Of a stretch of 64,000 nucleotides of DNA, positions 1-64,000 are shown piece after piece; the stretch's first letter is position 1; the number at the start of each line of letters is the position of its first letter. The notes under the pieces are model-generated. The model was not told where the DNA came from, ran no database searches, and was given only the letters and a program-made list of their open reading frames with translations. The stretch is taken from positions 30,992 to 94,991 of the forward strand of contig JAZKZO010000003.1 in assembly GCA_045612665.1 (NCBI GenBank), given 5' to 3'. The translations under genes were made by a program, and so were the position numbers. The stretch comes from Eubacteriales bacterium (GTDB lineage: Bacteria > Bacillota > Clostridia > Oscillospirales > CAG-272).

Positions 1-65
1 TCCATCTCAGCCATAACAGCACCCCTGAATATTTAATTGTGCGATGAGAAGATTTTAGCACTGTT

Positions 66-704
66 TTATTTTTTTGTCAAGTGCTTTTCATAATTTTTCT
101 TTGAGGTATACAAAATAAGTGTTCCGTTTTGCACGGAAATTTCAGATGGCACACCGACAAATTCGTTGCTTACTCCAAGAGGCTCCGTGCTTTGTAAAAT
201 TGCATTGTCAAGCTCGTATAAAAGTCCTTTTTCAAAAACGCCCAAAGCCTTATCACAAGCGGAAAAAACAGATATTCTACCGCTTGCATTTTCATCAAAG
301 CAAGCACCTGAATTCGTAATAGAAAATACTACATTTTCACCGTCATAAAAGGCTATTTCTATGCCCTTGGATGCATATTTAACAAGCAAAGAAAGGTTGG
401 CAATCGTATGGTCAAGAGATCCGCCGATAGCACCAAAAATCCTTATGCTTTTATACCCTTTTTCAAGCGCGTGTTTTATAGCAAGCTCGCTATCAGTATA
501 GTCCTTTTTGACAGGAAATCGGACTATGTTTTCACACTGTATCTCTCCCGTGTATGAGTCAAAATCGCCTATTACGAGATCGGGCTTTATTTTGTTTTTT
601 TCAAGAACCAAATATCCTCGGTCTGCGCCTACTACGTAATCGGTAGAATCGGGCTTAAAGTCAAGAGTGCAATCGAGTGCACATACGATATAACAAGTGT
701 TCAT
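66..704 (-). CDS. thiN: thiamine diphosphokinase (thiamine pyrophosphokinase)
   Basis: 212-aa ORF with the VGADRG and IGDFDS motifs typical of the bacterial TPK catalytic domain, followed by a C-terminal thiamin-binding-like region. ATG start. Confidence 0.75.
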   Translation of the reverse strand: MNTCYIVCALDCTLDFKPDSTDYVVGADRGYLVLEKNKIKPDLVIGDFDSYTGEIQCENIVRFPVKKDYTDSELAIKHALEKGYKSIRIFGAIGGSLDHTIANLSLLVKYASKGIEIAFYDGENVVFSITNSGACFDENASGRISVFSACDKALGVFEKGLLYELDNAILQSTEPLGVSNEFVGVPSEISVQNGTLILYTSKKNYEKHLTKK

Positions 705-824
705 TTAATCGTCCTTCTCTTTTAGTTTAGTTTATGATATCACAAGTGATTAAAATTGTCAAGGCTATTGATTTCCCTAAAATTATATGATAAAATCAAA
801 TTAACAATTTTCAAGGAGAATATT

Positions 825-2117
825 ATGTATTTTATAGACGAAACAAATAAAATCCCTCTAATAGCGGATGTTGACGTTTTGGTGTGCGGTGGTGGCCCTG
901 CCGGAATCGGCGCTGCTATTCGCGCAGGACGCGAGGGTGTTTCTGTTATGCTGGTAGAATCACAGGGCTGTCTTGGTGGAATTGCAACTGCAGGTATGAT
1001 GTCCCACTGGGGTGGCAGGTCATCAAGCAAGATAATGCAGGAAATTTTTGCATTAACCTATGATAAGGCTAAGGACATCGGTTGGGCGCACGAAAACGGT
1101 TGCGGAACTGACGCAATTTATCACGATATACAAAAAATCATCCTTGAAGAGATGATGACCAAGGATAATATTAAGGTTTTGTATTACACCTTGGTTTGTA
1201 AGGCTGTGGTAGAAAACGGCACTATTATCGGTGTTATTGTTGAAAATAAGAGCGGTAGAGGCTTTATCAAGGCTAAAAGAGTTGTAGATGCAACAGGTGA
1301 TGGAGACGTTGCCGCATCTGCCGGTGTTCCCTATTTTAAGGGTCGTGAAAGCGATGGCAGAATGCAACCGTGTACGATTATGTTTAAAATTGGTGGCGTT
1401 GACTATTCAAGAGCTGTTTTTCCACCGTCATTTGAAACAACAATTGAGCTCCCAAAAGGTGAAATACAAGCACTTGGCAAGGAGCATTTACCTTTCCCTG
1501 CCGGGCACGTACTTTTGTATTCTCAACCAACTCCCGGTACTGTTTGCTGCAATATGACTAATGCTATCGAAATCGACGGTACTAATGCCGAAAGCTTAAC
1601 CAAGGGTGTTTTCACTTGCCATTCTCAAATTATTCCTATTATTAAATTTTTGCGCGAGTTTGTTCCAGGCTATGAAAATTGTTGGCTTATGAGCAGTGCT
1701 TCTCTTATAGGAATTCGCGAAACACGCCATTTTGAAGGCTTGAATTCCTTGACTAAGGATGATATTTTAGAGGCAAAGGTATACGACGATTGGGTTGTTA
1801 GACGTGCTTGGTTTAATTTTGACGTTCACAATTTGACCGGCGCAAGCCTTGACAAAACTGGTATTCAGCGTGGTTGGAAGCAAAAGAATGACTACACCAT
1901 TCCTTACGGTTGCTTGCTTCCAAAAAATATTGATGGTCTACTCCTTTCAGGTCGAAACATCAGTGGCTCTCACCTTGCACATTCAAACTTTAGAATTATG
2001 TCTGTGTGCATAGCTCTTGGCGAGGCTGCCGGCGTTGCCGCTGCTCTTTCTGTTAAGCAAGACAAGCGACTCATTGACGTAGACGTAAAGCAAATCCAAG
2101 CTATTGTTGGAGAATAA
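825..2117 (+). CDS. FAD-dependent oxidoreductase, substrate unknown
   Basis: The ORF track gives 756..2117. The ATG at 825 is preceded by AAGGAG (813-818) and followed by the dinucleotide-binding motif DVLVCGGGPAGIGAA. A second flavin motif, DATGDGD, is present. Confidence 0.7.
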   Translation: MYFIDETNKIPLIADVDVLVCGGGPAGIGAAIRAGREGVSVMLVESQGCLGGIATAGMMSHWGGRSSSKIMQEIFALTYDKAKDIGWAHENGCGTDAIYHDIQKIILEEMMTKDNIKVLYYTLVCKAVVENGTIIGVIVENKSGRGFIKAKRVVDATGDGDVAASAGVPYFKGRESDGRMQPCTIMFKIGGVDYSRAVFPPSFETTIELPKGEIQALGKEHLPFPAGHVLLYSQPTPGTVCCNMTNAIEIDGTNAESLTKGVFTCHSQIIPIIKFLREFVPGYENCWLMSSASLIGIRETRHFEGLNSLTKDDILEAKVYDDWVVRRAWFNFDVHNLTGASLDKTGIQRGWKQKNDYTIPYGCLLPKNIDGLLLSGRNISGSHLAHSNFRIMSVCIALGEAAGVAAALSVKQDKRLIDVDVKQIQAIVGE

Positions 2118-2118
2118 T

Positions 2119-2146
2119 AAAAAGCAGGCATATGCCTGCTTTTTTA
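2119..2146 (+). terminator. rho-independent terminator of the FAD oxidoreductase gene (bidirectional shape)
   Basis: Perfect palindrome AGCAGGCATATGCCTGCT (2123-2140), flanked by an A-run and a T-run, directly after the TAA stop at 2115-2117. Confidence 0.75.
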
Positions 2147-2164
2147 TTTGGTGGACCAACAGGG
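2147..2164. repeat. orphan copy 1 of the tRNA(CAU) 3' end (complement of acceptor 3' strand plus CCA)
   Basis: TTTGGTGGACCAACAGGG is identical to 2517-2534, but no cloverleaf follows it. Confidence 0.8.
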
Positions 2165-2286
2165 TCGGCTCACTATGTGAGCTATTTTTGCCAAGTCTTT
2201 TACTTGCAAGCAGATAACGACTTTCGTCAAAAATGCGAACCCCTTTCGTGTACAACACGAAGCAAGTTCGAGGCGCGTTGAGTCGC

Positions 2287-2342
2287 CAAAACAAAAAGCA
2301 CCCCTTTTGGAGTGCTTTTGTTTTGGTGGACCAACAGGGACT
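2287..2342. repeat. 56-bp direct repeat, copy A (terminator hairpin plus orphan tRNA 3' end)
   Basis: CAAAACAAAAAGCACCCCTTTTGGAGTGCTTTTGTTTTGGTGGACCAACAGGGACT is identical base for base to 2479-2534. Confidence 0.9.
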
Positions 2343-2450
2343 TCGCTCTTGAATTTTGCAAAGACAATCTCTCAAATTTCTAGTATATGCTTTCCAAAAT
2401 ACTTCGGTCACCGCTACAACTCGTTCCCCGAAAGAGTTGCTTAACGCTGC

Positions 2451-2464
2451 GTTCGAGTCCCTGT
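2451..2464. repeat. inverted 14-nt fragment of the tRNA T-arm and acceptor
   Basis: GTTCGAGTCCCTGT is the exact reverse complement of 2526-2539. Confidence 0.7.
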
Positions 2465-2478
2465 ATTTTTAAATCGTG

Positions 2479-2534
2479 CAAAACAAAAAGCACCCCTTTT
2501 GGAGTGCTTTTGTTTTGGTGGACCAACAGGGACT
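2479..2534. repeat. 56-bp direct repeat, copy B (true terminator plus 3' end of the intact tRNA)
   Basis: Identical to 2287-2342. It overlaps the 3' 19 nt of the tRNA gene and its hairpin AGCACTCC-AAAA-GGGGTGCT plus T-run (minus-strand sense). Confidence 0.9.
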
Positions 2535-2592
2535 CGAACCCCGGACCAACCGGTTATGAGCCGGTTGCTCTAACCAACTGAGCTATTGGTCC
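2516..2592 (-). tRNA. tRNA with CAU anticodon, encoded CCA; probably tRNA-Ile2 (lysidine) rather than elongator tRNA-Met
   Basis: The minus strand reads GGACCAATAGCTCAGTTGGTTAGAGCAACCGGCTCATAACCGGTTGGTCCGGGGTTCGAGTCCCTGTTGGTCCACCA and folds into a full cloverleaf with anticodon loop CTCATAA. The G1-C72 pair excludes an initiator. C4-G69 and C5-G68 resemble the TilS-recognised Ile2 acceptor stem. Confidence 0.9.
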
Positions 2593-2620
2593 TCTGCGCA
2601 ACTTATAAGTTACGCATTTT

Positions 2621-2649
2621 ATTTTACACATTTATTGTATATTTGTCAA
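2621..2649 (-). promoter_or_regulatory. sigma-A-type promoter of the tRNA gene
   Basis: On the minus strand, TTGACA (2649-2644), a 17-nt spacer and TAAAAT (2626-2621). A near-perfect palindrome GCGCAACTTATAAGTTACGC (2596-2615) lies between the promoter and the tRNA 5' end. Confidence 0.6.
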
Positions 2650-2678
2650 TACCTTTTTTTAAAATTATTTTAAATAAT

Positions 2679-4073
2679 TCAACTTTGGTATACAGGTTCT
2701 TCGTTTTCCGAAAGCTTTGGAGCTTTTATCCTTCTTTTCACCTTTTTATAACAAATTACGTAATTAATTATCAATGCTATACTCGTTATAACCCAAGTAA
2801 TTGGATGAACAAGATAAAGCGTGCTAAGGGACGGATACATTTTAAAAATTGTATATATCCAAACAATTCTTATTCCGCAAGCTCCGAATATAGCAATTAG
2901 CGATGGCGAGGTGCTATATCCAAGTCCTCTTACAGCTCCCGGTAACACGCCCATAATTCCAGCGAGGAAATACACGGGGAAAGTAATTTTCAGTCTATCA
3001 AAGCCATACTGAATTGCCACAGGATTATCCTTTATAAATATTGAAAGAATAGGATCTGAAAGGGCAAATGAGCCAAGTCCAAGCACGAGTCCAAGCACGG
3101 CAGTCATTGAAATGGTTGTAAACATTATTTTATTTACTCTTTCTATCTTGCCTGCGCCAACGTTTTGGCTAATGAAAGTGGTTGCTGCGTTGACAAACGA
3201 GGTAAGCGTTACCCACAAAAGACTTTCAACGGTTGCAACAGCTGTGCTTCCTGCGATAGCATCGTTTCCAAACGAGTTTACTCCTGCTTGAAGGAAGGCG
3301 TTTGAAAGGTTCATAGCGCATGCTTGAACACCTGCTGGAATACCGATTTTTACGATTTTACCAAGCTTTTGCCACGAAAAGCTTATACTCTTAAACGTAA
3401 ACGAGAATAATCCCTCGTTTTTCATTAATCTTATCATTATAAGAAATGCTGAAAGCGCTTGTGAAACAACTGTTGCAACGGCAACTCCCACTACTCCCCA
3501 GTCGAAGGCCGCGACGAAAAGAAGGTTCAAAAGCACATTCACAACGCCTGAAACCGCAAGATAAATAAACGGTCTTTGAGTTTCTCCTGCGGTACGGAAA
3601 ATCGCAGCGCAGAAATTGTATATCATTGTAAACGGTACGCCTAAAACGATTATTTTTAGGTATGTCGCTGCGCCTTGAAGAACTCCGTCCGTTTCAGGTG
3701 TGTTCATAAGTCTTAAAACAGGCTCAAAGCAAAAAAGTCCTATAATTGTAACTATAAGACCAAGGATTGGCGCTGTCAAAACCGTAGTGTCTATAACCTG
3801 CTTTACGCCCTTTTCATCTCTCATACCATGGTGGAACGAGGAAACGACGTCAACGCCTGCGGAAATGCCCATAAAAAGGGCGACAAGAACGTTGAATATT
3901 GCACCCGTTGCACCAACTGATGCAAGGGCAATATCTCCTGAAAATCTACCGACAATAACAAGGTCGGCAGAGTTATAAATGCTTTGCAAAATCCCTTGTA
4001 GCATAATGGGAATTGTAAACGCGATGATTTTCTTCGCACAGCCCCCGTTAAGCATATCTATTTTTTGTGACAT
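2679..4073 (-). CDS. MATE family efflux transporter
   Basis: 464-aa 12-TM protein with a typical MATE N-terminus (KKIIAFTIPIMLQGILQSIYNSADLVIVGRF). ATG with a GGAGAG RBS. Confidence 0.85.
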   Translation of the reverse strand: MSQKIDMLNGGCAKKIIAFTIPIMLQGILQSIYNSADLVIVGRFSGDIALASVGATGAIFNVLVALFMGISAGVDVVSSFHHGMRDEKGVKQVIDTTVLTAPILGLIVTIIGLFCFEPVLRLMNTPETDGVLQGAATYLKIIVLGVPFTMIYNFCAAIFRTAGETQRPFIYLAVSGVVNVLLNLLFVAAFDWGVVGVAVATVVSQALSAFLIMIRLMKNEGLFSFTFKSISFSWQKLGKIVKIGIPAGVQACAMNLSNAFLQAGVNSFGNDAIAGSTAVATVESLLWVTLTSFVNAATTFISQNVGAGKIERVNKIMFTTISMTAVLGLVLGLGSFALSDPILSIFIKDNPVAIQYGFDRLKITFPVYFLAGIMGVLPGAVRGLGYSTSPSLIAIFGACGIRIVWIYTIFKMYPSLSTLYLVHPITWVITSIALIINYVICYKKVKRRIKAPKLSENEEPVYQS

Positions 4074-4111
4074 AATCTCTCCAAAAATGCAATATCTATG
4101 ATATTGATTTC

Positions 4112-4140
4112 ATTTTAGCACTATATTTTTCAATATGCAA
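4112..4140 (-). promoter_or_regulatory. sigma-A-type promoter of the MATE gene
   Basis: On the minus strand, TTGCAT (4140-4135), a 17-nt spacer and TAAAAT (4117-4112). Confidence 0.55.
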
Positions 4141-4159
4141 TAGATATTTGAAAATAATT

Positions 4160-4187
4160 AAAAAATGCTCTCAAAAGAGAGCATTTT
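4160..4187 (-). terminator. rho-independent terminator ending the secA operon
   Basis: Hairpin ATGCTCTC-AAAA-GAGAGCAT (4166-4185) with a flanking T-run on the minus strand, immediately after the stop at 4188-4190. Confidence 0.75.
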
Positions 4188-5498
4188 TTATGAGTATTTG
4201 TAAATTCTTTTGAAAACCTCTTCCTTTGCATACGAGGTTGAGTACATATAAGTTACAAAGAATATGATAGCCCACAAAACCGTGGTAACCGAAATAGTCT
4301 CATCAGACGGTCTAAAAAAGGCATACATCACCGACCAATGTGCGCTTATTGCGGTAAAAATTACTGAAAAAACAAAGCGTTTTTTAGTTGTTTTTCTAAA
4401 TTCCTTTACATAGCCTTCCACGCTATATTCCGAGAAGAATCTTGGATTTTCATACACCTTATCTATCGCATATTTGTTTATCAGATAAAGTCCCAGGATT
4501 GCAATCCCAACAAACGAAAGAGCCTCGAAAACGGTTGCAATGATAACGGGAATATATGCGAGCTGTGCTTGTGGATTTCTAAACGCGGATTCTATATAGT
4601 GGTTTTTGTTGAAGGTCATTGTAAAAATCGTGTTAAGAACGCTCGACACAAAATGAACTCCAAGTGATGCAATAAGCCATTTTTCATGCTTTTGCACCTT
4701 AATATATCCCTTTTTCACGAGGAAAAAGAATCCTATTGCAAATAGCGGCGCAAGCAATATATCGCTCAAAAATTCTATTCCATCAATATAAAAATCAACA
4801 TTAAATAGCATAGCTATTGCCATAATGCCAATTGAGAATATAAAATCCTTTGAGAAAAATACGCTTTGTCTATCCTTCATTTCCTCGACAAAGTCGAGGC
4901 TTATCTTCTCTTTTACCGCATCTGTCAACGTGCGTTTAAAGAAGCAAATAATTCTTATAAGCCATACAAGAGCTATAATGGATGCAAAAATCGTGAAAAT
5001 GAAGAAAAATACGGTTCTAAATCTAAACATCCATTCCTTTTGAGGATTGCTCAAGAAAAGAGCGCAAAAATCAGGAACGGTTGAGCATACGACTCTTGTA
5101 AGAAAGAAGAAAATTGTAAATCTCTTTAATCTTTCGCTTGTAGCGACGTATCTATCCTCGCCACAACGCATACAAATAAACGAAATACTGTCAAAAAGCT
5201 TTTGATAAGCACCAAGACCGAACACAACCTCGATTACTGAGAATGAGAATGAGAAAACAAGTGCCATTGTAGCATCGGTAAACGGAACGATTATCATACT
5301 AATGAATTTAAAAAGTGTGATAAGTGCCATTTGTCTGAATGCTTCCTTAGTCTCCCCTGCATTATCATAAACATACGATGCCTCGGAAAAGGCGCGCATT
5401 AAAAGCAAATAGCCTATAAAATCGGGAAAAACATCAAAAACGCTTACAACAGGATTAAAAAGGAAGATAGCAGCCCATATGAAATACCGTTTTTTCAT
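4188..5498 (-). CDS. uncharacterised polytopic membrane protein (about 12 TM)
   Basis: 436-aa ORF that is almost entirely hydrophobic helices. I recognise no family motif. Its start overlaps the stop of the upstream gene in an ATGA (5495-5498). There is a possible weak internal duplication: LFNPVVSVFDVFPDFIGYLL near residue 13 and LFNVDFYIDGIEFLSDILL near residue 231. Confidence 0.6.
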   Translation of the reverse strand: MKKRYFIWAAIFLFNPVVSVFDVFPDFIGYLLLMRAFSEASYVYDNAGETKEAFRQMALITLFKFISMIIVPFTDATMALVFSFSFSVIEVVFGLGAYQKLFDSISFICMRCGEDRYVATSERLKRFTIFFFLTRVVCSTVPDFCALFLSNPQKEWMFRFRTVFFFIFTIFASIIALVWLIRIICFFKRTLTDAVKEKISLDFVEEMKDRQSVFFSKDFIFSIGIMAIAMLFNVDFYIDGIEFLSDILLAPLFAIGFFFLVKKGYIKVQKHEKWLIASLGVHFVSSVLNTIFTMTFNKNHYIESAFRNPQAQLAYIPVIIATVFEALSFVGIAILGLYLINKYAIDKVYENPRFFSEYSVEGYVKEFRKTTKKRFVFSVIFTAISAHWSVMYAFFRPSDETISVTTVLWAIIFFVTYMYSTSYAKEEVFKRIYKYS

Positions 5499-6157
5499 TG
5501 TTTTTTATCTCCTTTATCGTTTTCGTCCTTTTTTAAATCTCTTTTTTCCTTTGGAGTCATTGCATAATTAAGCTTATCGTTAAGGAAATCAAGAGGTGCG
5601 TTGCCTGTTTTCTTATCCATATCCTTATCATCCTCATAGCATATACGAATATACGAGTTGGCAACGGTAACAAGCACCATTATCGAATACAAAATTTGCG
5701 AAATAAATATGATAAGCGAAAGCCTTGACATAGCAAAATCACTATCTTTGAAAAACGCATTCAACAAAATCACGCAAATTGCATAAATTGCCATAAGAAT
5801 ATAGGTTATTACAACCTTTGCCTGTATTGAAGGAAGCTCGACCTGCTTAGCCAATAGATAAATTGACGTAAGTGCAAGAGCGCAAAATACGACGTTAGAT
5901 ATCGAAAGGAGAAGCGACATAGCACTGATAAGAGCTTGATTTGACGAAAGAACGTATATAAACATATATGTCATAGAGGCAAGAAACTCAACGACAGTTA
6001 TCACTAAAGTGATAAAAAACATTTTATTTTGCCTTATAAGCTCCTTTAGGGAGTACATAATTATAGCACTTCCTAAAACATAGGTAAAGGGGGCGAATGT
6101 TGTAAATGCTCCTAAAAGCATAAAGCAACATCCGATAAACATTATTCCAAATCCCAT
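5495..6157 (-). CDS. uncharacterised membrane protein (about 6 TM) with a Lys/Asp-rich C-terminal tail
   Basis: 220-aa ORF. Its ATG lies 2 nt after the secA stop and uses a GGAGAA RBS inside the last secA codons. I recognise no family motif. Confidence 0.6.
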   Translation of the reverse strand: MGFGIMFIGCCFMLLGAFTTFAPFTYVLGSAIIMYSLKELIRQNKMFFITLVITVVEFLASMTYMFIYVLSSNQALISAMSLLLSISNVVFCALALTSIYLLAKQVELPSIQAKVVITYILMAIYAICVILLNAFFKDSDFAMSRLSLIIFISQILYSIMVLVTVANSYIRICYEDDKDMDKKTGNAPLDFLNDKLNYAMTPKEKRDLKKDENDKGDKKQ

Positions 6158-6159
6158 TT

Positions 6160-8898
6160 TTATTCTCCGCTTTGGCTAGCGCCACAGCATTTTTTATATT
6201 TTTTGCCACTTCCGCAAGGGCAAGGATCGTTTCTTCCGACCTTTTGCTCAACTCTGATTGGTTGAGCTGTGCGAACAACTCTCTTCTCGCCTGATCCAAA
6301 TTTCATAAAGCCCTCATCGCTTGGTCTTGCGACTTGAACACGCTTTATCGGCTGAGCCTTTGGAACGGCGCTCAAAATACCTCTTACAGTATCATCGCGA
6401 ATTGCAAGTACCATTTCATCAAATAGATCGGCACCGGCGAGCTTATACTCGTTAATGGGATTTCTTTGTGCATAGGATTGAAGACCGATGCTATCTCTTA
6501 AATCATCCATTGCCTCGAGGTGATCCATCCATTTTTCATCAACGTTGCGAAGCAAAATAACTCTTTCGATTTCTCTTGCGCCTTCCTCACCGAATAGCTG
6601 TTCCTTGCTTTCCCAGAGCGCAATTGCTCTCTCAATAAGAGTATTAAGGATAGCTTCTTTATCCTCATCACCTGTAAAATCATCCGAGGAACAAAGAAGT
6701 CCGAGATATTTATTTCTAAGCTCTACGAGCTCCCATTCAGAGCGATCACCAACGGTATGCGCTTCGACTGCGTCCGTTATGGTAGAGCAAATCATATTTT
6801 TGATTTTTTCCTTTAAATCAACGCCATCAAGAACGTCTGCGCGCTGAGAATAGATAACGTTTCTTTGTTGGTTCATAACGTCATCGTATGAAAGGACGGT
6901 TTTACGTCTTTGGAAGTTGCGGTCCTCAAGGCGCTTTTGCGCGTTTTCAATAGTTCCCGAAAGGATTTTTGCATCAATAGGAGTATCCTCGTCAAGTCCA
7001 AGACGGCTAACAATACCGATCATTCTATCGCTACCGAAAAGACGCATAAGATCATCCTCAAATGAAAGGAAAAATCTCGATTCGCCAGGGTCGCCCTGAC
7101 GTCCTGAACGGCCTCTTAACTGGTTATCGATACGACGGCTCTCGTGGCGCTCTGTTCCTATAATGAAAAGTCCGCCTGCTTCTCTTACCTTTTCAGCCTC
7201 AGGAGCAATTTGTTGCTTATACTTTTCGTTAAGATCGGAAAATACACGTCTTGCTTCAAATATTTCCTCGGAAACTGATTGAGACGAGCCTGTTGCGAGC
7301 ATTATGGTTTCGTCATCGTATCCGAGCTTCTTCATTTCCTTTTTAGCAAGATGCTCTGCATTACCGCCAAGCATAATATCAGTTCCACGTCCTGCCATAT
7401 TGGTCGAAATGGTTACTGCACCGTATTTACCTGCATCGGATACAATTTCAGCTTCTCTTTCATGATGCTTTGCATTAAGAACGTTATGAGGAATACCGGA
7501 ATTTTTGAGCTTTTGAGAAAGCGCCTCGGACTTTTCAACGGATACTGTACCTACAAGCACAGGCTGTCCTTTGTCATGGCACGCCTTAATTTGTCTTATA
7601 ATAGCTCTATCCTTTGCAGCCTTTGTTCTATAAACGACATCGTTATAGTCTTCTCTTATCATAGGCTTGTTAGTTGGAACGACTACAACGTCAAGGTCGT
7701 AAATTTCTCTAAATTCAGACTCCTCGGAAAGAGCTGTACCTGTCATTCCGGAAAGCTTTTTATACATTCTAAAATAGTTTTGGAAGGTAATTGTGGCAAT
7801 AGTTCTATTTTCTCTTTGGATTTTTACTCTTTCCTTTGCCTCAATTGCCTGATGCAAGCCGTCAGAATATCTTCTACCGGGCATAAGACGACCGGTAAAG
7901 GTATCAACGATGATAACCTGACCGTCCTTTATAACGTAATCGGTATCTCTATGCATTGTACCGTGCGCCTTAATTGCCTGTTGAATATGGTGATGAAGCT
8001 CTGAATTTTCAGGCGAGGTAAGGTTTTCAATATCGAAATATTTTTCAGCCTTTGCAACACCGTGCTTTGTAAGAGTTGCGGTTCTTGCCTTTTCGTCAAC
8101 GATATAATCCTGCTCAATGTCCTCGTGCTCTACCTTTAAATCAAGCTCTTTGATAACGAATTTTGAAAAATTACGAACGAGAGCATCGGTTTTGTCATAA
8201 AGCTCGGTGCTTTTTCTACCCGCGCCCGATATAATAAGAGGAGTTCTCGCTTCGTCGATCAAAATTGAGTCAACCTCATCGACAATAGCAAAAACATGTC
8301 CCCTTTGGCACATATCCTGCTTATAGATAACCATATTATCACGAAGGTAGTCAAATCCAAATTCGTTATTAGTACCGTAAGTTATATCGCAATTGTATGC
8401 CTTTTGCTTTTCTTCTCTTGACTGTCCGTGAACAACAAGACCTGTTGTAAGTCCCAAGAATTCGTGAATTCTTCCCATTTCCTCACAACCAAGGCGCGCA
8501 AGATAATCGTTCACGGTAACGACGTGAACGCCCTTTCCTGTAAGCGCATTAAGATACGACGGCAATACGGCAACGAGAGTTTTACCTTCACCAGTCTTCA
8601 TTTCGGCAACTCTGCCCTGATGGAGCAAAATTCCGCACATAAGCTGAACGCGGAAGGGTCGTTTACCAAGAACTCTATCCGATGCCTCTCTTACAAGGGC
8701 AAATGCCTCAGGCAAGATATCGTCGAGAGCTTCTCCATTCGCAATACGCTCTTTAAACTCGTCAGTTTTAGCTCTCATTTGACTGTCGCTCATGCTTGCA
8801 TACTCGTCGCCAAGAGCTTCTATTTGATCAACGATAGGCTCAATTTTTTTGATTTGCTTATCGCTATACGTTCCAAAAATTTTAGAAAAAAGTCCCAT
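6160..8898 (-). CDS. secA: preprotein translocase ATPase SecA
   Basis: 912 aa with the canonical N-terminus MGLFSKIFG, DEAD-like motor motifs (MKTGEGKTL, DEVDSILIDEARTPLIISG) and the C-terminal zinc-binding CPCGSGKKYKKCCG. Confidence 0.97.
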   Translation of the reverse strand: MGLFSKIFGTYSDKQIKKIEPIVDQIEALGDEYASMSDSQMRAKTDEFKERIANGEALDDILPEAFALVREASDRVLGKRPFRVQLMCGILLHQGRVAEMKTGEGKTLVAVLPSYLNALTGKGVHVVTVNDYLARLGCEEMGRIHEFLGLTTGLVVHGQSREEKQKAYNCDITYGTNNEFGFDYLRDNMVIYKQDMCQRGHVFAIVDEVDSILIDEARTPLIISGAGRKSTELYDKTDALVRNFSKFVIKELDLKVEHEDIEQDYIVDEKARTATLTKHGVAKAEKYFDIENLTSPENSELHHHIQQAIKAHGTMHRDTDYVIKDGQVIIVDTFTGRLMPGRRYSDGLHQAIEAKERVKIQRENRTIATITFQNYFRMYKKLSGMTGTALSEESEFREIYDLDVVVVPTNKPMIREDYNDVVYRTKAAKDRAIIRQIKACHDKGQPVLVGTVSVEKSEALSQKLKNSGIPHNVLNAKHHEREAEIVSDAGKYGAVTISTNMAGRGTDIMLGGNAEHLAKKEMKKLGYDDETIMLATGSSQSVSEEIFEARRVFSDLNEKYKQQIAPEAEKVREAGGLFIIGTERHESRRIDNQLRGRSGRQGDPGESRFFLSFEDDLMRLFGSDRMIGIVSRLGLDEDTPIDAKILSGTIENAQKRLEDRNFQRRKTVLSYDDVMNQQRNVIYSQRADVLDGVDLKEKIKNMICSTITDAVEAHTVGDRSEWELVELRNKYLGLLCSSDDFTGDEDKEAILNTLIERAIALWESKEQLFGEEGAREIERVILLRNVDEKWMDHLEAMDDLRDSIGLQSYAQRNPINEYKLAGADLFDEMVLAIRDDTVRGILSAVPKAQPIKRVQVARPSDEGFMKFGSGEKRVVRTAQPIRVEQKVGRNDPCPCGSGKKYKKCCGASQSGE

Positions 8899-9068
8899 TT
8901 TTAATTCCTTTCGGCTTTTTTTCGCATTTCACTTTCTATATAATAACACACAAATTTCTTAAAATCCATAGTTATTTTAAAAAAATATCTTGAAATTAAC
9001 TTAAAAAAGATTGTTTTTTGACATTTTTAGTGATATCATAAGAGCATAAAGTTTTTTAAGGAGCTTTT

Positions 9069-9563
9069 ATGAGCAAGCTAAACATTGTATTACTAGAGCC
9101 GGAAATTCCACAAAACACCGGTAACATTGCACGTACCTGCGCTGCATCGGGCGCTTCTCTACACATGATAAAGCCTTTTGGGTTTAAAATTGACGATGCC
9201 AAGCTCAAGCGTGCAGGTATGGATTATTGGTATCATCTTGACATTCATTATTACGAAAATCTTGATGAATTTTTTGAGAAAAATCCTAACGCCTGCTTTT
9301 ATTTGTTCACAAAAAAAGCATCTAAAAGGTACACGGATATCGAATATCAAGACAATTCATTTTTGTTTTTTGGACGAGAAAGCTGCGGTCTCCCCGAGGA
9401 GCTTTTGGAAAGATTTCCTGACAGGTGTCTTCGCATTCCGATGCGTGAGGGATTGCGCTCTCTCAATCAATCAAATTCGGTTGCAATTGCAGTATATGAG
9501 GTCCTTCGTCAAGGAGATTTCGAGGGGCTTTGCGAGGACGGCGGTTGGATAAAAAATTCATAA
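9069..9563 (+). CDS. trmL: tRNA (cytidine/uridine-34 2'-O)-methyltransferase, SpoU/TrmL family
   Basis: 164 aa with an N-terminus (IVLLEPEIPQNTGNIARTCAA) and C-terminal SPOUT knot motifs (NQSNSVAIAVYE) typical of TrmL/YibK. AAGGAG RBS. Confidence 0.85.
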   Translation: MSKLNIVLLEPEIPQNTGNIARTCAASGASLHMIKPFGFKIDDAKLKRAGMDYWYHLDIHYYENLDEFFEKNPNACFYLFTKKASKRYTDIEYQDNSFLFFGRESCGLPEELLERFPDRCLRIPMREGLRSLNQSNSVAIAVYEVLRQGDFEGLCEDGGWIKNS

Positions 9564-9570
9564 TATTTTG

Positions 9571-9590
9571 AATTTTTGAATTTAAAAATT
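9571..9590. repeat. AT-rich palindromic motif, degenerate copy
   Basis: AATTTTTGAATTTAAAAATT matches the core AATTTTTGAATTCAAAAATT (18753-18772 and 52650-52669) at 19 of 20 positions. It is preceded by a tandem TTTTGAA. Confidence 0.5.
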
Positions 9591-9633
9591 GTTAAATTCA
9601 TATCAATCGACATATTCTTTATAAAGAATTCCA

Positions 9634-9665
9634 TAAAAAAAGTGCTTCATTGAAGCACTTTTTTG
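9634..9665. terminator. bidirectional rho-independent terminator between convergent trmL and dpaB
   Basis: Hairpin AGTGCTTCA-T-TGAAGCACT (9641-9659), flanked by an A-run and a T-run. Confidence 0.75.
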
Positions 9666-10226
9666 TTATATAAATAACGGTCTTAGCTGTCTTGCTCCGA
9701 GAGCATAAGACAAGGTTTGTGAAACGAGCGTAAATTCGGAAATAAGAGAGTGTGGCTTTCTAGTTGGATCATCCTGCTTCATAGGCACAAAATAGACGCA
9801 TTTTCGCTCTAGCAAAATGCTTATATTTTGTAAATTTGCACTCAATGCATCGTTAGAGCAAAGAGCTATCACAAGAGGTCTATCTGCGCGCAAATGCGCC
9901 TTTGCAGTCATTGTAACTGCCGTATCGGTTATTCCTCTTGCAATCTTAGCAAGAGTGTTTCCTGTGCACGGGGCTATTATTAGGGCATCGAGCGCTATTT
10001 TAGGTCCTAGTGGCTCTGCATCTACTATCGTATGAATAACCTCTCTTCCTGTTGTTTGCTCTACCTTTTTTATAAAATCCTCGGCGCTACCAAAGCGTGT
10101 GCTTGTCGTATACACGTTTTCACTCATTATCGGCAAAATATCATATCCTTGATTTTTCAATTTTTTAAGTTCCTCTAGGCTTTGCGCATGAGTGCAAAAG
10201 GAACCGCAAAACGCGTATCCTATCAT
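9666..10226 (-). CDS. dpaB: dipicolinate synthase subunit B (SpoVFB)
   Basis: Flavoprotein-like N-terminus MIGYAFCGSFCT. The ATG at 10226 follows GAAAGGAAC and lies 1 nt after the dpaA stop. The ORF track extends to 10268, but that stretch overlaps dpaA. Confidence 0.85.
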   Translation of the reverse strand: MIGYAFCGSFCTHAQSLEELKKLKNQGYDILPIMSENVYTTSTRFGSAEDFIKKVEQTTGREVIHTIVDAEPLGPKIALDALIIAPCTGNTLAKIARGITDTAVTMTAKAHLRADRPLVIALCSNDALSANLQNISILLERKCVYFVPMKQDDPTRKPHSLISEFTLVSQTLSYALGARQLRPLFI

Positions 10227-10227
10227 A

Positions 10228-10977
10228 TCAGTTCCTTTCGGTTGAAATATATTCGTACACAAAATCAAATATTGCTCTTCCAGCGCTTTCGGGCTTCATT
10301 TTTCCCGGTAATGCAAGCGCCCTCTCGGGAAACTCTGTATCCTCAAAGCCACCCGGAAGCGACGCCAAGTCAAGGACAATGCTTTGCTTTGAGATTTTCT
10401 CACTTTCCTTTTTTGATATAATCGGTGATGGGGCTGTATTAAAAATCACGTCATAATAACCCTTGCAAAGATTTGATATAGGATAAGCCTTATAGCCTAT
10501 TTCAATAGCATCTATCCTACTTTGCTCTCTTCTTGAAAAGACAGTAACCGATGCACCGAGCGATTTTGAGAGCTTACAAAGATGCTTTCCTATTCTTCCG
10601 TAGCCTATTATAGCTATTGAAGATTCGGAAAACGTTTTTAAAAGCCTTCCAAGCGCTATTGATATCGCGCACTCGGCAGTTATATATGCGTTTCTATCAA
10701 GAAGCTGTTCGCTTTGCGAATAATCAATTATTTTTCCACCGAAAAATTTTCTTACTCTATCACTATCACCACAAAAAACAAAAGCACTGCTTTTGAGTCC
10801 TTGGAAAATCCTTGAAAATTCCTCGTCGCAAAGAGTGCTTTTAATCGGTAATATGAGTATATCAGGGCTTTCAACCGTATTTGGAGTGCAAATACTAGAT
10901 TTAAAGCCCTTTTCGTTTAACATACCGTTAACAGTCACATATCTTGCATCCGAGGAAACAATATTAACTTCGTTCAT
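10228..10977 (-). CDS. dpaA: dipicolinate synthase subunit A (SpoVFA)
   Basis: 249 aa with the NAD(P)-binding motif IIGYGRIGKHL, tightly coupled to dpaB. Confidence 0.8.
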   Translation of the reverse strand: MNEVNIVSSDARYVTVNGMLNEKGFKSSICTPNTVESPDILILPIKSTLCDEEFSRIFQGLKSSAFVFCGDSDRVRKFFGGKIIDYSQSEQLLDRNAYITAECAISIALGRLLKTFSESSIAIIGYGRIGKHLCKLSKSLGASVTVFSRREQSRIDAIEIGYKAYPISNLCKGYYDVIFNTAPSPIISKKESEKISKQSIVLDLASLPGGFEDTEFPERALALPGKMKPESAGRAIFDFVYEYISTERN

Positions 10978-11047
10978 ATACTTTCCTTAAATGTTTATTT
11001 GAGAATCAATTCTCACTTATATAATATGCGACTTTGAAAATTCGGTA

Positions 11048-11788
11048 TTATTTTTTATTTTTAGCAATAAGCATATTTATCTTAAAGCCCTTTTCGGTAA
11101 AATTGCGTTCATATTCGGTTTGAATATTAGTTGCATTCATGTCCGATGCGTGTAAATCGTAGGTCTTGTATTCCAAATCGAAGCTTGACTCTTCAACCTG
11201 TTCAACGGAAAAATCAAACAATTCTCTATTATCGGTTTTAAAGAACACCTTTCCACCATCTACAAGTATTCTTGCATACATATTCAAAAAGTTGATATGT
11301 GTAAGGCGACGCTTTGCATATCCCTTCTTACCCCAAGGATCACAAAAGTTTATGTAAATTGCATCAACCGAGTTGTCAGGGAAATCACACAAGATTTGTG
11401 ATGCATCTCCTACTGTAAAGCGAACATTTCCTCTTTGCTCGTCAGTAAATGGCACGCTATCTCCGCCGAGAGGATACTTTGTTCCGTCAGGTGTTAGCCA
11501 TCCACCGTTTGGTGCAAGTCCACCAAGTCCTCGAGACGTAGCATAGTTTTCAACTGCCAAGGTACAAACATCGGCAATTTTTTCTATTGCAAGATAGTTG
11601 TAATCCTTTTCTTGAACGCTTTTTCCTCTTACGAAATCGCCCTTTCCACAACCGATTTCAATACGAAGAGGATTAGAATTTGCGTATTCCGCCTCTACGT
11701 TTTTAACGAGCTCACTTGGATTTTGAGTCATAAGAGCTGAAAGTAATGATAATCTTTCGCCACCGTGGCGCTTTTTTTTCATTCTCAT
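11048..11788 (-). CDS. trmB: tRNA (guanine-N7)-methyltransferase TrmB, carrying an insertion of about 38 aa
   Basis: Contains the SAM motif EIGCGKGDF, DPWGKKGYAKRRL (the counterpart of DPWPKKRHHKRRL) and FKTDN. Extra segment at about residues 83-120. Confidence 0.85.
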   Translation of the reverse strand: MRMKKKRHGGERLSLLSALMTQNPSELVKNVEAEYANSNPLRIEIGCGKGDFVRGKSVQEKDYNYLAIEKIADVCTLAVENYATSRGLGGLAPNGGWLTPDGTKYPLGGDSVPFTDEQRGNVRFTVGDASQILCDFPDNSVDAIYINFCDPWGKKGYAKRRLTHINFLNMYARILVDGGKVFFKTDNRELFDFSVEQVEESSFDLEYKTYDLHASDMNATNIQTEYERNFTEKGFKINMLIAKNKK

Positions 11789-11890
11789 ATTGAATTTTTC
11801 TCCGTTTTTTGATAAAATAAGTTTAACACACTATATATTAACACATTTCTTTCGAAATTTGTATAATATTTTTGATAAAAGGAGAATTTT

Positions 11891-12151
11891 ATGAAATATT
11901 CTTTTAGAACTAGGGGCGTTTGCGCTAGAAATATAACCTTTGACCTTGAGGACGGCATCGTTAAGGACGTAAGCTTTATGGGCGGCTGTAACGGTAATCT
12001 CAAGGCTATCTCAAAGCTTATTGAGGGTATGGACGCTCAAAAGGTTATAGAAATCCTCAAGGGTAATGATTGTGGCGGACGCGGAACCTCATGTGCCGAT
12101 CAGCTCGCTATTGCTTTAGAGGAAGCTATGAAGGCTGGTAACAACGAATGA
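11891..12151 (+). CDS. TSCPD-domain small protein (TIGR03905-like, 4-Cys)
   Basis: 86 aa. The sequence GVCARNITFDLEDG..V.DVSFMGGCNGNLKAIS...GNDCGGRGTSCADQLA matches the family pattern. AAGGAG RBS. Its stop overlaps the polA start in an ATGA. Confidence 0.75.
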   Translation: MKYSFRTRGVCARNITFDLEDGIVKDVSFMGGCNGNLKAISKLIEGMDAQKVIEILKGNDCGGRGTSCADQLAIALEEAMKAGNNE

Positions 12152-14652
12152 AAAAGCTTCTTATTGTAGACGGTAACAGCATTCTCAACCGTGCTTTTTA
12201 CGGCATAAGACCTCTTTCCAACAAGGAAGGAATTCCTACGAATGCAGTTTACGGAATGCTCACGATTTTAAAAAGACATCTTGATAGCTTGAAGCCCGAC
12301 TATGCAGTTGTGGCTTTTGACCTGCGCGCCAAAACCTTCAGACACAAGGCGTGCGACTTCTACAAGGCGAATAGAAAGCCTATGCCCGAGGACCTTGCTA
12401 TTCAGCTTCCCTATGCCAAGGAAGCGGTAAAATCGCTCGGATTTAACGTTGTAGAGCTTGAGGGATACGAGGCGGATGACGTTATCGGAACTGTTTCTCG
12501 CATCGCTATGAAGGATATGGACGTTCACTCCTATATTCTTACAGGAGATAGAGATTCTCTTCAGCTTATAAACGCGTCCTGCTCCGTTATTCTCGTTAAA
12601 ACTAAAGAGGATATTCTTTACGATACGGACAAGTTTATCGAGGACTTTGGAGTTACTCCTACTCAATTTATAGACGTGAAGGCTATTATGGGTGATTCCT
12701 CTGACAACATTCCAGGAATTGCTGGAATTGGCGAAAAGGGAGCTTTCAAGCTTATTTCCGACTTTGGCTCACTTGATGAAATATACGAAAAATATAAAGA
12801 TTCGTCCATTTCAGAGGGCTTAAAGACGAAAATTGAAAACGGAAAGGAAATGGCATTCGTTTCAAGATTTCTCGCTACAATTATTTGCGATGCGCCTATT
12901 GGAAAGGAAATTCCCGATTTCGAATATCGCGGTATCGACGCTGAGCTTGCCTCTAACCTTTTCTTAAAGCTTGAATTCGAAAGCCTTTTAAAGAAATTCA
13001 ACATAGAATTTGATCCGTCTAAAAGAAGCGAAATTCGCGACGGAATTGATAGCTCATCTATGAAGAATGCATTCTCTATCGGTGCGCTTGACGACATTAA
13101 AAACGAGCTTGTATCGATTTATTATCACGATGAAAAGCTCTACATTTATACTAATAAGTATAACTTCTTCTATGAAGGCGATGATTTCGCACAATTTTTA
13201 AAAAATAACAAAATCATTTGCCATGATATTAAGGCTTGGTCAAGGGATTATAAATTTGACTGTGTATTTGATACTATGCTTGCATCGTATCTCGTATCGC
13301 CCTCCGACTCCTCATACGGTCTTGATAGCCTTTGCATTAAATATCTTGGCACTGAATTCAAGCCTGAGCACGGTGCACAGCTCATTTACGAGCTTTATCG
13401 CGTGCTAGACGAGGAGCTTGAAAAAATAGATGCAAAGAAAATTCTCACCGATATTGAAATTCCTCTTGCAAGAGTCCTTTCTTCAATGGAAAAGGAAGGC
13501 TTTTTGGTTGACACCGAGGGTCTTAAGTCATATTCCGAGGTGCTTTCCTCAATGGCTGAGGATTTTAAGCAAAGAATTTATATGCTTGCCGGTGAGGAAT
13601 TCAACATAAATTCTCCAAAGCAGCTTGGCGAGGTTCTCTTTGAGAAAATGGGTCTATCCCACGGTAAAAAGAACAAAAACGGATACTCTACCGATGCCCA
13701 CGTTTTAGAGGAATTGCGCTCTGAATCGCCTATTATAGACGAGATTTTGGAATATAGACAAATTATGAAGCTCAAAAGCACCTATTGTGAGGGACTTTTG
13801 AAGGTTGCCGGCTCTGACGGTAGAATCCACTCTACATTCAACCAAACCGTTACTGTTACGGGCAGACTTTCCTCGTCCGAGCCTAATTTGCAAAACATTC
13901 CGATAAGAACTGAGCTTGGTAAGCAATTTAGAAAATATTTCATTCCCAAAAATGATGATTACGTTTTGATTGATGCCGACTATTCTCAAATCGAGTTAAA
14001 GGTTCTTGCGCATCTTTCCGGTGATGTAAATATGATTTATGCCTTTAATTCGGGCATGGATATTCATACGATGACCGCCTCACAGGTGTTCAATATACCT
14101 GCCGAGATGATTACTCCTGAGCTAAGAAAGCGCGCAAAGGCGGTAAACTTCGGTATTGTTTACGGAATTGGCGACTTCTCCCTAGCAAAGGACCTTCATA
14201 TTACTAAAAAGGAAGCAAAGAATTACATTGACAGTTATTTCGCAACTTATCCCGACGTACACGCGTATATTCAAGGCTTGATTGAGGGCGCAAAGGAAAA
14301 GGGATATGCTGAAACTATGTTTGGACGTCGCAGATATATTCCGGAGCTTCAATCTAAAAACTTTAACATTCGTGCCTTTGGTGAGCGAGTTGCAATGAAC
14401 TCCCCTATCCAAGGAAGTGCAGCCGATATAATTAAAATTGCCATGATAAGAGTTCAAAAGGCTCTTGAAGATGCTAAAATCGATGCAAAGCTTATTCTTC
14501 AGGTACACGACGAGCTTATAATCGAGGCACATTCATCCTGCGCCGATATTGCAAAAGAAATTCTTCAAAGAGAAATGGAGAGCGCAACCAAGCTTCTTGC
14601 CCCATTAACTGCCGATACCGGCGTTGGCAAAACTTGGCTTGACGCAAAATAA
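12148..14652 (+). CDS. polA: DNA polymerase I
   Basis: 834 aa with an N-terminal 5'-nuclease domain (LLIVDGNSILNRAFY), polymerase motif A (DYSQIELKVLAH), motif B (RKRAKAVNFGIVYG) and motif C (QVHDELI). Confidence 0.95.
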   Translation: MKKLLIVDGNSILNRAFYGIRPLSNKEGIPTNAVYGMLTILKRHLDSLKPDYAVVAFDLRAKTFRHKACDFYKANRKPMPEDLAIQLPYAKEAVKSLGFNVVELEGYEADDVIGTVSRIAMKDMDVHSYILTGDRDSLQLINASCSVILVKTKEDILYDTDKFIEDFGVTPTQFIDVKAIMGDSSDNIPGIAGIGEKGAFKLISDFGSLDEIYEKYKDSSISEGLKTKIENGKEMAFVSRFLATIICDAPIGKEIPDFEYRGIDAELASNLFLKLEFESLLKKFNIEFDPSKRSEIRDGIDSSSMKNAFSIGALDDIKNELVSIYYHDEKLYIYTNKYNFFYEGDDFAQFLKNNKIICHDIKAWSRDYKFDCVFDTMLASYLVSPSDSSYGLDSLCIKYLGTEFKPEHGAQLIYELYRVLDEELEKIDAKKILTDIEIPLARVLSSMEKEGFLVDTEGLKSYSEVLSSMAEDFKQRIYMLAGEEFNINSPKQLGEVLFEKMGLSHGKKNKNGYSTDAHVLEELRSESPIIDEILEYRQIMKLKSTYCEGLLKVAGSDGRIHSTFNQTVTVTGRLSSSEPNLQNIPIRTELGKQFRKYFIPKNDDYVLIDADYSQIELKVLAHLSGDVNMIYAFNSGMDIHTMTASQVFNIPAEMITPELRKRAKAVNFGIVYGIGDFSLAKDLHITKKEAKNYIDSYFATYPDVHAYIQGLIEGAKEKGYAETMFGRRRYIPELQSKNFNIRAFGERVAMNSPIQGSAADIIKIAMIRVQKALEDAKIDAKLILQVHDELIIEAHSSCADIAKEILQREMESATKLLAPLTADTGVGKTWLDAK

Positions 14653-14653
14653 T

Positions 14654-15523
14654 ATGAAATATACTATTTTAGCCCCCGCAAAGGTCAATTTGTATCTTGA
14701 CGTGCTATCAAAGCGCGAGGACGGATATCACGAAATTGAGTCTGTTATGCAGTCTGTATCGCTATGCGATAAGATTTCTATTGACATATCCAAGTCAAGC
14801 GAGCTTAAAATAAGCATAGACGGTACAAGTGATGCTATTGCTTGGGATGAAAAAAATCTCGCTTATAAGGCCTGTAAGCTCTTTGTGAGCGAGGCAAAAA
14901 TAACAAATTCTAAAATTGACATTTTCGTTGAAAAAAACATTCCGATTTCCGCAGGAATGGCGGGTGGAAGCACTGATGCAGGCGGTGTTTTGATACTTTT
15001 AAATAAAGCCTTTGGCGAGCCTTTTTCAAGAGAAAGGCTATGTGAGCTTGGTGCAAGGCTCGGTGCTGACGTGCCGTTTTGCATTGTAGGTGGAACTTAT
15101 CTTTGTAAGGGAGTTGGCGAGGTGCTCTTGCCTCTTACTCCGTTCAAGGACAAGCTTTTGGTATGCGCTATTGATTCATCAAGCGTTTCTACGCCTGTTG
15201 CCTACGGTATGCTTGACAAAAAATATGGTACTGATGCCACTTCTTCATCGGACATTAACGCATTTTTGACATATGTAAAAAATGATGATTTAAAAGGGGT
15301 TAGTTCCTCTCTTTTCAACAAGTTTGAGAGTGTTATAATCACTGAAAATCCATCAATTTTAAAAATTAAGGACTTGCTTTTGGAAAACGGAGCGCTCGGC
15401 GCTTTAATGAGTGGAAGCGGTCCGTCCGTTTTTGGTCTGTTCGGGAATGAAACCGACCAAAAAAGAGCCTTTGATGCTCTACAAAAGGAAAAAATTCAAG
15501 CTTTTTTATGTAAAACTCTTTGA
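14654..15523 (+). CDS. ispE: 4-(cytidine 5'-diphospho)-2-C-methyl-D-erythritol kinase
   Basis: The start MKYTILAPAKVNLYLDV is at the ATG 14654, 1 nt after the polA stop. GHMP kinase motif PISAGMAGGSTDA. Confidence 0.9.
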   Translation: MKYTILAPAKVNLYLDVLSKREDGYHEIESVMQSVSLCDKISIDISKSSELKISIDGTSDAIAWDEKNLAYKACKLFVSEAKITNSKIDIFVEKNIPISAGMAGGSTDAGGVLILLNKAFGEPFSRERLCELGARLGADVPFCIVGGTYLCKGVGEVLLPLTPFKDKLLVCAIDSSSVSTPVAYGMLDKKYGTDATSSSDINAFLTYVKNDDLKGVSSSLFNKFESVIITENPSILKIKDLLLENGALGALMSGSGPSVFGLFGNETDQKRAFDALQKEKIQAFLCKTL

Positions 15524-15548
15524 TTTTAGATTTTTTTCGATTTTTTTG

Positions 15549-15577
15549 TTGACAAATCTTTAAATAAGATTTATAAT
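15549..15577 (+). promoter_or_regulatory. sigma-A-type promoter of guaB
   Basis: TTGACA (15549-15554), a 17-nt spacer and TATAAT (15572-15577). Confidence 0.7.
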
Positions 15578-15603
15578 AGAAAAAATATTTTATATTTTCG
15601 TGA

Positions 15604-17103
<1,500 letters not shown>

Positions 17104-17107
17104 TATT

Positions 17108-17138
17108 AAAATCGGGCGAAATTCGCCCGATTTTTTTA
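17108..17138 (+). terminator. rho-independent terminator of guaB
   Basis: Hairpin ATCGGGCGAA-ATTCGCCCGAT (17111-17131) followed by T7. Confidence 0.8.
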
Positions 17139-17237
17139 TTTTATGTGAATTTATTATGAAAATTTATTTTAAAGTATTGACTTGCATTTTAAAATGGTTT
17201 AAAATAAACTTGAAAATTTATAGAATGGAGTATGCCG

Positions 17238-18707
17238 ATGTTCAAAAACTTTAAAAAGAACGAAAAGTACCTCACCATTGCGTTGTATGCTTTTGTCGTT
17301 ATGGCACTTTTGATTGCTCTTATTTTTGCATTCATTAACCTCGACAAAATAAACACCGCAATTAGTGGCTTTTTCAAGGCTATTTCAGCATTTATATACG
17401 GATTTGTTATCGCTTATATTTGTAATCCTATCTATAAGGTTATAAGCAAATACGTATTTAGATTTGTTGATAAAAATAAGCCTAGACCTAAGCTTAAAAA
17501 GGCTCTTTCTCTTCTTTTAACCTATATAATTCTTTTTGCAATAATTACAGTTTTGATTTTTGCAATTGTTCCCGCTATCGTTGATAACCTGTATAACCTT
17601 TATACAAAGCTATCCGAGGCAAGCATTTCAGAGTGGTTTAACAATATAATTGATTCAATTAACGCAAAGTTCCCTGATCTTAACATTAGCATTGACGTAG
17701 ATGAGGTTTCAGCAAAAATATTTGCTGCAATTCAAAATATCTTTATCGATGAATCCGGTGACCTTAAAATTGAAAACATTGGAAACTGGGCATCTGCCGT
17801 TGTAGGCTTTGTAATTTCATCAATTGACGTTATCTTCTCTATTATTGTTGGCATTATACTTTCAGTATATTTCTTAATTCACGGCAAAAGAATTGGTGCA
17901 AAGCTTCGTAAAATGCTTGCTGCTACATTCAAAAAGGAAAATTACGATAAAATTATCGATTTTGCAAGATATTCGGATAAAACCTTTGGCAGATATCTTA
18001 TCGGTACATTATCCGACTCGGCGATTGTCGGAATCGTTGTCGGTATTTTGACGGCAATTCTTGGTATGCCATATGCGCCACTTATCGGTGTTATTGTAGG
18101 TGTTACAAACATAATTCCTTTCTTTGGTCCGTTTATCGGTGCTATTCCGTCCGCTCTTATCATTTTGATTGCAAGCGGAGAGATTTGGAGAGTTATCGTA
18201 TTTGTTATTCTTATCGTAATAGTTCAACAGCTTGACGGCAACATTCTTGCTCCACATATAATCGGTGGCTCAGTTGGCTTAACTCCGATTGGAGTAATTG
18301 CGGCAGTAACAATTTGCTCGCACTTCCTCGGTGTTCTCGGTATGGTTATCGGAGTTCCGCTTTCGGCTGTTCTTGCTTACATTCTCAACAAGATTATTGA
18401 TAAAAAGCTCAAAAAGAAAAATCTCCCATCCGACACTACTCTTTATGAAAACGCCGACTTCTTCCAAAGCGAAGAATTCATCAAGGCATCCTTCGACGTT
18501 GAGGCTCAGTCCAGACTCGAAATGAAGGAAGCGGTTGAAAAGGCGAAGGAAAATCTTGAGCTTCACCAAATCGGTATTCACGAGGCCGAGGAGCGTATCA
18601 CAAACGAAAAGGGACAGGTTGCAATGGAAGCGCACACCTCTCCTGACGAGGCTTACGTAAACACCGCTGAAATTGATGTTAACACATCTACAAGCGACAA
18701 TAAATAA
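17238..18707 (+). CDS. AI-2E family transporter (PerM/UPF0118) with an acidic C-terminal extension
   Basis: Multi-TM protein carrying the family signature region IPFFGPFIGAIP. The ORF track starts at 17232, but that ATG lies only 1 nt from GGAG, so the next ATG at 17238 is preferred. Confidence 0.8.
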   Translation: MFKNFKKNEKYLTIALYAFVVMALLIALIFAFINLDKINTAISGFFKAISAFIYGFVIAYICNPIYKVISKYVFRFVDKNKPRPKLKKALSLLLTYIILFAIITVLIFAIVPAIVDNLYNLYTKLSEASISEWFNNIIDSINAKFPDLNISIDVDEVSAKIFAAIQNIFIDESGDLKIENIGNWASAVVGFVISSIDVIFSIIVGIILSVYFLIHGKRIGAKLRKMLAATFKKENYDKIIDFARYSDKTFGRYLIGTLSDSAIVGIVVGILTAILGMPYAPLIGVIVGVTNIIPFFGPFIGAIPSALIILIASGEIWRVIVFVILIVIVQQLDGNILAPHIIGGSVGLTPIGVIAAVTICSHFLGVLGMVIGVPLSAVLAYILNKIIDKKLKKKNLPSDTTLYENADFFQSEEFIKASFDVEAQSRLEMKEAVEKAKENLELHQIGIHEAEERITNEKGQVAMEAHTSPDEAYVNTAEIDVNTSTSDNK

Positions 18708-18710
18708 AAC

Positions 18711-18739
18711 AAAAAAATCGGGATTTTCCCGATTTTTTG
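18711..18739 (+). terminator. rho-independent terminator of the AI-2E transporter gene
   Basis: Hairpin ATCGGGA-TTTT-CCCGAT (18717-18733) followed by a T-run. Confidence 0.75.
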
Positions 18740-18750
18740 TTTCGAATTTA

Positions 18751-18772
18751 TAAATTTTTGAATTCAAAAATT
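18751..18772. repeat. AT-rich GAATTC-centred palindromic motif
   Basis: TAAATTTTTGAATTCAAAAATT is identical over 22 nt to 52648-52669. The core AAATTTTTGAATTCAAAAATTT is a perfect palindrome. Related half-sites flank it (TTCGAATTT at 18741, TTTTGAAAAATTCG at 18788). Confidence 0.6.
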
Positions 18773-18873
18773 TGAAAATTTTCCATTTTTTGAAAAATTC
18801 GCTTGTCAAAAGGATTTGTATAATTTTTGTTCTCTTGAAAACAATATTTTTAGAATGTTTTTAGGAGATAATT

Positions 18874-20103
18874 ATGAGTTTAAAAATATGTAAAATAAAT
18901 GCAAGAGAAATAATAGATTCAAGAGGAAATCCAACCGTCGAGGCAACAGTGCTTTTAAGCGACGGTGCGAGGGGTGTTGCCTCTGCTCCATCCGGTGCTT
19001 CAACCGGAAAATTCGAGGCACACGAGCTTCGCGACGGGGGCAAGCGATATATGGGTAAGGGTGTGTTGAGAGCGGTCGAAAATGTCAATACCGTTATTGC
19101 ATCAAGCCTTTGCGGATGCGATGCCGACTTCAGAATTGCCGATAATATTATGCGGTCAATAGACGGCACGGATAACAAATCAGCCCTAGGTGCTAACGCG
19201 ACTTTGGCGGTTTCGTTAGCTATTGCAAGGGCTTGCGCAAGCTCCTATAAGCTTCCGCTATACAAGCTTTTAGGCGGATCTTTTGCCAGAAGAATTCCTG
19301 CACCTATGATGAACATTTTAAACGGTGGCGCACACGCGTCAAACAATCTTGACATTCAAGAATTTATGATTGTTCCGATTGGCTTTGAGCATTTCAAGGA
19401 CGCGCTCCGTGCCGGATGCGAAATTTATCATTCGCTAAAAAGAATTTTGTCCTCTCATTCTTATTCTGTGTCAGTTGGTGATGAGGGTGGCTTTGCTCCA
19501 AATCTCTCAAGCGAGGACGAGGCGATTGAATTAATTCTCTCGGCTATAAAAACCTCGGGATACACGACTGACAACGTTAAGATTGCGCTAGATATTGCAT
19601 CGAGCGAGTGGGTTAAAGGAAGCAAGTATTTTTTACCAAAGGCAAAAGTGGAGCTTTCGAGCGATGATTTGATTGAAAAATGGAAAAGGCTCGTTAATAG
19701 CTATCCTATAATTTCAATTGAAGATCCTCTCGGTGAAGAGGACTACTCTGCTTGGCAAAAATGCACCTCGGAAATTGGCAAGGACACGATTTTGGTTGGC
19801 GACGATTTGTTTGTAACTAACGAAAGACGCCTAAAATACGGAATCGAAAACGGTCTTGGGGGCGCTATTCTTGTAAAGCCAAATCAAATAGGGACTTTAA
19901 GTGAAGCAATCGACGTTATAAGGCTCGCCAAGGATAAGGGATATTACACTATAATTTCTCACAGGTCGGGCGAGACAGACGACACATCTATTGCGGACAT
20001 TGGAGTTGGATGCGGAACTGAATTTATAAAGACCGGTGCGCCGTGCCGAATGGAAAGAGTCGCAAAATATAACAGACTCCTTGAAATAGAGGAAGAATTT
20101 TAG
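18874..20103 (+). CDS. eno: enolase (phosphopyruvate hydratase)
   Basis: 409 aa containing SRGNPTVEA, SGASTG, DEGGFAP, IEDP, GDDLFVTN, NQIGT, SHRSGET and KTGAP. It is about 20 aa shorter at the C-terminus than the Bacillus enzyme. Confidence 0.93.
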   Translation: MSLKICKINAREIIDSRGNPTVEATVLLSDGARGVASAPSGASTGKFEAHELRDGGKRYMGKGVLRAVENVNTVIASSLCGCDADFRIADNIMRSIDGTDNKSALGANATLAVSLAIARACASSYKLPLYKLLGGSFARRIPAPMMNILNGGAHASNNLDIQEFMIVPIGFEHFKDALRAGCEIYHSLKRILSSHSYSVSVGDEGGFAPNLSSEDEAIELILSAIKTSGYTTDNVKIALDIASSEWVKGSKYFLPKAKVELSSDDLIEKWKRLVNSYPIISIEDPLGEEDYSAWQKCTSEIGKDTILVGDDLFVTNERRLKYGIENGLGGAILVKPNQIGTLSEAIDVIRLAKDKGYYTIISHRSGETDDTSIADIGVGCGTEFIKTGAPCRMERVAKYNRLLEIEEEF

Positions 20104-20146
20104 GAAAATTCTCAATAAATTTAAGGCAAGAAATTAAATTCTTGCC

Positions 20147-20175
20147 TTGACTTTATTATATAAGTATGTTATACT
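20147..20175 (+). promoter_or_regulatory. sigma-A-type promoter, probably for the SRP RNA precursor
   Basis: TTGACT (20147-20152), a 17-nt spacer and TATACT (20170-20175). It overlaps the 3' arm of the eno terminator hairpin AAGGCAAGAA..TTCTTGCCTT (20123-20148). Confidence 0.6.
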
Positions 20176-20231
20176 ATTAAAGAATTTAGCGCGAGAGCGT
20201 TATTTTTATAAAATTTGCGAAGAAAACAAGT

Positions 20232-20529
20232 TGTGATGTAAGGTCATACTAGCTGGGGCGGTAGCGGTGCCCTGAACCTGAAATCCGCTATATGCAGGGG
20301 TGAACGCTAATCTGAGGACTGTTTTTGTGTGGTCTAGCGCCTTAAAGGGGTGTGTTGACGGATGAGTCTTGCGCAATTTTCGGCTGTGAACCGTGTCAGG
20401 TGGGGGACCAAGCAGCACTAAGCAGTTTTGAAAATGTGCCGTGAGGGCGCTTGTTCTGAGCATCCGTTTCTGGTTTGCGCATGTAAAGGCATTTCGAATT
20501 TTGGATGTATGATCTTACATGACAGCTTG
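20232..20529 (+). ncRNA. ffs: signal recognition particle RNA, long Bacillus/Clostridium type with Alu-like domain
   Basis: Domain IV core GTGTCAGGTGG-GGGA-CCAAGCAGC has a GNRA loop and a compensatory stem swap relative to CAGGUCC-GGAA-GGAAGCAGC. The 5' end TGTGATGTAAGGTCATAC pairs with the 3' end GTATGATCTTACATGACA. It sits directly upstream of dnaX, as in Bacillus. The ends are approximate to within 10 nt. Confidence 0.85.
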
Positions 20530-20558
20530 TTTTTATTTTGAATTAGGGGGTTACTATT

Positions 20559-22112
20559 ATGCATCAGGCTTTATACAGAAAATACCGTCCTGCCGTTTTT
20601 ACTGACGTTTCAGGACAGGAGCACATCACTTCTATACTTAAATATGAAGCACTTCATAATTCCGTATCCCACGCTTACCTTTTTGCAGGCTCGAGAGGTA
20701 CAGGTAAAACAACCTGTGCTAAAATTCTTGCGAAGGTAGTTAACTGTCTTAATCCGATTGATGGCAATCCATGTAACGAGTGCGAAAATTGTCGTTCCAT
20801 TGATAACGGAACTGCAACTGACGTAATCGAAATGGATGCGGCGACAAATACGGGTGTCGATTACATAAGAGATTTAAGAGATAGCGTTGTTTATACTCCC
20901 GCTATGCTTAAAAAGCGTGTTTATATTATAGACGAGGCACATATGCTCTCTGACAGCGCGTTTAATGCTCTTTTAAAGACAATTGAAGAGCCACCGGAGC
21001 ACGTTCTCTATATTTTTGCGACTACCGAGCCACACAAAATCCCGGCGACTATAATTTCAAGATGCCAACGCTTCGATTTTAGAAGAATTACAATGTCCGA
21101 CCTTGCCGCAAGACTTACTTATATTGCCGAAAAGGAAGGAATTGAAATAACAAATGACGGTGCGCAGCTCATTGCAAAGACTGCACAGGGCGGAATGCGT
21201 GATGCTATCAGCCTTATGGAGCTTTGCGCAGGCTCACACCAGCTAATTGACGACCAGCTTGTAAACAATATTTTGGGTACAAGCTCCTATGATAAGATTT
21301 GCAAGGTTGCCCAAAACATTAGAAAGGGCAATTACGGAGAGCTTTTTGAGGTTATAAACGACATTGTTGTTTCATCAAAGGATATTTTGGTCTTTTTCGC
21401 GGATCTTACAGCTTTTTATAGAGATATGATGGTTCAAATTTCGTGCAAAAATGCCGATTATCTTGACCTTGTTTCTCAAGAAAAGGAAATGCTAAAGCAA
21501 ACTGCGGCGCTATTTGATATGCCGACTCTTCTCTATCATTCGAGATTGCTTGACGATGCGTACAACAATATGCTAAGAAATCCTACAAACAAGCGTCTTT
21601 GCGCTGAAATGACACTTATGAAAATGTGTGATTCGAAGCTTTCCGCATCAAACGACGCAATTTTGGCAAGGCTTTCATCTCTTGAGGATAGAGTTACACT
21701 TATGTCTAAGGGCGTTGTTCCCGCAAGCGAAGAGGTAGCTAAAAAGGACTCGGGTGAAGCGATGTCTGCGCAAAAGAAGCCCGCTTTTACCGAAAAAGAG
21801 GAAGCTCCTAGGGCATCTAGCGAGCATTCGCTTGAAAATTGGGACGAGGTTATCTCGAAGGTTGGCGAGTTTGACCACGCAGTTGAAAGCTTTTTGAAAA
21901 ATTGCGAGTGTATTTACTCTGCCAAGGACGACAAATATTATATCATTTCGGGCAACAAGCTTATGGCTACTATGCTTGGAAGCGATAAAAACAAGAAATA
22001 TATTTTTGATTCTATGATTTGTTGCGACGTCGAAATCTCTTCTCCGTCCCAAATCGAGGTTATTTTAAAGACTATCAAGGCTGAAAAATCAGATCTTGAC
22101 GATTTTATATGA
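20559..22112 (+). CDS. dnaX: DNA polymerase III subunits gamma/tau
   Basis: 517 aa with Walker A GSRGTGKTT, a zinc module CNECENC, and DEAHML. Confidence 0.95.
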   Translation: MHQALYRKYRPAVFTDVSGQEHITSILKYEALHNSVSHAYLFAGSRGTGKTTCAKILAKVVNCLNPIDGNPCNECENCRSIDNGTATDVIEMDAATNTGVDYIRDLRDSVVYTPAMLKKRVYIIDEAHMLSDSAFNALLKTIEEPPEHVLYIFATTEPHKIPATIISRCQRFDFRRITMSDLAARLTYIAEKEGIEITNDGAQLIAKTAQGGMRDAISLMELCAGSHQLIDDQLVNNILGTSSYDKICKVAQNIRKGNYGELFEVINDIVVSSKDILVFFADLTAFYRDMMVQISCKNADYLDLVSQEKEMLKQTAALFDMPTLLYHSRLLDDAYNNMLRNPTNKRLCAEMTLMKMCDSKLSASNDAILARLSSLEDRVTLMSKGVVPASEEVAKKDSGEAMSAQKKPAFTEKEEAPRASSEHSLENWDEVISKVGEFDHAVESFLKNCECIYSAKDDKYYIISGNKLMATMLGSDKNKKYIFDSMICCDVEISSPSQIEVILKTIKAEKSDLDDFI

Positions 22113-22128
22113 TAAGGTGGTATAGATT

Positions 22129-22464
22129 ATGAAGGCTATGGTTCCAAAGGGCCCAAGCATGAATGAAATGCTAAGACAGGCTCAAAAAATGCAAGAGGAT
22201 ATGCAAAACAAGCAAGCAGAGCTTGAAGCAAAGGAATATGACGTTTCCGCAGGTGGCGGTGTTATAAAAATCAAAATCAACGGCAAGCGCGAGATTCTTT
22301 CAATCGACCTCGCTCCCGAAATCGTTGATCCCGACGATATCGACACATTGAGCGATATTATCGTTGCAGGAGTTAACGAGGCTATTAAGAAGGTAAATGC
22401 CGATGCTGACCAAGAAATGCAAAAGGTTACAGGTCCTCTCGGTGGCCTTCCGGGTATGTTCTAA
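22129..22464 (+). CDS. ybaB: YbaB/EbfC family nucleoid-associated protein
   Basis: 111 aa with MLRQAQKMQEDMQ, sitting between dnaX and recR in the conserved arrangement. Confidence 0.9.
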   Translation: MKAMVPKGPSMNEMLRQAQKMQEDMQNKQAELEAKEYDVSAGGGVIKIKINGKREILSIDLAPEIVDPDDIDTLSDIIVAGVNEAIKKVNADADQEMQKVTGPLGGLPGMF

Positions 22465-23063
22465 TGGAGCTTTTACTCAAGCCTTTACAGGACCTTGTAG
22501 ACAAGTTTCGTTCGCTTGACGGTGTTGGTAAGAAAAGCGCTGTTAAAATGGCTTTTTCCGTGCTTAATATGAGCGAGGATGATGCAAAGGCGTTTTCCGA
22601 TGCTATTATTGCGGCAAAAACCAAGATTGGCATTTGCAAATGCTGTCAAAACATCTCCGCATCCGAAATATGCACTATTTGCGACTCTAGTGCGCGCGAT
22701 CGCTCGGTTATTTGCGTTGTTGAGGATGCACAGGGCGTTATGGCGCTTGAAAAGGTTAAGGAATTTAACGGTGTTTACCACGTTCTTCACGGTACTATTT
22801 CTCCTATGAAGGGGATCGGTCCTGACCAGCTCAAGATAAAGGAGCTTCTTGCGCGTATAGATAGTGAGGACGTTTCCGAGGTTATTATTGCCACAAATCC
22901 CACGGTTGAGGGTGAGGCTACCGCAATGTATATTTCAAGGCTTTTAAAGCCCTTTGAAATAAAGGTTACAAGAATTGCCAACGGTCTTCCTGTTGGCGCT
23001 GATTTGGAATATGCCGATGAGGTTACTCTCTATCGTGCAATTCAAGGAAGAAGAGATATTTAA
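22464..23063 (+). CDS. recR: recombination protein RecR
   Basis: 199 aa with a helix-hairpin-helix (LDGVGKKSA), a C4 zinc finger (CKCC..C.IC) and a Toprim domain. A TAATG overlap with ybaB. Confidence 0.95.
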   Translation: MELLLKPLQDLVDKFRSLDGVGKKSAVKMAFSVLNMSEDDAKAFSDAIIAAKTKIGICKCCQNISASEICTICDSSARDRSVICVVEDAQGVMALEKVKEFNGVYHVLHGTISPMKGIGPDQLKIKELLARIDSEDVSEVIIATNPTVEGEATAMYISRLLKPFEIKVTRIANGLPVGADLEYADEVTLYRAIQGRRDI

Positions 23064-23081
23064 TTTTTTGTTAGGTAGATA

Positions 23082-24191
23082 ATGAATTACATTTTTTTCG
23101 ACATTGAATGCGCCAACTGCTTTCAGGGTAAGGGAAAAATATGTTCATTTGGATACGTTATCACAAACGAGAGATTTAGAGTTTTAGAAAAACGCGATAT
23201 CGTCATAAATCCACGTTCAAAGTTCCATTTGGCAGGACGAGGAAATCATCCCGGTATCGTTTTAGCCTACGATGAGGCTGAATTTAAGTCTGCTCCGTTG
23301 TTCTCCGCTTATTATGAAGAAATAAGAGAGCTTTTACAGGACGAAAATAATATTGTTTTCGGATTTTCAGTTATGTCCGATGCAGGATTCATTAAAAGTG
23401 AGTGCGAACGATATAAAAAAGAGGTATTTGACTACAATTTTATAGACGTTCAACGAATATACACGGATATGCACTCTCTTACAAATACTCCCGGACTTAT
23501 AAAATGTGCGTCCGAATACGGTGTAAAGGAATCACAGGAGATACATAAAAGTGATGACGATGCCTTCTTTACTATGCGAGTTATGAAGGGCTTATGTAAG
23601 GAATCAAGGCTTTCTCCACTTGAGCTTATTGAAAAGTATCCAAACTGCAAGTGTTGGTGCAAAAACGGAGAGCTTGATAATGAATTTATCAAATTCAAAG
23701 CCATTCAAAAGGCTAACAAGCTCTCAAAAATGGAAAAGCTTACAGGTAGTAAGCGTTCAAACTGGATGTATTCCAGAAGTGAGAATCACAGTGAATTTGT
23801 AAAATATGCGTCAGGCGTGTTTGTGCACTATTCTTCCCCTTCTCCGCTTAGCGGTAAAAGAATTTGCTTTAGCAATCTATATGAGGAATTTCATTTTAGC
23901 GAAATGATGAACATTGTATCAGAGCTTGCAAAGCGCGGTGTAAGATATACTCACAAACCTTATACTTGCGATATATTCGTAACATATTCGCTAAAAAATA
24001 AAAACGACGAGGAATATGAGTGCTTCCGTTTAAATAAGGCGCTAAAATGTGCCGAGAGCGGTGAAAGAAGCATAGAATTCATCTCGATTGACGAGCTAAT
24101 TGAAATGCTCAATTTAAATAAGGACGAAATAGCAACTCTTGACAGGAGCAAGCTTTCTGCTCTTTGGAAAAAGACCCCTGCTAACGTTTAA
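23082..24191 (+). CDS. DEDDh-type 3'-5' exonuclease domain fused to a BRCT-like C-terminal domain
   Basis: The N-terminal region has Exo I (FFDIE), Exo II (FGFSVMSDAGF) and Exo III (HKSDDDAFFT). The C-terminal region GKRICFSNL...ELAKRGVRY...CDIFVTY...IEFISIDELIEML fits the BRCT pattern. Confidence 0.6.
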   Translation: MNYIFFDIECANCFQGKGKICSFGYVITNERFRVLEKRDIVINPRSKFHLAGRGNHPGIVLAYDEAEFKSAPLFSAYYEEIRELLQDENNIVFGFSVMSDAGFIKSECERYKKEVFDYNFIDVQRIYTDMHSLTNTPGLIKCASEYGVKESQEIHKSDDDAFFTMRVMKGLCKESRLSPLELIEKYPNCKCWCKNGELDNEFIKFKAIQKANKLSKMEKLTGSKRSNWMYSRSENHSEFVKYASGVFVHYSSPSPLSGKRICFSNLYEEFHFSEMMNIVSELAKRGVRYTHKPYTCDIFVTYSLKNKNDEEYECFRLNKALKCAESGERSIEFISIDELIEMLNLNKDEIATLDRSKLSALWKKTPANV

Positions 24192-24196
24192 AATCA

Positions 24197-24222
24197 AAAC
24201 CCCCGACAAGAATCGGGGGTTT
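24197..24222. terminator. bidirectional rho-independent terminator
   Basis: Hairpin AAACCCCCGA-CAAGAA-TCGGGGGTTT followed by a T-run, between convergent genes. Confidence 0.8.
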
Positions 24223-24228
24223 GGTTTT

Positions 24229-24915
24229 TTATTTGAAAATTTCTAGATCGGATTTAAGAATTTGCTTTCTTAAAATAGAATAATATTCTTCAAGAGGCGA
24301 GCCGTTTAAAAGCTCGCTATTTTTTCTTATTGTATCAACAAGGAGCTCAGGATTTAAGTTTTTATCTCCGCCTGCGCAAAGCACGGTGCGAATAACAAGC
24401 TCACCGTCCTCGATTTTAGCTGAAAAAGAGCTTATGTATTCCTTAATATTTATCTCCTTTTCGCTTCCCTTTGATTTTTTAATAACAAAGAGGTCATTTG
24501 CGAACATATTTTCGAGCTTTTCGCAAATTCCGTCGCTTATTTTCTTTGAATTTATGCGAATTTCGTAATCAATATAAGCGATTTCTTTAATTTTTGTTTC
24601 GGGGAAATAAACCTCGAGCGCTTCCATTTCCGACGGGAAATTATCGTTTAAGCGACGCTTGATTTCATCACATTCCATAGGGGAATTGATTTTTATATCC
24701 ATAAGCTCGCATTCGCTTTCAACTCCAACAGGAAGCGGACATGCAAAAACGATTCTCGGCTGAGGATTAAAGCCCTCACTATACCAAATATCAATACCCG
24801 ATCTTACCATTATTCTCTGCATTGTACGGGAAAGATCGAGATGAGATATATACATAAGAGAGCCGTACTTTTTGAATTTGATTCTGACCTTTATTGCTTC
24901 ATTTTCGGACACCAT
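24229..24915 (-). CDS. TIGR03936/DUF2344 family radical-SAM-associated protein
   Basis: 228 aa containing KVRIKFKKYGSLMYISHLDLSRTMQRIMVRSGI..YSEGFNPQPRI, typical of DUF2344. It overlaps the upstream radical SAM gene by 25 nt. GGAGGAG RBS. Confidence 0.8.
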   Translation of the reverse strand: MVSENEAIKVRIKFKKYGSLMYISHLDLSRTMQRIMVRSGIDIWYSEGFNPQPRIVFACPLPVGVESECELMDIKINSPMECDEIKRRLNDNFPSEMEALEVYFPETKIKEIAYIDYEIRINSKKISDGICEKLENMFANDLFVIKKSKGSEKEINIKEYISSFSAKIEDGELVIRTVLCAGGDKNLNPELLVDTIRKNSELLNGSPLEEYYSILRKQILKSDLEIFK

Positions 24916-26741
24916 GTCATATCTCCTCCAAGCTTATTTGCTCCGCAGCCCGAGCATTTTTCCTTACAGTTAGGCGTTGTTGCGCTTTCGTAAGCCTTTT
25001 TGCTCTCGCTCATCATAAATTTCTTTGAAACACCGATGTCGATAACATCCCAAGGAAGAATTTCATCATAGCCCATTCTTCTATTTGCATAAAAATCAGG
25101 GTCAATTCCACACTCGTCAAAGACCTGCATCCACTTTTCATAGTCGAAATGCTCATCCCATGCATCAAAGCGCATTCCTTTTTGTTGAGCGCACAAAATT
25201 GCCCTTGAAAGGCGTCTATTACCCTTTGAGAAAACTGCCTCAAGCCTTGAAACCTTAGCCTCGTGCCAGGTATATCTTATCTTACGGTCAGTAATCTTCT
25301 CGGCAAGGAACTGTTGCTTATCGCAAAGCTCCTCAAGAGAATTTTGCGGTTCCCATTGGAACGGTGTATGTGGCTTTGGAACAAAGCAAGAAACGCTAAC
25401 GGTTACAGTAACAGGCTTTTTTGAACGGTTTGGAGTATGATAATACTCGTCGACAACTCTTGATGCAAGAGTCGAAATGCCCTCAATATCCTCGTAGGTT
25501 TCTGTTGGCAAGCCGTTCATAAAGTAAAGCTTAACCTGACTTTTACCGCCTTCAAAGGCAAGCCTTACTGCGTTCATAAGGTCTTTCTCATAAAGATTCT
25601 TGTTTATGGCATCACGAAGGCGCTGTGTGCCTGCCTCAGGGGCAAAGGTGAGTCCCGACTGACGAATCGAGCTTACCTTGTTCATAAGCTCCTTGGTAAA
25701 GCTATCAGCGCGAAGAGACGGAAGCGACAAATTTATCTTGCTTGGATTTGTCCATTCAAGAAGCTTATCGGTTGCCTCGTGCAAGCACGAATAATCGCTA
25801 ATAGAAAGTGAGGTAAGGGATATTTCGTTATATCCCGTATTTTTAAATATTTCGCGCGCCTGACAGTTAAGCACCTCTGCGTTCTTTTCGCGCACAGGAC
25901 GGAACACCATACCCGCCTGACAGAAGCGACAGCCCCTTATACAGCCACGAAACGTTTCGAGCATTATTCTATCGTGTACAACCTCGATAAACGGCATAAT
26001 GGGCTTTGTAGGGAAATAAGAGGTATTAAGGTCCTTGATTATTCTCTTTTCAACTCTTTTTGGCACGTCGTCATATTTTGGCTCAAAGGAGCTGATTGTG
26101 CCATCCTCGTTATATTCCACATTATAAAGGGACGGTACGTAGAAGCCCTTTAAGTGAGATGCCTCTCTTAAAAAGGCTGTTTTTGTATAAGTTCCATTCT
26201 CTTTCATTTGCATATAGAGCTTGGAAAGCTCAACAAGAGCCTCCTCGCCCTCGCCTATGCTGAAAATATCGAAGAAATCAGCAACAGGCTCGGCATTGTA
26301 TGCGCAAGGTCCGCCACCTAAAATTACAGGTGCATCCTCTCCTCTTTCGGCACTTAGCATCGGAATTCCTGCCAAGTCGAGCATATTTATAGCAGTTGTA
26401 TAGCAAAGCTCGTATTGGAGTGAAAATGCTACTATATCGAAATCCTTAACTGCATCCTTGCTCTCGTGAGCGAAAAGAGGGATTTTATGCTCTCGCATTT
26501 GCTCCTCCATATCAGTCCAAGGTGCATATACACGCTCGCACCATATTTCAGGTACTTCGTTAAGCGCTCCATAAAGGAGTCTTACACCTAGATTTGACAT
26601 TCCTATTTCATAGGTATCGGGAAAGCAAAATGCGATTCTGCATTTTATATTCTTTTTATCCTTGATAATTTGTCCGTATTCTCCACCCGTATATCTTCCG
26701 GGCTTTGAAACGGATTTTAAAATTGAGCTTAAATTTTGCAT
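24891..26741 (-). CDS. TIGR03960-family B12-binding-domain radical SAM protein
   Basis: 616 aa with the N-terminus VSKPGRYTGGEYG, the CxxxCxxC cluster CIRGCRFCQAG, and a C-terminal Cys-rich tail. Confidence 0.85.
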   Translation of the reverse strand: MQNLSSILKSVSKPGRYTGGEYGQIIKDKKNIKCRIAFCFPDTYEIGMSNLGVRLLYGALNEVPEIWCERVYAPWTDMEEQMREHKIPLFAHESKDAVKDFDIVAFSLQYELCYTTAINMLDLAGIPMLSAERGEDAPVILGGGPCAYNAEPVADFFDIFSIGEGEEALVELSKLYMQMKENGTYTKTAFLREASHLKGFYVPSLYNVEYNEDGTISSFEPKYDDVPKRVEKRIIKDLNTSYFPTKPIMPFIEVVHDRIMLETFRGCIRGCRFCQAGMVFRPVREKNAEVLNCQAREIFKNTGYNEISLTSLSISDYSCLHEATDKLLEWTNPSKINLSLPSLRADSFTKELMNKVSSIRQSGLTFAPEAGTQRLRDAINKNLYEKDLMNAVRLAFEGGKSQVKLYFMNGLPTETYEDIEGISTLASRVVDEYYHTPNRSKKPVTVTVSVSCFVPKPHTPFQWEPQNSLEELCDKQQFLAEKITDRKIRYTWHEAKVSRLEAVFSKGNRRLSRAILCAQQKGMRFDAWDEHFDYEKWMQVFDECGIDPDFYANRRMGYDEILPWDVIDIGVSKKFMMSESKKAYESATTPNCKEKCSGCGANKLGGDMTWCPKMKQ

Positions 26742-26747
26742 TTTTAA

Positions 26748-28901
26748 TTATTGTAAAAGTGTTATTGTGGTAATAAGCATTACAAGAAGCCAAATTGCGT
26801 AATATCCAACAATTAAAAGCGAGCTTATAAAGGAGATAGCTCCAAACATACTCATACCGATAAGCACCGCTCCGATAATGGAAGCGATTACACTTACAAC
26901 GAGTCCAACCTTTCTAATTTTTGAAATGTTTTTACAAACAGGGATCGCCTTAATAAGCGACTTTGAGTGTCCCTTTGAAACGACACCGCTATCAGCCTTT
27001 TCAAGGACAGCCGGAATTTCATCCTGCTTTGTGAGTCTTATAACACGCAAATCCGCCTTTTTGAGGCTCGACTGACGTCTTATAAGGTCATTGTTTATGT
27101 TAGGGTCAAAGGTTCTAATACCAACACAAACGTCGTTTCTATTAAGGTTTTTGACGGTTTGAGTAAAATCGTCATCCATTTCATATTTAATATGCATTCT
27201 CGCACAAAGCTTACCGTTGCAAGCCATATACATTATGCTAACGTCCTCGTCAAGCTCCTCTCTTTCGTTTGGAACGTCAATGCCTTGCGAGGTGATGCCG
27301 TATCTATCGGCAAAAATTATCGTATCGTTATCAACCTTTACGCAAAGATAACTTCTACCCGAGCATACAAATCTAGAACGCTTGCTTTTTGTGAAGGCCT
27401 CGTTTGTAGCAAGCTCAAACACCTCGGAAAGAGGTCCTCCTACTGTATTAAAGCCGTTTGATGCGTAATAAAGAATTTTTTCGAGTGTGTAATCGTTATA
27501 TACATCAAGATTTTGAAGCTTTACGTTATACGGTGGGAATGCGGTTGTATCGTTTACGGACACTGCCTTAGAGCCGGAATATTCGTCGATAGTATCCTCA
27601 CCGACGATTGTAGTTTCCTCCTCGTAAAGGCGTTTATTTCCTATAAGGAAAGGAACGCTAAACATAAATAATACGCCAACAGGCATAACCATCATAGCGC
27701 CCGAGAACCAACTTGACATAGCTAGCATAAAGGCTTCTCCACGGAAGATGGAGATAATTGACATAATAAGAGGAACGCAAATTGCAAGCACGTAATAAGG
27801 ATACATAACCTTCATTGTGCTTACGCTTCTATTGGTTCTTGCAAAATACTTCTTTACAAATTCCGCCTTGTCAATTCTAATAAGGTCTCCGACAAAGTCC
27901 TTTGAAGCGGTTGAGAAAGCCTCGGTTTCAGCCTCGGAATCATCGGTTGAAACCTTATTAAGAACGAACTTTGAGTCCTTAGAGGAAACGATGCTAAAGC
28001 TATATCTTTCTCTTACAACGTTTATGTAGGAGAAAGCAATTGACATAAGACAAATTATTGCAACCGGGAAGTTAAAGAATACGGGTGCAATTGAGTTTGG
28101 AATATAGTAGAAAGGAATAAAAATTATTGTGAATATCGAGTAAAGAATGCTTGCGCCCACGGCAAATACCGATATTGCCTCGGGAATAAATTCTTTTGAA
28201 ATAATAGATTTCACTCCGTGATAAAGCTGCTCATATGCACAAACCGCGGAAAGCACTACGAGCACGAAATCAACAAGAAAATGCGCATAAGGGTGTGCTA
28301 TCGCGCTAAAGATACCGGTTGGGTTTTTAGAAAAGAGCGTTATGTTTTCAACAAAGAGTAAAAACAGTGCAATTATGCCCGAAAGAATCATCTTTGTTCT
28401 TATGCTTCTCTTGGCATATTTGTACATTCCCATTATTTCTTTTCTCTGCTGACGGTCGGTGTACTCATAATAATCAGAGTGAATATCTCCCTGAAGAGAT
28501 TCAATTTCAGCAGTTGAAGGATTAAGAGAATCGTCTATATTAAGAGATTTACCCGATTTATCGGCAATTCCGAACGCCTTCATAAAATCGTGCTCTCCAC
28601 GAGTGGTATTAGCATAAGCCTCATCATATTCGATTTGCTCGTGCTCCTGTGGCTTGAAGGCGTGCTGTGTCCACTCTGACATAGGAGTTTTTTTCGCCTT
28701 TTGAGATTGAACTCCCACATCAGATGCGCGCTCAAAAACCTCAACGTCAGGAGAAATAAGCTCAACGTCGTCCTCTATTTCCTCAAAAGCTTCAATTTTT
28801 GAAGCCTCTGGTATGTCTTGAATTTCCTCTTGATACTCAAGCTTCTCAGGCTCTTCTCCAAGAGTAACATCCATTTCTATTTGGTCGTACTTTTCTTCCA
28901 T
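26748..28901 (-). CDS. P1B-type-ATPase-like membrane protein with all catalytic motifs degenerate (predicted pseudo-ATPase); acidic N-terminal domain
   Basis: 717 aa. The topology and motif spacing match heavy-metal P-type ATPases, but CPC is MPV (406-408), DKTGT is NDTTA (450-454), TGDN is TFDPN (597-601), and GDGxNDxPAL..ADVGIA is TKQDEIPAVLEKADSGVV (624-641). No TGES is present in the shortened A-domain region. Confidence 0.5.
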   Translation of the reverse strand: MEEKYDQIEMDVTLGEEPEKLEYQEEIQDIPEASKIEAFEEIEDDVELISPDVEVFERASDVGVQSQKAKKTPMSEWTQHAFKPQEHEQIEYDEAYANTTRGEHDFMKAFGIADKSGKSLNIDDSLNPSTAEIESLQGDIHSDYYEYTDRQQRKEIMGMYKYAKRSIRTKMILSGIIALFLLFVENITLFSKNPTGIFSAIAHPYAHFLVDFVLVVLSAVCAYEQLYHGVKSIISKEFIPEAISVFAVGASILYSIFTIIFIPFYYIPNSIAPVFFNFPVAIICLMSIAFSYINVVRERYSFSIVSSKDSKFVLNKVSTDDSEAETEAFSTASKDFVGDLIRIDKAEFVKKYFARTNRSVSTMKVMYPYYVLAICVPLIMSIISIFRGEAFMLAMSSWFSGAMMVMPVGVLFMFSVPFLIGNKRLYEEETTIVGEDTIDEYSGSKAVSVNDTTAFPPYNVKLQNLDVYNDYTLEKILYYASNGFNTVGGPLSEVFELATNEAFTKSKRSRFVCSGRSYLCVKVDNDTIIFADRYGITSQGIDVPNEREELDEDVSIMYMACNGKLCARMHIKYEMDDDFTQTVKNLNRNDVCVGIRTFDPNINNDLIRRQSSLKKADLRVIRLTKQDEIPAVLEKADSGVVSKGHSKSLIKAIPVCKNISKIRKVGLVVSVIASIIGAVLIGMSMFGAISFISSLLIVGYYAIWLLVMLITTITLLQ

Positions 28902-28910
28902 TAGTCCTCC

Positions 28911-29768
28911 TTATTTATCCCCTCTTTGCATTCTTGCTGCGTGGCAAAGAATTACCGATGCGGCAGTAGAAACATTAAGAGAGTTAACCCTTCCATACAT
29001 AGGGATTGATATAATAAAGTCGCTTTTATCCTTTATAAGCTTACCAACGCCGTTTCCTTCAGAGCCAAGAACGATGGCACAGTGGCAATCGTAATCAACT
29101 GCATAATAAGGCTCTCCACCAGCCTCGCAGGAGAAAATCCATACGCCCTTTTTCTTTAGCTCCTCAATAGTTGTAGCGATGTTCGAAACCTTGGCAATCG
29201 CCACGTGCTCAATTGCACCGGCAGAGGATTTATAAACGGCAGGTGTAATTCCTACTGCATGGCGTTTAGGAATAATAATTCCATGCGCGCCCGCGCATTC
29301 TGCGCATCTAATAACCGCGCCAAGGTTATGAGGATCCTCAATGCAATCGGCAATAACAATAAACGCCTTTTCGTTTCTTTCTCTTGCTATTTCAAGAATT
29401 GTATCAACGTCAACGTAATCCTTAAGCGCTGCCATTGCAACAACACCTTGATGGTTAGCGCCCGAGCTCATAAAATCGAGCTTAGAGCCCTCAACCTCAA
29501 CAACGGGAATTCTCTTTTCAAGCGCTTGCGCAACAATCATTGTAAGAGATCCCTCGCGAGAGCCTTTTTTAACATAAAGCTTATCTATTGTTCTATCGGA
29601 TTTCAAAAGCTCGGAAACGGCATTTCTGCCAATGACAATACCGAGCTCGTCAATCTCGTCTCTTTCCTTAAAGATTTTCTCATTTTTTCTTTTAAAATCG
29701 CCCTTGGGAGCACCCTTCTTGTCAAATGAATTTTTGCCCTTTGGACGGTCATATCTTTTATTTTCCAT
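28911..29768 (-). CDS. rlmB: 23S rRNA (guanosine-2'-O)-methyltransferase, RlmB/TrmH (SpoU) family
   Basis: SPOUT motifs DPHNLGAVIR, LGSEGNG and SLNVS. The start is taken at the ATG 29768 (MENKRYDRP), which has a GGAG RBS. The longer track ORF (to 29894) runs through a terminator. Confidence 0.8.
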   Translation of the reverse strand: MENKRYDRPKGKNSFDKKGAPKGDFKRKNEKIFKERDEIDELGIVIGRNAVSELLKSDRTIDKLYVKKGSREGSLTMIVAQALEKRIPVVEVEGSKLDFMSSGANHQGVVAMAALKDYVDVDTILEIARERNEKAFIVIADCIEDPHNLGAVIRCAECAGAHGIIIPKRHAVGITPAVYKSSAGAIEHVAIAKVSNIATTIEELKKKGVWIFSCEAGGEPYYAVDYDCHCAIVLGSEGNGVGKLIKDKSDFIISIPMYGRVNSLNVSTAASVILCHAARMQRGDK

Positions 29769-29854
29769 AATTACTCCGTAAATACATAAATATACAGTTA
29801 CTATTATTTTAACATAAAGGTTAGAGTTTGTACAGTATTTTTCGCAAAAAATAC

Positions 29855-29885
29855 AAAAAACAGACCGGTTTGGTCTGTTTTTCAT
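29855..29885 (-). terminator. rho-independent terminator after the zinc-ribbon gene
   Basis: Hairpin CAGACC-GGTT-TGGTCTG (29861-29877) with T-runs on both strands. Confidence 0.7.
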
Positions 29886-29932
29886 AAATCTCAAATTAGT
29901 TTACAAAATATAATGCTTTATTTCATAGATAA

Positions 29933-30208
29933 TCATTGATTTTTCATTTGAGCGAAGCACTCACTGCAATATACAGGTCTGTCGCTATTAGGCTGGAAAG
30001 GAACCTTAGCTTCCCCACCGCATTGTGCACATACGGTAGTGAACATTTCCTTAGGAGCTTTAGCGGCATTCTTTCTTGCGTCTCTACAAGCCTTGCATCT
30101 CTGAGGCTCGTTTTGGAATCCCTTCTCCTGATAGAACTCCTGTTCACCTGCGGTAAACACGAACTCCTGTCCACAATCCTTACATGTTAATGTCTTGTCC
30201 TGAAACAT
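29933..30208 (-). CDS. zinc-ribbon protein with a CxxC-x17-CxxC domain
   Basis: 91 aa with two modules, CKDC..x..CKAC and CAQC-x17-CSEC. The spacing of exactly 17 residues was counted. Confidence 0.75.
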   Translation of the reverse strand: MFQDKTLTCKDCGQEFVFTAGEQEFYQEKGFQNEPQRCKACRDARKNAAKAPKEMFTTVCAQCGGEAKVPFQPNSDRPVYCSECFAQMKNQ

Positions 30209-30266
30209 CTCTCTTCTCCCCTTCAGGTATAAATTTATACCAAGCTTTCGCTGTAGTATTCTCTCT

Positions 30267-30809
30267 TTAAAGTCCGTTCAATTTTGCCTTAATCCTACAA
30301 ATAGCGTTATTTACAGATTTTTCAGTTTTGCCAATTTTAGATGAAATTTCTTTTCCCTTTTGTCCGGATGAATACATTTCAAATATCAAATATTCATAAC
30401 TCGACAAATGCGTCTTTGCAAGCTTATATAGCTCCTTTTGGTGCATTCGCTGTATCGCCTTATCCTGGATGTTTGCGGGGGTGGTTCCTTCGATTAGGGG
30501 ATCAGTTTTTTTAAGCCTCTTTTTTGAATTCAGCTCTCGAATACAAGAAACAAGTTTGTTTCTAACACAGACCTTTGCATATGCACCAAAGGTTCTGCCC
30601 TTGCTTTCGTCAAACGTCATAATAGCGTTATAGAAAGCAATTTTGGCCTCTTGAAGAAAATCCTCTCTATCCTTCAAGACCTCATGACACATATCCGAAT
30701 ATTTTTTGGACATACTAGTAAGCAAGCCCTGATATCTATCAAGCAAAGCCTCGAAAGCGGGATTATCGCCGTCCTTGGCAAAAGCAACAAGCTGCAAAAT
30801 TTCGTCCAT
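30267..30809 (-). CDS. sigma-70 family RNA polymerase sigma factor, SigH-like
   Basis: The region 2 (DREDFLQEAKIAFYNAIMTFDESKGRTFGAYAKVCVRN) and region 4 (GKEISSKIGKTEKSVNNAICRIKAKL) layout resembles Bacillus SigH. The start at 30809 (MDEIL) is set by a consensus promoter lying inside the longer track ORF. Confidence 0.65.
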   Translation of the reverse strand: MDEILQLVAFAKDGDNPAFEALLDRYQGLLTSMSKKYSDMCHEVLKDREDFLQEAKIAFYNAIMTFDESKGRTFGAYAKVCVRNKLVSCIRELNSKKRLKKTDPLIEGTTPANIQDKAIQRMHQKELYKLAKTHLSSYEYLIFEMYSSGQKGKEISSKIGKTEKSVNNAICRIKAKLNGL

Positions 30810-30830
30810 AAATACTCCATTCATAAAAAT

Positions 30831-30858
30831 ATTATAACACAAAATATATACTTGTCAA
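30831..30858 (-). promoter_or_regulatory. sigma-A-type promoter of the sigma factor gene
   Basis: On the minus strand, TTGACA (30858-30853), a 16-nt spacer and TATAAT (30836-30831). Confidence 0.65.
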
Positions 30859-30880
30859 GAAGTTTTTTGCATTTTTTAAA

Positions 30881-30918
30881 AAAATTACACAAAAAATGCG
30901 ATTTTTTTGTGTAATTTT
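30881..30918 (-). terminator. AT-rich 16-bp perfect hairpin, probable terminator of the DUF4364-like gene
   Basis: AAAATTACACAAAAAA-TGCGAT-TTTTTTGTGTAATTTT. On the minus strand it is followed by a T-run. Confidence 0.55.
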
Positions 30919-30937
30919 CACAAATTGTAAAAAATTC

Positions 30938-31495
30938 TCATTCAAAAATATAATTTGTTTCTCCCGAAACGAGAGCAAGAGTTCCTCTAAAAACTATTTC
31001 AGGTCTTCTTCTAAAGTTGAATAGCATTTTATCCGCCTCAAGCTTCGAGTCAACCTCAACGTCAATATTTAAAACCTTTCTACCAAACTCGGTTATTTCA
31101 CAATGCACCATATATTTGCCGTTTTCCTGAAGTCTATGATAGCAATCGAGTCTTGCGCCACGCTTTTGGAACGAAAGGTGTCTTATAGCGCTTCTATAGC
31201 TTGACTCTCTTATACTTGGAAGAATTGTATCGCTAAGCTCAACGGCAATGGTCTTACCCGTCGAGGAAACCACGTAAAGGCTCTCTCCGAGCTCATCCTT
31301 GGCAACCTCAAGCACGTGTCCTGCATCAACAAGCTCACCAAAGCAGTCTCCACCGTCAAAATAGCTAACTACGTTTTCTTGGTGCAAAATGCTACACACA
31401 TCAGAAAACTTTACAGGATAACCTATTCTCTCCATAAGGTACAAAATAAAAATTTTTATTTCGTTTTTATCAGTCATCGGAATGTCCATTTTCAT
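30938..31495 (-). CDS. DUF4364-like protein (putative winged-helix regulator family of Clostridia)
   Basis: The N-terminus KNEIKIFILYLMERIGYPVKFSDV resembles DUF4364 members. The start is chosen at the ATG 31495 after an AGGAG RBS. Confidence 0.5.
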   Translation of the reverse strand: MKMDIPMTDKNEIKIFILYLMERIGYPVKFSDVCSILHQENVVSYFDGGDCFGELVDAGHVLEVAKDELGESLYVVSSTGKTIAVELSDTILPSIRESSYRSAIRHLSFQKRGARLDCYHRLQENGKYMVHCEITEFGRKVLNIDVEVDSKLEADKMLFNFRRRPEIVFRGTLALVSGETNYIFE

Positions 31496-31591
31496 ACTCC
31501 TATCCAAAACGATTTTATATATGATACCATATTTTTCGCATTTAATCAACTAAAATTTTTATTTTTTACATATTTTGACAGGTGGTAAGTT

Positions 31592-32437
31592 ATGGAATGC
31601 GAAAAAAGAACGGATTTGGCGCTTGATAATGCTTCGGTTTTAAAAAATCAAAAAAGCAAGGATTGGGAGATGCACAGTTATTATTTACATGGAGTTGAAT
31701 GCATAAGAGTTGACATATTGACCAAAAAAGGAGAAAGTGCCTACAAAAGGAAAATAGGCACTTATATCACTTTAGTATGTGGCAAAATAGAATTTTTGGA
31801 CGAAACGAATTTGGAGAATGTAGCGCAAGCCTTATGCGATTGCATCAAAGAATTATACAAATCAGAAACACAGGATCGGTCATTTTTGATCGTGGGGCTT
31901 GGAAATAGGCTTATGCGCTCAGACTCTCTCGGTCCAAGCTGTATAGAAAAAATAGGACTTTACGAGAGCAAGGGTAAGCTTTATTTGCTCTCGCCGGGCG
32001 TAGCCTCTCAAAGTGGAATTGAAAGCAAGGAACTAATAAAATGTGCAATTTCAGCCACAGGTGCGACTAATTTAATATTAATAGACTCACTTGCAACAAG
32101 CTCTATTGACAGGCTTTGCTCTACAATTCAAATTTCAAGCACAGGCTTATGTCCGGGCTCAGGCACAAACGGCTCACGCGAAAGGATAAGCGAGGAGGAG
32201 CTTGGTATCCCTATTATATCGATAGGTGTGCCCACGGTGATTAGTGGTACAGGAATAATTTTAGACGCAATTAGCGAGTGTAATATAGAAAAAGTGCCCA
32301 CCTGTGTTTATAATTTTGCAAATAATCACTCTTCTCTTTTGGTTTCTCCAAGCGAAATAGATATTATAATTTCTTCGGCTAGCGAGGTAATTTCAAAGGC
32401 AATCATTGAGTCAACAAAAAATCCACTACAAGCGTAG
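31592..32437 (+). CDS. gpr: spore germination protease GPR (peptidase A25)
   Basis: Contains RTDLALD, IVGLGNRLMRSDSLGP, IDSLATSSIDRLCSTIQISSTGLCPGSG and LGIPIISIGVPTVI, which align with the Bacillus megaterium GPR motifs. Confidence 0.85.
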   Translation: MECEKRTDLALDNASVLKNQKSKDWEMHSYYLHGVECIRVDILTKKGESAYKRKIGTYITLVCGKIEFLDETNLENVAQALCDCIKELYKSETQDRSFLIVGLGNRLMRSDSLGPSCIEKIGLYESKGKLYLLSPGVASQSGIESKELIKCAISATGATNLILIDSLATSSIDRLCSTIQISSTGLCPGSGTNGSRERISEEELGIPIISIGVPTVISGTGIILDAISECNIEKVPTCVYNFANNHSSLLVSPSEIDIIISSASEVISKAIIESTKNPLQA

Positions 32438-32448
32438 TGGATTTGTTT

Positions 32449-33210
32449 TTAGATATCGGGGCTATCGTTAAAGCCGATTATTCTTCTTGTAACAGTTACG
32501 GAAACATCAGCCTCATCAGCTAAGATTTTAACGAACACGTGCTCGTAATCGTCGGATTTTACAGTATAGGTAATTTCAGAATTCGCATCAAACTCGGCGA
32601 GAATTTCGCTCTCCGAGGTTATTACAATTTTAGCATCGTCCTTAGACACATTACTTTGTGCTTTTATTGTTAAAACAATATAAGCATCCTCAGCATATGA
32701 AGCGGAAACGGTTCTTATTCCGCTCATATTTGTAGCTTCAAAATAGCATTCGCCATAATCGTACGGTATATAATCATAATCGACCTGGCTATAATCATGG
32801 CCGTTAGTGATAAACTTATAAGAGGAAGCAATACAGTAGCTATCTTTTGTGAGTATTTGCTTTTCGGTTAAATCGGAAATTTCAAAGCTTTCGTCAATAT
32901 CAATTTCCTCTTCTTTTGTAAGAAAATAATCCATCAAGGCTATTCCGCCAGCCAAAATAAGACACGCAGTATAAAAGCCCGCCAAGCACAAAAGAACGAT
33001 ATACCAAACCTTCCATTTTTTGCGCTTTTTCTTAAGCTTTTCTTTTCGTGCAAGAGCCTTCTCGTCCAAAACAGGAGCTTCGGAAACTGACTCCTCTACA
33101 TTCAAGGAAGATTTCTGTTCTAAATTCTCTTTCAAATCACTTTCTTGCTCGCAGGAAGCTACTTCTTCAATTTTTTCTTTTTCGCACTCGAGAAAATTCT
33201 CATTATCCAT
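32449..33210 (-). CDS. hypothetical single-pass membrane protein with an acidic/Lys-rich cytoplasmic N-terminus
   Basis: The start is taken at the ATG 33210, after a GGAGG RBS. One TM helix (WYIVLLCLAGFYTACLILAGGIAL). I do not recognise the extracytoplasmic domain. Confidence 0.45.
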   Translation of the reverse strand: MDNENFLECEKEKIEEVASCEQESDLKENLEQKSSLNVEESVSEAPVLDEKALARKEKLKKKRKKWKVWYIVLLCLAGFYTACLILAGGIALMDYFLTKEEEIDIDESFEISDLTEKQILTKDSYCIASSYKFITNGHDYSQVDYDYIPYDYGECYFEATNMSGIRTVSASYAEDAYIVLTIKAQSNVSKDDAKIVITSESEILAEFDANSEITYTVKSDDYEHVFVKILADEADVSVTVTRRIIGFNDSPDI

Positions 33211-33271
33211 AGTAAGCCTCCTTAACAAAGCTCTTTTTTTATATTTTATCACAAAAAATCGACAATGTCAA

Positions 33272-33300
33272 CAAAAAAGCACCTTTAAACGGTGCTTTTC
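33272..33300 (-). terminator. rho-independent terminator of the AEC transporter gene
   Basis: Hairpin AGCACC-TTTAAAC-GGTGCT (33278-33296) with a T-run on the minus strand. Confidence 0.7.
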
Positions 33301-33304
33301 ATAT

Positions 33305-34249
33305 TTATGAAAAAATAGAATTGAGAATACTCATAAATAGTGGCATTGTAGCCATAGACAAAATAGACGACATTCCTGCACAAACCGCAGCTCTCTTCTT
33401 GTCTATTTCATACAATTCCCCAAACATAACAGCCGAGGTGGCGGTTGGCATTGCGAAAACGATTGCCATGAAAAATACATACGTTGTGTCAAAGCCAAGA
33501 AGCCAAGTGATTACGGTTATAACGGCAGGGGCAACGATTAGCCTTAAAAAGCATACATAGTAAACCTTCAAATCGCAAAATAGGTCTTTAAGGGAAACGG
33601 TAGCTATAAGAGAGCCCGTTATTATCATAGAAAGAGGTGTACAAATTCCACCGATATAAGAAACGGCAGTTGATATAAATGCAGGCATTTGGAACGGCAA
33701 AACGAACAACAAAATTCCTATTATACAAGGCAATGTGCCAAAATTAAGAATAAGGGTTTTGGGATTTATCTTTATATCTTCTCTTTGACGGGCAAGAATG
33801 ATAATTCCCCAAGTCCACAAAAACAGGTTAAATGAAACCATAAAGAAGCTGGCATAAAAGAGTCCCTCTAATCCTAGCGCGCTTTCAACCAAAGGAAATC
33901 CAACAAAGCCACAGTTTCCAAAAATAATGGCAAATTCGGATATTTTCCTTTCATCAAGCTTTTTAAACTTGAAAACGGCAAAATATGCAATCACTGCAAC
34001 GATTGCGTGAAACACTATGCCGATTCCGAGTGTCATAAGACCTGTTAGAAGTCTTTGCGGCGAATATTCGACACTTATCATAGCACCGATAATCATAAAC
34101 GGCTGTCCAATTTTTATAACGATTGTAGACATAGCCTTCGAGACGCTCTCGTTTATGATTTTTGTTTTTCTAGCTATGTAGCCAACTGCGAGCATTATAA
34201 GCAACGCAAAAACAACCACATAAAATGCTCCTAAATTCATTTTAGCCAT
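33305..34249 (-). CDS. AEC (auxin efflux carrier) family transporter
   Basis: 314-aa 10-TM protein with the two-repeat architecture and N-terminus typical of AEC/malate-permease-like proteins. Confidence 0.7.
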   Translation of the reverse strand: MAKMNLGAFYVVVFALLIMLAVGYIARKTKIINESVSKAMSTIVIKIGQPFMIIGAMISVEYSPQRLLTGLMTLGIGIVFHAIVAVIAYFAVFKFKKLDERKISEFAIIFGNCGFVGFPLVESALGLEGLFYASFFMVSFNLFLWTWGIIILARQREDIKINPKTLILNFGTLPCIIGILLFVLPFQMPAFISTAVSYIGGICTPLSMIITGSLIATVSLKDLFCDLKVYYVCFLRLIVAPAVITVITWLLGFDTTYVFFMAIVFAMPTATSAVMFGELYEIDKKRAAVCAGMSSILSMATMPLFMSILNSIFS

Positions 34250-34294
34250 CCCTTTTCTTAGTTTTCAATTGATTGTATCACTTTTACTTTAAAA

Positions 34295-34840
34295 TTACAA
34301 TAGATTTGACAAATTTTCAACAGGATTTTTTTCACATATCTGCTGACATTCCTCCTCAATTTTAGAAATCAAGGTGTTTTTCATTTTTTCTCCGTACTCG
34401 CCAAGAAATGCATATTTTATATCCTTTGGATATATTCCGACGAGCAAAAGATAGTATTTTCCGTTATTTTTATCGTAGTAAGCTTTGGCAAATATATTAT
34501 ATCTGCTATTTTCAAGACGTCTGCAAAGCAAGCAAAGATTATGTAAATTTTCAAATAGATAAAGCACCATTTGTGATGCTTCCTTTTTGGATTTTTGCAC
34601 ATTTGCTTTAACTTGTTTTGTAACAAAAATATCACATGCTCCGTCCTTGGCAATGAAAATCTCCGTTGACACTTTATCTCTTTCGAAATCTATTTCCGAC
34701 CTTAAATTCGACCGTAAAAGAAGCGTTTTGACGCTATTGCCAAGGCTTTCGCCCGAATTTTTTGATATTTCAAGCTTTTGTGCCTCCTCTACTGTCAGCG
34801 ATATTTTAAAGGAATCGCTTCCTATTTTTATTATTTCCAT
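34295..34840 (-). CDS. MecA-like adaptor protein
   Basis: The start MEIIKIGSDSFKISLTVEEA (ATG 34840, GAGG RBS) and the C-terminus YYLLLVG...LGEYGEK resemble the MecA N- and C-terminal patterns. The longer track ORF lacks an RBS. Confidence 0.45.
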   Translation of the reverse strand: MEIIKIGSDSFKISLTVEEAQKLEISKNSGESLGNSVKTLLLRSNLRSEIDFERDKVSTEIFIAKDGACDIFVTKQVKANVQKSKKEASQMVLYLFENLHNLCLLCRRLENSRYNIFAKAYYDKNNGKYYLLLVGIYPKDIKYAFLGEYGEKMKNTLISKIEEECQQICEKNPVENLSNLL

Positions 34841-35028
34841 ACTATACCTCGCAAAACAATGCTCTATATCATTATATATTTTTGGTATGTTTTTGTTCAA
34901 TGCAAAAATTATGGATTTTGTGGTTACTACTGCCTCAAAGGCTTGTTTTTTAGATTTATCAAGGTAATTTGGTATTTTTTGATAAGGCTTCAAATATGAT
35001 TTTAACAAAGAAAAAATTTGGAGGTATT

Positions 35029-36300
35029 ATGAAAAAATTTTTATTTTTCCTTGTGATTTGCGTTTTTGCTCTTTCAATAGGTACACTAGCTCTTGAGGGA
35101 GTTTCTCCGGCAATTGATATTATAGCAGGTGAAAACGTAATGATTAAAAGCGACACAGCGGCAAGCAAAGAGATTTGCTTTGACACAAATGATTTTGACA
35201 AGCCAACCGGTACAAACGTAAGCTCTATTAAGGTAACACAAATACCGTCATCCGAGCAGGGCAAGCTGATGCTTGGTAATCTTTACATAGTAAACGGTCA
35301 AGTGATTGAGCGCGAGGATTTCTCCTCTATTAGATTCATTCCAAGAAGCAAGGATACCGAATGCACATTTAAGTTTTCGCCAAACGGAGCAAGCTATGAG
35401 CTTGAATGCATCTTAAAAACCATAAAAGAGGTAAACTTCTCTCCTGTTTCCACAAACGGAGCTTTAATTTCTGTTTGGACAGGGACAGACATTTCTCGCT
35501 TTGGAGTCCTAGACGGACACGACCCCGACGGAGATGAAATAAAATTCGAAATTGTTTCCTTGCCCGAAAAAGGACTTATTGAAATAACGAATGCCAAAAC
35601 AGGCGATTACAAATACACTCCGTTTGCAGGTGCAAGAGGTAAGGACACATTTACATACAGAGTTATGGACGAATACGGCAATTATTCAGCTGAGGCGACA
35701 GTAAACATAAAAATTGAGAAATTAAAAACTACTCTCGTCTTCTCGGATATGAGTGGAAATAAAGCCTTGAACGCGGCTTGTGTCGTTGCCGACAAATATA
35801 TGAGCGTTCAAAAAAACCAAGACGGAACTTACTCATTTGAGCCATCAAGGACCGTAACAACCGAAGAGTTTTTAGCGCTTGTTATGGACGTTATGGGTGC
35901 GAAAAACGTTCCTGTGCTTTCAAAAACAAGATTTGCTGATGACGAAAGCATTGATGCAAAATACAAGGGTTATTTTGAAAGCGCGTTTGCCTTAGGGATT
36001 ATCGAGGGCGAGAGAAAAAACGACGGAATTTACGTCAACCCAAAAGCCGAAATAACCACCGCAAATGCCTCTGTAATCATCAATAAAATAATAGGTGCAA
36101 GTGGCGAAGGAGCAAGGGCTACCTTCTCAGACGGAGAGGAAATTCCCGACTGGGCAAGAGAGTCTATTACCTCTCTTTGTGAGATTGGAATTTTAAGCTG
36201 TGAAAACGGAAAAATAAATCCGAATTCTCCGTTAACTCGTGCTCAAACTGCACAAATTTTAATGTCTCTTTTAGAATATAGAGGAAAGCTAAAACACTGA
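35029..36300 (+). CDS. secreted protein with cadherin/Ig-like repeats and C-terminal SLH domains
   Basis: Signal peptide MKKFLFFLVICVFALSIGTLA follows a GGAGG RBS. Contains DPDGDEIKFEIV and DTFTYRVMDEYGNYS repeats. There are two SLH-like modules (FSDMSGNKALNAA.. and FSDGEEIPDWARESI..). Confidence 0.7.
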   Translation: MKKFLFFLVICVFALSIGTLALEGVSPAIDIIAGENVMIKSDTAASKEICFDTNDFDKPTGTNVSSIKVTQIPSSEQGKLMLGNLYIVNGQVIEREDFSSIRFIPRSKDTECTFKFSPNGASYELECILKTIKEVNFSPVSTNGALISVWTGTDISRFGVLDGHDPDGDEIKFEIVSLPEKGLIEITNAKTGDYKYTPFAGARGKDTFTYRVMDEYGNYSAEATVNIKIEKLKTTLVFSDMSGNKALNAACVVADKYMSVQKNQDGTYSFEPSRTVTTEEFLALVMDVMGAKNVPVLSKTRFADDESIDAKYKGYFESAFALGIIEGERKNDGIYVNPKAEITTANASVIINKIIGASGEGARATFSDGEEIPDWARESITSLCEIGILSCENGKINPNSPLTRAQTAQILMSLLEYRGKLKH

Positions 36301-36310
36301 TAAATAAAGA

Positions 36311-36340
36311 AAAAAGCGTTGTTTTGTGCAACGCTTTTTA
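36311..36340 (+). terminator. rho-independent terminator of the SLH protein gene
   Basis: Hairpin AGCGTTG-TTTTGTG-CAACGCT (36315-36335) followed by a T-run. Confidence 0.75.
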
Positions 36341-36354
36341 GTTTTTATAATTTT

Positions 36355-36390
36355 CATTTTTTGAATTCTAAAATTCGAAAATTTTTAAAT
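36355..36390. repeat. AT-rich GAATTC/TTCGAA motif cluster related to 18751 and 52648
   Basis: CATTTTTTGAATTCTAAAATTCGAAAATTTTTAAATT lies between a terminator and the rqcH stop. Confidence 0.45.
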
Positions 36391-38142
36391 TCAATTCTTC
36401 ACTTGCATTTCTGATATTTTCTTCTCGCTTGGAGTAACGTAAGCGGTCCAATTTACGTGGTAAATTACATATCCCGGCTTTGCGCCCGCGGGCTTTTTTA
36501 CATTCTTTGCAGGTGTGTAATCAACGCCTATATTATCCCCCTGTGCCTTGGAGTAAAATGCGGCAATCTCGGCAGCCTCGGTGAAGTCAATTTCAGGTGG
36601 CTCTTCTCCGTCCGTTTGCATAAGCACGTGAGAGCCCGGAAGTCCCTTTACATGAAACCACCAGTCAGTTTTCGAGGCAAGCTTTGTTGTGATATAATCG
36701 TTCTGCTTATTATTCTTTCCACAAAGGACAGTGTAGCCGTTAGTTGTAACGAATTTCAAGGGTCTTGGTGCTTGCGACTTTGATGCGCTGTAATTTTTCA
36801 TTCTAGACGCATAGCCACTGTGATAAAGCTCATCTCTTATCTCGGACAAATCCGCCTCTGTTTCCGCCTTTTCAAGCGCCTCAAAAACGGTATCGATATA
36901 TTCAAGCTCCGCGCTTGCGAGTTCGATTTGCCTTGCGAGTTCAATTTGCGCCTTCTTAGCCTTATTGTATTTTTTGTAATATCTTTGGGCGTTTTGAGAT
37001 GGAGAAAGTCGCTCGTCGAGCTCAATTTCAACAGTAGGACAGGACTCCTCATAATAATTTATCACATTTACGCTCTTTTGTCCTCGCTTAAGGAGATAAA
37101 TATTTGCCGTAATGAGGTCGCCCATTAGCTTTAGCTCCTCGCTTTTTGCACAGCTTAAAAGCTCCTCGCGCTGAATTGCAATTTTCCTTGTAACTCGATT
37201 TTGAGCGTTTGCAAGAAGTCTGGTTATATCGGTTGATTTTTGACGAATTCTTTCGTTTTTGCTCTTTTTGGCATAAAACGCATCTATCAAGGCAGAAAAG
37301 CTATCCATTTTCTCAAGCTTATACGAGCTACCGTAAAAGCTAAACGGAATATACGAATATTCAACGGGCGCACCGTCAACGGATGAGGTAAGGTACGGCT
37401 CGCAAGCTCCGCTTTTTATACTCTCGATAAGCTCAAAAAGCTTTTTAGAGAGCTTTGCTCTGTCAAGCTGTCCAAGCGTTGCATCAATGTCGCCTGTGCA
37501 TTCATAGACAACCTGTCTTGCAACGGACAGTGCTATTCCCTGAAGCCTTGAGGTAATGAGCTTATCGCACTTGAGCTCGGATGATGCACTAAATATAATG
37601 CCCTCAAGCTCGTCATAAGAAATTTCCATAGTATCAAGCTTATCCTGCTTTGGCGGAAGCTCGTATGTCATTCCAGGGAGAATTTGTCTTTGAGTGCTTG
37701 TTGAAAAATCTATCGTTTTAAGAGCGGAAATGATTTTTTTAGAGCTATCTGCAAAAATTATGTTACTGTATTTGCCCATAATTTCGCAAATTAGATACTT
37801 TTTGGATTTGAAGCCCATTTCATCATATGCCTCAAACTCAAGCTCGCACGCGCGCTCGTATCCGTATTGAGTTGCGCCCAAAAGCTTAGCCCCTGCAAGA
37901 TGCTTTCTCAAAAGCATACAAAACATCGGTGCTTTTATTGGATTTTCGGTTTTTGAGGCCGTGAAATTCATTCTTGGATAGTTAGAGCCCGCATTTATCA
38001 AAAGCTTATAGCTTTCTCTACCTGCATGGAGTAAAATAACAAGCTCATCATTTACCGGTTGATATATTTTTTCAACCTTACATACTCCAAGCCTATTTAT
38101 CTCACCGACAACCAAACGAAGAATACCCGCATCGTATGCCAT
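36391..38142 (-). CDS. rqcH: ribosome quality control protein RqcH (NFACT / fibronectin-binding protein A family)
   Basis: 583 aa with an NFACT-N start (MAYDAGILRLVVGEIN), a coiled-coil middle region and a C-terminal NFACT-R (WFHVKGLPGSHV). Confidence 0.85.
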   Translation of the reverse strand: MAYDAGILRLVVGEINRLGVCKVEKIYQPVNDELVILLHAGRESYKLLINAGSNYPRMNFTASKTENPIKAPMFCMLLRKHLAGAKLLGATQYGYERACELEFEAYDEMGFKSKKYLICEIMGKYSNIIFADSSKKIISALKTIDFSTSTQRQILPGMTYELPPKQDKLDTMEISYDELEGIIFSASSELKCDKLITSRLQGIALSVARQVVYECTGDIDATLGQLDRAKLSKKLFELIESIKSGACEPYLTSSVDGAPVEYSYIPFSFYGSSYKLEKMDSFSALIDAFYAKKSKNERIRQKSTDITRLLANAQNRVTRKIAIQREELLSCAKSEELKLMGDLITANIYLLKRGQKSVNVINYYEESCPTVEIELDERLSPSQNAQRYYKKYNKAKKAQIELARQIELASAELEYIDTVFEALEKAETEADLSEIRDELYHSGYASRMKNYSASKSQAPRPLKFVTTNGYTVLCGKNNKQNDYITTKLASKTDWWFHVKGLPGSHVLMQTDGEEPPEIDFTEAAEIAAFYSKAQGDNIGVDYTPAKNVKKPAGAKPGYVIYHVNWTAYVTPSEKKISEMQVKN

Positions 38143-38320
38143 ATCATTTTCCTTTCTTAAAATCGTATTACAGTACCTATTTTACTACAAAAACCACGCC
38201 AAGTCAAATATTTTTATAATATTTTATAAAATAATGTGGAAATTTTATTTTATTTATGTTATACTAAACTGTAAACCTATGGCATTTTGTTGCCAAATAC
38301 CCCTTATGGAAGGATAAAAA

Positions 38321-40690
38321 ATGATTACATATAACGAAATATGCGAAAAATATACATTACCGCTTTTGCCGATGCGCGGAGTGATTGCATTCCCCGAGGT
38401 TTCAATTAGCTTCGAGGTTGCGCGTTCTTTTTCAAAGACTGCACTCGAAACCGCACAAAAGCTTGGTTCATACATATTCCTCGTGGCTCAAAAGGACCAC
38501 TCCGAGGAAGAAAAGATAATTCGAAATGTTGAAAATGTTGGTGTTATCGCGAAAATCAAGCAGGTTATTGCATCAAGTGATGGCAATTTGAAGGCGGTTG
38601 TTGAGGGCATTGCCCGTGCCGAGGTGGTTGAAGTTTCAAGAGCATCAGGCTATTACATCGCCGATATTAACAAGAAAACCATCGAGGTAGAAGGATATTC
38701 GGAGTCAAAGAAGGAAGCGCTTTTGAGAGCTATCAAGTCAAAGGCAAGCTCAATCGTTTCGATGTTCCCTACTCCGTCCAAGGACTTTATATCGAAAATC
38801 ACTCTTTGCGAGGATATCGATTTTCTTTGCGATTTTACCGCATCAAATCTCCTTGTAAAGCTCGAGGACAAGCAGGCTGTTCTTAACGAATTCGATCCAT
38901 ATAAGAGAGCCGATGTTCTTGTAAAAATTCTTGCAAAAGAAGCTAAAATTATAAAAATCGAAGCCTCAATTCAAAGAAAGACAAAGGAAAAAATCGACGA
39001 AAGTCAAAAGGATTACTACCTACGCGAGCAGCTCAAGGTTATTCAAAGCGAGCTTGGCAACGATACGCAAAGCGATTCCGAGGAAATTTACGAGGAAATC
39101 ATGTCTAAGAAGTTCCCAAAAGAGGTCGAGGACAAGCTTTTGAAGGAGCTTTACAAATTCAATAAGGCTCCGTTTGGCACGCCTGAATCGACTGTTTTGC
39201 GCGCTTATCTTGAAACCTGCCTTGAAATTCCTTTCAACAAGTACACAAAGGATGCAACCGACGTTAGCGTTGCAAGAAGGGTGCTTGACGATGACCATTA
39301 CGGTCTACAAAAGGTAAAGGAAAGAATTCTTGAATTTATCGCCGTAAAGGAGTTAAATCCTGAAATTAAAAATCAAATTATATGTCTTGTAGGCCCTCCC
39401 GGTGTTGGTAAGACCTCTCTTTGCTCGTCTATTGCACGTGCGCTCAAGCGCAAATACGTGCGTGTTTCTCTTGGCGGTATTAGAGATGAAGCTGATATTC
39501 GCGGACATAGAAAAACCTACGTAGGTGCTATGCCTGGACGTATTATAAATGCCCTTATTGAGTGTCAAAGTGCAAATCCGCTTATGGTACTTGATGAGAT
39601 TGACAAAATGGCATCGGATTCTCGCGGAGATCCCGCTTCTGCTATGCTTGAGGTGCTTGACAGTGAGCAAAACAAGTCGTTTAGAGATCATTTCGTTGAG
39701 ATGAGTGTTGACCTCTCGCACTGTATGTTTGTCGCTACTGCTAACTCTCTTGATGGCATTCCAAAGCCTTTAATTGACAGAATGGAAATTATCGAGCTTT
39801 CCTCTTATACCAAGGTTGAGAAGCTCAATATTGCCAAAAATCACTTGATTCCAAAGCAAATCAAAAGACACGGACTTACAAAGCGCAACTTCAAAATTTC
39901 AGACTCTGCAATTTTGGAGATAATCGACTCATATACCGCCGAGGCAGGTGTTAGAAATCTCGAGCGCGAGATTGCTTCTCTTTGTCGCAAGGCAGCAAAG
40001 CAAATTATTGAGGATGGCGCTACTACGGTTAGTGTAAGCGTTAAAAATCTTGGCAAGCTTCTTGGAACAAAGAAGTTCGAGGCTGAAAAAATTGACGAAT
40101 TTAATCAGGTTGGTGTCGTGAACGGTATGGCATACACCTCTATTGGTGGAGATTTACTAAAAATCGAAGCCTCGATTATGAAGGGCACAGGAAAAATTCA
40201 GCTTACCGGTCAGCTTGGTGAGGTTATGAAGGAATCCGCCGAGATTGCAGTAAGCTACATTCGCGAAAATGCGGAAAAGCTTGGAATCGATCCTGATTTC
40301 TATTCAAAGACCGATATTCATATTCACGCCCCCGAGGGTGCTATTCCAAAGGACGGACCAAGTGCAGGCGTTACTATGACCACTGCCCTTGTAAGTATTC
40401 TTAGCGGTCGCCCTGTTCGACGCGACGTTGCTATGACAGGTGAGATTACCTTGCGTGGCAAGGTGCTTCCTATCGGTGGTTTGCGTGAAAAAACTCTTGC
40501 AGCCTACTCCGCGGGAGTAAAAACCATTCTCATCCCCGAGAAAAACATAAAGAATTTGGACGAGGTTGAGAGTGTTGTCAAGGAAAACGTGGAATTCATT
40601 CCTTGTAAGACTCTTGACGATATATTTGACGTTGCTTTTGCAGGTGAGGAAATTATAACCGCATTTATCGGACACTACGCAAACGCATAA
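38321..40690 (+). CDS. lon: ATP-dependent Lon protease (endopeptidase La)
   Basis: 789 aa with an N-terminal LON domain ([13 protein letters not shown]), Walker [10 protein letters not shown], and the catalytic site PKDGPSAG with a downstream Lys. Confidence 0.97.
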
Positions 40691-40708
40691 CGAGTATAGG
40701 TGATTTAC

Positions 40709-41308
40709 ATGAAAATTAACACAAATAACGTTTCTCTTAAAATAAGTGCTGGAAAGCCATCTCAATTTTTGAAAAATCCTATTCCGCAAATCGCGTTTTC
40801 AGGACGTTCAAACGTTGGAAAGAGCTCTCTTATCAACACTCTTTTGGGAAGAAAATCTCTTGCACGCGTAAGTAGCGCGCCCGGTAAAACAATAACCGTT
40901 AATTTTTACGACGTTGACTCAAAGCTTTTCTTGGTTGACTTGCCCGGCTACGGCTATGCAAAGCGCACGGCACAGGAGCAGCTTGTGTGGTCAAGCCTTG
41001 TTGACGGATATTTTACAAACAATCCTAATTTCGACCTTTTGAAATTGGTTGTTCAGCTCGTTGATTCAAGGATTGGATATACCAAGGACGACATTGATAT
41101 GATTTCGTTTATGAACGAGATGGATATTCCTTACGTGATTGTGGCTACAAAAACCGACAAGCTCAACAAAACCGAGCGCAAAAAATCAGTTGAAGCACTT
41201 ATTACTAATCCGGTATTAAGACCGGAAACAACTATAATTCTCTTTTCCTCTGAAACTCGCGAGGGAAAGGAAGATCTTTGGAAAGAAATTTTTAGATACG
41301 CTGAATAA
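40709..41308 (+). CDS. engB: ribosome biogenesis GTP-binding protein EngB/YsxC
   Basis: G1 motif GRSNVGKSSLIN, G3 DLPGYG and G4 TKTDK. The lon-ysxC synteny is as in Bacillus. ATG 40709 follows an AGGTGA RBS. Confidence 0.9.
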   Translation: MKINTNNVSLKISAGKPSQFLKNPIPQIAFSGRSNVGKSSLINTLLGRKSLARVSSAPGKTITVNFYDVDSKLFLVDLPGYGYAKRTAQEQLVWSSLVDGYFTNNPNFDLLKLVVQLVDSRIGYTKDDIDMISFMNEMDIPYVIVATKTDKLNKTERKKSVEALITNPVLRPETTIILFSSETREGKEDLWKEIFRYAE

Positions 41309-41309
41309 A

Positions 41310-41981
41310 ATGGATAAAATAATAGAATTACTCATATCAGTACCGATTATTTTAATTGCACTCACCTTTCACGAGTGCGCTCACGGCTTTGTTGCATACA
41401 AGCTGGGCGATCCTACCGCAAAAAGCCTTGGTAGGCTTACACTCAATCCTATCAAGCACATTGATATAGTTGGTGCAATTTGTATGCTATTCTTCCGTTT
41501 TGGTTGGGCAAAGCCTGTTCCTATCAATTCAAGATTTTTCAAAAAGCCAAAACGAGATATCGCACTAAGTGCGCTTGCAGGTCCTTTGGCAAATCTTTTG
41601 CTTGCGTTTTTCGGTTGCTTTATTTATTCGATATCGCTCAAAATTTTTGCAAGCATAGCCTTTACCGAAACAAATTTTGCATTTTGGCTTTACTACGCAT
41701 GGAATCTATTCGTTTTCAACTTTGCGTGGCTTAATATTGCTCTTGCACTTTTCAATCTAATACCGTTGCCACCGCTTGACGGCTCACGAATTTTCTACGC
41801 TTTCTTGCCTGAAAGGGCGTATTTCAAGGTTATGAAATACGAGCGAGAAATCGCGGCAGGATTTTTCATCCTTCTTTTCTTGGATTCGAGATTTTTAGGC
41901 GGTTATATAACAGGTGGACTTTCATTTGTTGTAAATTTCGTTTTCAACGCTATGATGTCCCTATTCTCTCTTATCTTCTGA
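41310..41981 (+). CDS. site-2 protease family (M50) membrane metalloprotease
   Basis: HECAHG (HExxH) lies in a TM helix, and NLIPLPPLDGSRI provides the second zinc-ligand motif. Confidence 0.8.
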   Translation: MDKIIELLISVPIILIALTFHECAHGFVAYKLGDPTAKSLGRLTLNPIKHIDIVGAICMLFFRFGWAKPVPINSRFFKKPKRDIALSALAGPLANLLLAFFGCFIYSISLKIFASIAFTETNFAFWLYYAWNLFVFNFAWLNIALALFNLIPLPPLDGSRIFYAFLPERAYFKVMKYEREIAAGFFILLFLDSRFLGGYITGGLSFVVNFVFNAMMSLFSLIF

Positions 41982-41988
41982 GGTTAAA

Positions 41989-42837
41989 ATGGAACAAAAT
42001 CAAATCAACACTGAAATTGACGAGCTTGAGGAAGAGCTTAACTCGGACGAAATAATCTACATTCTTGACGAATTTAGAGGACCGTTGTCAGTTCTTCTTT
42101 CACTTGTTACAAAGAATAAAATGGATATCAAAGATATCCAAATATCAGTTCTTTGCGACCAATATATGCAATATATTGAGGATATGCAATCTATGAATAT
42201 CGACCTTGCAGCCGAGTTTATAGTTATGGCATCTCACCTTATGCATATAAAAAGCAAGGTTCTTTTGCCAAGGCCGTCCGAGGATGAGGAGGACCCACGC
42301 GAAGCGCTTGCTCGCGCACTTATGCTCCAAGCCGAATACGAGCGCGCAAAGGAAGCATCTCAAGAGCTCAATGCTATGTTTACTCAATTTAGCGGACGCT
42401 TTGTAAAGGATACCGACGAAATCTCCGCGGACCGTTCATACGTTGCTGAGCACGACGTAAATTTGCTATCTGCCGCCGTTATGAAGATAATGAGTACTAT
42501 TCGTGTTCAAGATGAGGAAATTGCCTCGGAAAAGATAAAGCCTCTTATTAGCACAAGAACCGTTTCGGTTTCCGAGCGCGTTTACTATATTTTGAGGCTT
42601 TTGCTTGAAAAGAACGGTAGAATTAACGCTCTCGAATGCTTTGCCGATAACAGGACAAGGCACGAGGTGGTTGCCACGTTTATGGCGATTTTGGAAATGC
42701 TAAAGGCAGGACGTATATCCATTATGGAAGACGTAGATGCAATACAAAGGGATGGCGTTATTGACCTTGCAAACAACATTTATTTAAAGCTTTATCCCGG
42801 AAAAATCAGAAACACTGAGGAAGAACAAAATGGATAA
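41989..42837 (+). CDS. scpA: segregation and condensation protein A
   Basis: 282 aa with FRGPLSVLLSLVTKNKMDIKDIQIS, followed by an overlapping scpB. Confidence 0.88.
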   Translation: MEQNQINTEIDELEEELNSDEIIYILDEFRGPLSVLLSLVTKNKMDIKDIQISVLCDQYMQYIEDMQSMNIDLAAEFIVMASHLMHIKSKVLLPRPSEDEEDPREALARALMLQAEYERAKEASQELNAMFTQFSGRFVKDTDEISADRSYVAEHDVNLLSAAVMKIMSTIRVQDEEIASEKIKPLISTRTVSVSERVYYILRLLLEKNGRINALECFADNRTRHEVVATFMAILEMLKAGRISIMEDVDAIQRDGVIDLANNIYLKLYPGKIRNTEEEQNG

Positions 42838-43477
42838 CATTCAAAACAACGAAGAAATAAAGCAAATCGACAGTAAAAATCTCGAAAAGGCGATTGAGGC
42901 TATTCTCTTTGCCGCAGGACATCCCGTTACGTATGCAAAGCTTGCAGAGGTGCTTGGATATTTTGAGGCAACAATTAAGAAAAAGGTTATCGCATTTGCC
43001 GAAAAATATAACGATAACGAAAGACGAGGCATTATGCTTCTCGCCTTTGAAAATTCCTGCCAGCTTTGTACAAGAGAGGAATTTTTGCCATACATAAAGG
43101 CTACTCTTGGCATAAGAAAGGGCGGAAATCTTTCCGGCTCTTCTCTTGAGGTGCTTGCGATTATTGCATACAATCAGCCAACAACAAGAGCTTTTGTTGA
43201 CGAGGTAAGAGGTGTTGACAGCTCGTATATTATGGGAAGCCTTCTTGAAAAAAATCTCATAGAGATTTGTGGCAGACTTGACGTGCCCGGCAGACCTAAC
43301 CTTTATAGAACCACTCCTACATTTTTAAGATGCTTTGGAATCGAAACGCTTGAGCAACTGCCTTACGTTGAAATTCAAAGAGCCGAAAATGAGGGTGAAA
43401 TCATTCCTCTTGACATTGAATTTATGCCATCAGAGGATGTTGCACCTGCCGACGGGGAGCAAAGCGAAGAAATCTAA
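42830..43477 (+). CDS. scpB: segregation and condensation protein B
   Basis: 215 aa with IEAILFAAGHPV and LEVLAIIAYNQPTTRAFVDEVRGV. Confidence 0.88.
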   Translation: MDNIQNNEEIKQIDSKNLEKAIEAILFAAGHPVTYAKLAEVLGYFEATIKKKVIAFAEKYNDNERRGIMLLAFENSCQLCTREEFLPYIKATLGIRKGGNLSGSSLEVLAIIAYNQPTTRAFVDEVRGVDSSYIMGSLLEKNLIEICGRLDVPGRPNLYRTTPTFLRCFGIETLEQLPYVEIQRAENEGEIIPLDIEFMPSEDVAPADGEQSEEI

Positions 43478-43495
43478 TCCTGAAGGGAGACTTTT

Positions 43496-44137
43496 ATGCC
43501 TGCTATCGCAATTTGGGGAATAGTTTTAGGCGCGATTGCCTTAGTTATCGCGTTTATTCTCTCTATTCGCATAAAAGTTATTGTAAGCTTCAAGGATGGA
43601 AAGCTCTTAGCGCATAAAAAAATCCTATTTTTTAACAATCAAGTATATCCCAAGCTAAAAAAGAAGAAAAAAAGGCATCCTGGAATTTTGCGAGAAACAA
43701 CTGACCAAATAGTTGAAAGCGAGGATCCAAGACAAATTGCCAAGATGATTATCGCTCTTAAGGAATTTATTGCAAAGGTTCTTTTTGACTTGCTTGATAA
43801 GGCGAATATAAAGGTTGTAAGAATTCACGCATCTATTGGTACAAGTGATGCAGCTACTACCGCAATTGCACATTCTCTTGTTGTACAGTGCGCTGCATAT
43901 CTTGTTGAATTTTTGGACAATTATTCTAATATTGATTTATCGGGAAAGGCCGACATTGATATAAGACCTGACTTTTTATCTCAAAAATCTTGGGCTGAAA
44001 TAAATTGCGTTTTTCATTTGCGCGTTATTACTGCTCTGTTTTTGAGACTCGAAACTATTATCACATTACTTAAAATTGAAAACATTGAAGAAATTTTATC
44101 GGAGGTTATAAAAAATGGAACAATCGAGACAAAGTGA
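43496..44137 (+). CDS. DUF2953/YtfI-like sporulation-associated membrane protein
   Basis: N-terminal TM helix. The gene immediately precedes and overlaps ytfJ, as in the ytfI-ytfJ pair. The call rests on synteny plus overall composition. Confidence 0.5.
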   Translation: MPAIAIWGIVLGAIALVIAFILSIRIKVIVSFKDGKLLAHKKILFFNNQVYPKLKKKKKRHPGILRETTDQIVESEDPRQIAKMIIALKEFIAKVLFDLLDKANIKVVRIHASIGTSDAATTAIAHSLVVQCAAYLVEFLDNYSNIDLSGKADIDIRPDFLSQKSWAEINCVFHLRVITALFLRLETIITLLKIENIEEILSEVIKNGTIETK

Positions 44138-44522
44138 AATCATTAAATCTGCACTTGAAAACGTTAAGAGCATGGTTGATGCAAACACAGTTACCGGTAC
44201 TCCAATTACTACCGACAGTGGCGCTGTAATCATTCCTATTTCAAAGGTATTTGTTGGAATGACCTCAGGCGGAGTTGACTATTTTGGAAAAAGAAATGCT
44301 TCTGTAAAGAACTTTGGCGGCGGTGGCGGAACTGGCGTTACCGTTTCTCCCGTTGGATTTTTGACAATCAGCCCAAAGGGAAAGGTTTCCTTTATAAACG
44401 TTGAAGCAGCAAAGGATCCTGTTACAAGAGTTGTTGATTTGGTAGAAAGCACACCTGAGCTTATCGAAAAAATCAAGAAGCTTTTTGAAAAAAAGGAAGA
44501 AGCTACACCTAACGACAAATAA
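44115..44522 (+). CDS. ytfJ: GerW/YtfJ family sporulation protein
   Basis: 135 aa with TGTPITTDSGAVIIPISKV, a glycine run GGGGGTGVTVSPVGFL, and a GGAGG RBS. Confidence 0.8.
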   Translation: MEQSRQSEIIKSALENVKSMVDANTVTGTPITTDSGAVIIPISKVFVGMTSGGVDYFGKRNASVKNFGGGGGTGVTVSPVGFLTISPKGKVSFINVEAAKDPVTRVVDLVESTPELIEKIKKLFEKKEEATPNDK

Positions 44523-44588
44523 AACCACGCTAAAATCGAATTTTTTAAGCATAATATTCTTGACGATATTTATTTTAAGGGGATTTTT

Positions 44589-45704
44589 ATGCTTAAAAGG
44601 ATTTTGCTTTGCTTTTTATTTCTATTTTCTCTTGCGCTTTTCAAAACACAAGGGAACGCATTAGAGGTTTCTGCTAAAAATGCTATTTTAATAGAATGTG
44701 AAAGCGGAGATATAATATTTTCAAAAAACTCATCATCAAAAGCGCCTATGGCAAGCACTACAAAGATAATGACTGCCATTGTTGCAATTGAAAACGGCGA
44801 GCTTGACAAAAGGATTAAAATTCCTTTTGAGGCAACGGGCGTTGAGGGCTCGTCGATATATTTGAAGGACGGCGAGGAGTTAACCTTAAGAGAGCTTCTC
44901 TATGCTCTTCTTTTGGAGAGTGCCAATGACGCGAGTGTAGCAATTGCAATTGAGATAGGTGGAAGTATTGACGGCTTTGCCGAAATGATGAACGACAAGG
45001 CCTTAGAGCTTGGACTTGAAAGCACTCATTTTACAAATCCGCACGGGCTTGATGATGAAAATCACTACACTAGTGCACACGACCTTGCACTCATTGCAAG
45101 ATATGCTATGCAAAATCCTTGCTTTTGCGAGATTGTAGGCACTAAAAAAGAGATGATTCCTTCTCTTGACGGACAACGAGTTCTCGTAAATCACAACAAG
45201 CTCTTAAAGAGCTTTGACGGTGCTATCGGCATCAAGACGGGATTTACGAAAAAAAGCGGACGGTGTCTTGTTTCCTGTGCGGAGCGTGAGGGAGTTAGGC
45301 TTATTGCTGTAACGCTTAATGCACCAAGTGATTGGAATGACCATACTCTTATGCTCGAAAAGGGCTTTGATGAATATGAATATTTGAGCTTGGCTGACAT
45401 TGGCGATTATACTCTTTCTCTACACTGCGTCAACGGACGCAAAAGCGAGGTTTATTGCGGAAATTTATCCTCACTTGGGATAACTCTAAAAAAGGGACAA
45501 GCCGACAAATTAAGCGCACGCTTTGAAAGCGAAAGATTTATATTTGCTCCTATAAAGCAAGGCACGCGCGTTGGAAAAGTCGTTTATTCTATTGACGGCA
45601 AGGAAGTCGCATCTCTTGATATATGCGCACTCGAAAGCGTGCAACCAGCACAATACAAAAAATCTATTTTCGAAAGAATTTTAAGTAAACATGGAAAAAA
45701 TTAG
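44589..45704 (+). CDS. D-alanyl-D-alanine carboxypeptidase (PBP5 family, S11), sporulation-type context
   Basis: Signal peptide, SxxK (ASTTK), SxN (SAND) and KTG (KTGFT), plus a C-terminal PBP5 beta domain. Confidence 0.9.
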   Translation: MLKRILLCFLFLFSLALFKTQGNALEVSAKNAILIECESGDIIFSKNSSSKAPMASTTKIMTAIVAIENGELDKRIKIPFEATGVEGSSIYLKDGEELTLRELLYALLLESANDASVAIAIEIGGSIDGFAEMMNDKALELGLESTHFTNPHGLDDENHYTSAHDLALIARYAMQNPCFCEIVGTKKEMIPSLDGQRVLVNHNKLLKSFDGAIGIKTGFTKKSGRCLVSCAEREGVRLIAVTLNAPSDWNDHTLMLEKGFDEYEYLSLADIGDYTLSLHCVNGRKSEVYCGNLSSLGITLKKGQADKLSARFESERFIFAPIKQGTRVGKVVYSIDGKEVASLDICALESVQPAQYKKSIFERILSKHGKN

Positions 45705-46422
45705 ACTTCAAAAATTTTTCACTGAAAACAATATTATGTCTCGAAGAAACGCTGAAAAGGTAATCGAGGCAGGTAACGTTAAAATAAACGGCGTTATCGC
45801 AAAGGTCGGCGACAAGGTTGATCCCGAAAATGATACTGTTACCTTCAATGGCAGGGTTATAAAGCCCTTGCCAAAAAGCGATAAGCGCTACATAATGCTA
45901 AACAAGCCACTTGGATATGTTTGTACTGTAAGCGACGAAAAGGGACGCGACACCGTTATGGAGCTTGTTAAGGACGTAGGACAACGAGTTTATCCCGTTG
46001 GACGTCTTGATATGTATTCGGAAGGACTTCTTCTTTTGACAAACGACGGAGAGCTTACAAACCGTTTAACTCATCCAAAGGGAAATATGGCAAAGACTTA
46101 CAGCGTTGTTATAAAGGGCACTATTTCCCCCGAGGTGCTTTCCCGTCTTACCTCTCCTATGGAAATTGACGGATACAAGATAAAGCCTGTTAAGGTGAGA
46201 ATTTTATCGGTAAAAAATGGCGCTACAAATACTCTTTTCACTCTTAGTGAGGGCAGAAACAGACAAATTAGAAAAATGTGCGATGCCTGTGGTCTTACCA
46301 TTATGCGTCTTACAAGAATTTCAATAGGCTCATTAAAGCTTGGAGAGCTTGAAAGAGGAAAATGGCGCGATCTTACGCCAGAAGAGGTTGCATATTTGTC
46401 AGGAAAAAGCAATAAAATTTAA
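45691..46422 (+). CDS. rluB: pseudouridine synthase, RsuA/RluB family
   Basis: N-terminal S4 domain (RLQKFFTENNIMSRRNAEKVI) and the catalytic motif YPVGRLDMYSEGLLLLTNDG. Confidence 0.85.
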   Translation: MEKIRLQKFFTENNIMSRRNAEKVIEAGNVKINGVIAKVGDKVDPENDTVTFNGRVIKPLPKSDKRYIMLNKPLGYVCTVSDEKGRDTVMELVKDVGQRVYPVGRLDMYSEGLLLLTNDGELTNRLTHPKGNMAKTYSVVIKGTISPEVLSRLTSPMEIDGYKIKPVKVRILSVKNGATNTLFTLSEGRNRQIRKMCDACGLTIMRLTRISIGSLKLGELERGKWRDLTPEEVAYLSGKSNKI

Positions 46423-46431
46423 GGAGAAAAA

Positions 46432-46818
46432 ATGCTTACTGTATTACCAATTCAAGATAAAAACGTTCAAAAGGAGCTTTGCGAGCTTTGCGGGGCTTCA
46501 TTTGATGCACATTCCTTTGCATATAGAGCTGATGACGGTGAATTTTTGGGGGTTTGCCAATTTAAATTCGTATCAGGCGTAGGCGAAATCAGCGCCTTCA
46601 ATTACGCGCCTAACACAAGCGACGACGAGGCTATGATAATTATGCTTCGCACCGCTATGAATTTTATGCATAGATGTGGACTAAAAAAATCGGTTTTCCT
46701 TAAAGATTCCGCACCTGAAGCCCTGCTTAACATTTCATCATACGGCAAAAACGAAGGTGGAATTTACGAAATCGACCTTGACAAATTCTACATATCTCCG
46801 TGTCATTACAACAAATAA
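46432..46818 (+). CDS. hypothetical protein
   Basis: 128-aa ORF with an AAGGAG RBS and codon usage like its neighbours. I recognise no motif. Confidence 0.4.
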   Translation: MLTVLPIQDKNVQKELCELCGASFDAHSFAYRADDGEFLGVCQFKFVSGVGEISAFNYAPNTSDDEAMIIMLRTAMNFMHRCGLKKSVFLKDSAPEALLNISSYGKNEGGIYEIDLDKFYISPCHYNK

Positions 46819-46846
46819 AAAATGCCTCGATTGAGGCATTTTTTTA
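46815..46846. terminator. bidirectional rho-independent terminator
   Basis: Hairpin AATGCCTC-GAT-TGAGGCATT (46821-46840), flanked by an A-run and a T-run, between convergent genes. Confidence 0.8.
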
Positions 46847-47350
46847 TTTATTATTTATCTCTACTGTGAGAGTATCGTAATCAAGCGTAAGTCTTACAGG
46901 ATGACCTATGCTTGCCATTATCTCATACAAGGTAACATCATCGACAATTATATCCTTTTCGATAGCCTCGCATTTATAGGTACTGTTGCCGTAAAGAGGA
47001 ATAACATTTTTACCATTTGATTCGTTTACAAGCGTTTTATTTGTTAAATCAAGAGTATAGGTGCTTGTTAATCCGGCAACGAATGCTTGAGTATCACTTT
47101 GCCAGGAAATTACATATCCGAGTCCCTCAAGAACGGCTATCAAGGGAAGCTCTGCATAGGTTTGATATACTGTAAAGGTTGCATCAACCTCGTTTCCGTT
47201 TATTACAAGCTTTCCCTGTCCGCGCTCGCTTTCCTGTGTGCTACTTGAAGAGCTTTCCTCGGAAAATTGAGACGAGGTGTCATCGTTATTACATGCACAA
47301 AGGGAAAAAGCCATTATTATACATAGTATAAAAGCCAAATATTTTTTCAT
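46844..47350 (-). CDS. lipoprotein with a copper-amine-oxidase-N-terminal-like (stalk) domain
   Basis: Lipobox LCAC follows MKKYLAFILCIIMAFS. The region LPLIAVLEGLGYVISWQSDTQ resembles the Cu_amine_oxidN1 pattern. The start overlaps the bioY stop in an ATGA. Confidence 0.55.
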   Translation of the reverse strand: MKKYLAFILCIIMAFSLCACNNDDTSSQFSEESSSSSTQESERGQGKLVINGNEVDATFTVYQTYAELPLIAVLEGLGYVISWQSDTQAFVAGLTSTYTLDLTNKTLVNESNGKNVIPLYGNSTYKCEAIEKDIIVDDVTLYEIMASIGHPVRLTLDYDTLTVEINNK

Positions 47351-47874
47351 TTTGAAACCTCTTTATTTAGTATTTTCTTAATTTTAATTGCCACAAAAAA
47401 TGCTACTATTACAAGAATTATATCCTTAAATATATATGGCAATGAAACGCTCAAAACAGAAGCCCAAAGCGTTACTCTTGACACGAGCATATATTGAATT
47501 GAGCCTATAAAATGACAAATTATAACGGAGATTATTCCTGCCGGAATAGCAAGCCTTGTGTCAGCGAATATAGCGCACATAAGAGCTACAATAAAGAATC
47601 CCCATATAAATCCACCTGTATGTCCCACAAGAGCTGAAATTCCACCGTTAAAGGACGAAAATACAGGCAAGCCTATTGCGCCGATTGCAACATATAAAAA
47701 TATGCTTAAAAATGATTTTAGAATACCAAGCACATATCCTGCAAGCGCCACCATTAGAATTTGCAAAGTTATCGGCACGGCACTTGGCATTGGAATCGCA
47801 ATTTGCGATACCACGCATAGCATTGCGCTAAATATAGCAACGAAAACTATCGTTCTTAGTCTTTTATTGCTCAT
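47347..47874 (-). CDS. bioY: biotin transporter BioY (ECF S component)
   Basis: 175 aa, 6 TM, with VSQIAIPMPSAVPITLQILMVALAGYVLG typical of BioY. Confidence 0.85.
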   Translation of the reverse strand: MSNKRLRTIVFVAIFSAMLCVVSQIAIPMPSAVPITLQILMVALAGYVLGILKSFLSIFLYVAIGAIGLPVFSSFNGGISALVGHTGGFIWGFFIVALMCAIFADTRLAIPAGIISVIICHFIGSIQYMLVSRVTLWASVLSVSLPYIFKDIILVIVAFFVAIKIKKILNKEVSK

Positions 47875-48835
47875 TTTTGCGCGCCCTTGCCTCTCCCGAG
47901 CTAAACGCTACCTCGCCCTGCTCGGTTTTTAAAATAAGCCTTGCGTTATCGTCTATATCCAAAACCACTCCGTTAACTACATCGTTTCCACGATAAACAC
48001 AAACGCTCTCACCTATCAAATTCGAGTGTTCTCTATACGAGGCAATATAGGACTTATTTTCAATACTTCTATAATAATGAAGAAATTTATCCGTGGCAAG
48101 TGCACAAAGAGCGCTCTTGAAGCCATTAGGGGCTTTACCATCATATATTGATGTCGCTATATCCTTAATTTCAACGGCAAATCCGTTTTTAGGCGGTGTT
48201 ATATTGATACCGATACCGACGATTGCAAAATCAAAGCATCCGCTTTCAACGTTCAATGCGCCCTCGGTTAAAATTCCGCACACCTTTTTGTTACCGATAT
48301 AAATATCGTTTACCCATTTGATTGAGCATTTTTTGCCCGAAAGCTCTTCGATCGCATCAAGAACTGCGACCGCACAGGCTACGGTGATATTAACGCTTTC
48401 GCTCGCTTGGATTTTAGGGCGAAGAATGATGCTCATATAAAGCCCGTTTTCCTCGTTTGAAATAAACGATCTGCCCATTCTTCCCTTGCCTGCATTTTGT
48501 CGCTTTACAACGACTACCGTACCCTCAGGTGCGCCTTGCTTGGCTAGCTCAGATGCTACATTGTTTGACGAATCGGCATCGTCGATTAAAACGACACTTA
48601 TATTGTTACTTGATAAATGCTCTATTCTCGAAGCGCTAAAAACATCCTCTTCGCTTGATAGAAGATATCCTGTGTTGCTTTGCGATATTATCTTATGCCC
48701 TTCCTCTTTCAAGGAATTTATTGAGCGCCAAATACAATTTCTTGTAACTCCTAATTTTTTGGCAATTTCCTCTCCCGAAATGCATTCTCCCTGTCGTCCT
48801 TCAAGAAGAGATAAAACCTTTTCCTTAATTTTCAT
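47864..48835 (-). CDS. birA: bifunctional biotin-[acetyl-CoA-carboxylase] ligase / biotin operon repressor
   Basis: N-terminal winged HTH (ISGEEIAKKLGVTRNCIWRSI) and the ligase motif GKGRMGRSF. The start is taken at the ATG 48835 after AGAGG; the track start at 48874 has no RBS. Confidence 0.9.
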   Translation of the reverse strand: MKIKEKVLSLLEGRQGECISGEEIAKKLGVTRNCIWRSINSLKEEGHKIISQSNTGYLLSSEEDVFSASRIEHLSSNNISVVLIDDADSSNNVASELAKQGAPEGTVVVVKRQNAGKGRMGRSFISNEENGLYMSIILRPKIQASESVNITVACAVAVLDAIEELSGKKCSIKWVNDIYIGNKKVCGILTEGALNVESGCFDFAIVGIGINITPPKNGFAVEIKDIATSIYDGKAPNGFKSALCALATDKFLHYYRSIENKSYIASYREHSNLIGESVCVYRGNDVVNGVVLDIDDNARLILKTEQGEVAFSSGEARARKNEQ

Positions 48836-48844
48836 ATTACCTCT

Positions 48845-48873
48845 TGTCACTTTTTCGAAACGGTTTGGTGACA
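48845..48873. promoter_or_regulatory. candidate BirA operator
   Basis: Inverted repeat TGTCAC-N17-GTGACA lies 10 nt upstream of the birA start. The overall 29-bp span is similar to the Bacillus TGTTAACC-N14-GGTTAACA operators, but the half-sites differ. Confidence 0.4.
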
Positions 48874-48884
48874 TACAATCTAAA

Positions 48885-48912
48885 TCAAAACGGCAGTTAC
48901 CTGCCGTTTTTG
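48885..48912 (-). terminator. rho-independent terminator of the LCP gene
   Basis: Hairpin AAACGGCAG-TTAC-CTGCCGTTT (48888-48909) with a T-run on the minus strand. Confidence 0.75.
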
Positions 48913-48916
48913 TTTA

Positions 48917-50065
48917 TTACTCTGCTGGTGTGTAAAGAGCGGTTTGAATTTGTGAAACTACTGCTGAATAGTCAGAATATGTTACAAATCTAACACTCTT
49001 GTACCATGTTTGTTGCTTAAGATCGCTACCGAGGTTGATTGTAACAACGCCGTTTGAGCCGTCCTTAGACTTGATAGCAACCTTGAGAAGTGTTGAGAAA
49101 TCGTCTCCGTCAGTTGAAGCAATTGCGTTTTGTGTAAGCTCGTTAACAAGGCTATTAACACCGCTAACGCCCTGGCTCAAAGCAATCTTTGTTACCTGTG
49201 CGAGAATGTTAAATACTGCTATTTCACGGTTACCGTCAACACCACGGATGTAAGCAAGAGTTTGAACACCGTTAAGGCTTACTGTTGCGCCCTTCTTAGT
49301 GATTTCAAGAACCTCTGCATCAAATCTCTTATTATATGCCTGAATTGCGAGGTTAAGGTTAGCAACCTCCTCATCAGTCATAGCAAGCTCAATACCGCCA
49401 ACTGCATCTACCATATCAGCTGCGCCACTCATCTTCATTTCAACGTAACCGTCAATGTCAACGCCGAAGTTTTGAGAGATTGTTCTAGCGAGCAAGTTAG
49501 ATCCGCCAAGCTTATAAGCATCCTTAAGAGGACCAACTACGTCTGCATAAGGAATTTGAACAAATGAAGCTGCATCGATAAGAACGTATGTAAAGCTTCC
49601 TGTGTCCTTGTTTACAGATGCGATAACGATCATACTTGCATGAGGATTGTTAGGATCCTCGTTTTCAATACCGAAAATAGCATAGTTGAGAACGTTCTTT
49701 TGATCCTTAATGTTGTTTACTGTTGCGCTATGGTTGCTTGAAGCGTTGTAAGCGAACTCGTAGTAGCCAGGATATCCTGCAGCTGTTCCATCATAGAAAG
49801 GACTGTTCTCCTTGTATGATTGAACAATGGAAGGAAGTGTATCCTTGTAGCTTCCGTTAGGTGCAACCTTACCTGAAATATTGTTGATAAGGAAATTTAT
49901 AGCTGTAAGAGCCAATGCAACGAGTGCAAAAGCAATAAGCACTGCAAGAATGATTCCCTTTACAGCAGAAGGCTTTTTATTTTGTGGAGCAGCAACAATG
50001 CTCGCACGTCTTTCTTGGGGAACATTTGCAGAAGCGTATCTTCTTTCAATAATCTTTTTGCTCAC
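48917..50065 (-). CDS. LCP family (LytR-CpsA-Psr) cell-wall glycopolymer transferase
   Basis: 382 aa with an N-terminal TM anchor and the LCP core (NYAIFGIE..ASMIVIASVNKDTGSFTYVLIDAASFVQIP). GTG start with an AAGGAG RBS. Confidence 0.8.
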   Translation of the reverse strand: MSKKIIERRYASANVPQERRASIVAAPQNKKPSAVKGIILAVLIAFALVALALTAINFLINNISGKVAPNGSYKDTLPSIVQSYKENSPFYDGTAAGYPGYYEFAYNASSNHSATVNNIKDQKNVLNYAIFGIENEDPNNPHASMIVIASVNKDTGSFTYVLIDAASFVQIPYADVVGPLKDAYKLGGSNLLARTISQNFGVDIDGYVEMKMSGAADMVDAVGGIELAMTDEEVANLNLAIQAYNKRFDAEVLEITKKGATVSLNGVQTLAYIRGVDGNREIAVFNILAQVTKIALSQGVSGVNSLVNELTQNAIASTDGDDFSTLLKVAIKSKDGSNGVVTINLGSDLKQQTWYKSVRFVTYSDYSAVVSQIQTALYTPAE

Positions 50066-50108
50066 TTTTAGATTCTCCTTTACCGGTTGAGTAAAAATTT
50101 ATATTTTT

Positions 50109-50137
50109 ATTATATATCAAATTTGGTGGCTTGTCAA
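50109..50137 (-). promoter_or_regulatory. sigma-A-type promoter of the LCP gene
   Basis: On the minus strand, TTGACA (50137-50132), a 17-nt spacer and TATAAT (50114-50109). Confidence 0.65.
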
Positions 50138-50200
50138 CACCTTTTTAATATATTTGGGCGCTTTGTAATAAAATAAAATTTCTTTTAGTGCACGCGAGCG

Positions 50201-51190
50201 TTATTTTGTGAACTCGCGAAGAAAATAAATATTAGCCTTATCGACCTCAAAGACTCTTCCGTTTAGGTACGAAAGACTGTCGTTCACATCGTTAAATGCA
50301 AGCTTATATGAGTAAAGCGCCTGATGCTTATAGGAGTAATTTTTATCCCTTGAAATATTGCCGTATTTTCCGTCACCGAGAAGCGAATGACCAATAGATG
50401 CCATATGCGCTCTTATCTGATGTGTTCTTCCGGTTAAGAGTTCAACCTCAAGAAGCGAGATGTCCATTCTAGGATTATAGTCTAAAACACGGTACTTTGT
50501 AACTATTTCCTTTGCCCCGTTCTTTTGCTCCTTCAAAACCTTAACCGTGTTGGCTTTCGGGTCTTTTATAAGAAAATCCTTGAGGATGTGGCTGTTTTTT
50601 TGAGGTTTGCCGTGAACTGCACAAAGGTATTTTTTAGAAATACCGGACTCTTTTATTCTTGCGTTCATATCGCGAAGAGCCTGTGCGTTCTTAGCACCTA
50701 TCACTATTCCGCCTGTGTTTCTGTCTATTCTGTTGCAAAGTGCAGGAGCGAAGGAATTTTCCTTTCCGGGGTCATATTCTCCCTTTTGCGCAAGATACGC
50801 TTGCATATGATAAACCAAGGTGTTTCTATCCTCGCACGCGCCCTCGCCACTTGTCTTTCCGTCTCCGTCTCCGCTGTGAACCAAAACTCCCGCAGGCTTA
50901 TCGCACAAGATGATATTTTCATCCTCATAAAGAACGTTTATTTTAGGCTTTATCGAAAAAAGCTCGTTATCCGTAATTTTTTCGGCAAACAAATCCTCGC
51001 TCAAAAACATTTGCACGGTATCGCCCTGTACAAGAATTTGCTTTTGCTCTGCCCTTTTGCGATTAACCTTTATTTTTTTGAGGCGTATCGCCTTATACAT
51101 AAGAGAAACAGGAATTCCCGTTACTGTTTTTTGAATAAATTTATCAAGACGTTGTCCTGCGTCGTTTGCATTTATTTTAAACTCTCTCAT
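50201..51190 (-). CDS. RluA family pseudouridine synthase (RluC/RluD-like)
   Basis: S4 domain start MREFKINANDAGQRLDKF and the catalytic motif NRIDRNTGGIV (the HRLD equivalent). The track ORF begins at an upstream TTG (51256), which is judged spurious. Confidence 0.8.
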   Translation of the reverse strand: MREFKINANDAGQRLDKFIQKTVTGIPVSLMYKAIRLKKIKVNRKRAEQKQILVQGDTVQMFLSEDLFAEKITDNELFSIKPKINVLYEDENIILCDKPAGVLVHSGDGDGKTSGEGACEDRNTLVYHMQAYLAQKGEYDPGKENSFAPALCNRIDRNTGGIVIGAKNAQALRDMNARIKESGISKKYLCAVHGKPQKNSHILKDFLIKDPKANTVKVLKEQKNGAKEIVTKYRVLDYNPRMDISLLEVELLTGRTHQIRAHMASIGHSLLGDGKYGNISRDKNYSYKHQALYSYKLAFNDVNDSLSYLNGRVFEVDKANIYFLREFTK

Positions 51191-51342
51191 CGATTTACAA
51201 AATCTCCAAAATTCTTTTTCACCTTTAATTATATAAGCAAAGTAGATTTTTTTCAAGTATTATTTGACTTTTTGTCGTTTTTCAATTTACATACGAACAA
51301 AAGTGTGCTAAAATAGGTTTATCTTGTTATAGGAGGTGTGTT

Positions 51343-52650
51343 ATGAATAAAGAAATCAAGGCGTCAATTCTTACTCTCGGTTGCCGTGTGAATCAGTATG
51401 AAAGCGATGCAATTATGCAGGAGCTTGCAAAATACGGCGTTACCATTTGTCAAAACGACGAAATATGCGACATTTATATCATAAACACCTGTACTGTAAC
51501 TGCCGAAAGCGATAGAAAATCAAGGCAATTTATTCGCAGATGCGCTTCTAAAAATCCTAATGCCATTATTATTGTAACCGGATGTTACTCTCAAATTAAT
51601 CCAAGCGAGGCCTTGGCAATCGAGGGCGTAGATTTTGTTTGTGGAAACAACGGAAAATCAATAATTGCAAAAAAAGCACTCGAGCTACTTGATGGCAAGC
51701 GCGAAAAATCCTTATTTATGCCTGACATTTACAACTCGAGCTTTGACAAAATGGAGGTCGGCGCACCGCTTACAAGAACGAGAGCGTTTATCAAAATTCA
51801 AGACGGATGTGAATCAAAATGTGCTTATTGCATAATCCCAAAAGCGCGTGGTAACATTCGCTCCGATAGCCGTGAAAACATTTTAAGCGAGGTTAAAAGG
51901 GTCGTGTCCGAGGGTTGCCTTGAGGTTGTTTTGACAGGAATTGAAACCGCATCCTACGGAAGAGATTTCAAAAACGGCTATTCTCTGCTTGATTTGCTTT
52001 GTGAGGTAAACAAAATTGAAGGGCTTGAAAGAATCAGGCTCGGCTCGCTTGATCCCGTTGAGATTACAAAAAAGTTCGTTGACACCGTAGCATCGCTTGA
52101 TAAGGTAATGCCTCATTTTCATCTCTCGATGCAAAGCGGATGTACAAAAACACTCAATTCAATGCGCAGAAAATACAATATCGATATGGCAAGGGCTAAT
52201 ATAGAGTATTTGAAGGATAAAATACCAAATCTCATGTTAAGCGCCGACGTTATAACTGGCTTCCCGGGCGAGAGTGATGAGGACTTCGAAAAGACAGTTG
52301 AATTTTTCAAGGAGCAAAGGTTTATGCGCCTTCATATTTTCCCATATTCAAGGCGCAAGGATACAGTGGCTTACGATATGCCAAATCAAGTTGAGGAGCA
52401 AGTAAAAAAGGACAGGCTAAAATGGCTATCACAGGTGGCAAGCGACGTAAGGCGTGAGCTACTTTGTGAGTATGTTAAGCGCAACGAATGTGTTAAAGTT
52501 CTCTTTGAAAGCTTCGATGGCGAATTCAACGTCGGACATACTCCCTCTTTTGTCGAGGTTAAAGTAAAATGCAGTGAAAATTTAAGTGGAAAAATCGAAA
52601 CCGTAAAGTTAAAAAGCTCCGATAATGAGCGCGTTTTCGGAGAAATTTAA
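51343..52650 (+). CDS. mtaB: MiaB-like radical SAM methylthiotransferase, probably MtaB
   Basis: 435 aa with an N-terminal UPF0004 domain (LTLGCRVNQYESD), the radical SAM cluster CESKCAYC and a C-terminal TRAM-like domain. Size and layout match YqeV/MtaB. Confidence 0.7.
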   Translation: MNKEIKASILTLGCRVNQYESDAIMQELAKYGVTICQNDEICDIYIINTCTVTAESDRKSRQFIRRCASKNPNAIIIVTGCYSQINPSEALAIEGVDFVCGNNGKSIIAKKALELLDGKREKSLFMPDIYNSSFDKMEVGAPLTRTRAFIKIQDGCESKCAYCIIPKARGNIRSDSRENILSEVKRVVSEGCLEVVLTGIETASYGRDFKNGYSLLDLLCEVNKIEGLERIRLGSLDPVEITKKFVDTVASLDKVMPHFHLSMQSGCTKTLNSMRRKYNIDMARANIEYLKDKIPNLMLSADVITGFPGESDEDFEKTVEFFKEQRFMRLHIFPYSRRKDTVAYDMPNQVEEQVKKDRLKWLSQVASDVRRELLCEYVKRNECVKVLFESFDGEFNVGHTPSFVEVKVKCSENLSGKIETVKLKSSDNERVFGEI

Positions 52651-52669
52651 ATTTTTGAATTCAAAAATT
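52648..52669. repeat. AT-rich GAATTC-centred palindromic motif
   Basis: TAAATTTTTGAATTCAAAAATT is identical over 22 nt to 18751-18772. Its first three bases are the mtaB stop codon. Confidence 0.6.
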
Positions 52670-52679
52670 CACAAATTAA

Positions 52680-52710
52680 AAAAGACCCTCGTTATGCGAG
52701 GGCCTTTTCT
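52680..52710 (+). terminator. rho-independent terminator of mtaB (overlaps the 3' end of the convergent tetR gene)
   Basis: Hairpin CCCTCG-TTATG-CGAGGG (52686-52702) followed by a T-rich run. Confidence 0.6.
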
Positions 52711-53222
52711 TCGTTTTTAAGATTGTGTGAAACGGAAAACGACTCGTTTATTTGTCTTGCAAGCTCGTCAGGAGATTGGGCATTATAGCTCGTCATCCAA
52801 CGCTTTATAGTACATACAAAGCCATCGGCAAAGAATCCGATTTGAAATCTATTAAGCTCTTTTATTCCAAGCTCGTTTTTAAAAGTGTCTTCCATTAAAG
52901 CACAGCAAAAGCTATAAAGATGGTCGGAAAAGGAGTTTTGACCCTCTTCTTTTAAAACCTTTTTATAGAAGCTCTTATTTTCGTAAAAATACTTTATAAG
53001 AGTGTCAATTACTCTTGTTTTTTCCTTACAAGCCTCTTCAAATTCCGTGTCAAAAATCCAGCTTATAAGGTCTTCCTTATCCTTAAAATGATAGTAGAAG
53101 CTTTTTCTACTCATAGAGCAAAGGTCGCAAATTTCTCCTATGCTGATTTTTGAAAGAGGCTGTTCCTTTAAAAGTGCCTTTAACGACATAGCGAGTGTTC
53201 TTTTTGTGTTTGTTGAATCCAT
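52692..53222 (-). CDS. TetR/AcrR family transcriptional regulator
   Basis: HTH region ISIGEICDLCSMSRKSFYYHFKDKEDL. The start is taken at the ATG 53222 after AGGAGG; the track start at 53267 has no RBS. Confidence 0.8.
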   Translation of the reverse strand: MDSTNTKRTLAMSLKALLKEQPLSKISIGEICDLCSMSRKSFYYHFKDKEDLISWIFDTEFEEACKEKTRVIDTLIKYFYENKSFYKKVLKEEGQNSFSDHLYSFCCALMEDTFKNELGIKELNRFQIGFFADGFVCTIKRWMTSYNAQSPDELARQINESFSVSHNLKNEEKALA

Positions 53223-53372
53223 ATTTCTCCTCCTATGGCAGAGGGGAAATAAAAAAGCGAGCCCCATCTGCCTAACAGATAAGTCTCGTCATTTAATATG
53301 AAGCCAGACATAAGTCGATTGTTGACCTCATCGCACCGCCTATCGATGCAAACTACTCCCTTATGTGATATT

Positions 53373-53401
53373 ATTTTACCACATTTTCACTTGAAAGTCA
53401 A
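53373..53401 (-). promoter_or_regulatory. sigma-A-type promoter of the tetR-family gene, giving a leader of about 140 nt
   Basis: On the minus strand, TTGACT (53401-53396), a 17-nt spacer and TAAAAT (53378-53373). A small palindrome CTTGAAAGTCAAG overlaps the -35 element. Confidence 0.55.
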
Positions 53402-53420
53402 GAGATTTTGGTTTGATTAT

Positions 53421-53452
53421 TAAAAAATCCACTCTTTCGAGTGGATTTTGTT
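53421..53452 (-). terminator. rho-independent terminator of the nfeD-SPFH operon
   Basis: Hairpin AATCCACTC-TTTC-GAGTGGATT (53426-53447) with a T-run on the minus strand. Confidence 0.8.
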
Positions 53453-53453
53453 A

Positions 53454-54416
53454 TTATTTCTTTGCGCTTTCCGCAACTGCGTTTACAAGTCCTACAACGC
53501 CTTGAAGGTCGCTTGGAACGATTATCTTTGTTGCTTGACCGTCTGATACCTTCTCAAACGCCTCGAGCTTTTTAAGTGTGATAAACGCTTCCTCAGGCTT
53601 TGCCTCGTTGATTAGACGAATTGATTCAGCCTGCGCCTGATTGATTTTAAGAATAGCCTCGGCTTCCGCCTCTGCCTTTTTAATTCTAGCTTCCTTTTCA
53701 GCCTCTGCAAAAAGGATTGCAGCCTGCTTTTCAGCCTCTGCCTCAAGAACCTTAGATTCCTTTTTACCTTGTGCTACAAGAATATTACTTGCCTTTTCGC
53801 CCTCGGCACGAAGAATAGCCTCTCTTCTTTCACGCTCAGCCTTCATTTGCTTTTCCATAGCGTCTTGAATTTCGTGAGGTGGCTTAATGTTCTTAAGCTC
53901 TACTCTGTTGATCTTGATGCCCCAAGGGTCGGTTGCTTCATCAAGGATTGAACGGATTTTTGCATTGATTGTATCTCTTGAGGTAAGAGTATGGTCAAGC
54001 TCCATTTCACCGATGATGTTACGAAGAGTTGTTGCAGTAAGATTTTCGATTGCTCTAATAGGATTTTCAACACCGTAAGCATAAAGCTTAGGGTCTGTGA
54101 TTTGGAAGAACACAACGGTGTCAATTTGCATTGTTACGTTGTCCTTTGTAATAACAGGCTGTGGGTCAAAGTCTGCAACCTGTTCCTTCATTGAAACCTT
54201 CTTTGAAATTTTATCAACGAGAGGCCAAAGGAAGTGAATTCCTGTTTCCCAAGTTTTGTTATACGCGCCGAGTCGCTCAATTACATAAGTTTGAGCCTGC
54301 GGTACGATTTTAATTCCTGCAATAATTGCCAATATAACGATAAGAGCAATTACAACAATAGCAATTACAATTCCTGTGCCGGCGCCAGCGAGCGCCATAA
54401 GTGCGAGTGATGTCAT
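53454..54416 (-). CDS. SPFH/band 7 (stomatin-like) membrane protein
   Basis: 320 aa with an N-terminal TM helix, an SPFH core (YVIERLGAY..) and a C-terminal Ala/Glu coiled coil. An ATGA overlap with nfeD. Confidence 0.9.
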   Translation of the reverse strand: MTSLALMALAGAGTGIVIAIVVIALIVILAIIAGIKIVPQAQTYVIERLGAYNKTWETGIHFLWPLVDKISKKVSMKEQVADFDPQPVITKDNVTMQIDTVVFFQITDPKLYAYGVENPIRAIENLTATTLRNIIGEMELDHTLTSRDTINAKIRSILDEATDPWGIKINRVELKNIKPPHEIQDAMEKQMKAERERREAILRAEGEKASNILVAQGKKESKVLEAEAEKQAAILFAEAEKEARIKKAEAEAEAILKINQAQAESIRLINEAKPEEAFITLKKLEAFEKVSDGQATKIIVPSDLQGVVGLVNAVAESAKK

Positions 54417-54859
54417 ATGTTTTCCTCCTTATTTTTCGAAACGATAGCTTTATTTCCCGAAACCTGCTTGAAAATTACAACCTCTCCCTGCTCGATTATC
54501 GAGCCGTCATCCGAGCGTGCCGTCCAAACAAGACCGTTGATTTTTACAGCTCCCGTTTCCTTTATGTTATCAATTGTTTCTGTTACAACTGCAGTTTTGC
54601 CTATGTTAAGCTCCAAATTTGTCTTTGCATCCTTTGGCTTGCCTGTTATTTTTTTAACAAGTGGCTTAGTTGCGACGAGCGCGATAATGGAAAGGGCAAC
54701 AAATATAACGATTTGCCAAATCGATTGCATCTCATCAAAAATAGCAACGACAACGCCCGTTATAAGCGCCGAAGCCGAAAACCAAATTGATACAAACTGT
54801 GTAGTAACAAGCTCAACAACAAGCAACAAAATTGCAAGTGCGAACCAAATCCACATCAT
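54413..54859 (-). CDS. NfeD family membrane protein
   Basis: 148 aa with an N-terminal TM bundle and a C-terminal OB-fold-like region (GKTAVVTETI..GAVKINGLVWTARS). It shows the classical pairing with an SPFH gene. Confidence 0.8.
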   Translation of the reverse strand: MMWIWFALAILLLVVELVTTQFVSIWFSASALITGVVVAIFDEMQSIWQIVIFVALSIIALVATKPLVKKITGKPKDAKTNLELNIGKTAVVTETIDNIKETGAVKINGLVWTARSDDGSIIEQGEVVIFKQVSGNKAIVSKNKEENI

Positions 54860-54933
54860 ATAAATACCTCCTTATACTTATATCATATCACAATTTAATC
54901 CTTGTGTAAATAAGTTCAAAAGAACTTTTCTTT

Positions 54934-55956
54934 TCACAATTTTCGGATTTTGTCCAAATAGATACTAACATTTTTGGGCAAAGCATTGTCAATTTTATAT
55001 TTTTCCAGGTCGTATTCACGCTTTCCAAGAGCGGTTTTTCTTACAAGAGCAACAAATTCCTCTTCATTATTTAATGAATATAGCTGATCGCTTGTCAAAA
55101 GGTCGCGCTGTCCCTTGATATCGCTCGCCACAATAGGCATTTTAGCACTCATAGCCTCCATTATATTAAATGGCAAGCCCTCGATTGTAGATGCCGACAC
55201 ATATATATCTGCGCTCTCCAAATGCTCCTTTACGTTTTTTGTAAAGCCTGTTATTATAACTCTATCTAAAATGCCGTTTTCCTTGGCGAATTTTTCAATT
55301 GTCTCTCGCTCATCTCCGTCGCCAACCAAGGTAAGAATCGCGTTATTGAGCTTTAAAAGCGATTTTACAAGAAAAATTTGATTTTTTCTCTTACTTATCT
55401 CACCAACGTAAGCAAGCCTCAATTTGCCGTCAAATTCGTGCCTTTGCGCATTTTCAGTACGAGATAGGTTTACGCCCATTCCGTCGATCAAAAACGGCTC
55501 GTTTAGGGCGAGCTTGTTATCCCTTGCGATAGCCAAATCGTCCTTGTTCATAACGGCAATATAATCGGTTTTTTTGCGAACAAGGCGCTCTGCCATAAGA
55601 TAAATTTTTCTTTTCAAGGCTGACGAATGCTCCGAGAAAAGATATCCGTGCACTGTATTTACGACGGTAGGACGGCTTTTTATTCCTTTAAGGGCAAATC
55701 TAACCCAAAAGGCGGCAAGAGTTGTATGCAAGAAAATTGCATCGAACTTTTCTTTTTTCAAAATTCTTTTTATTAAAAAAGAAAGGCGCAGGTTCTTAAA
55801 GGAAAAAGCCCTTTTCTTAAAGGGGATATTAAAATCCGCCCCTTCACCTGACGCCATAACCGACACCTCGTGCCCCGCGTCTCGGAACGCCGAGACGTAA
55901 GGTAGGTGAAAGTTCTTTATATGCACCATATTAGATGCCACTATCAATATTTTCAT
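54934..55956 (-). CDS. glycosyltransferase family 4 (GT-B fold)
   Basis: 340 aa with the C-terminal EGLPFNIMEAMSAKMPIVASD motif (E-x7-E type). The start overlaps the upstream gene's stop in an ATGA. Confidence 0.75.
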   Translation of the reverse strand: MKILIVASNMVHIKNFHLPYVSAFRDAGHEVSVMASGEGADFNIPFKKRAFSFKNLRLSFLIKRILKKEKFDAIFLHTTLAAFWVRFALKGIKSRPTVVNTVHGYLFSEHSSALKRKIYLMAERLVRKKTDYIAVMNKDDLAIARDNKLALNEPFLIDGMGVNLSRTENAQRHEFDGKLRLAYVGEISKRKNQIFLVKSLLKLNNAILTLVGDGDERETIEKFAKENGILDRVIITGFTKNVKEHLESADIYVSASTIEGLPFNIMEAMSAKMPIVASDIKGQRDLLTSDQLYSLNNEEEFVALVRKTALGKREYDLEKYKIDNALPKNVSIYLDKIRKL

Positions 55957-57356
55957 TTTTTCTTTTTACGAAATTTCTCGTTTCTGTTAATTATTTTAAA
56001 CGGAGTTGCAAAAATGATTTTTATATCGTTAAAGAGTGTCCAGTTTTCAATATACTTGATATCAAGCTCTATTCTTCTTTCAAGAGAGGTGTTATCTCCG
56101 CGGAAGCCGTAAATTTGTGCAAGTCCTGTAATTCCCGGCTTTACCTGATGCTTTACCATATAAAGAGGGATGTTTTTTCGATATTCATCAACGAATTTGG
56201 GGATTTCCGGTCTTGGTCCTACAAGCGACATAGAGCCGAATAAAACGTTAAAGAATTGTGGCAACTCGTCAATACCTGTTTTTCTCAAAAAAGTGCCAAA
56301 TCTTGTTTTTCTGCTCTCGTCATATTCATGGGCATCACCAAACATATCAATCGGTGCGTGTCCCTCGACCTTCATTGAACGGAACTTATATATTGTGAAT
56401 TCCTTGTTATTTTTACCAACTCTTACCTGTTTAAATATGATTGGTCCTTTTGAGGAAAGGCGCACGCCTATAGCGGCAAAAATCATAAGAGGTAGAGTAA
56501 GAATTATCAAAATAAGCGAGCCAAAAATGTCAATCGCCCTTTTAATTGCAGCGTTTGCTATATTGTCAAGTGGGATTGCTCTCGTATTGATAAGTGGAAG
56601 GTTTCCAACCATATCAACCTGACATTTTGATTTAAAATACTTATAAACTACAGGAATAATCGACGCACGAATTCCGTTTTGGTCGCAAACAGTAACTATC
56701 TTTTGAGTTTTTGTTTCTTCCTTTGGCTCAAGCGCAAGCACAACCTCCTGTGGGCGATATTGCTTAATAACGCTATCTAGGTCGGCATAAGAGCCGAGCT
56801 TCTTAAAGCGAGGCTTCTCCGCATCGGAAACACAGCCTATTATACGGTAACCGAAGTGAAGGTTATCGTTTATTTGTCTTGCATATTCAACGGCACCGTA
56901 TCCGTTTCCGACAATGAGAACGTATTTCGGATTTTTGTTTTTTATACGGATATAGTGAAGAATTTTGGTTGCAATAATCTTTTTAACAGTAAGCACGCCA
57001 AGAGAAATAAGGCATATCGAAATCGTAAGAACAAAATTACGAGAATCGTTTTCGTTATCTATGATAAGCGTTACGGCAACGACTGCAATACCCATAACAA
57101 CAGCCTGTGCTATTATAAGCTTTACAATTTGGGACATAAGCTTTTCCCAACGCTTCGCCGAATACAAATCAAAGATGAAATACGTGCCACTAGCGAAAAT
57201 CACAAGAAGCGCGCCTATCATTACAGATTGGGCATTTATGTTATAGCCAAGCCATGTGTCAGCGACAAAAAACGATGCCGACATAACGCACGCGTTCAAA
57301 AAGAAATCAAGAAAAGCACCAAGGTATTTAATTGACGTCTTATTGTTTTGTACCAT
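55953..57356 (-). CDS. polyprenyl-phosphate hexose-1-phosphate transferase (WbaP/CpsE-type initiating sugar transferase)
   Basis: 467 aa with N-terminal TM helices and a Rossmann-like linker. The C-terminal bacterial sugar transferase domain contains KRAIDIFGS, IFKQVRVG, KFRSM, DELPQFFNVL.GSMSLVGPRP and GITGLAQI. Confidence 0.88.
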   Translation of the reverse strand: MVQNNKTSIKYLGAFLDFFLNACVMSASFFVADTWLGYNINAQSVMIGALLVIFASGTYFIFDLYSAKRWEKLMSQIVKLIIAQAVVMGIAVVAVTLIIDNENDSRNFVLTISICLISLGVLTVKKIIATKILHYIRIKNKNPKYVLIVGNGYGAVEYARQINDNLHFGYRIIGCVSDAEKPRFKKLGSYADLDSVIKQYRPQEVVLALEPKEETKTQKIVTVCDQNGIRASIIPVVYKYFKSKCQVDMVGNLPLINTRAIPLDNIANAAIKRAIDIFGSLILIILTLPLMIFAAIGVRLSSKGPIIFKQVRVGKNNKEFTIYKFRSMKVEGHAPIDMFGDAHEYDESRKTRFGTFLRKTGIDELPQFFNVLFGSMSLVGPRPEIPKFVDEYRKNIPLYMVKHQVKPGITGLAQIYGFRGDNTSLERRIELDIKYIENWTLFNDIKIIFATPFKIINRNEKFRKKKK

Positions 57357-57382
57357 AATTCCCTCTCTAAAAATTTAAGCAA

Positions 57383-58177
57383 CTATTGCTTATTCTTTGA
57401 ATATTCCTGATATTTGTCGCAAATTTCCTTTGAATCGCCAAATTCAACGATTCTACCGTTTTCAATCCAAACGGCACGCTGACACAGCTTCTTAACCTGC
57501 GACATATTATGTGAAACTATAATAAAGGTTACTCCGTGCTTTTGAAGCTCCTCTATTTTTTGTGAGCATTTTTGTCTGAAATTTTCATCACCAACGGACA
57601 AAATCTCATCAACAAGCAATATATCCGGTTCAACGTCTATTGCGATTGCAAAGCCCAAGCGAGCTACCATTCCCGATGAAAAGTTTTTAAGGGGAACGTC
57701 AACATAATTTTCAAGCTCGGCAAATTCAACGATGCTTGAAAACTTGTTTTTTATCTCCTTTGGTGTATAGCCTATGATTGCGCCGTTAAGAAAGATATTT
57801 TCTCTTGCCGTTGCCTCATAGTCAAAGCCTGCACCAAGGTTCAAAAGCGGAGCAACGCTACCGTGCACCTTAACGCTACCTGTCGTCGGCTTTATAATGC
57901 CTGTTATTATTTTAAGTATTGTACTCTTACCTGCGCCGTTATGACCGATAATTCCAACGCTTTCGCCCTTGTTTACGGAAAAGGTGATCTCCTCAAGAAT
58001 TCTTTTTTTGGTTTTCTTGATTTTTCCCTTTACAAGTCGAATAAAGAACTCCTTCATATTATCGACCTTTTCGGTTTGCATATAGTATTCCATAGCAACC
58101 TTATCAAGCTCGATAATCGGCTCTTGCTTCGGTGTATTATCCTCAATTGGCAAGGAAGCCTCTTTTATTTCTTCCAT
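57383..58177 (-). CDS. polysaccharide/teichoic-acid export ABC transporter ATP-binding protein (Wzt/TagH type, no C-terminal carbohydrate-binding domain)
   Basis: Walker A GHNGAGKST, signature FSSGMVARLGFA and Walker B ILLVDE. Confidence 0.85.
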   Translation of the reverse strand: MEEIKEASLPIEDNTPKQEPIIELDKVAMEYYMQTEKVDNMKEFFIRLVKGKIKKTKKRILEEITFSVNKGESVGIIGHNGAGKSTILKIITGIIKPTTGSVKVHGSVAPLLNLGAGFDYEATARENIFLNGAIIGYTPKEIKNKFSSIVEFAELENYVDVPLKNFSSGMVARLGFAIAIDVEPDILLVDEILSVGDENFRQKCSQKIEELQKHGVTFIIVSHNMSQVKKLCQRAVWIENGRIVEFGDSKEICDKYQEYSKNKQ

Positions 58178-58187
58178 AATTCCTCTT

Positions 58188-59066
58188 TTAGATGCTAAAT
58201 ATGAAATTTTTCTTTGTCAAATAGAACAAAATCGAACCGGCAACCGCAAATGCGATTCCCCAAAGATAAAGCGTTCCAAGACCGCTGTAAACCGATGCTT
58301 CAGTTATAGTGCCGAGCTTCATACGGTAAACTATATCTCTAAAATACTCTACGAAATGCGCCATTGGATTTAGCTTCATAACTACTCTAATCACAAGAAC
58401 CTTCCAGCTCTCGCCAAGATTTTGAAGCTTATAGAAAATAGGCGTTAGATACATCCAAAGAGTCAGGAACACGTTGTAAAAATGCATTACGTCTCTAAAG
58501 AACACATAAAGTGCCGACAATATAAGGGACATACCGTAGTTGAACAAGAACAATGCGGGAAGCATTAGTATTGTCAAGAAAATTGTTGGACTGAACACCG
58601 GTGTCTTAATGCTTACGAAAAGCATAACGGCAAGAAGCGCGATAAACGAAAACAGGAAGTTTACTATTGCGCTAACGTTACATGACAGCGGAAAAACGTT
58701 GTACGATATTTTATTTTTCGTAAGTAGTCCACGATTATAAACAAGTATCGGAAGCGACTGTGTTGTTGCGGCACGCATTGTGTTGAAAATAATATTACCG
58801 CACAAAAGGTACAAAAGATACGTGCTGTCATCGTTGTATTTGAATATCGTACCGAAAACAAGGTACATTACGAACATATTCAAAAGTGGATTAAGAATAG
58901 TCCACAAAACTCCGATTGCGGAGTTACGGTACTGTAGCTTAATACCACGCTTTACAAGCTGAACTACAATGTTTTTATTTTTTATCAATTCTCTTTTTTG
59001 CTTTACGTAGACCTCTTTTGCCTTGGTCTTAAAAGCAGAAAATTTTGGTGATTTAAATATATTCAT
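58188..59066 (-). CDS. ABC-2 type polysaccharide export permease (Wzm/TagG type)
   Basis: 292 aa, 6 TM, with a typical N-terminal amphipathic region (LVKRGIKLQYRNSAIGVLWTILNPLL). Confidence 0.8.
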   Translation of the reverse strand: MNIFKSPKFSAFKTKAKEVYVKQKRELIKNKNIVVQLVKRGIKLQYRNSAIGVLWTILNPLLNMFVMYLVFGTIFKYNDDSTYLLYLLCGNIIFNTMRAATTQSLPILVYNRGLLTKNKISYNVFPLSCNVSAIVNFLFSFIALLAVMLFVSIKTPVFSPTIFLTILMLPALFLFNYGMSLILSALYVFFRDVMHFYNVFLTLWMYLTPIFYKLQNLGESWKVLVIRVVMKLNPMAHFVEYFRDIVYRMKLGTITEASVYSGLGTLYLWGIAFAVAGSILFYLTKKNFIFSI

Positions 59067-59134
59067 TGAACTTTCCTTGCTTCATTTTTTGCCAAATTTG
59101 CCTATGTTATTTTAATATTATATCAAATTTCTAT

Positions 59135-60988
59135 TTATTTGTCAAGAGTTGATAAGCCATCAATTCTATCAAGGCACTCACAAATCTCGGAATACATATA
59201 AAGTGAGCCGACACAAAGCAGTGCTTTTCCTTGCTTTTCGGATGCTTTGACTGCTCTTTCAAGCGCATCGAAAACGGACGCACACGGATATGCGACAACT
59301 CCGTTTTCCTTGTAAATTTGAGAATATTCGGTTGCATCTAGCGCCCTTGGATTATCAGGCCTTATGCAATAAACCTCGTTTGCAATAGAGCCTATTTGCT
59401 CGGCAATATAGCGATAATCCTTATCCGCCATAACTCCGCTTATAACGTTGATTTTTTCGTCCTTAAAATAGCCCTTTACGCTATCAACTGCGCTTTTAAC
59501 TCCCTGCGGATTGTGTCCGCCATCGGCTATAATCAACGGATTTTTTGAAAGAATTTCAAATCTTGCGTGCCACTTAACAAATGCAAGTCCACCGTAAATA
59601 GCCTCGCTTGGAATTGAGATGTCAAGTGAGCGAAGAATGTCAATCGCCGTCAAGACGTTTGAGGCATTAAACGGCTGATACTCGCCAAGGAGTGGAATGT
59701 ATATGTTTTTGTATTCCCCAAAATCAAACACCGTACCGTCCAAGGTAAACGAACTTATTTGAGTTTTCGAGTGGTCAACGACGAAAAGCTCCGAGCCAAG
59801 CTCTATAGCGCGCGCTCTTATCACTCCTTCGGCTAGCTCGTTTTCGCCACACCAAAGGCAAGGCACGCCTGGTTTTATAATTCCCGCCTTTTCAAACGCA
59901 ATCTTCTCTATTGTGTCTCCCAAAATTGAAACGTGGTCAAAGTCTATTCCCGTTATGACGGTTAGGACAGGTGTATCAATTATATTAGTGGAGTCAAGAC
60001 GGCCACCAAGTCCACACTCCAAAACAACGTAATCACAACCGTTTTGAGCGAAATATTCGAATGCGAGGGCTGTTATAAGCTCAAATTCGGTAGGCTTTTC
60101 CGCCATTTTATCGGCAATCGGCTTTATTTTTTCGACAAGAGCAACGAGCTCGTCATTCGAAATCATTTCTCCGTTTATCGCCATTCTCTCGTTGAATTCC
60201 TTAACGTAAGGAGAGGTAAACGTGCCAACCTTATAGCCCGACTTTTTAAGGACCTCGGAAAGCATTGCGCAAAACGAGCCCTTACCGTTTGTTCCAGCAA
60301 CGTGAATGAATTTAAGGGAATTTTGAGGGTTTCCAAGAGCCTCGCAAAGCTCATTTATTCTTTCAAGCCCGGGATTACAAAAGGTCCAATTGATTTTATG
60401 AATGTAATCTAGTGCGTCATTATATGTCATTTTAGTTGCTTTGGGCTTGTTAACATATCCCACAACACCTGCGAAGCTTTTTCTTTTAAGCAAGGTGCAA
60501 AGAAGCAAAATTTCAACAGGTGCGATGAGCATATAAAGCGGAATTCGCAAAAGCACAAGTGCACCGTAAAACTGATAGAGTCCTATCGGCTTTACAATCA
60601 TTGAGCCGACAATGTGAGCAAGTGCACCACTTACTACAATTTGAAGTGTTCCATTTTTGCGAACTATGAGCTTTGATGAAATTCCCGACATAACACCAAC
60701 AAGCGTTGCACCGAGTGTAACTATCAAGTTTGGTGGATATACCTGACTTGAAAGCAAATAGCTTACAAGATCGGAGCAAGCGCCCACCACTCCACCGACA
60801 ATAGGTCCGTATAAAATGCCTGAAAGAATTATCGGCAGATTTTCAAAGGTAACTCTAAAAAGTCCACCGTCAAAATTCAAGGCAGTTTTACAAAAGATGC
60901 CGATTACTACGCTTATAGCCGTAAGCATTGCCGAAACGGTCAATGCACGAATGCTTCCAAAAAGCGCAACTTTTTTAGAATTTTGCAT
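59135..60988 (-). CDS. folC: fusion protein: folate ECF-transporter S component (FolT) N-terminal domain plus folylpolyglutamate synthase/dihydrofolate synthase (FolC)
   Basis: One continuous ORF. Residues 1 to about 180 from the ATG 60988 form a 6-TM FolT-like domain (FRVTFENLPIILSGILYGP). The rest is Mur-ligase-type FolC (HVAGTNGKGS P-loop, VLECGLGGRLDSTN). The start is set by a GAGGGGG RBS downstream of the riboswitch. Confidence 0.8.
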   Translation of the reverse strand: MQNSKKVALFGSIRALTVSAMLTAISVVIGIFCKTALNFDGGLFRVTFENLPIILSGILYGPIVGGVVGACSDLVSYLLSSQVYPPNLIVTLGATLVGVMSGISSKLIVRKNGTLQIVVSGALAHIVGSMIVKPIGLYQFYGALVLLRIPLYMLIAPVEILLLCTLLKRKSFAGVVGYVNKPKATKMTYNDALDYIHKINWTFCNPGLERINELCEALGNPQNSLKFIHVAGTNGKGSFCAMLSEVLKKSGYKVGTFTSPYVKEFNERMAINGEMISNDELVALVEKIKPIADKMAEKPTEFELITALAFEYFAQNGCDYVVLECGLGGRLDSTNIIDTPVLTVITGIDFDHVSILGDTIEKIAFEKAGIIKPGVPCLWCGENELAEGVIRARAIELGSELFVVDHSKTQISSFTLDGTVFDFGEYKNIYIPLLGEYQPFNASNVLTAIDILRSLDISIPSEAIYGGLAFVKWHARFEILSKNPLIIADGGHNPQGVKSAVDSVKGYFKDEKINVISGVMADKDYRYIAEQIGSIANEVYCIRPDNPRALDATEYSQIYKENGVVAYPCASVFDALERAVKASEKQGKALLCVGSLYMYSEICECLDRIDGLSTLDK

Positions 60989-61043
60989 AAAAAAATACCC
61001 CCTCGATGAATACAGATTTTCAGCAACCATCTTGGAGATAAGT

Positions 61044-61138
61044 CCAGCGGGATGCAACGAATGCACCGCAACCTAAGTTTTCGTTCGAAAGACAACTCCC
61101 CGTTCAATCGACACTTGACGCGCACTCATTTACTCTGT
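61044..61138 (-). promoter_or_regulatory. THF (tetrahydrofolate) riboswitch
   Basis: The minus strand reads ACAGAGTAAATGAGTGCGCGTCAAGTGTCGATTGAACGGGGAGTTGTCTTTCGAACGAAAACTTAGGTTGCGGTGCATTCGTTGCATCCCGCTGG. This carries the conserved THF-riboswitch blocks AGAGUA, CGCGU.AAGUG, GGGA.G, ACGAA, GCGGUG and GCAUCC.GCU, and sits upstream of a folT-type gene. Confidence 0.85.
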
Positions 61139-61159
61139 AAAATCTTAAATTATGCCTAT

Positions 61160-61188
61160 ATAATATCACATAATGCGCGCATTTGCAA
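61160..61188 (-). promoter_or_regulatory. sigma-A-type promoter driving the THF riboswitch and folT-folC
   Basis: On the minus strand, TTGCAA (61188-61183), a 17-nt spacer and TATTAT (61165-61160), about 20 nt upstream of the riboswitch. Confidence 0.6.
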
Positions 61189-61227
61189 TACTTTTTAGAA
61201 AATCGCAAAATTTTCGCGCTTTTTGTA

Positions 61228-61256
61228 TTGACATTGTTGGCGGTCGGGTGTATAAT
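61228..61256 (+). promoter_or_regulatory. consensus sigma-A promoter of the metal-transporter operon
   Basis: TTGACA (61228-61233), a 17-nt spacer and TATAAT (61251-61256). Confidence 0.75.
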
Positions 61257-61268
61257 TTAGTTGTAATT

Positions 61269-61283
61269 TGATAATTATTCTCA
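61269..61283. promoter_or_regulatory. Fur-family repressor box (7-1-7)
   Basis: TGATAATTATTCTCA matches the Bacillus Fur consensus TGATAATNATTATCA at 14 of 15 positions. It lies 12 nt downstream of the -10 element, over the expected transcription start region. Confidence 0.65.
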
Positions 61284-61287
61284 AATT

Positions 61288-61306
61288 GATAATGAAATTG
61301 AAAATC
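61288..61306. promoter_or_regulatory. second, weaker Fur-like box
   Basis: GATAATGAAATTGAAAATC matches the classical 19-bp box GATAATGATAATCATTATC at 14 of 19 positions. Confidence 0.35.
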
Positions 61307-61332
61307 ACTTGCATTTTAGAAACGAGGCTTAA

Positions 61333-62184
61333 ATGACATTTTCGGAAGCTTTGCACGTTCTCCTTCATGCGCTTTTGGAGACTGCTAAGAGTATTCCCTT
61401 TCTCTTTATTGCTTATTTGCTTATGGAATTTCTTGAGCATAAGGCGTCGGAGAAAATGGAAGGCTCGCTAAAAAAATTGAATAAGGCAGGACCTGCAATC
61501 GGCACGGCGCTCGGCTGTGTTCCACAGTGTGGATTTTCCGCATCTGCGTCTAACCTTTATACAACAGGACTCATCACCGAGGGCACGCTTATTGCGGTTT
61601 TTCTTGCAACGTCGGACGAGGCCATTCCACTTTTGATTAGCAATCCTAACTCCCACGGAGCGATTTGGAAGTTAATTCTTTGCAAGCTTGCTATCGGTGT
61701 TGTTGCAGGCTTCACAATAGACGGAATTTATAAGCTTTTGAAGATAAAAAAAGCTCCTGTTGACCTTTGTGAGGACTGTGGCTGTGATGAGGAAAAGAAT
61801 ATATGGATTCCTACTATCAAGCACACGGTAAAAATAGTTATTTTTATTTTGATCGTTAATATCGCCCTTGGCTTTGCAATGGAGCTTTTGGGACACGATA
61901 GATTAAACGCAATTTTATTGAGTGGAAGCCTAGCTCAGCCTTTTGTAACCGCGCTTATAGGTCTTATTCCCAACTGTGCGGTATCGGTTGCGCTAACTGA
62001 GCTTTACGTTGGTGGCTCGCTCTCATTTGGCTCTGCGGTTGCGGGACTTTGCTCCGGTGCAGGGCTCGGTCTTACCGTACTATTTAAAGCCAACAAAAAT
62101 TGGAAAGAAAATTTACGCGTGGTAGGCATACTTTATCTTATATCAGCGATATTTGGATTTGTGCTTATGCTATGCGGAATGTGA
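61333..62184 (+). CDS. ArsP_2-like putative heavy-metal/manganese transporter (10-TM family)
   Basis: 283 aa. The N-terminal pattern LLHALLETAKSIPFLFIAYLLMEFLEHK...GCVPQCGFSASASNLY...FLATSDEAIPLLI matches my recollection of the 'putative manganese transporter' family. A Cys-rich loop CEDCGCDE is present. Confidence 0.55.
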   Translation: MTFSEALHVLLHALLETAKSIPFLFIAYLLMEFLEHKASEKMEGSLKKLNKAGPAIGTALGCVPQCGFSASASNLYTTGLITEGTLIAVFLATSDEAIPLLISNPNSHGAIWKLILCKLAIGVVAGFTIDGIYKLLKIKKAPVDLCEDCGCDEEKNIWIPTIKHTVKIVIFILIVNIALGFAMELLGHDRLNAILLSGSLAQPFVTALIGLIPNCAVSVALTELYVGGSLSFGSAVAGLCSGAGLGLTVLFKANKNWKENLRVVGILYLISAIFGFVLMLCGM

Positions 62185-62193
62185 GGTGTTTTT

Positions 62194-62835
62194 ATGATAA
62201 GTGTTAAAAAAGTATCAAAGCATTTTAGAAATGAAACCGCCATTGACTACAAGGATATTATTTTTGAGGACGGCAAATCCTATATGCTTCTCGGCGCTTC
62301 GGGCTGTGGAAAATCTACGCTTCTCAATATGATAGCAGGTATTCTCTCCCCTGAAAGTGGCGAAATTGAGATTGACGGTGATATAATGTCATCTAAATCT
62401 CAAAAGGAAAAGGACAAGTTCAGAATCGAGAAAATCGGATATATTTTCCAAGATTTCAAGCTTATTCCCGAGATGACCGTCATAGACAATATAAACATTT
62501 TAAGGCTTGAGGGCGTTGACACCTCTGGTGCGGACGAATTCCTTGAAAAGCTCGAAATTCTCGACAAAAAGAACAAAAAGGTTAAAAACCTTTCAGGTGG
62601 AGAAAGACAACGAGTTGCAATTGTCCGTGCTATTGTTAAAAAGCCTGACATCATCTTGGCAGATGAGCCAACAGGCAACCTCAACTTTGCCATCGGTGAG
62701 CAGGTTATAAAGGAGCTTGTTGAAATTTCAAAGGGCAAAACTCTTATTGCCGTTACTCACGACGAGCGTCTTGCAAAGTATTTCGACTGTGTAATTGATA
62801 TGAATGAAATGACAGGGGGACGACGCGATGTTTAA
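62194..62835 (+). CDS. ABC transporter ATP-binding protein (MacB/LolD-like)
   Basis: Walker A GASGCGKST, signature LSGGERQRV and Walker B IILADEPT. Confidence 0.9.
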   Translation: MISVKKVSKHFRNETAIDYKDIIFEDGKSYMLLGASGCGKSTLLNMIAGILSPESGEIEIDGDIMSSKSQKEKDKFRIEKIGYIFQDFKLIPEMTVIDNINILRLEGVDTSGADEFLEKLEILDKKNKKVKNLSGGERQRVAIVRAIVKKPDIILADEPTGNLNFAIGEQVIKELVEISKGKTLIAVTHDERLAKYFDCVIDMNEMTGGRRDV

Positions 62836-64000
62836 ATTTGCCCTTAAAAATATGGCGATAAAGAAAATTCAAATTATTCTTGTCGTAATTTCAGTTGTCA
62901 TTTCCGCCGGTGTTGCTATTCTCGCTTTTAACGTTGCTTCGCAAATTGACGACGGAATTTCGGGAAATGCCGGATATTATTCACTTATTGTCGGTCCTGC
63001 CGGTTCAAATACGGACCTTGCAATGAATTCGATGTATTTTACAGGTAATCCAACCGAAACAATCCCCTATTCTTATATTGACACACTTTATAAGGACACT
63101 AACGTCAAGAGGGTTATCCCTCTCGCTATCGGTGGTGGAACTTACAAAAATCAGTATAAGGTTGTAGGTACGTCAGCCGATTTATTCGCTTCTAACAACT
63201 TTGAAGCGGGCGATGCGTTTAATGATAGCGTTGACTGTCAGGTTGTTATAGGATATACCGTTGCGCAAAGAAACAACCTAAAGGTTGGAGATAAGATAAA
63301 AATCGGGCACGGAACTGAGGACCACGGACACGACCTTGAGGTTGTAGGTATTCTCTCTCAAACATATTCTTCCTATGACAATGTAGTATTTACACAGGTT
63401 AAGACTCTTTGGCATTTGCACGAGCACGAGGGTGAGGAGCACGCTCATCACAACGTTTATTCGTTCCTTATAAATACCAAGAATTTAACCGGAGCTTCAG
63501 TGCTTGTAAACAAGCTTAATAACACGGTTATCACCGATGAGCACGGCACTGAATATCCTATTCAAGCAATTGAGCCTATGAACATTGTTCGCGGTGTGCT
63601 TGACGACCTAGGAGATACAAAATATATCACCTTTGTTCTATGCGGAATTATTCTCGCTATGAACATTTTGATAATTTCCATTATCACTCTTCTCAACATG
63701 TACAACTCCAAGAAGGAAATCGCGCTTATGCGTCTTATCGGTATAAGCATGAAGAAAATCAACCTTCTCTACATTATTCAAAACAGCATAATCGGTATCG
63801 TTTCAACAATTCTTGCCTTTGGCGCATCAAGGCTATGCCTATTGTTTATGAGCGATTACGTGCAAAGCATGGGAGTTGTACTCAATTACGGTAAAATTTA
63901 CGGTCTTGAATTTGTAATTCTCGTAGCAGTATTTGTTATAACGGTATTACCTACGGTTATTTGCACCTATTCAATGGCAAGAAAGGATAGCTTGGAGCAA
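62828..64000 (+). CDS. FtsX/MacB-type ABC transporter permease with a histidine-rich extracytoplasmic domain (3' end cut by the window)
   Basis: This ORF is not in the track because it has no stop; I translated it by hand from the ATG 62828, which overlaps the ATPase stop. It gives 391 codons in frame to position 64000. It has an N-terminal TM helix, a large loop containing GHGTEDHGHD and WHLHEHEGEEHAHHN, then FtsX-type helices (LLNMYNSKKEIALMRLIGIS). Confidence 0.75.
   Translation, partial: MFKFALKNMAIKKIQIILVVISVVISAGVAILAFNVASQIDDGISGNAGYYSLIVGPAGSNTDLAMNSMYFTGNPTETIPYSYIDTLYKDTNVKRVIPLAIGGGTYKNQYKVVGTSADLFASNNFEAGDAFNDSVDCQVVIGYTVAQRNNLKVGDKIKIGHGTEDHGHDLEVVGILSQTYSSYDNVVFTQVKTLWHLHEHEGEEHAHHNVYSFLINTKNLTGASVLVNKLNNTVITDEHGTEYPIQAIEPMNIVRGVLDDLGDTKYITFVLCGIILAMNILIISIITLLNMYNSKKEIALMRLIGISMKKINLLYIIQNSIIGIVSTILAFGASRLCLLFMSDYVQSMGVVLNYGKIYGLEFVILVAVFVITVLPTVICTYSMARKDSLEQ

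Follow-up and report, generated by a model that had tools for sequence, protein, structure and literature searches.

An uncultured gut bacterium of the Oscillospirales/Clostridia carries an operon that appears, with moderate confidence, to be of the metal-starvation type and most likely zinc-responsive. The operon consists of four genes, coding for an ArsP_2 permease, an ABC ATPase, a MacB/FtsX permease, and an OB-fold lipoprotein, and it resembles the poorly understood Zrg/PA4063–PA4066 zinc systems of Vibrio and Pseudomonas, of which it would be a Gram-positive relative not described before. The best reading of these elements, for which we see about as much chance of being right as wrong, is an acquisition operon induced by zinc starvation, in which we infer the regulator, the metal, and the direction of transport.

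Organization of the operon

The features are listed below by their positions in the window, that is, the whole stretch of 64,000 nucleotides that was analyzed.

61228..61256, + strand: sigma-70-type promoter, TTGACA-17-TATAAT, 12/12 match
61265..61287, strandless: operator box 1, 23-bp palindrome AATTTGATAATTATTCTCAAATT, unique in the window, with columns invariant in 11 orthologous leaders
61283..61305, strandless: operator box 2, AAATTGATAATGAAATTGAAAAT, half-site repeats, conserved as TTTGAnAATGAATTTGAnAA in orthologous leaders
61333..62184, + strand: ArsP_2-family permease, 283 aa, candidate metal permease (Pfam PF11449, NCBIfam NF037962)
62194..62835, + strand: ABC ATPase, 213 aa, MacB/LolD/FtsE-like group (PF00005, E 3e-36)
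62828..64000, + strand: MacB-type (type VII ABC) permease, 391 aa, complete, MacB_PCD and FtsX domains
64000 (first base; remainder beyond the window, L001 9173-10117), + strand: lipoprotein, 314 aa, lipobox LVSC, N-terminal OB fold with an invariant CPxC loop

The original prediction, made from the sequence alone, described an operon of three proteins, and profile searches recovered all three as ArsP_2, ABC_tran, and MacB_PCD plus FtsX, to which the lipoprotein gene has to be added as a fourth. The window had also been thought to end inside the permease, with more genes possibly following. The permease is in fact complete: its last sense codon coincides with the end of the window, and a database protein of 391 aa is identical but for one residue. 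The second part of the claim was borne out: extension of the sequence past position 64000 revealed the lipoprotein gene and, 3′ of it, a terminator-like hairpin read by eye. The end of the ATPase gene overlaps the start of the MacB-type permease gene by 8 nt, and the lipoprotein gene overlaps the permease stop (ATGA). The operon lies between folT–folC and thrS, a synteny conserved across all loci examined, and an Rfam search of its leader found no riboswitch or other known RNA, the sole match nearby being a divergent THF riboswitch.

Promoter and operator

The consensus promoter that had been reported was confirmed, and an alignment of 11 orthologous leaders shows both its hexamers, -35 and -10, to be conserved around a variable spacer. 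Directly 3′ of it lies the Fur-family operator, now phylogenetically footprinted in orthologous leaders. The 7-1-7 core inside box 1 (TGATAATTATTCTCA, 61269-61283) starts 12 nt past the -10 and has one mismatch to TGATAATNATTATCA, in agreement with the first description. The operator as a whole comprises the palindrome of 23 bp and, next to it, box 2. The core is the only site with at most one mismatch in the 64 kb (0.05 expected), and a scan of the window with a position weight matrix (PWM) built from the orthologous sites returned box 1 as a single site (34.2 bits). Box 2, noticed earlier as a second weaker box, overlaps box 1 by 5 nt and is non-palindromic; it is considered real because it is conserved in orthologous leaders, and would be bound by the same regulator.

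The operator is conserved in the 14 orthologous ArsP_2 loci inspected (11 leaders aligned), in which the flanking spacer and leader DNA drifts. It accompanies ArsP_2 even where the ABC module is missing (L205/L206, L211). A PWM scan of 647 kb of related loci without ArsP_2 gave no site, and no Fur-like box was detected, by consensus or PWM, 5′ of the ABC gene and the small-protein gene in such loci. Most ABC–FtsX–lipoprotein loci have ordinary promoters, with the operator present only in ArsP_2-linked versions, which means that the module is not universally metal-regulated.

Identity of the regulator

The operator was originally ascribed to Fur, and an iron regulon has to be considered. In such a regulon the operon would be under repression by Fur:Fe(II), with the Cys-/His-rich transporters importing Fe(II) or other iron in the anoxic gut, an explanation that we regard as quite unlikely. 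The inverted repeat at 61269-61283 does match the B. subtilis Fur 7-1-7 consensus TGATAATnATTATCA at 13/14 positions, against 9/14 for the Bacillus-type Zur box TCGTAATnATTACGA in direct comparison, and in proteobacteria-like metagenome contigs the core is found beside bfd, FecR, and an iron-type binding protein. However, the half-site consensus of the clade is TGAGAAT or TGAGAAC and not TGATAAT, and the genes that share the operator in Firmicutes-like metagenome contigs point to zinc. In a metagenome-wide scan with the operator core, the commonest flanking Pfam families were ZnuA (7) and FUR (3), together with one ZIP. In these contigs the operator occurs in two copies, one on either side of the -35 and -10 elements of a gene for a Fur-family regulator and/or an AdcA-like binding protein; five of them (L092, L094, L115, L144, and L186) have two AATTTGAGAATnATTCTCAAATT-type boxes each at regulator and/or ZnuA-type promoters. 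L186 holds a complete regulator–znuA–znuC–znuB operon behind the operator, and L094 a regulator–small protein–znuA operon, the small protein of which belongs to the HxH/CxxC family described below. The binding-protein loops are His-rich in L094 and L144, and acidic in L186. The linked binding protein is most closely related to AdcA (E 7e-35) and YcdH, and Mn/Fe binding proteins rank behind these two. As for the linked regulators, they score best against the Fur models of NCBIfam, which would favor iron, but with 62-69 bits they fall far below the cut-off of 220, and the closest solved relative is the Zur of S. coelicolor (3mwm).

No iron-acquisition genes were seen beside the box in the Firmicutes-like contigs, which is an indirect test of the iron alternative, as a search for FeoB across all DNA examined found none. 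L31/S14-type ribosomal paralogues, hallmark Zur targets, were likewise not found beside the metagenomic boxes in a regular-expression search. PerR was ruled out as the regulator, the half-site not being TTATAAT. Since the operator is shared with regulator and AdcA-like promoters, including that of the zur–znuACB operon, it is most likely a Zur box rather than a Fur box, an assignment that rests on metagenomic contigs of gut/rumen type (GC 0.39-0.48; L115 and L144 from a rumen assembly) whose kinship to the organism of the window is unproven. If it is a Zur site, the operator would represent a lineage-specific Zur motif, with which regulons of uncultured Oscillospirales from gut and rumen could be reconstructed.

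The ArsP_2 permease

The first gene product had been described as an ArsP_2-like permease with a CEDCGCDE loop, and both parts of this description stand. Its profile scores exceed the cut-offs of Pfam (68.5 bits; cut-off 32.5) and of NF037962 'arsenic efflux protein' (267 bits; cut-off 100), and within the loop (residues 146-153, nt 61768-61791) 24 orthologues share C146, D148, C149, G150, and C151 without exception. Other invariant motifs are PQCGFS (61522-61539), TSDEA (61609-61623), and PNCA(V/I)S (61969-61986). An exact-sequence database lookup of the protein gave no match. Its hydropathy profile suggests about eight TM segments, instead of the 10 proposed earlier, with a topology that is ambiguous also as to the side of the membrane on which the CxDCGC loop lies. 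Membership of the ArsP/ArsP_2 family (TCDB 2.A.119; PF03773, PF11449; NF037962) is clear, including the paired Cys motifs, P(Q/N)C(G/A)xS, in hydrophobic segments. Unlike typical members, this subfamily has an invariant CxDCGC loop, and the gene lies behind a starvation-type operator, between folT–folC and thrS, outside any ars operon or ArsR context; no arsR, arsC, arsB, or similar gene adjoins ArsP_2 in any of the loci examined. The combination of a starvation-type operator and the lack of ars context argues for essential-metal uptake over arsenical efflux. A subfamily that is widespread in gut Clostridia under the name 'arsenic efflux protein' would accordingly have to be re-annotated as permeases that probably serve uptake during metal starvation.

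The ABC–FtsX–lipoprotein module

The MacB-type permease has the features of a type VII ABC system, namely the fold, four TM helices, and an adjacent, overlapping ABC_tran gene. In the secondary structure of its AF2 model (pLDDT 77.6) a large extracytoplasmic domain (ECD) lies between TM1 and TM2, followed at the C-terminus by the FtsX domain. Foldseek matched the model to MacB (5gko, E 3e-14), LolCDE, Spr0694-5, HrtBA, YtrEF, YbbAP, BceAB, and FtsEX, and the family profile gave no meaningful match to any solved chain among PDB sequences. The ATPase has its best NCBIfam similarities to L_ocin_972_ABC, FtsE, and LolD, every score being below its cut-off. The two histidine clusters noticed earlier in the permease were located at residues 160-169 (nt 63305-63334) and, as a His/Glu cluster, at residues 196-208 (nt 63413-63451). 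They form lower-confidence loops between secondary-structure elements, with pLDDT below 50 at residues 201-206 only. Among 45 homologues H161, H166, and H198 do not vary, while conservation reaches at least 90% for H200 and H208. The His/Cys motifs of the permease ECD, the lipoprotein, and ArsP_2 are conserved traits of their families. The permease fold is common to HrtBA, MacB, LolCDE, BceAB, YtrEF, and FtsEX, and by analogy with these type VII systems the protein is expected to work by mechanotransmission. Their substrates are heme, macrolides or toxins, lipoproteins, and peptide–target complexes, and these systems lack both His-rich ECD loops and a CPxC OB-fold lipoprotein partner. No transmembrane substrate channel is known in MacB-type transporters, which count as exporters or extractors.

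The lipoprotein (AF2 pLDDT 84.2) has an extra helical domain beside the OB fold, and its model matches 4hsp (PA4066/DUF3299) with E 3e-3, among generic OB folds. The protein itself has no match in Pfam, DUF3299 included, and its family profile has no meaningful match among PDB sequences, while 6 of 30 distant family members do match DUF3299 (best E 5e-4), so a remote relationship is likely. The lipoprotein gene is located 3′ of the permease gene in 82 of the first 84 FtsX-anchored loci, being absent only at contig ends, and in five later FtsX loci as well.

Comparison with known zinc systems

Zur-regulated MacB-type systems such as Zrg and PA4063–66 are strongly induced in infection, and whether they import zinc or export chelates is disputed. 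They are represented by ZrgABCDE of V. cholerae and V. parahaemolyticus and by PA4063–PA4066 of P. aeruginosa, which combine a MacB-type ABC with DUF3299 and a His-rich partner (PMC9817125, PMC4542158, PMC11481552), and their existence contradicts the first impression that no characterized system resembles this operon. Both they and the operon described here have a separate ATPase, an FtsX/MacB permease in which four TM helices carry a large extracytoplasmic domain, an extracytoplasmic OB-fold protein whose gene lies 3′ of the pump genes (DUF3299 in the known systems and likely a remote relative of it here), a His-rich metal-binding element, and a Fur-family operator (Zur in the known systems and most likely Zur here). 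For PA4066, zinc binding is not evident (PMC11481552). In contrast, the present system is Gram-positive, with no outer membrane, and DUF2796 (ZrgA/PA4063) and DUF2607 (ZrgD) genes are absent from it; the His-rich segments form part of the permease ECD, the OB fold belongs to a lipoprotein that has a further, helical domain and an invariant CPxC, and the first gene codes for ArsP_2 or, in relatives, for a small HxH/CxxC membrane protein. With ZnuABC/AdcABC under Zur control the operon probably shares regulator and operator, as well as His-rich acidic extracytoplasmic loops, although those systems are type II ABC importers with a cluster A-I binding protein and not a type VII ABC with ArsP_2. 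Literature searches on ArsP_2/PF11449, Zur-regulated FtsX, and DUF3299 with zinc turned up no Gram-positive counterpart.

Proposed function and alternatives

In metal-replete cells, a Fur-family repressor, most likely Zur, would occupy the two boxes at 61265-61305; as these begin approximately at the transcription start expected for the sigma-A promoter, binding would block transcription. Under metal limitation the four genes would be expressed. ArsP_2 would then constitute the actual membrane pathway of the metal ion, and the ATPase, the permease with its His-rich ECD, and the CPxC lipoprotein would form a type VII ABC machine related to ZrgABCDE/PA4063–PA4066, binding metal outside the membrane and mobilizing it towards the permease by ATP-driven movement of the ECD. 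That the metal is zinc, that it moves inward, and that the regulator is Zur are presumptions, and the hand-off from the ABC machine to ArsP_2 would be the most speculative step. A more specific version, which we regard as unlikely, makes the type VII machine an ATP-driven extracytoplasmic loader: in the sulfide-rich gut its His-rich domain and the CPxC lipoprotein would capture a thiophilic metal, zinc or another, and pass it to a separate membrane partner, which would be ArsP_2 here and the 95-aa HxH/CxxC protein in most relatives. If this were true, ArsP_2 would be a new family of zinc importers now mis-annotated as arsenic efflux, and the mechanism of Zrg/PA4063–66-type systems would be settled in favor of import. 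The Gram-positive version, with no outer membrane and with the ligands in permease and lipoprotein, is simpler and more informative for the import/export dispute.

The opposite direction of transport is an unlikely explanation: a starved cell would use the MacB-type pump, and perhaps ArsP_2 as well, to rid itself of a metallophore, a metal chelate, or a competing or mis-metallating metal. Structurally characterized MacB-type transporters, the top Foldseek matches among them, all export or extract from the membrane or periplasm; for PA4064/65, export of a pyochelin–cobalt complex has been argued (PMC11481552), and descriptions of the ArsP family, including its names in Pfam and NCBIfam, present it as one of exporters (PMC7176098). 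Nevertheless, no metallophore biosynthesis genes were found among the neighbors of the operon, ArsP_2 keeps the starvation-type operator where it occurs without the module, His-rich extracytoplasmic loops and a surface CPxC lipoprotein fit capture better than expulsion, and in Vibrio the Zrg systems help the cells to grow when Zn is limiting (PMC9817125).

It is also conceivable, and in our opinion very unlikely, that the ABC–FtsX–lipoprotein module serves a non-metal function, for example in cell-envelope, peptide, or lipoprotein handling, and was joined to a metal-regulated ArsP_2 by an accident of insertion in this lineage. The triad is a conserved Firmicutes module, and its pairing with ArsP_2 is lineage-specific. 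The independent occurrence of ArsP_2 and module, the operator-free promoters of most module loci and the similarity of the ATPase to bacteriocin export, FtsE, and LolD proteins would agree with such an origin. Against it, the ECD histidines and the lipoprotein CxxC are kept even in distant members, and the likely remote relationship of the lipoprotein to DUF3299 recalls the Zrg systems, which are under Zur control. Moreover, most related loci replace ArsP_2 as the first gene by the small HxH/CxxC membrane protein (95 aa), of the same family as that inside the regulator–znuA operon. Depending on the lineage, the module is paired either with a full permease or with a tiny Cys/His membrane protein. 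These small proteins have no match to DUF2607, and 2 of 25 match Pfam DUF2946 with a best E of 0.006, below the gathering cut-off. A hairpin lies between the small ORF and the abc gene in related loci; RNAalifold returned zero pairs for it because the stems vary in length and misalign, and single-sequence folds were used instead. Finally, the combination of ArsP_2 with the module recurs in several diverged lineages, with permease identities of 58-59% in the loci measured (L070, L074, and L077).

Operon layout and conservation

The region is organized as the original prediction had described it, with a promoter, a Fur-family operator, a Cys loop, His clusters and three genes.

Elements of the operon (window positions)
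61228–61256, sigma-70 promoter (12/12 match)
61269–61283, operator TGATAATTATTCTCA, twelve bases past the promoter
61333–62184, ArsP_2 permease gene (Pfam PF11449, 68.5 bits; NCBIfam NF037962, 267 bits)
61768–61791, Cys loop CEDCGCDE of ArsP_2
62194–62835, ABC ATPase gene (profile search)
62828–64000, MacB_PCD+FtsX permease gene (profile search)
63305–63334, His cluster 1 of the permease
63413–63451, His cluster 2 of the permease

The permease had been thought to be cut by the end of the window. In fact, it differs at a single residue from a 391-aa database protein and is therefore complete, its last sense codon being the end of the window. The three genes were correctly named, although they are not the whole operon, and the suggestion that further genes might follow was borne out on extending the sequence: in four contigs of the same organism (L001–L004), a fourth gene, with its ATG overlapping the permease stop, encodes a 314-aa lipoprotein (lipobox LVSC) that gave no match in a Pfam search. 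This gene is followed by a terminator-like hairpin, read by eye, and then by thrS; the upstream bound of the four genes is a divergent THF riboswitch with a folT-folC fusion. The system is real and conserved, and that it is metal-related is well supported; the four-gene operon remains an uncharacterised system.

The first 84 loci anchored on the FtsX permease (the four contigs mentioned and 80 loci from species-representative genomes) all belong to uncultured gut or rumen Clostridia/Oscillospiraceae MAGs. The ATPase, permease and lipoprotein genes (the ABC module) occur together in every locus where the contig is long enough. ArsP_2 precedes them only in close relatives of the window and a few others (L001–L010, L070, L074, and L077), to which lookups starting from ArsP_2 added L207–L210; L008 belongs to the MAG SVSE01 (Oscillospiraceae SIG661). 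The first gene in most loci encodes instead a two-TM protein of about 95 aa that contains an HxH...CxxC motif and whose conserved C-terminus reads (T/S)(P/L)VxLKVKLS(D/N). In L205/L206 (L206 being from GCA_017451485.1) and L211, an ArsP_2 orthologue occupies the same slot between folT/folC and thrS, and the ABC module is missing. Therefore, ArsP_2 and the ABC module are separable, and have been joined in the lineage of the window.

Other features of these loci have been observed. In the small-protein loci, which lack ArsP_2 (L012–L084; e.g., L021 4268–4344 and L067 2280–2366), the small ORF ends in AAGCUUUCGrAUUrA (last codons and stop), which base-pairs with CGAAAGG, the Shine-Dalgarno sequence ahead of the ABC gene. 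A long hairpin with a covarying inner stem forms in this way. In all eight cases tested, the folding energy is −18.7 to −21.6 kcal/mol (z −3.4 to −4.9), and the arrangement looks like obligatory translational coupling. In L021, a tandem duplication of about 160 bp (3552–3899), with two near-identical ORF translations and no match in an Rfam search, lies directly upstream of the small-protein gene. In L211, the lone ArsP_2 gene is followed by a convergent pair (4923–5828, minus strand) of which one gene codes for a thioredoxin/Redoxin lipoprotein (WCPYC) and the other for a membrane protein of 139 aa that has no Pfam match. A homologue of the 139-aa protein is found past the operon in L210 (7718–8137).

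Operator and regulator

The operator is the sole site of the 64-kb window with at most one mismatch to the Fur-family 7-1-7 consensus, 0.05 such sites being expected by chance. Fourteen ArsP_2 loci were inspected and 11 non-redundant leaders aligned; the −35, the −10 and the block TG-TAATTTGAGAATnATTCTCAAATTTGAnAATGAATTTGAnAA are conserved, and the promoter spacer and the remaining leader are variable. As judged from this alignment, the conserved block marks two adjacent boxes by phylogenetic footprinting and begins near +1. The half-sites in these leaders have the consensus TGAGAAT or TGAGAAC, the TGATAAT half of the window being a variant. A PWM made from the ArsP_2-leader sites has one match in the window (34.2 bits) and none in 647 kb of related loci without ArsP_2, which indicates that the operator belongs to ArsP_2; the ABC module would thus be under its control only where both are joined in one operon. 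Since the operator lies behind a consensus promoter and covers about +1 to +45, its effect should be repression, and the operon should be expressed under metal limitation. Repression by a member of the Fur family is very likely.

The identity of this regulator was addressed by scanning a metagenome collection for TTTGAGAATNWTTMTCAAA and counting the Pfam families of the flanking ORFs. The commonest were ZnuA (7) and FUR (3), with ZIP found once; iron-related neighbours were few, and those few were on proteobacteria-like contigs. Five Firmicutes-like contigs of gut or rumen type (L092, L094, L115, L144, and L186, with L115 and L144 from a rumen assembly) have a GC content of 0.39–0.48, the window having 0.40. 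In each, the same extended operator is present twice, one copy abutting the −35 and the other overlapping or following the −10, ahead of a gene for a Fur-family regulator and/or an AdcA-like binding protein. The box of L094 (AATTTGATAATGATTCTCAAATT) differs from that of the window at the central base only, and L186 has the canonical operon regulator-znuA-znuC-znuB. The L094 binding protein has AdcA (E 7e-35) and YcdH as its nearest relatives, before Mn/Fe binding proteins; long His/Asp/Glu loops are present in those of L094 and L144, and an acidic loop without His runs in that of L186. The closest solved relative of the linked regulator is Zur of S. coelicolor, by a small margin, and NCBIfam does not discriminate between regulator types. 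In comparative genomics, an autoregulated regulator encoded together with znuABC is the standard argument for a Zur box, and we infer a lineage-specific type of it here. The label of Fur in the original prediction is thus probably wrong, the same operator being found at the regulator and znuA promoters of Firmicutes-like contigs; Zur as the regulator, with zinc as the metal, is the probable assignment.

In L094, a member of the small HxH/CxxC family, ending in ...KQKVKLVI, lies between the genes for the regulator and the AdcA-like protein; therefore, the gene that usually opens the ABC module is also found inside a probable zur-znuA operon. The loci at L094 557–2480 (minus strand) and L144 9218–10916 (plus strand) are probable zur-(small Cys/His protein)-adcA-like loci without adjacent znuB or znuC, and are followed by ruvC or fusA instead. 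Their His-rich binding protein is an orphan, whereas L186 has the full znuACB set.

ABC module and known systems

The structures matched by the AF2 permease model (pLDDT 77.6) are MacB (5gko, E 3e-14), LolCDE, Spr0694-5, HrtBA, YtrEF, YbbAP, BceAB, and FtsEX, and the protein is a type VII ABC permease; at the sequence level, no similarity to solved chains was detectable. Among 45 homologues (down to 57% identity), three His residues (H161, H166, and H198) never vary and two more (H200 and H208) are at least 90% conserved, and the length of the His/Glu-rich insert varies. Within the extracytoplasmic domain (about residues 48–250), both His clusters lie in loops that connect secondary-structure elements, with lower confidence (pLDDT below 50 only at residues 201–206). 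The model of the lipoprotein (pLDDT 84.2) combines an OB fold at the N-terminus with a helical domain at the C-terminus, and the invariant CPxC is within its single very-low-confidence loop. Foldseek retrieved generic OB folds, among them 4hsp (the DUF3299 protein PA4066; E 3e-3). The family of the lipoprotein is small (328 representative clusters in 1.84 billion proteins), and DUF3299 is the only recurrent Pfam match among 30 distant relatives (six of them, best E 5e-4). The distant lipoprotein of contig L212 (GC 36%) is again encoded behind the genes for an ABC ATPase and for an FtsX permease whose loops are rich in His.

The claim that no characterised system matches was too strong, as Zur-regulated MacB-type ABC systems have been published: ZrgABCDE of Vibrio, in which ZrgA is a His-rich DUF2796 protein, ZrgD a DUF2607 protein and ZrgE a DUF3299 protein (PMC9817125), and PA4063-PA4066 of P. 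aeruginosa (PMC4542158, PMC8561739). A description of a Gram-positive counterpart was not found in a literature search. The window operon shares with them the ATPase, the MacB-type permease, an OB protein that is likely, if remotely, DUF3299-like and, here probably, a Zur box. However, it lacks DUF2796 and DUF2607 proteins, its His-rich segments are borne by the permease itself, its OB protein has an added CPxC, and the partner of the ABC module is ArsP_2 or, in relatives, the small Cys/His protein.

Direction of transport

In ArsP_2, C146, D148, C149, G150, and C151 do not vary in 24 orthologues, and the cores of the PQCGFS, TSDEA, and PNCA(V/I)S motifs are likewise invariant. No ars context was found in its neighbourhood, nor anything functional on ArsP_2 in a literature search. 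Against the label of arsenic efflux, ArsP_2 would take up an essential thiophilic metal, most probably Zn(II), and its retention of operator control when alone favours a self-sufficient uptake permease. The ABC module, with its conserved surface His/Cys ligands, would plausibly capture or mobilise metal outside the membrane, and may deliver it to ArsP_2, act in parallel or export something. ZrgABCDE and PA4063-PA4066 were originally taken as zinc importers, and PA4064/65 was later argued to export a pyochelin-cobalt complex (PMC11481552). Acquisition is the function that we favour, with some reserve; a hand-off of metal from the ABC module to ArsP_2 is rather doubtful.

Neighbouring elements

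Several further elements were noted around the operon. The THF riboswitch (window 61043–61139, minus strand; 77.9 bits) lies ahead of a gene (59135–60988, minus strand) for an ECF folate S-component (FolT-like) fused to folylpolyglutamate synthase (FolC, Mur-ligase domains); the two are fused in the window, L001, L209, and L210, and separate in L205, L207, and L211. An ABC-2 type exporter pair (ABC2_membrane and ATPase; 57383–59066, minus strand) beside glycosyltransferase and Bac_transf genes, probably for export of cell-wall polysaccharide or teichoic acid, keeps synteny alongside the folT-folC/arsP locus. Past the window end (L001 10150–10450), the leader of thrS is long and includes a terminator-like hairpin; it is T-box-like by eye and stays below the Rfam gathering score. 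A lysine riboswitch (L001 15398–15565, minus strand) lies ahead of dapA-dapB-lysA. Two RNA genes are located elsewhere in the window.

RNA genes (window positions)
2519–2592, minus strand, tRNA gene
20244–20512, plus strand, large bacterial SRP RNA (152 bits)
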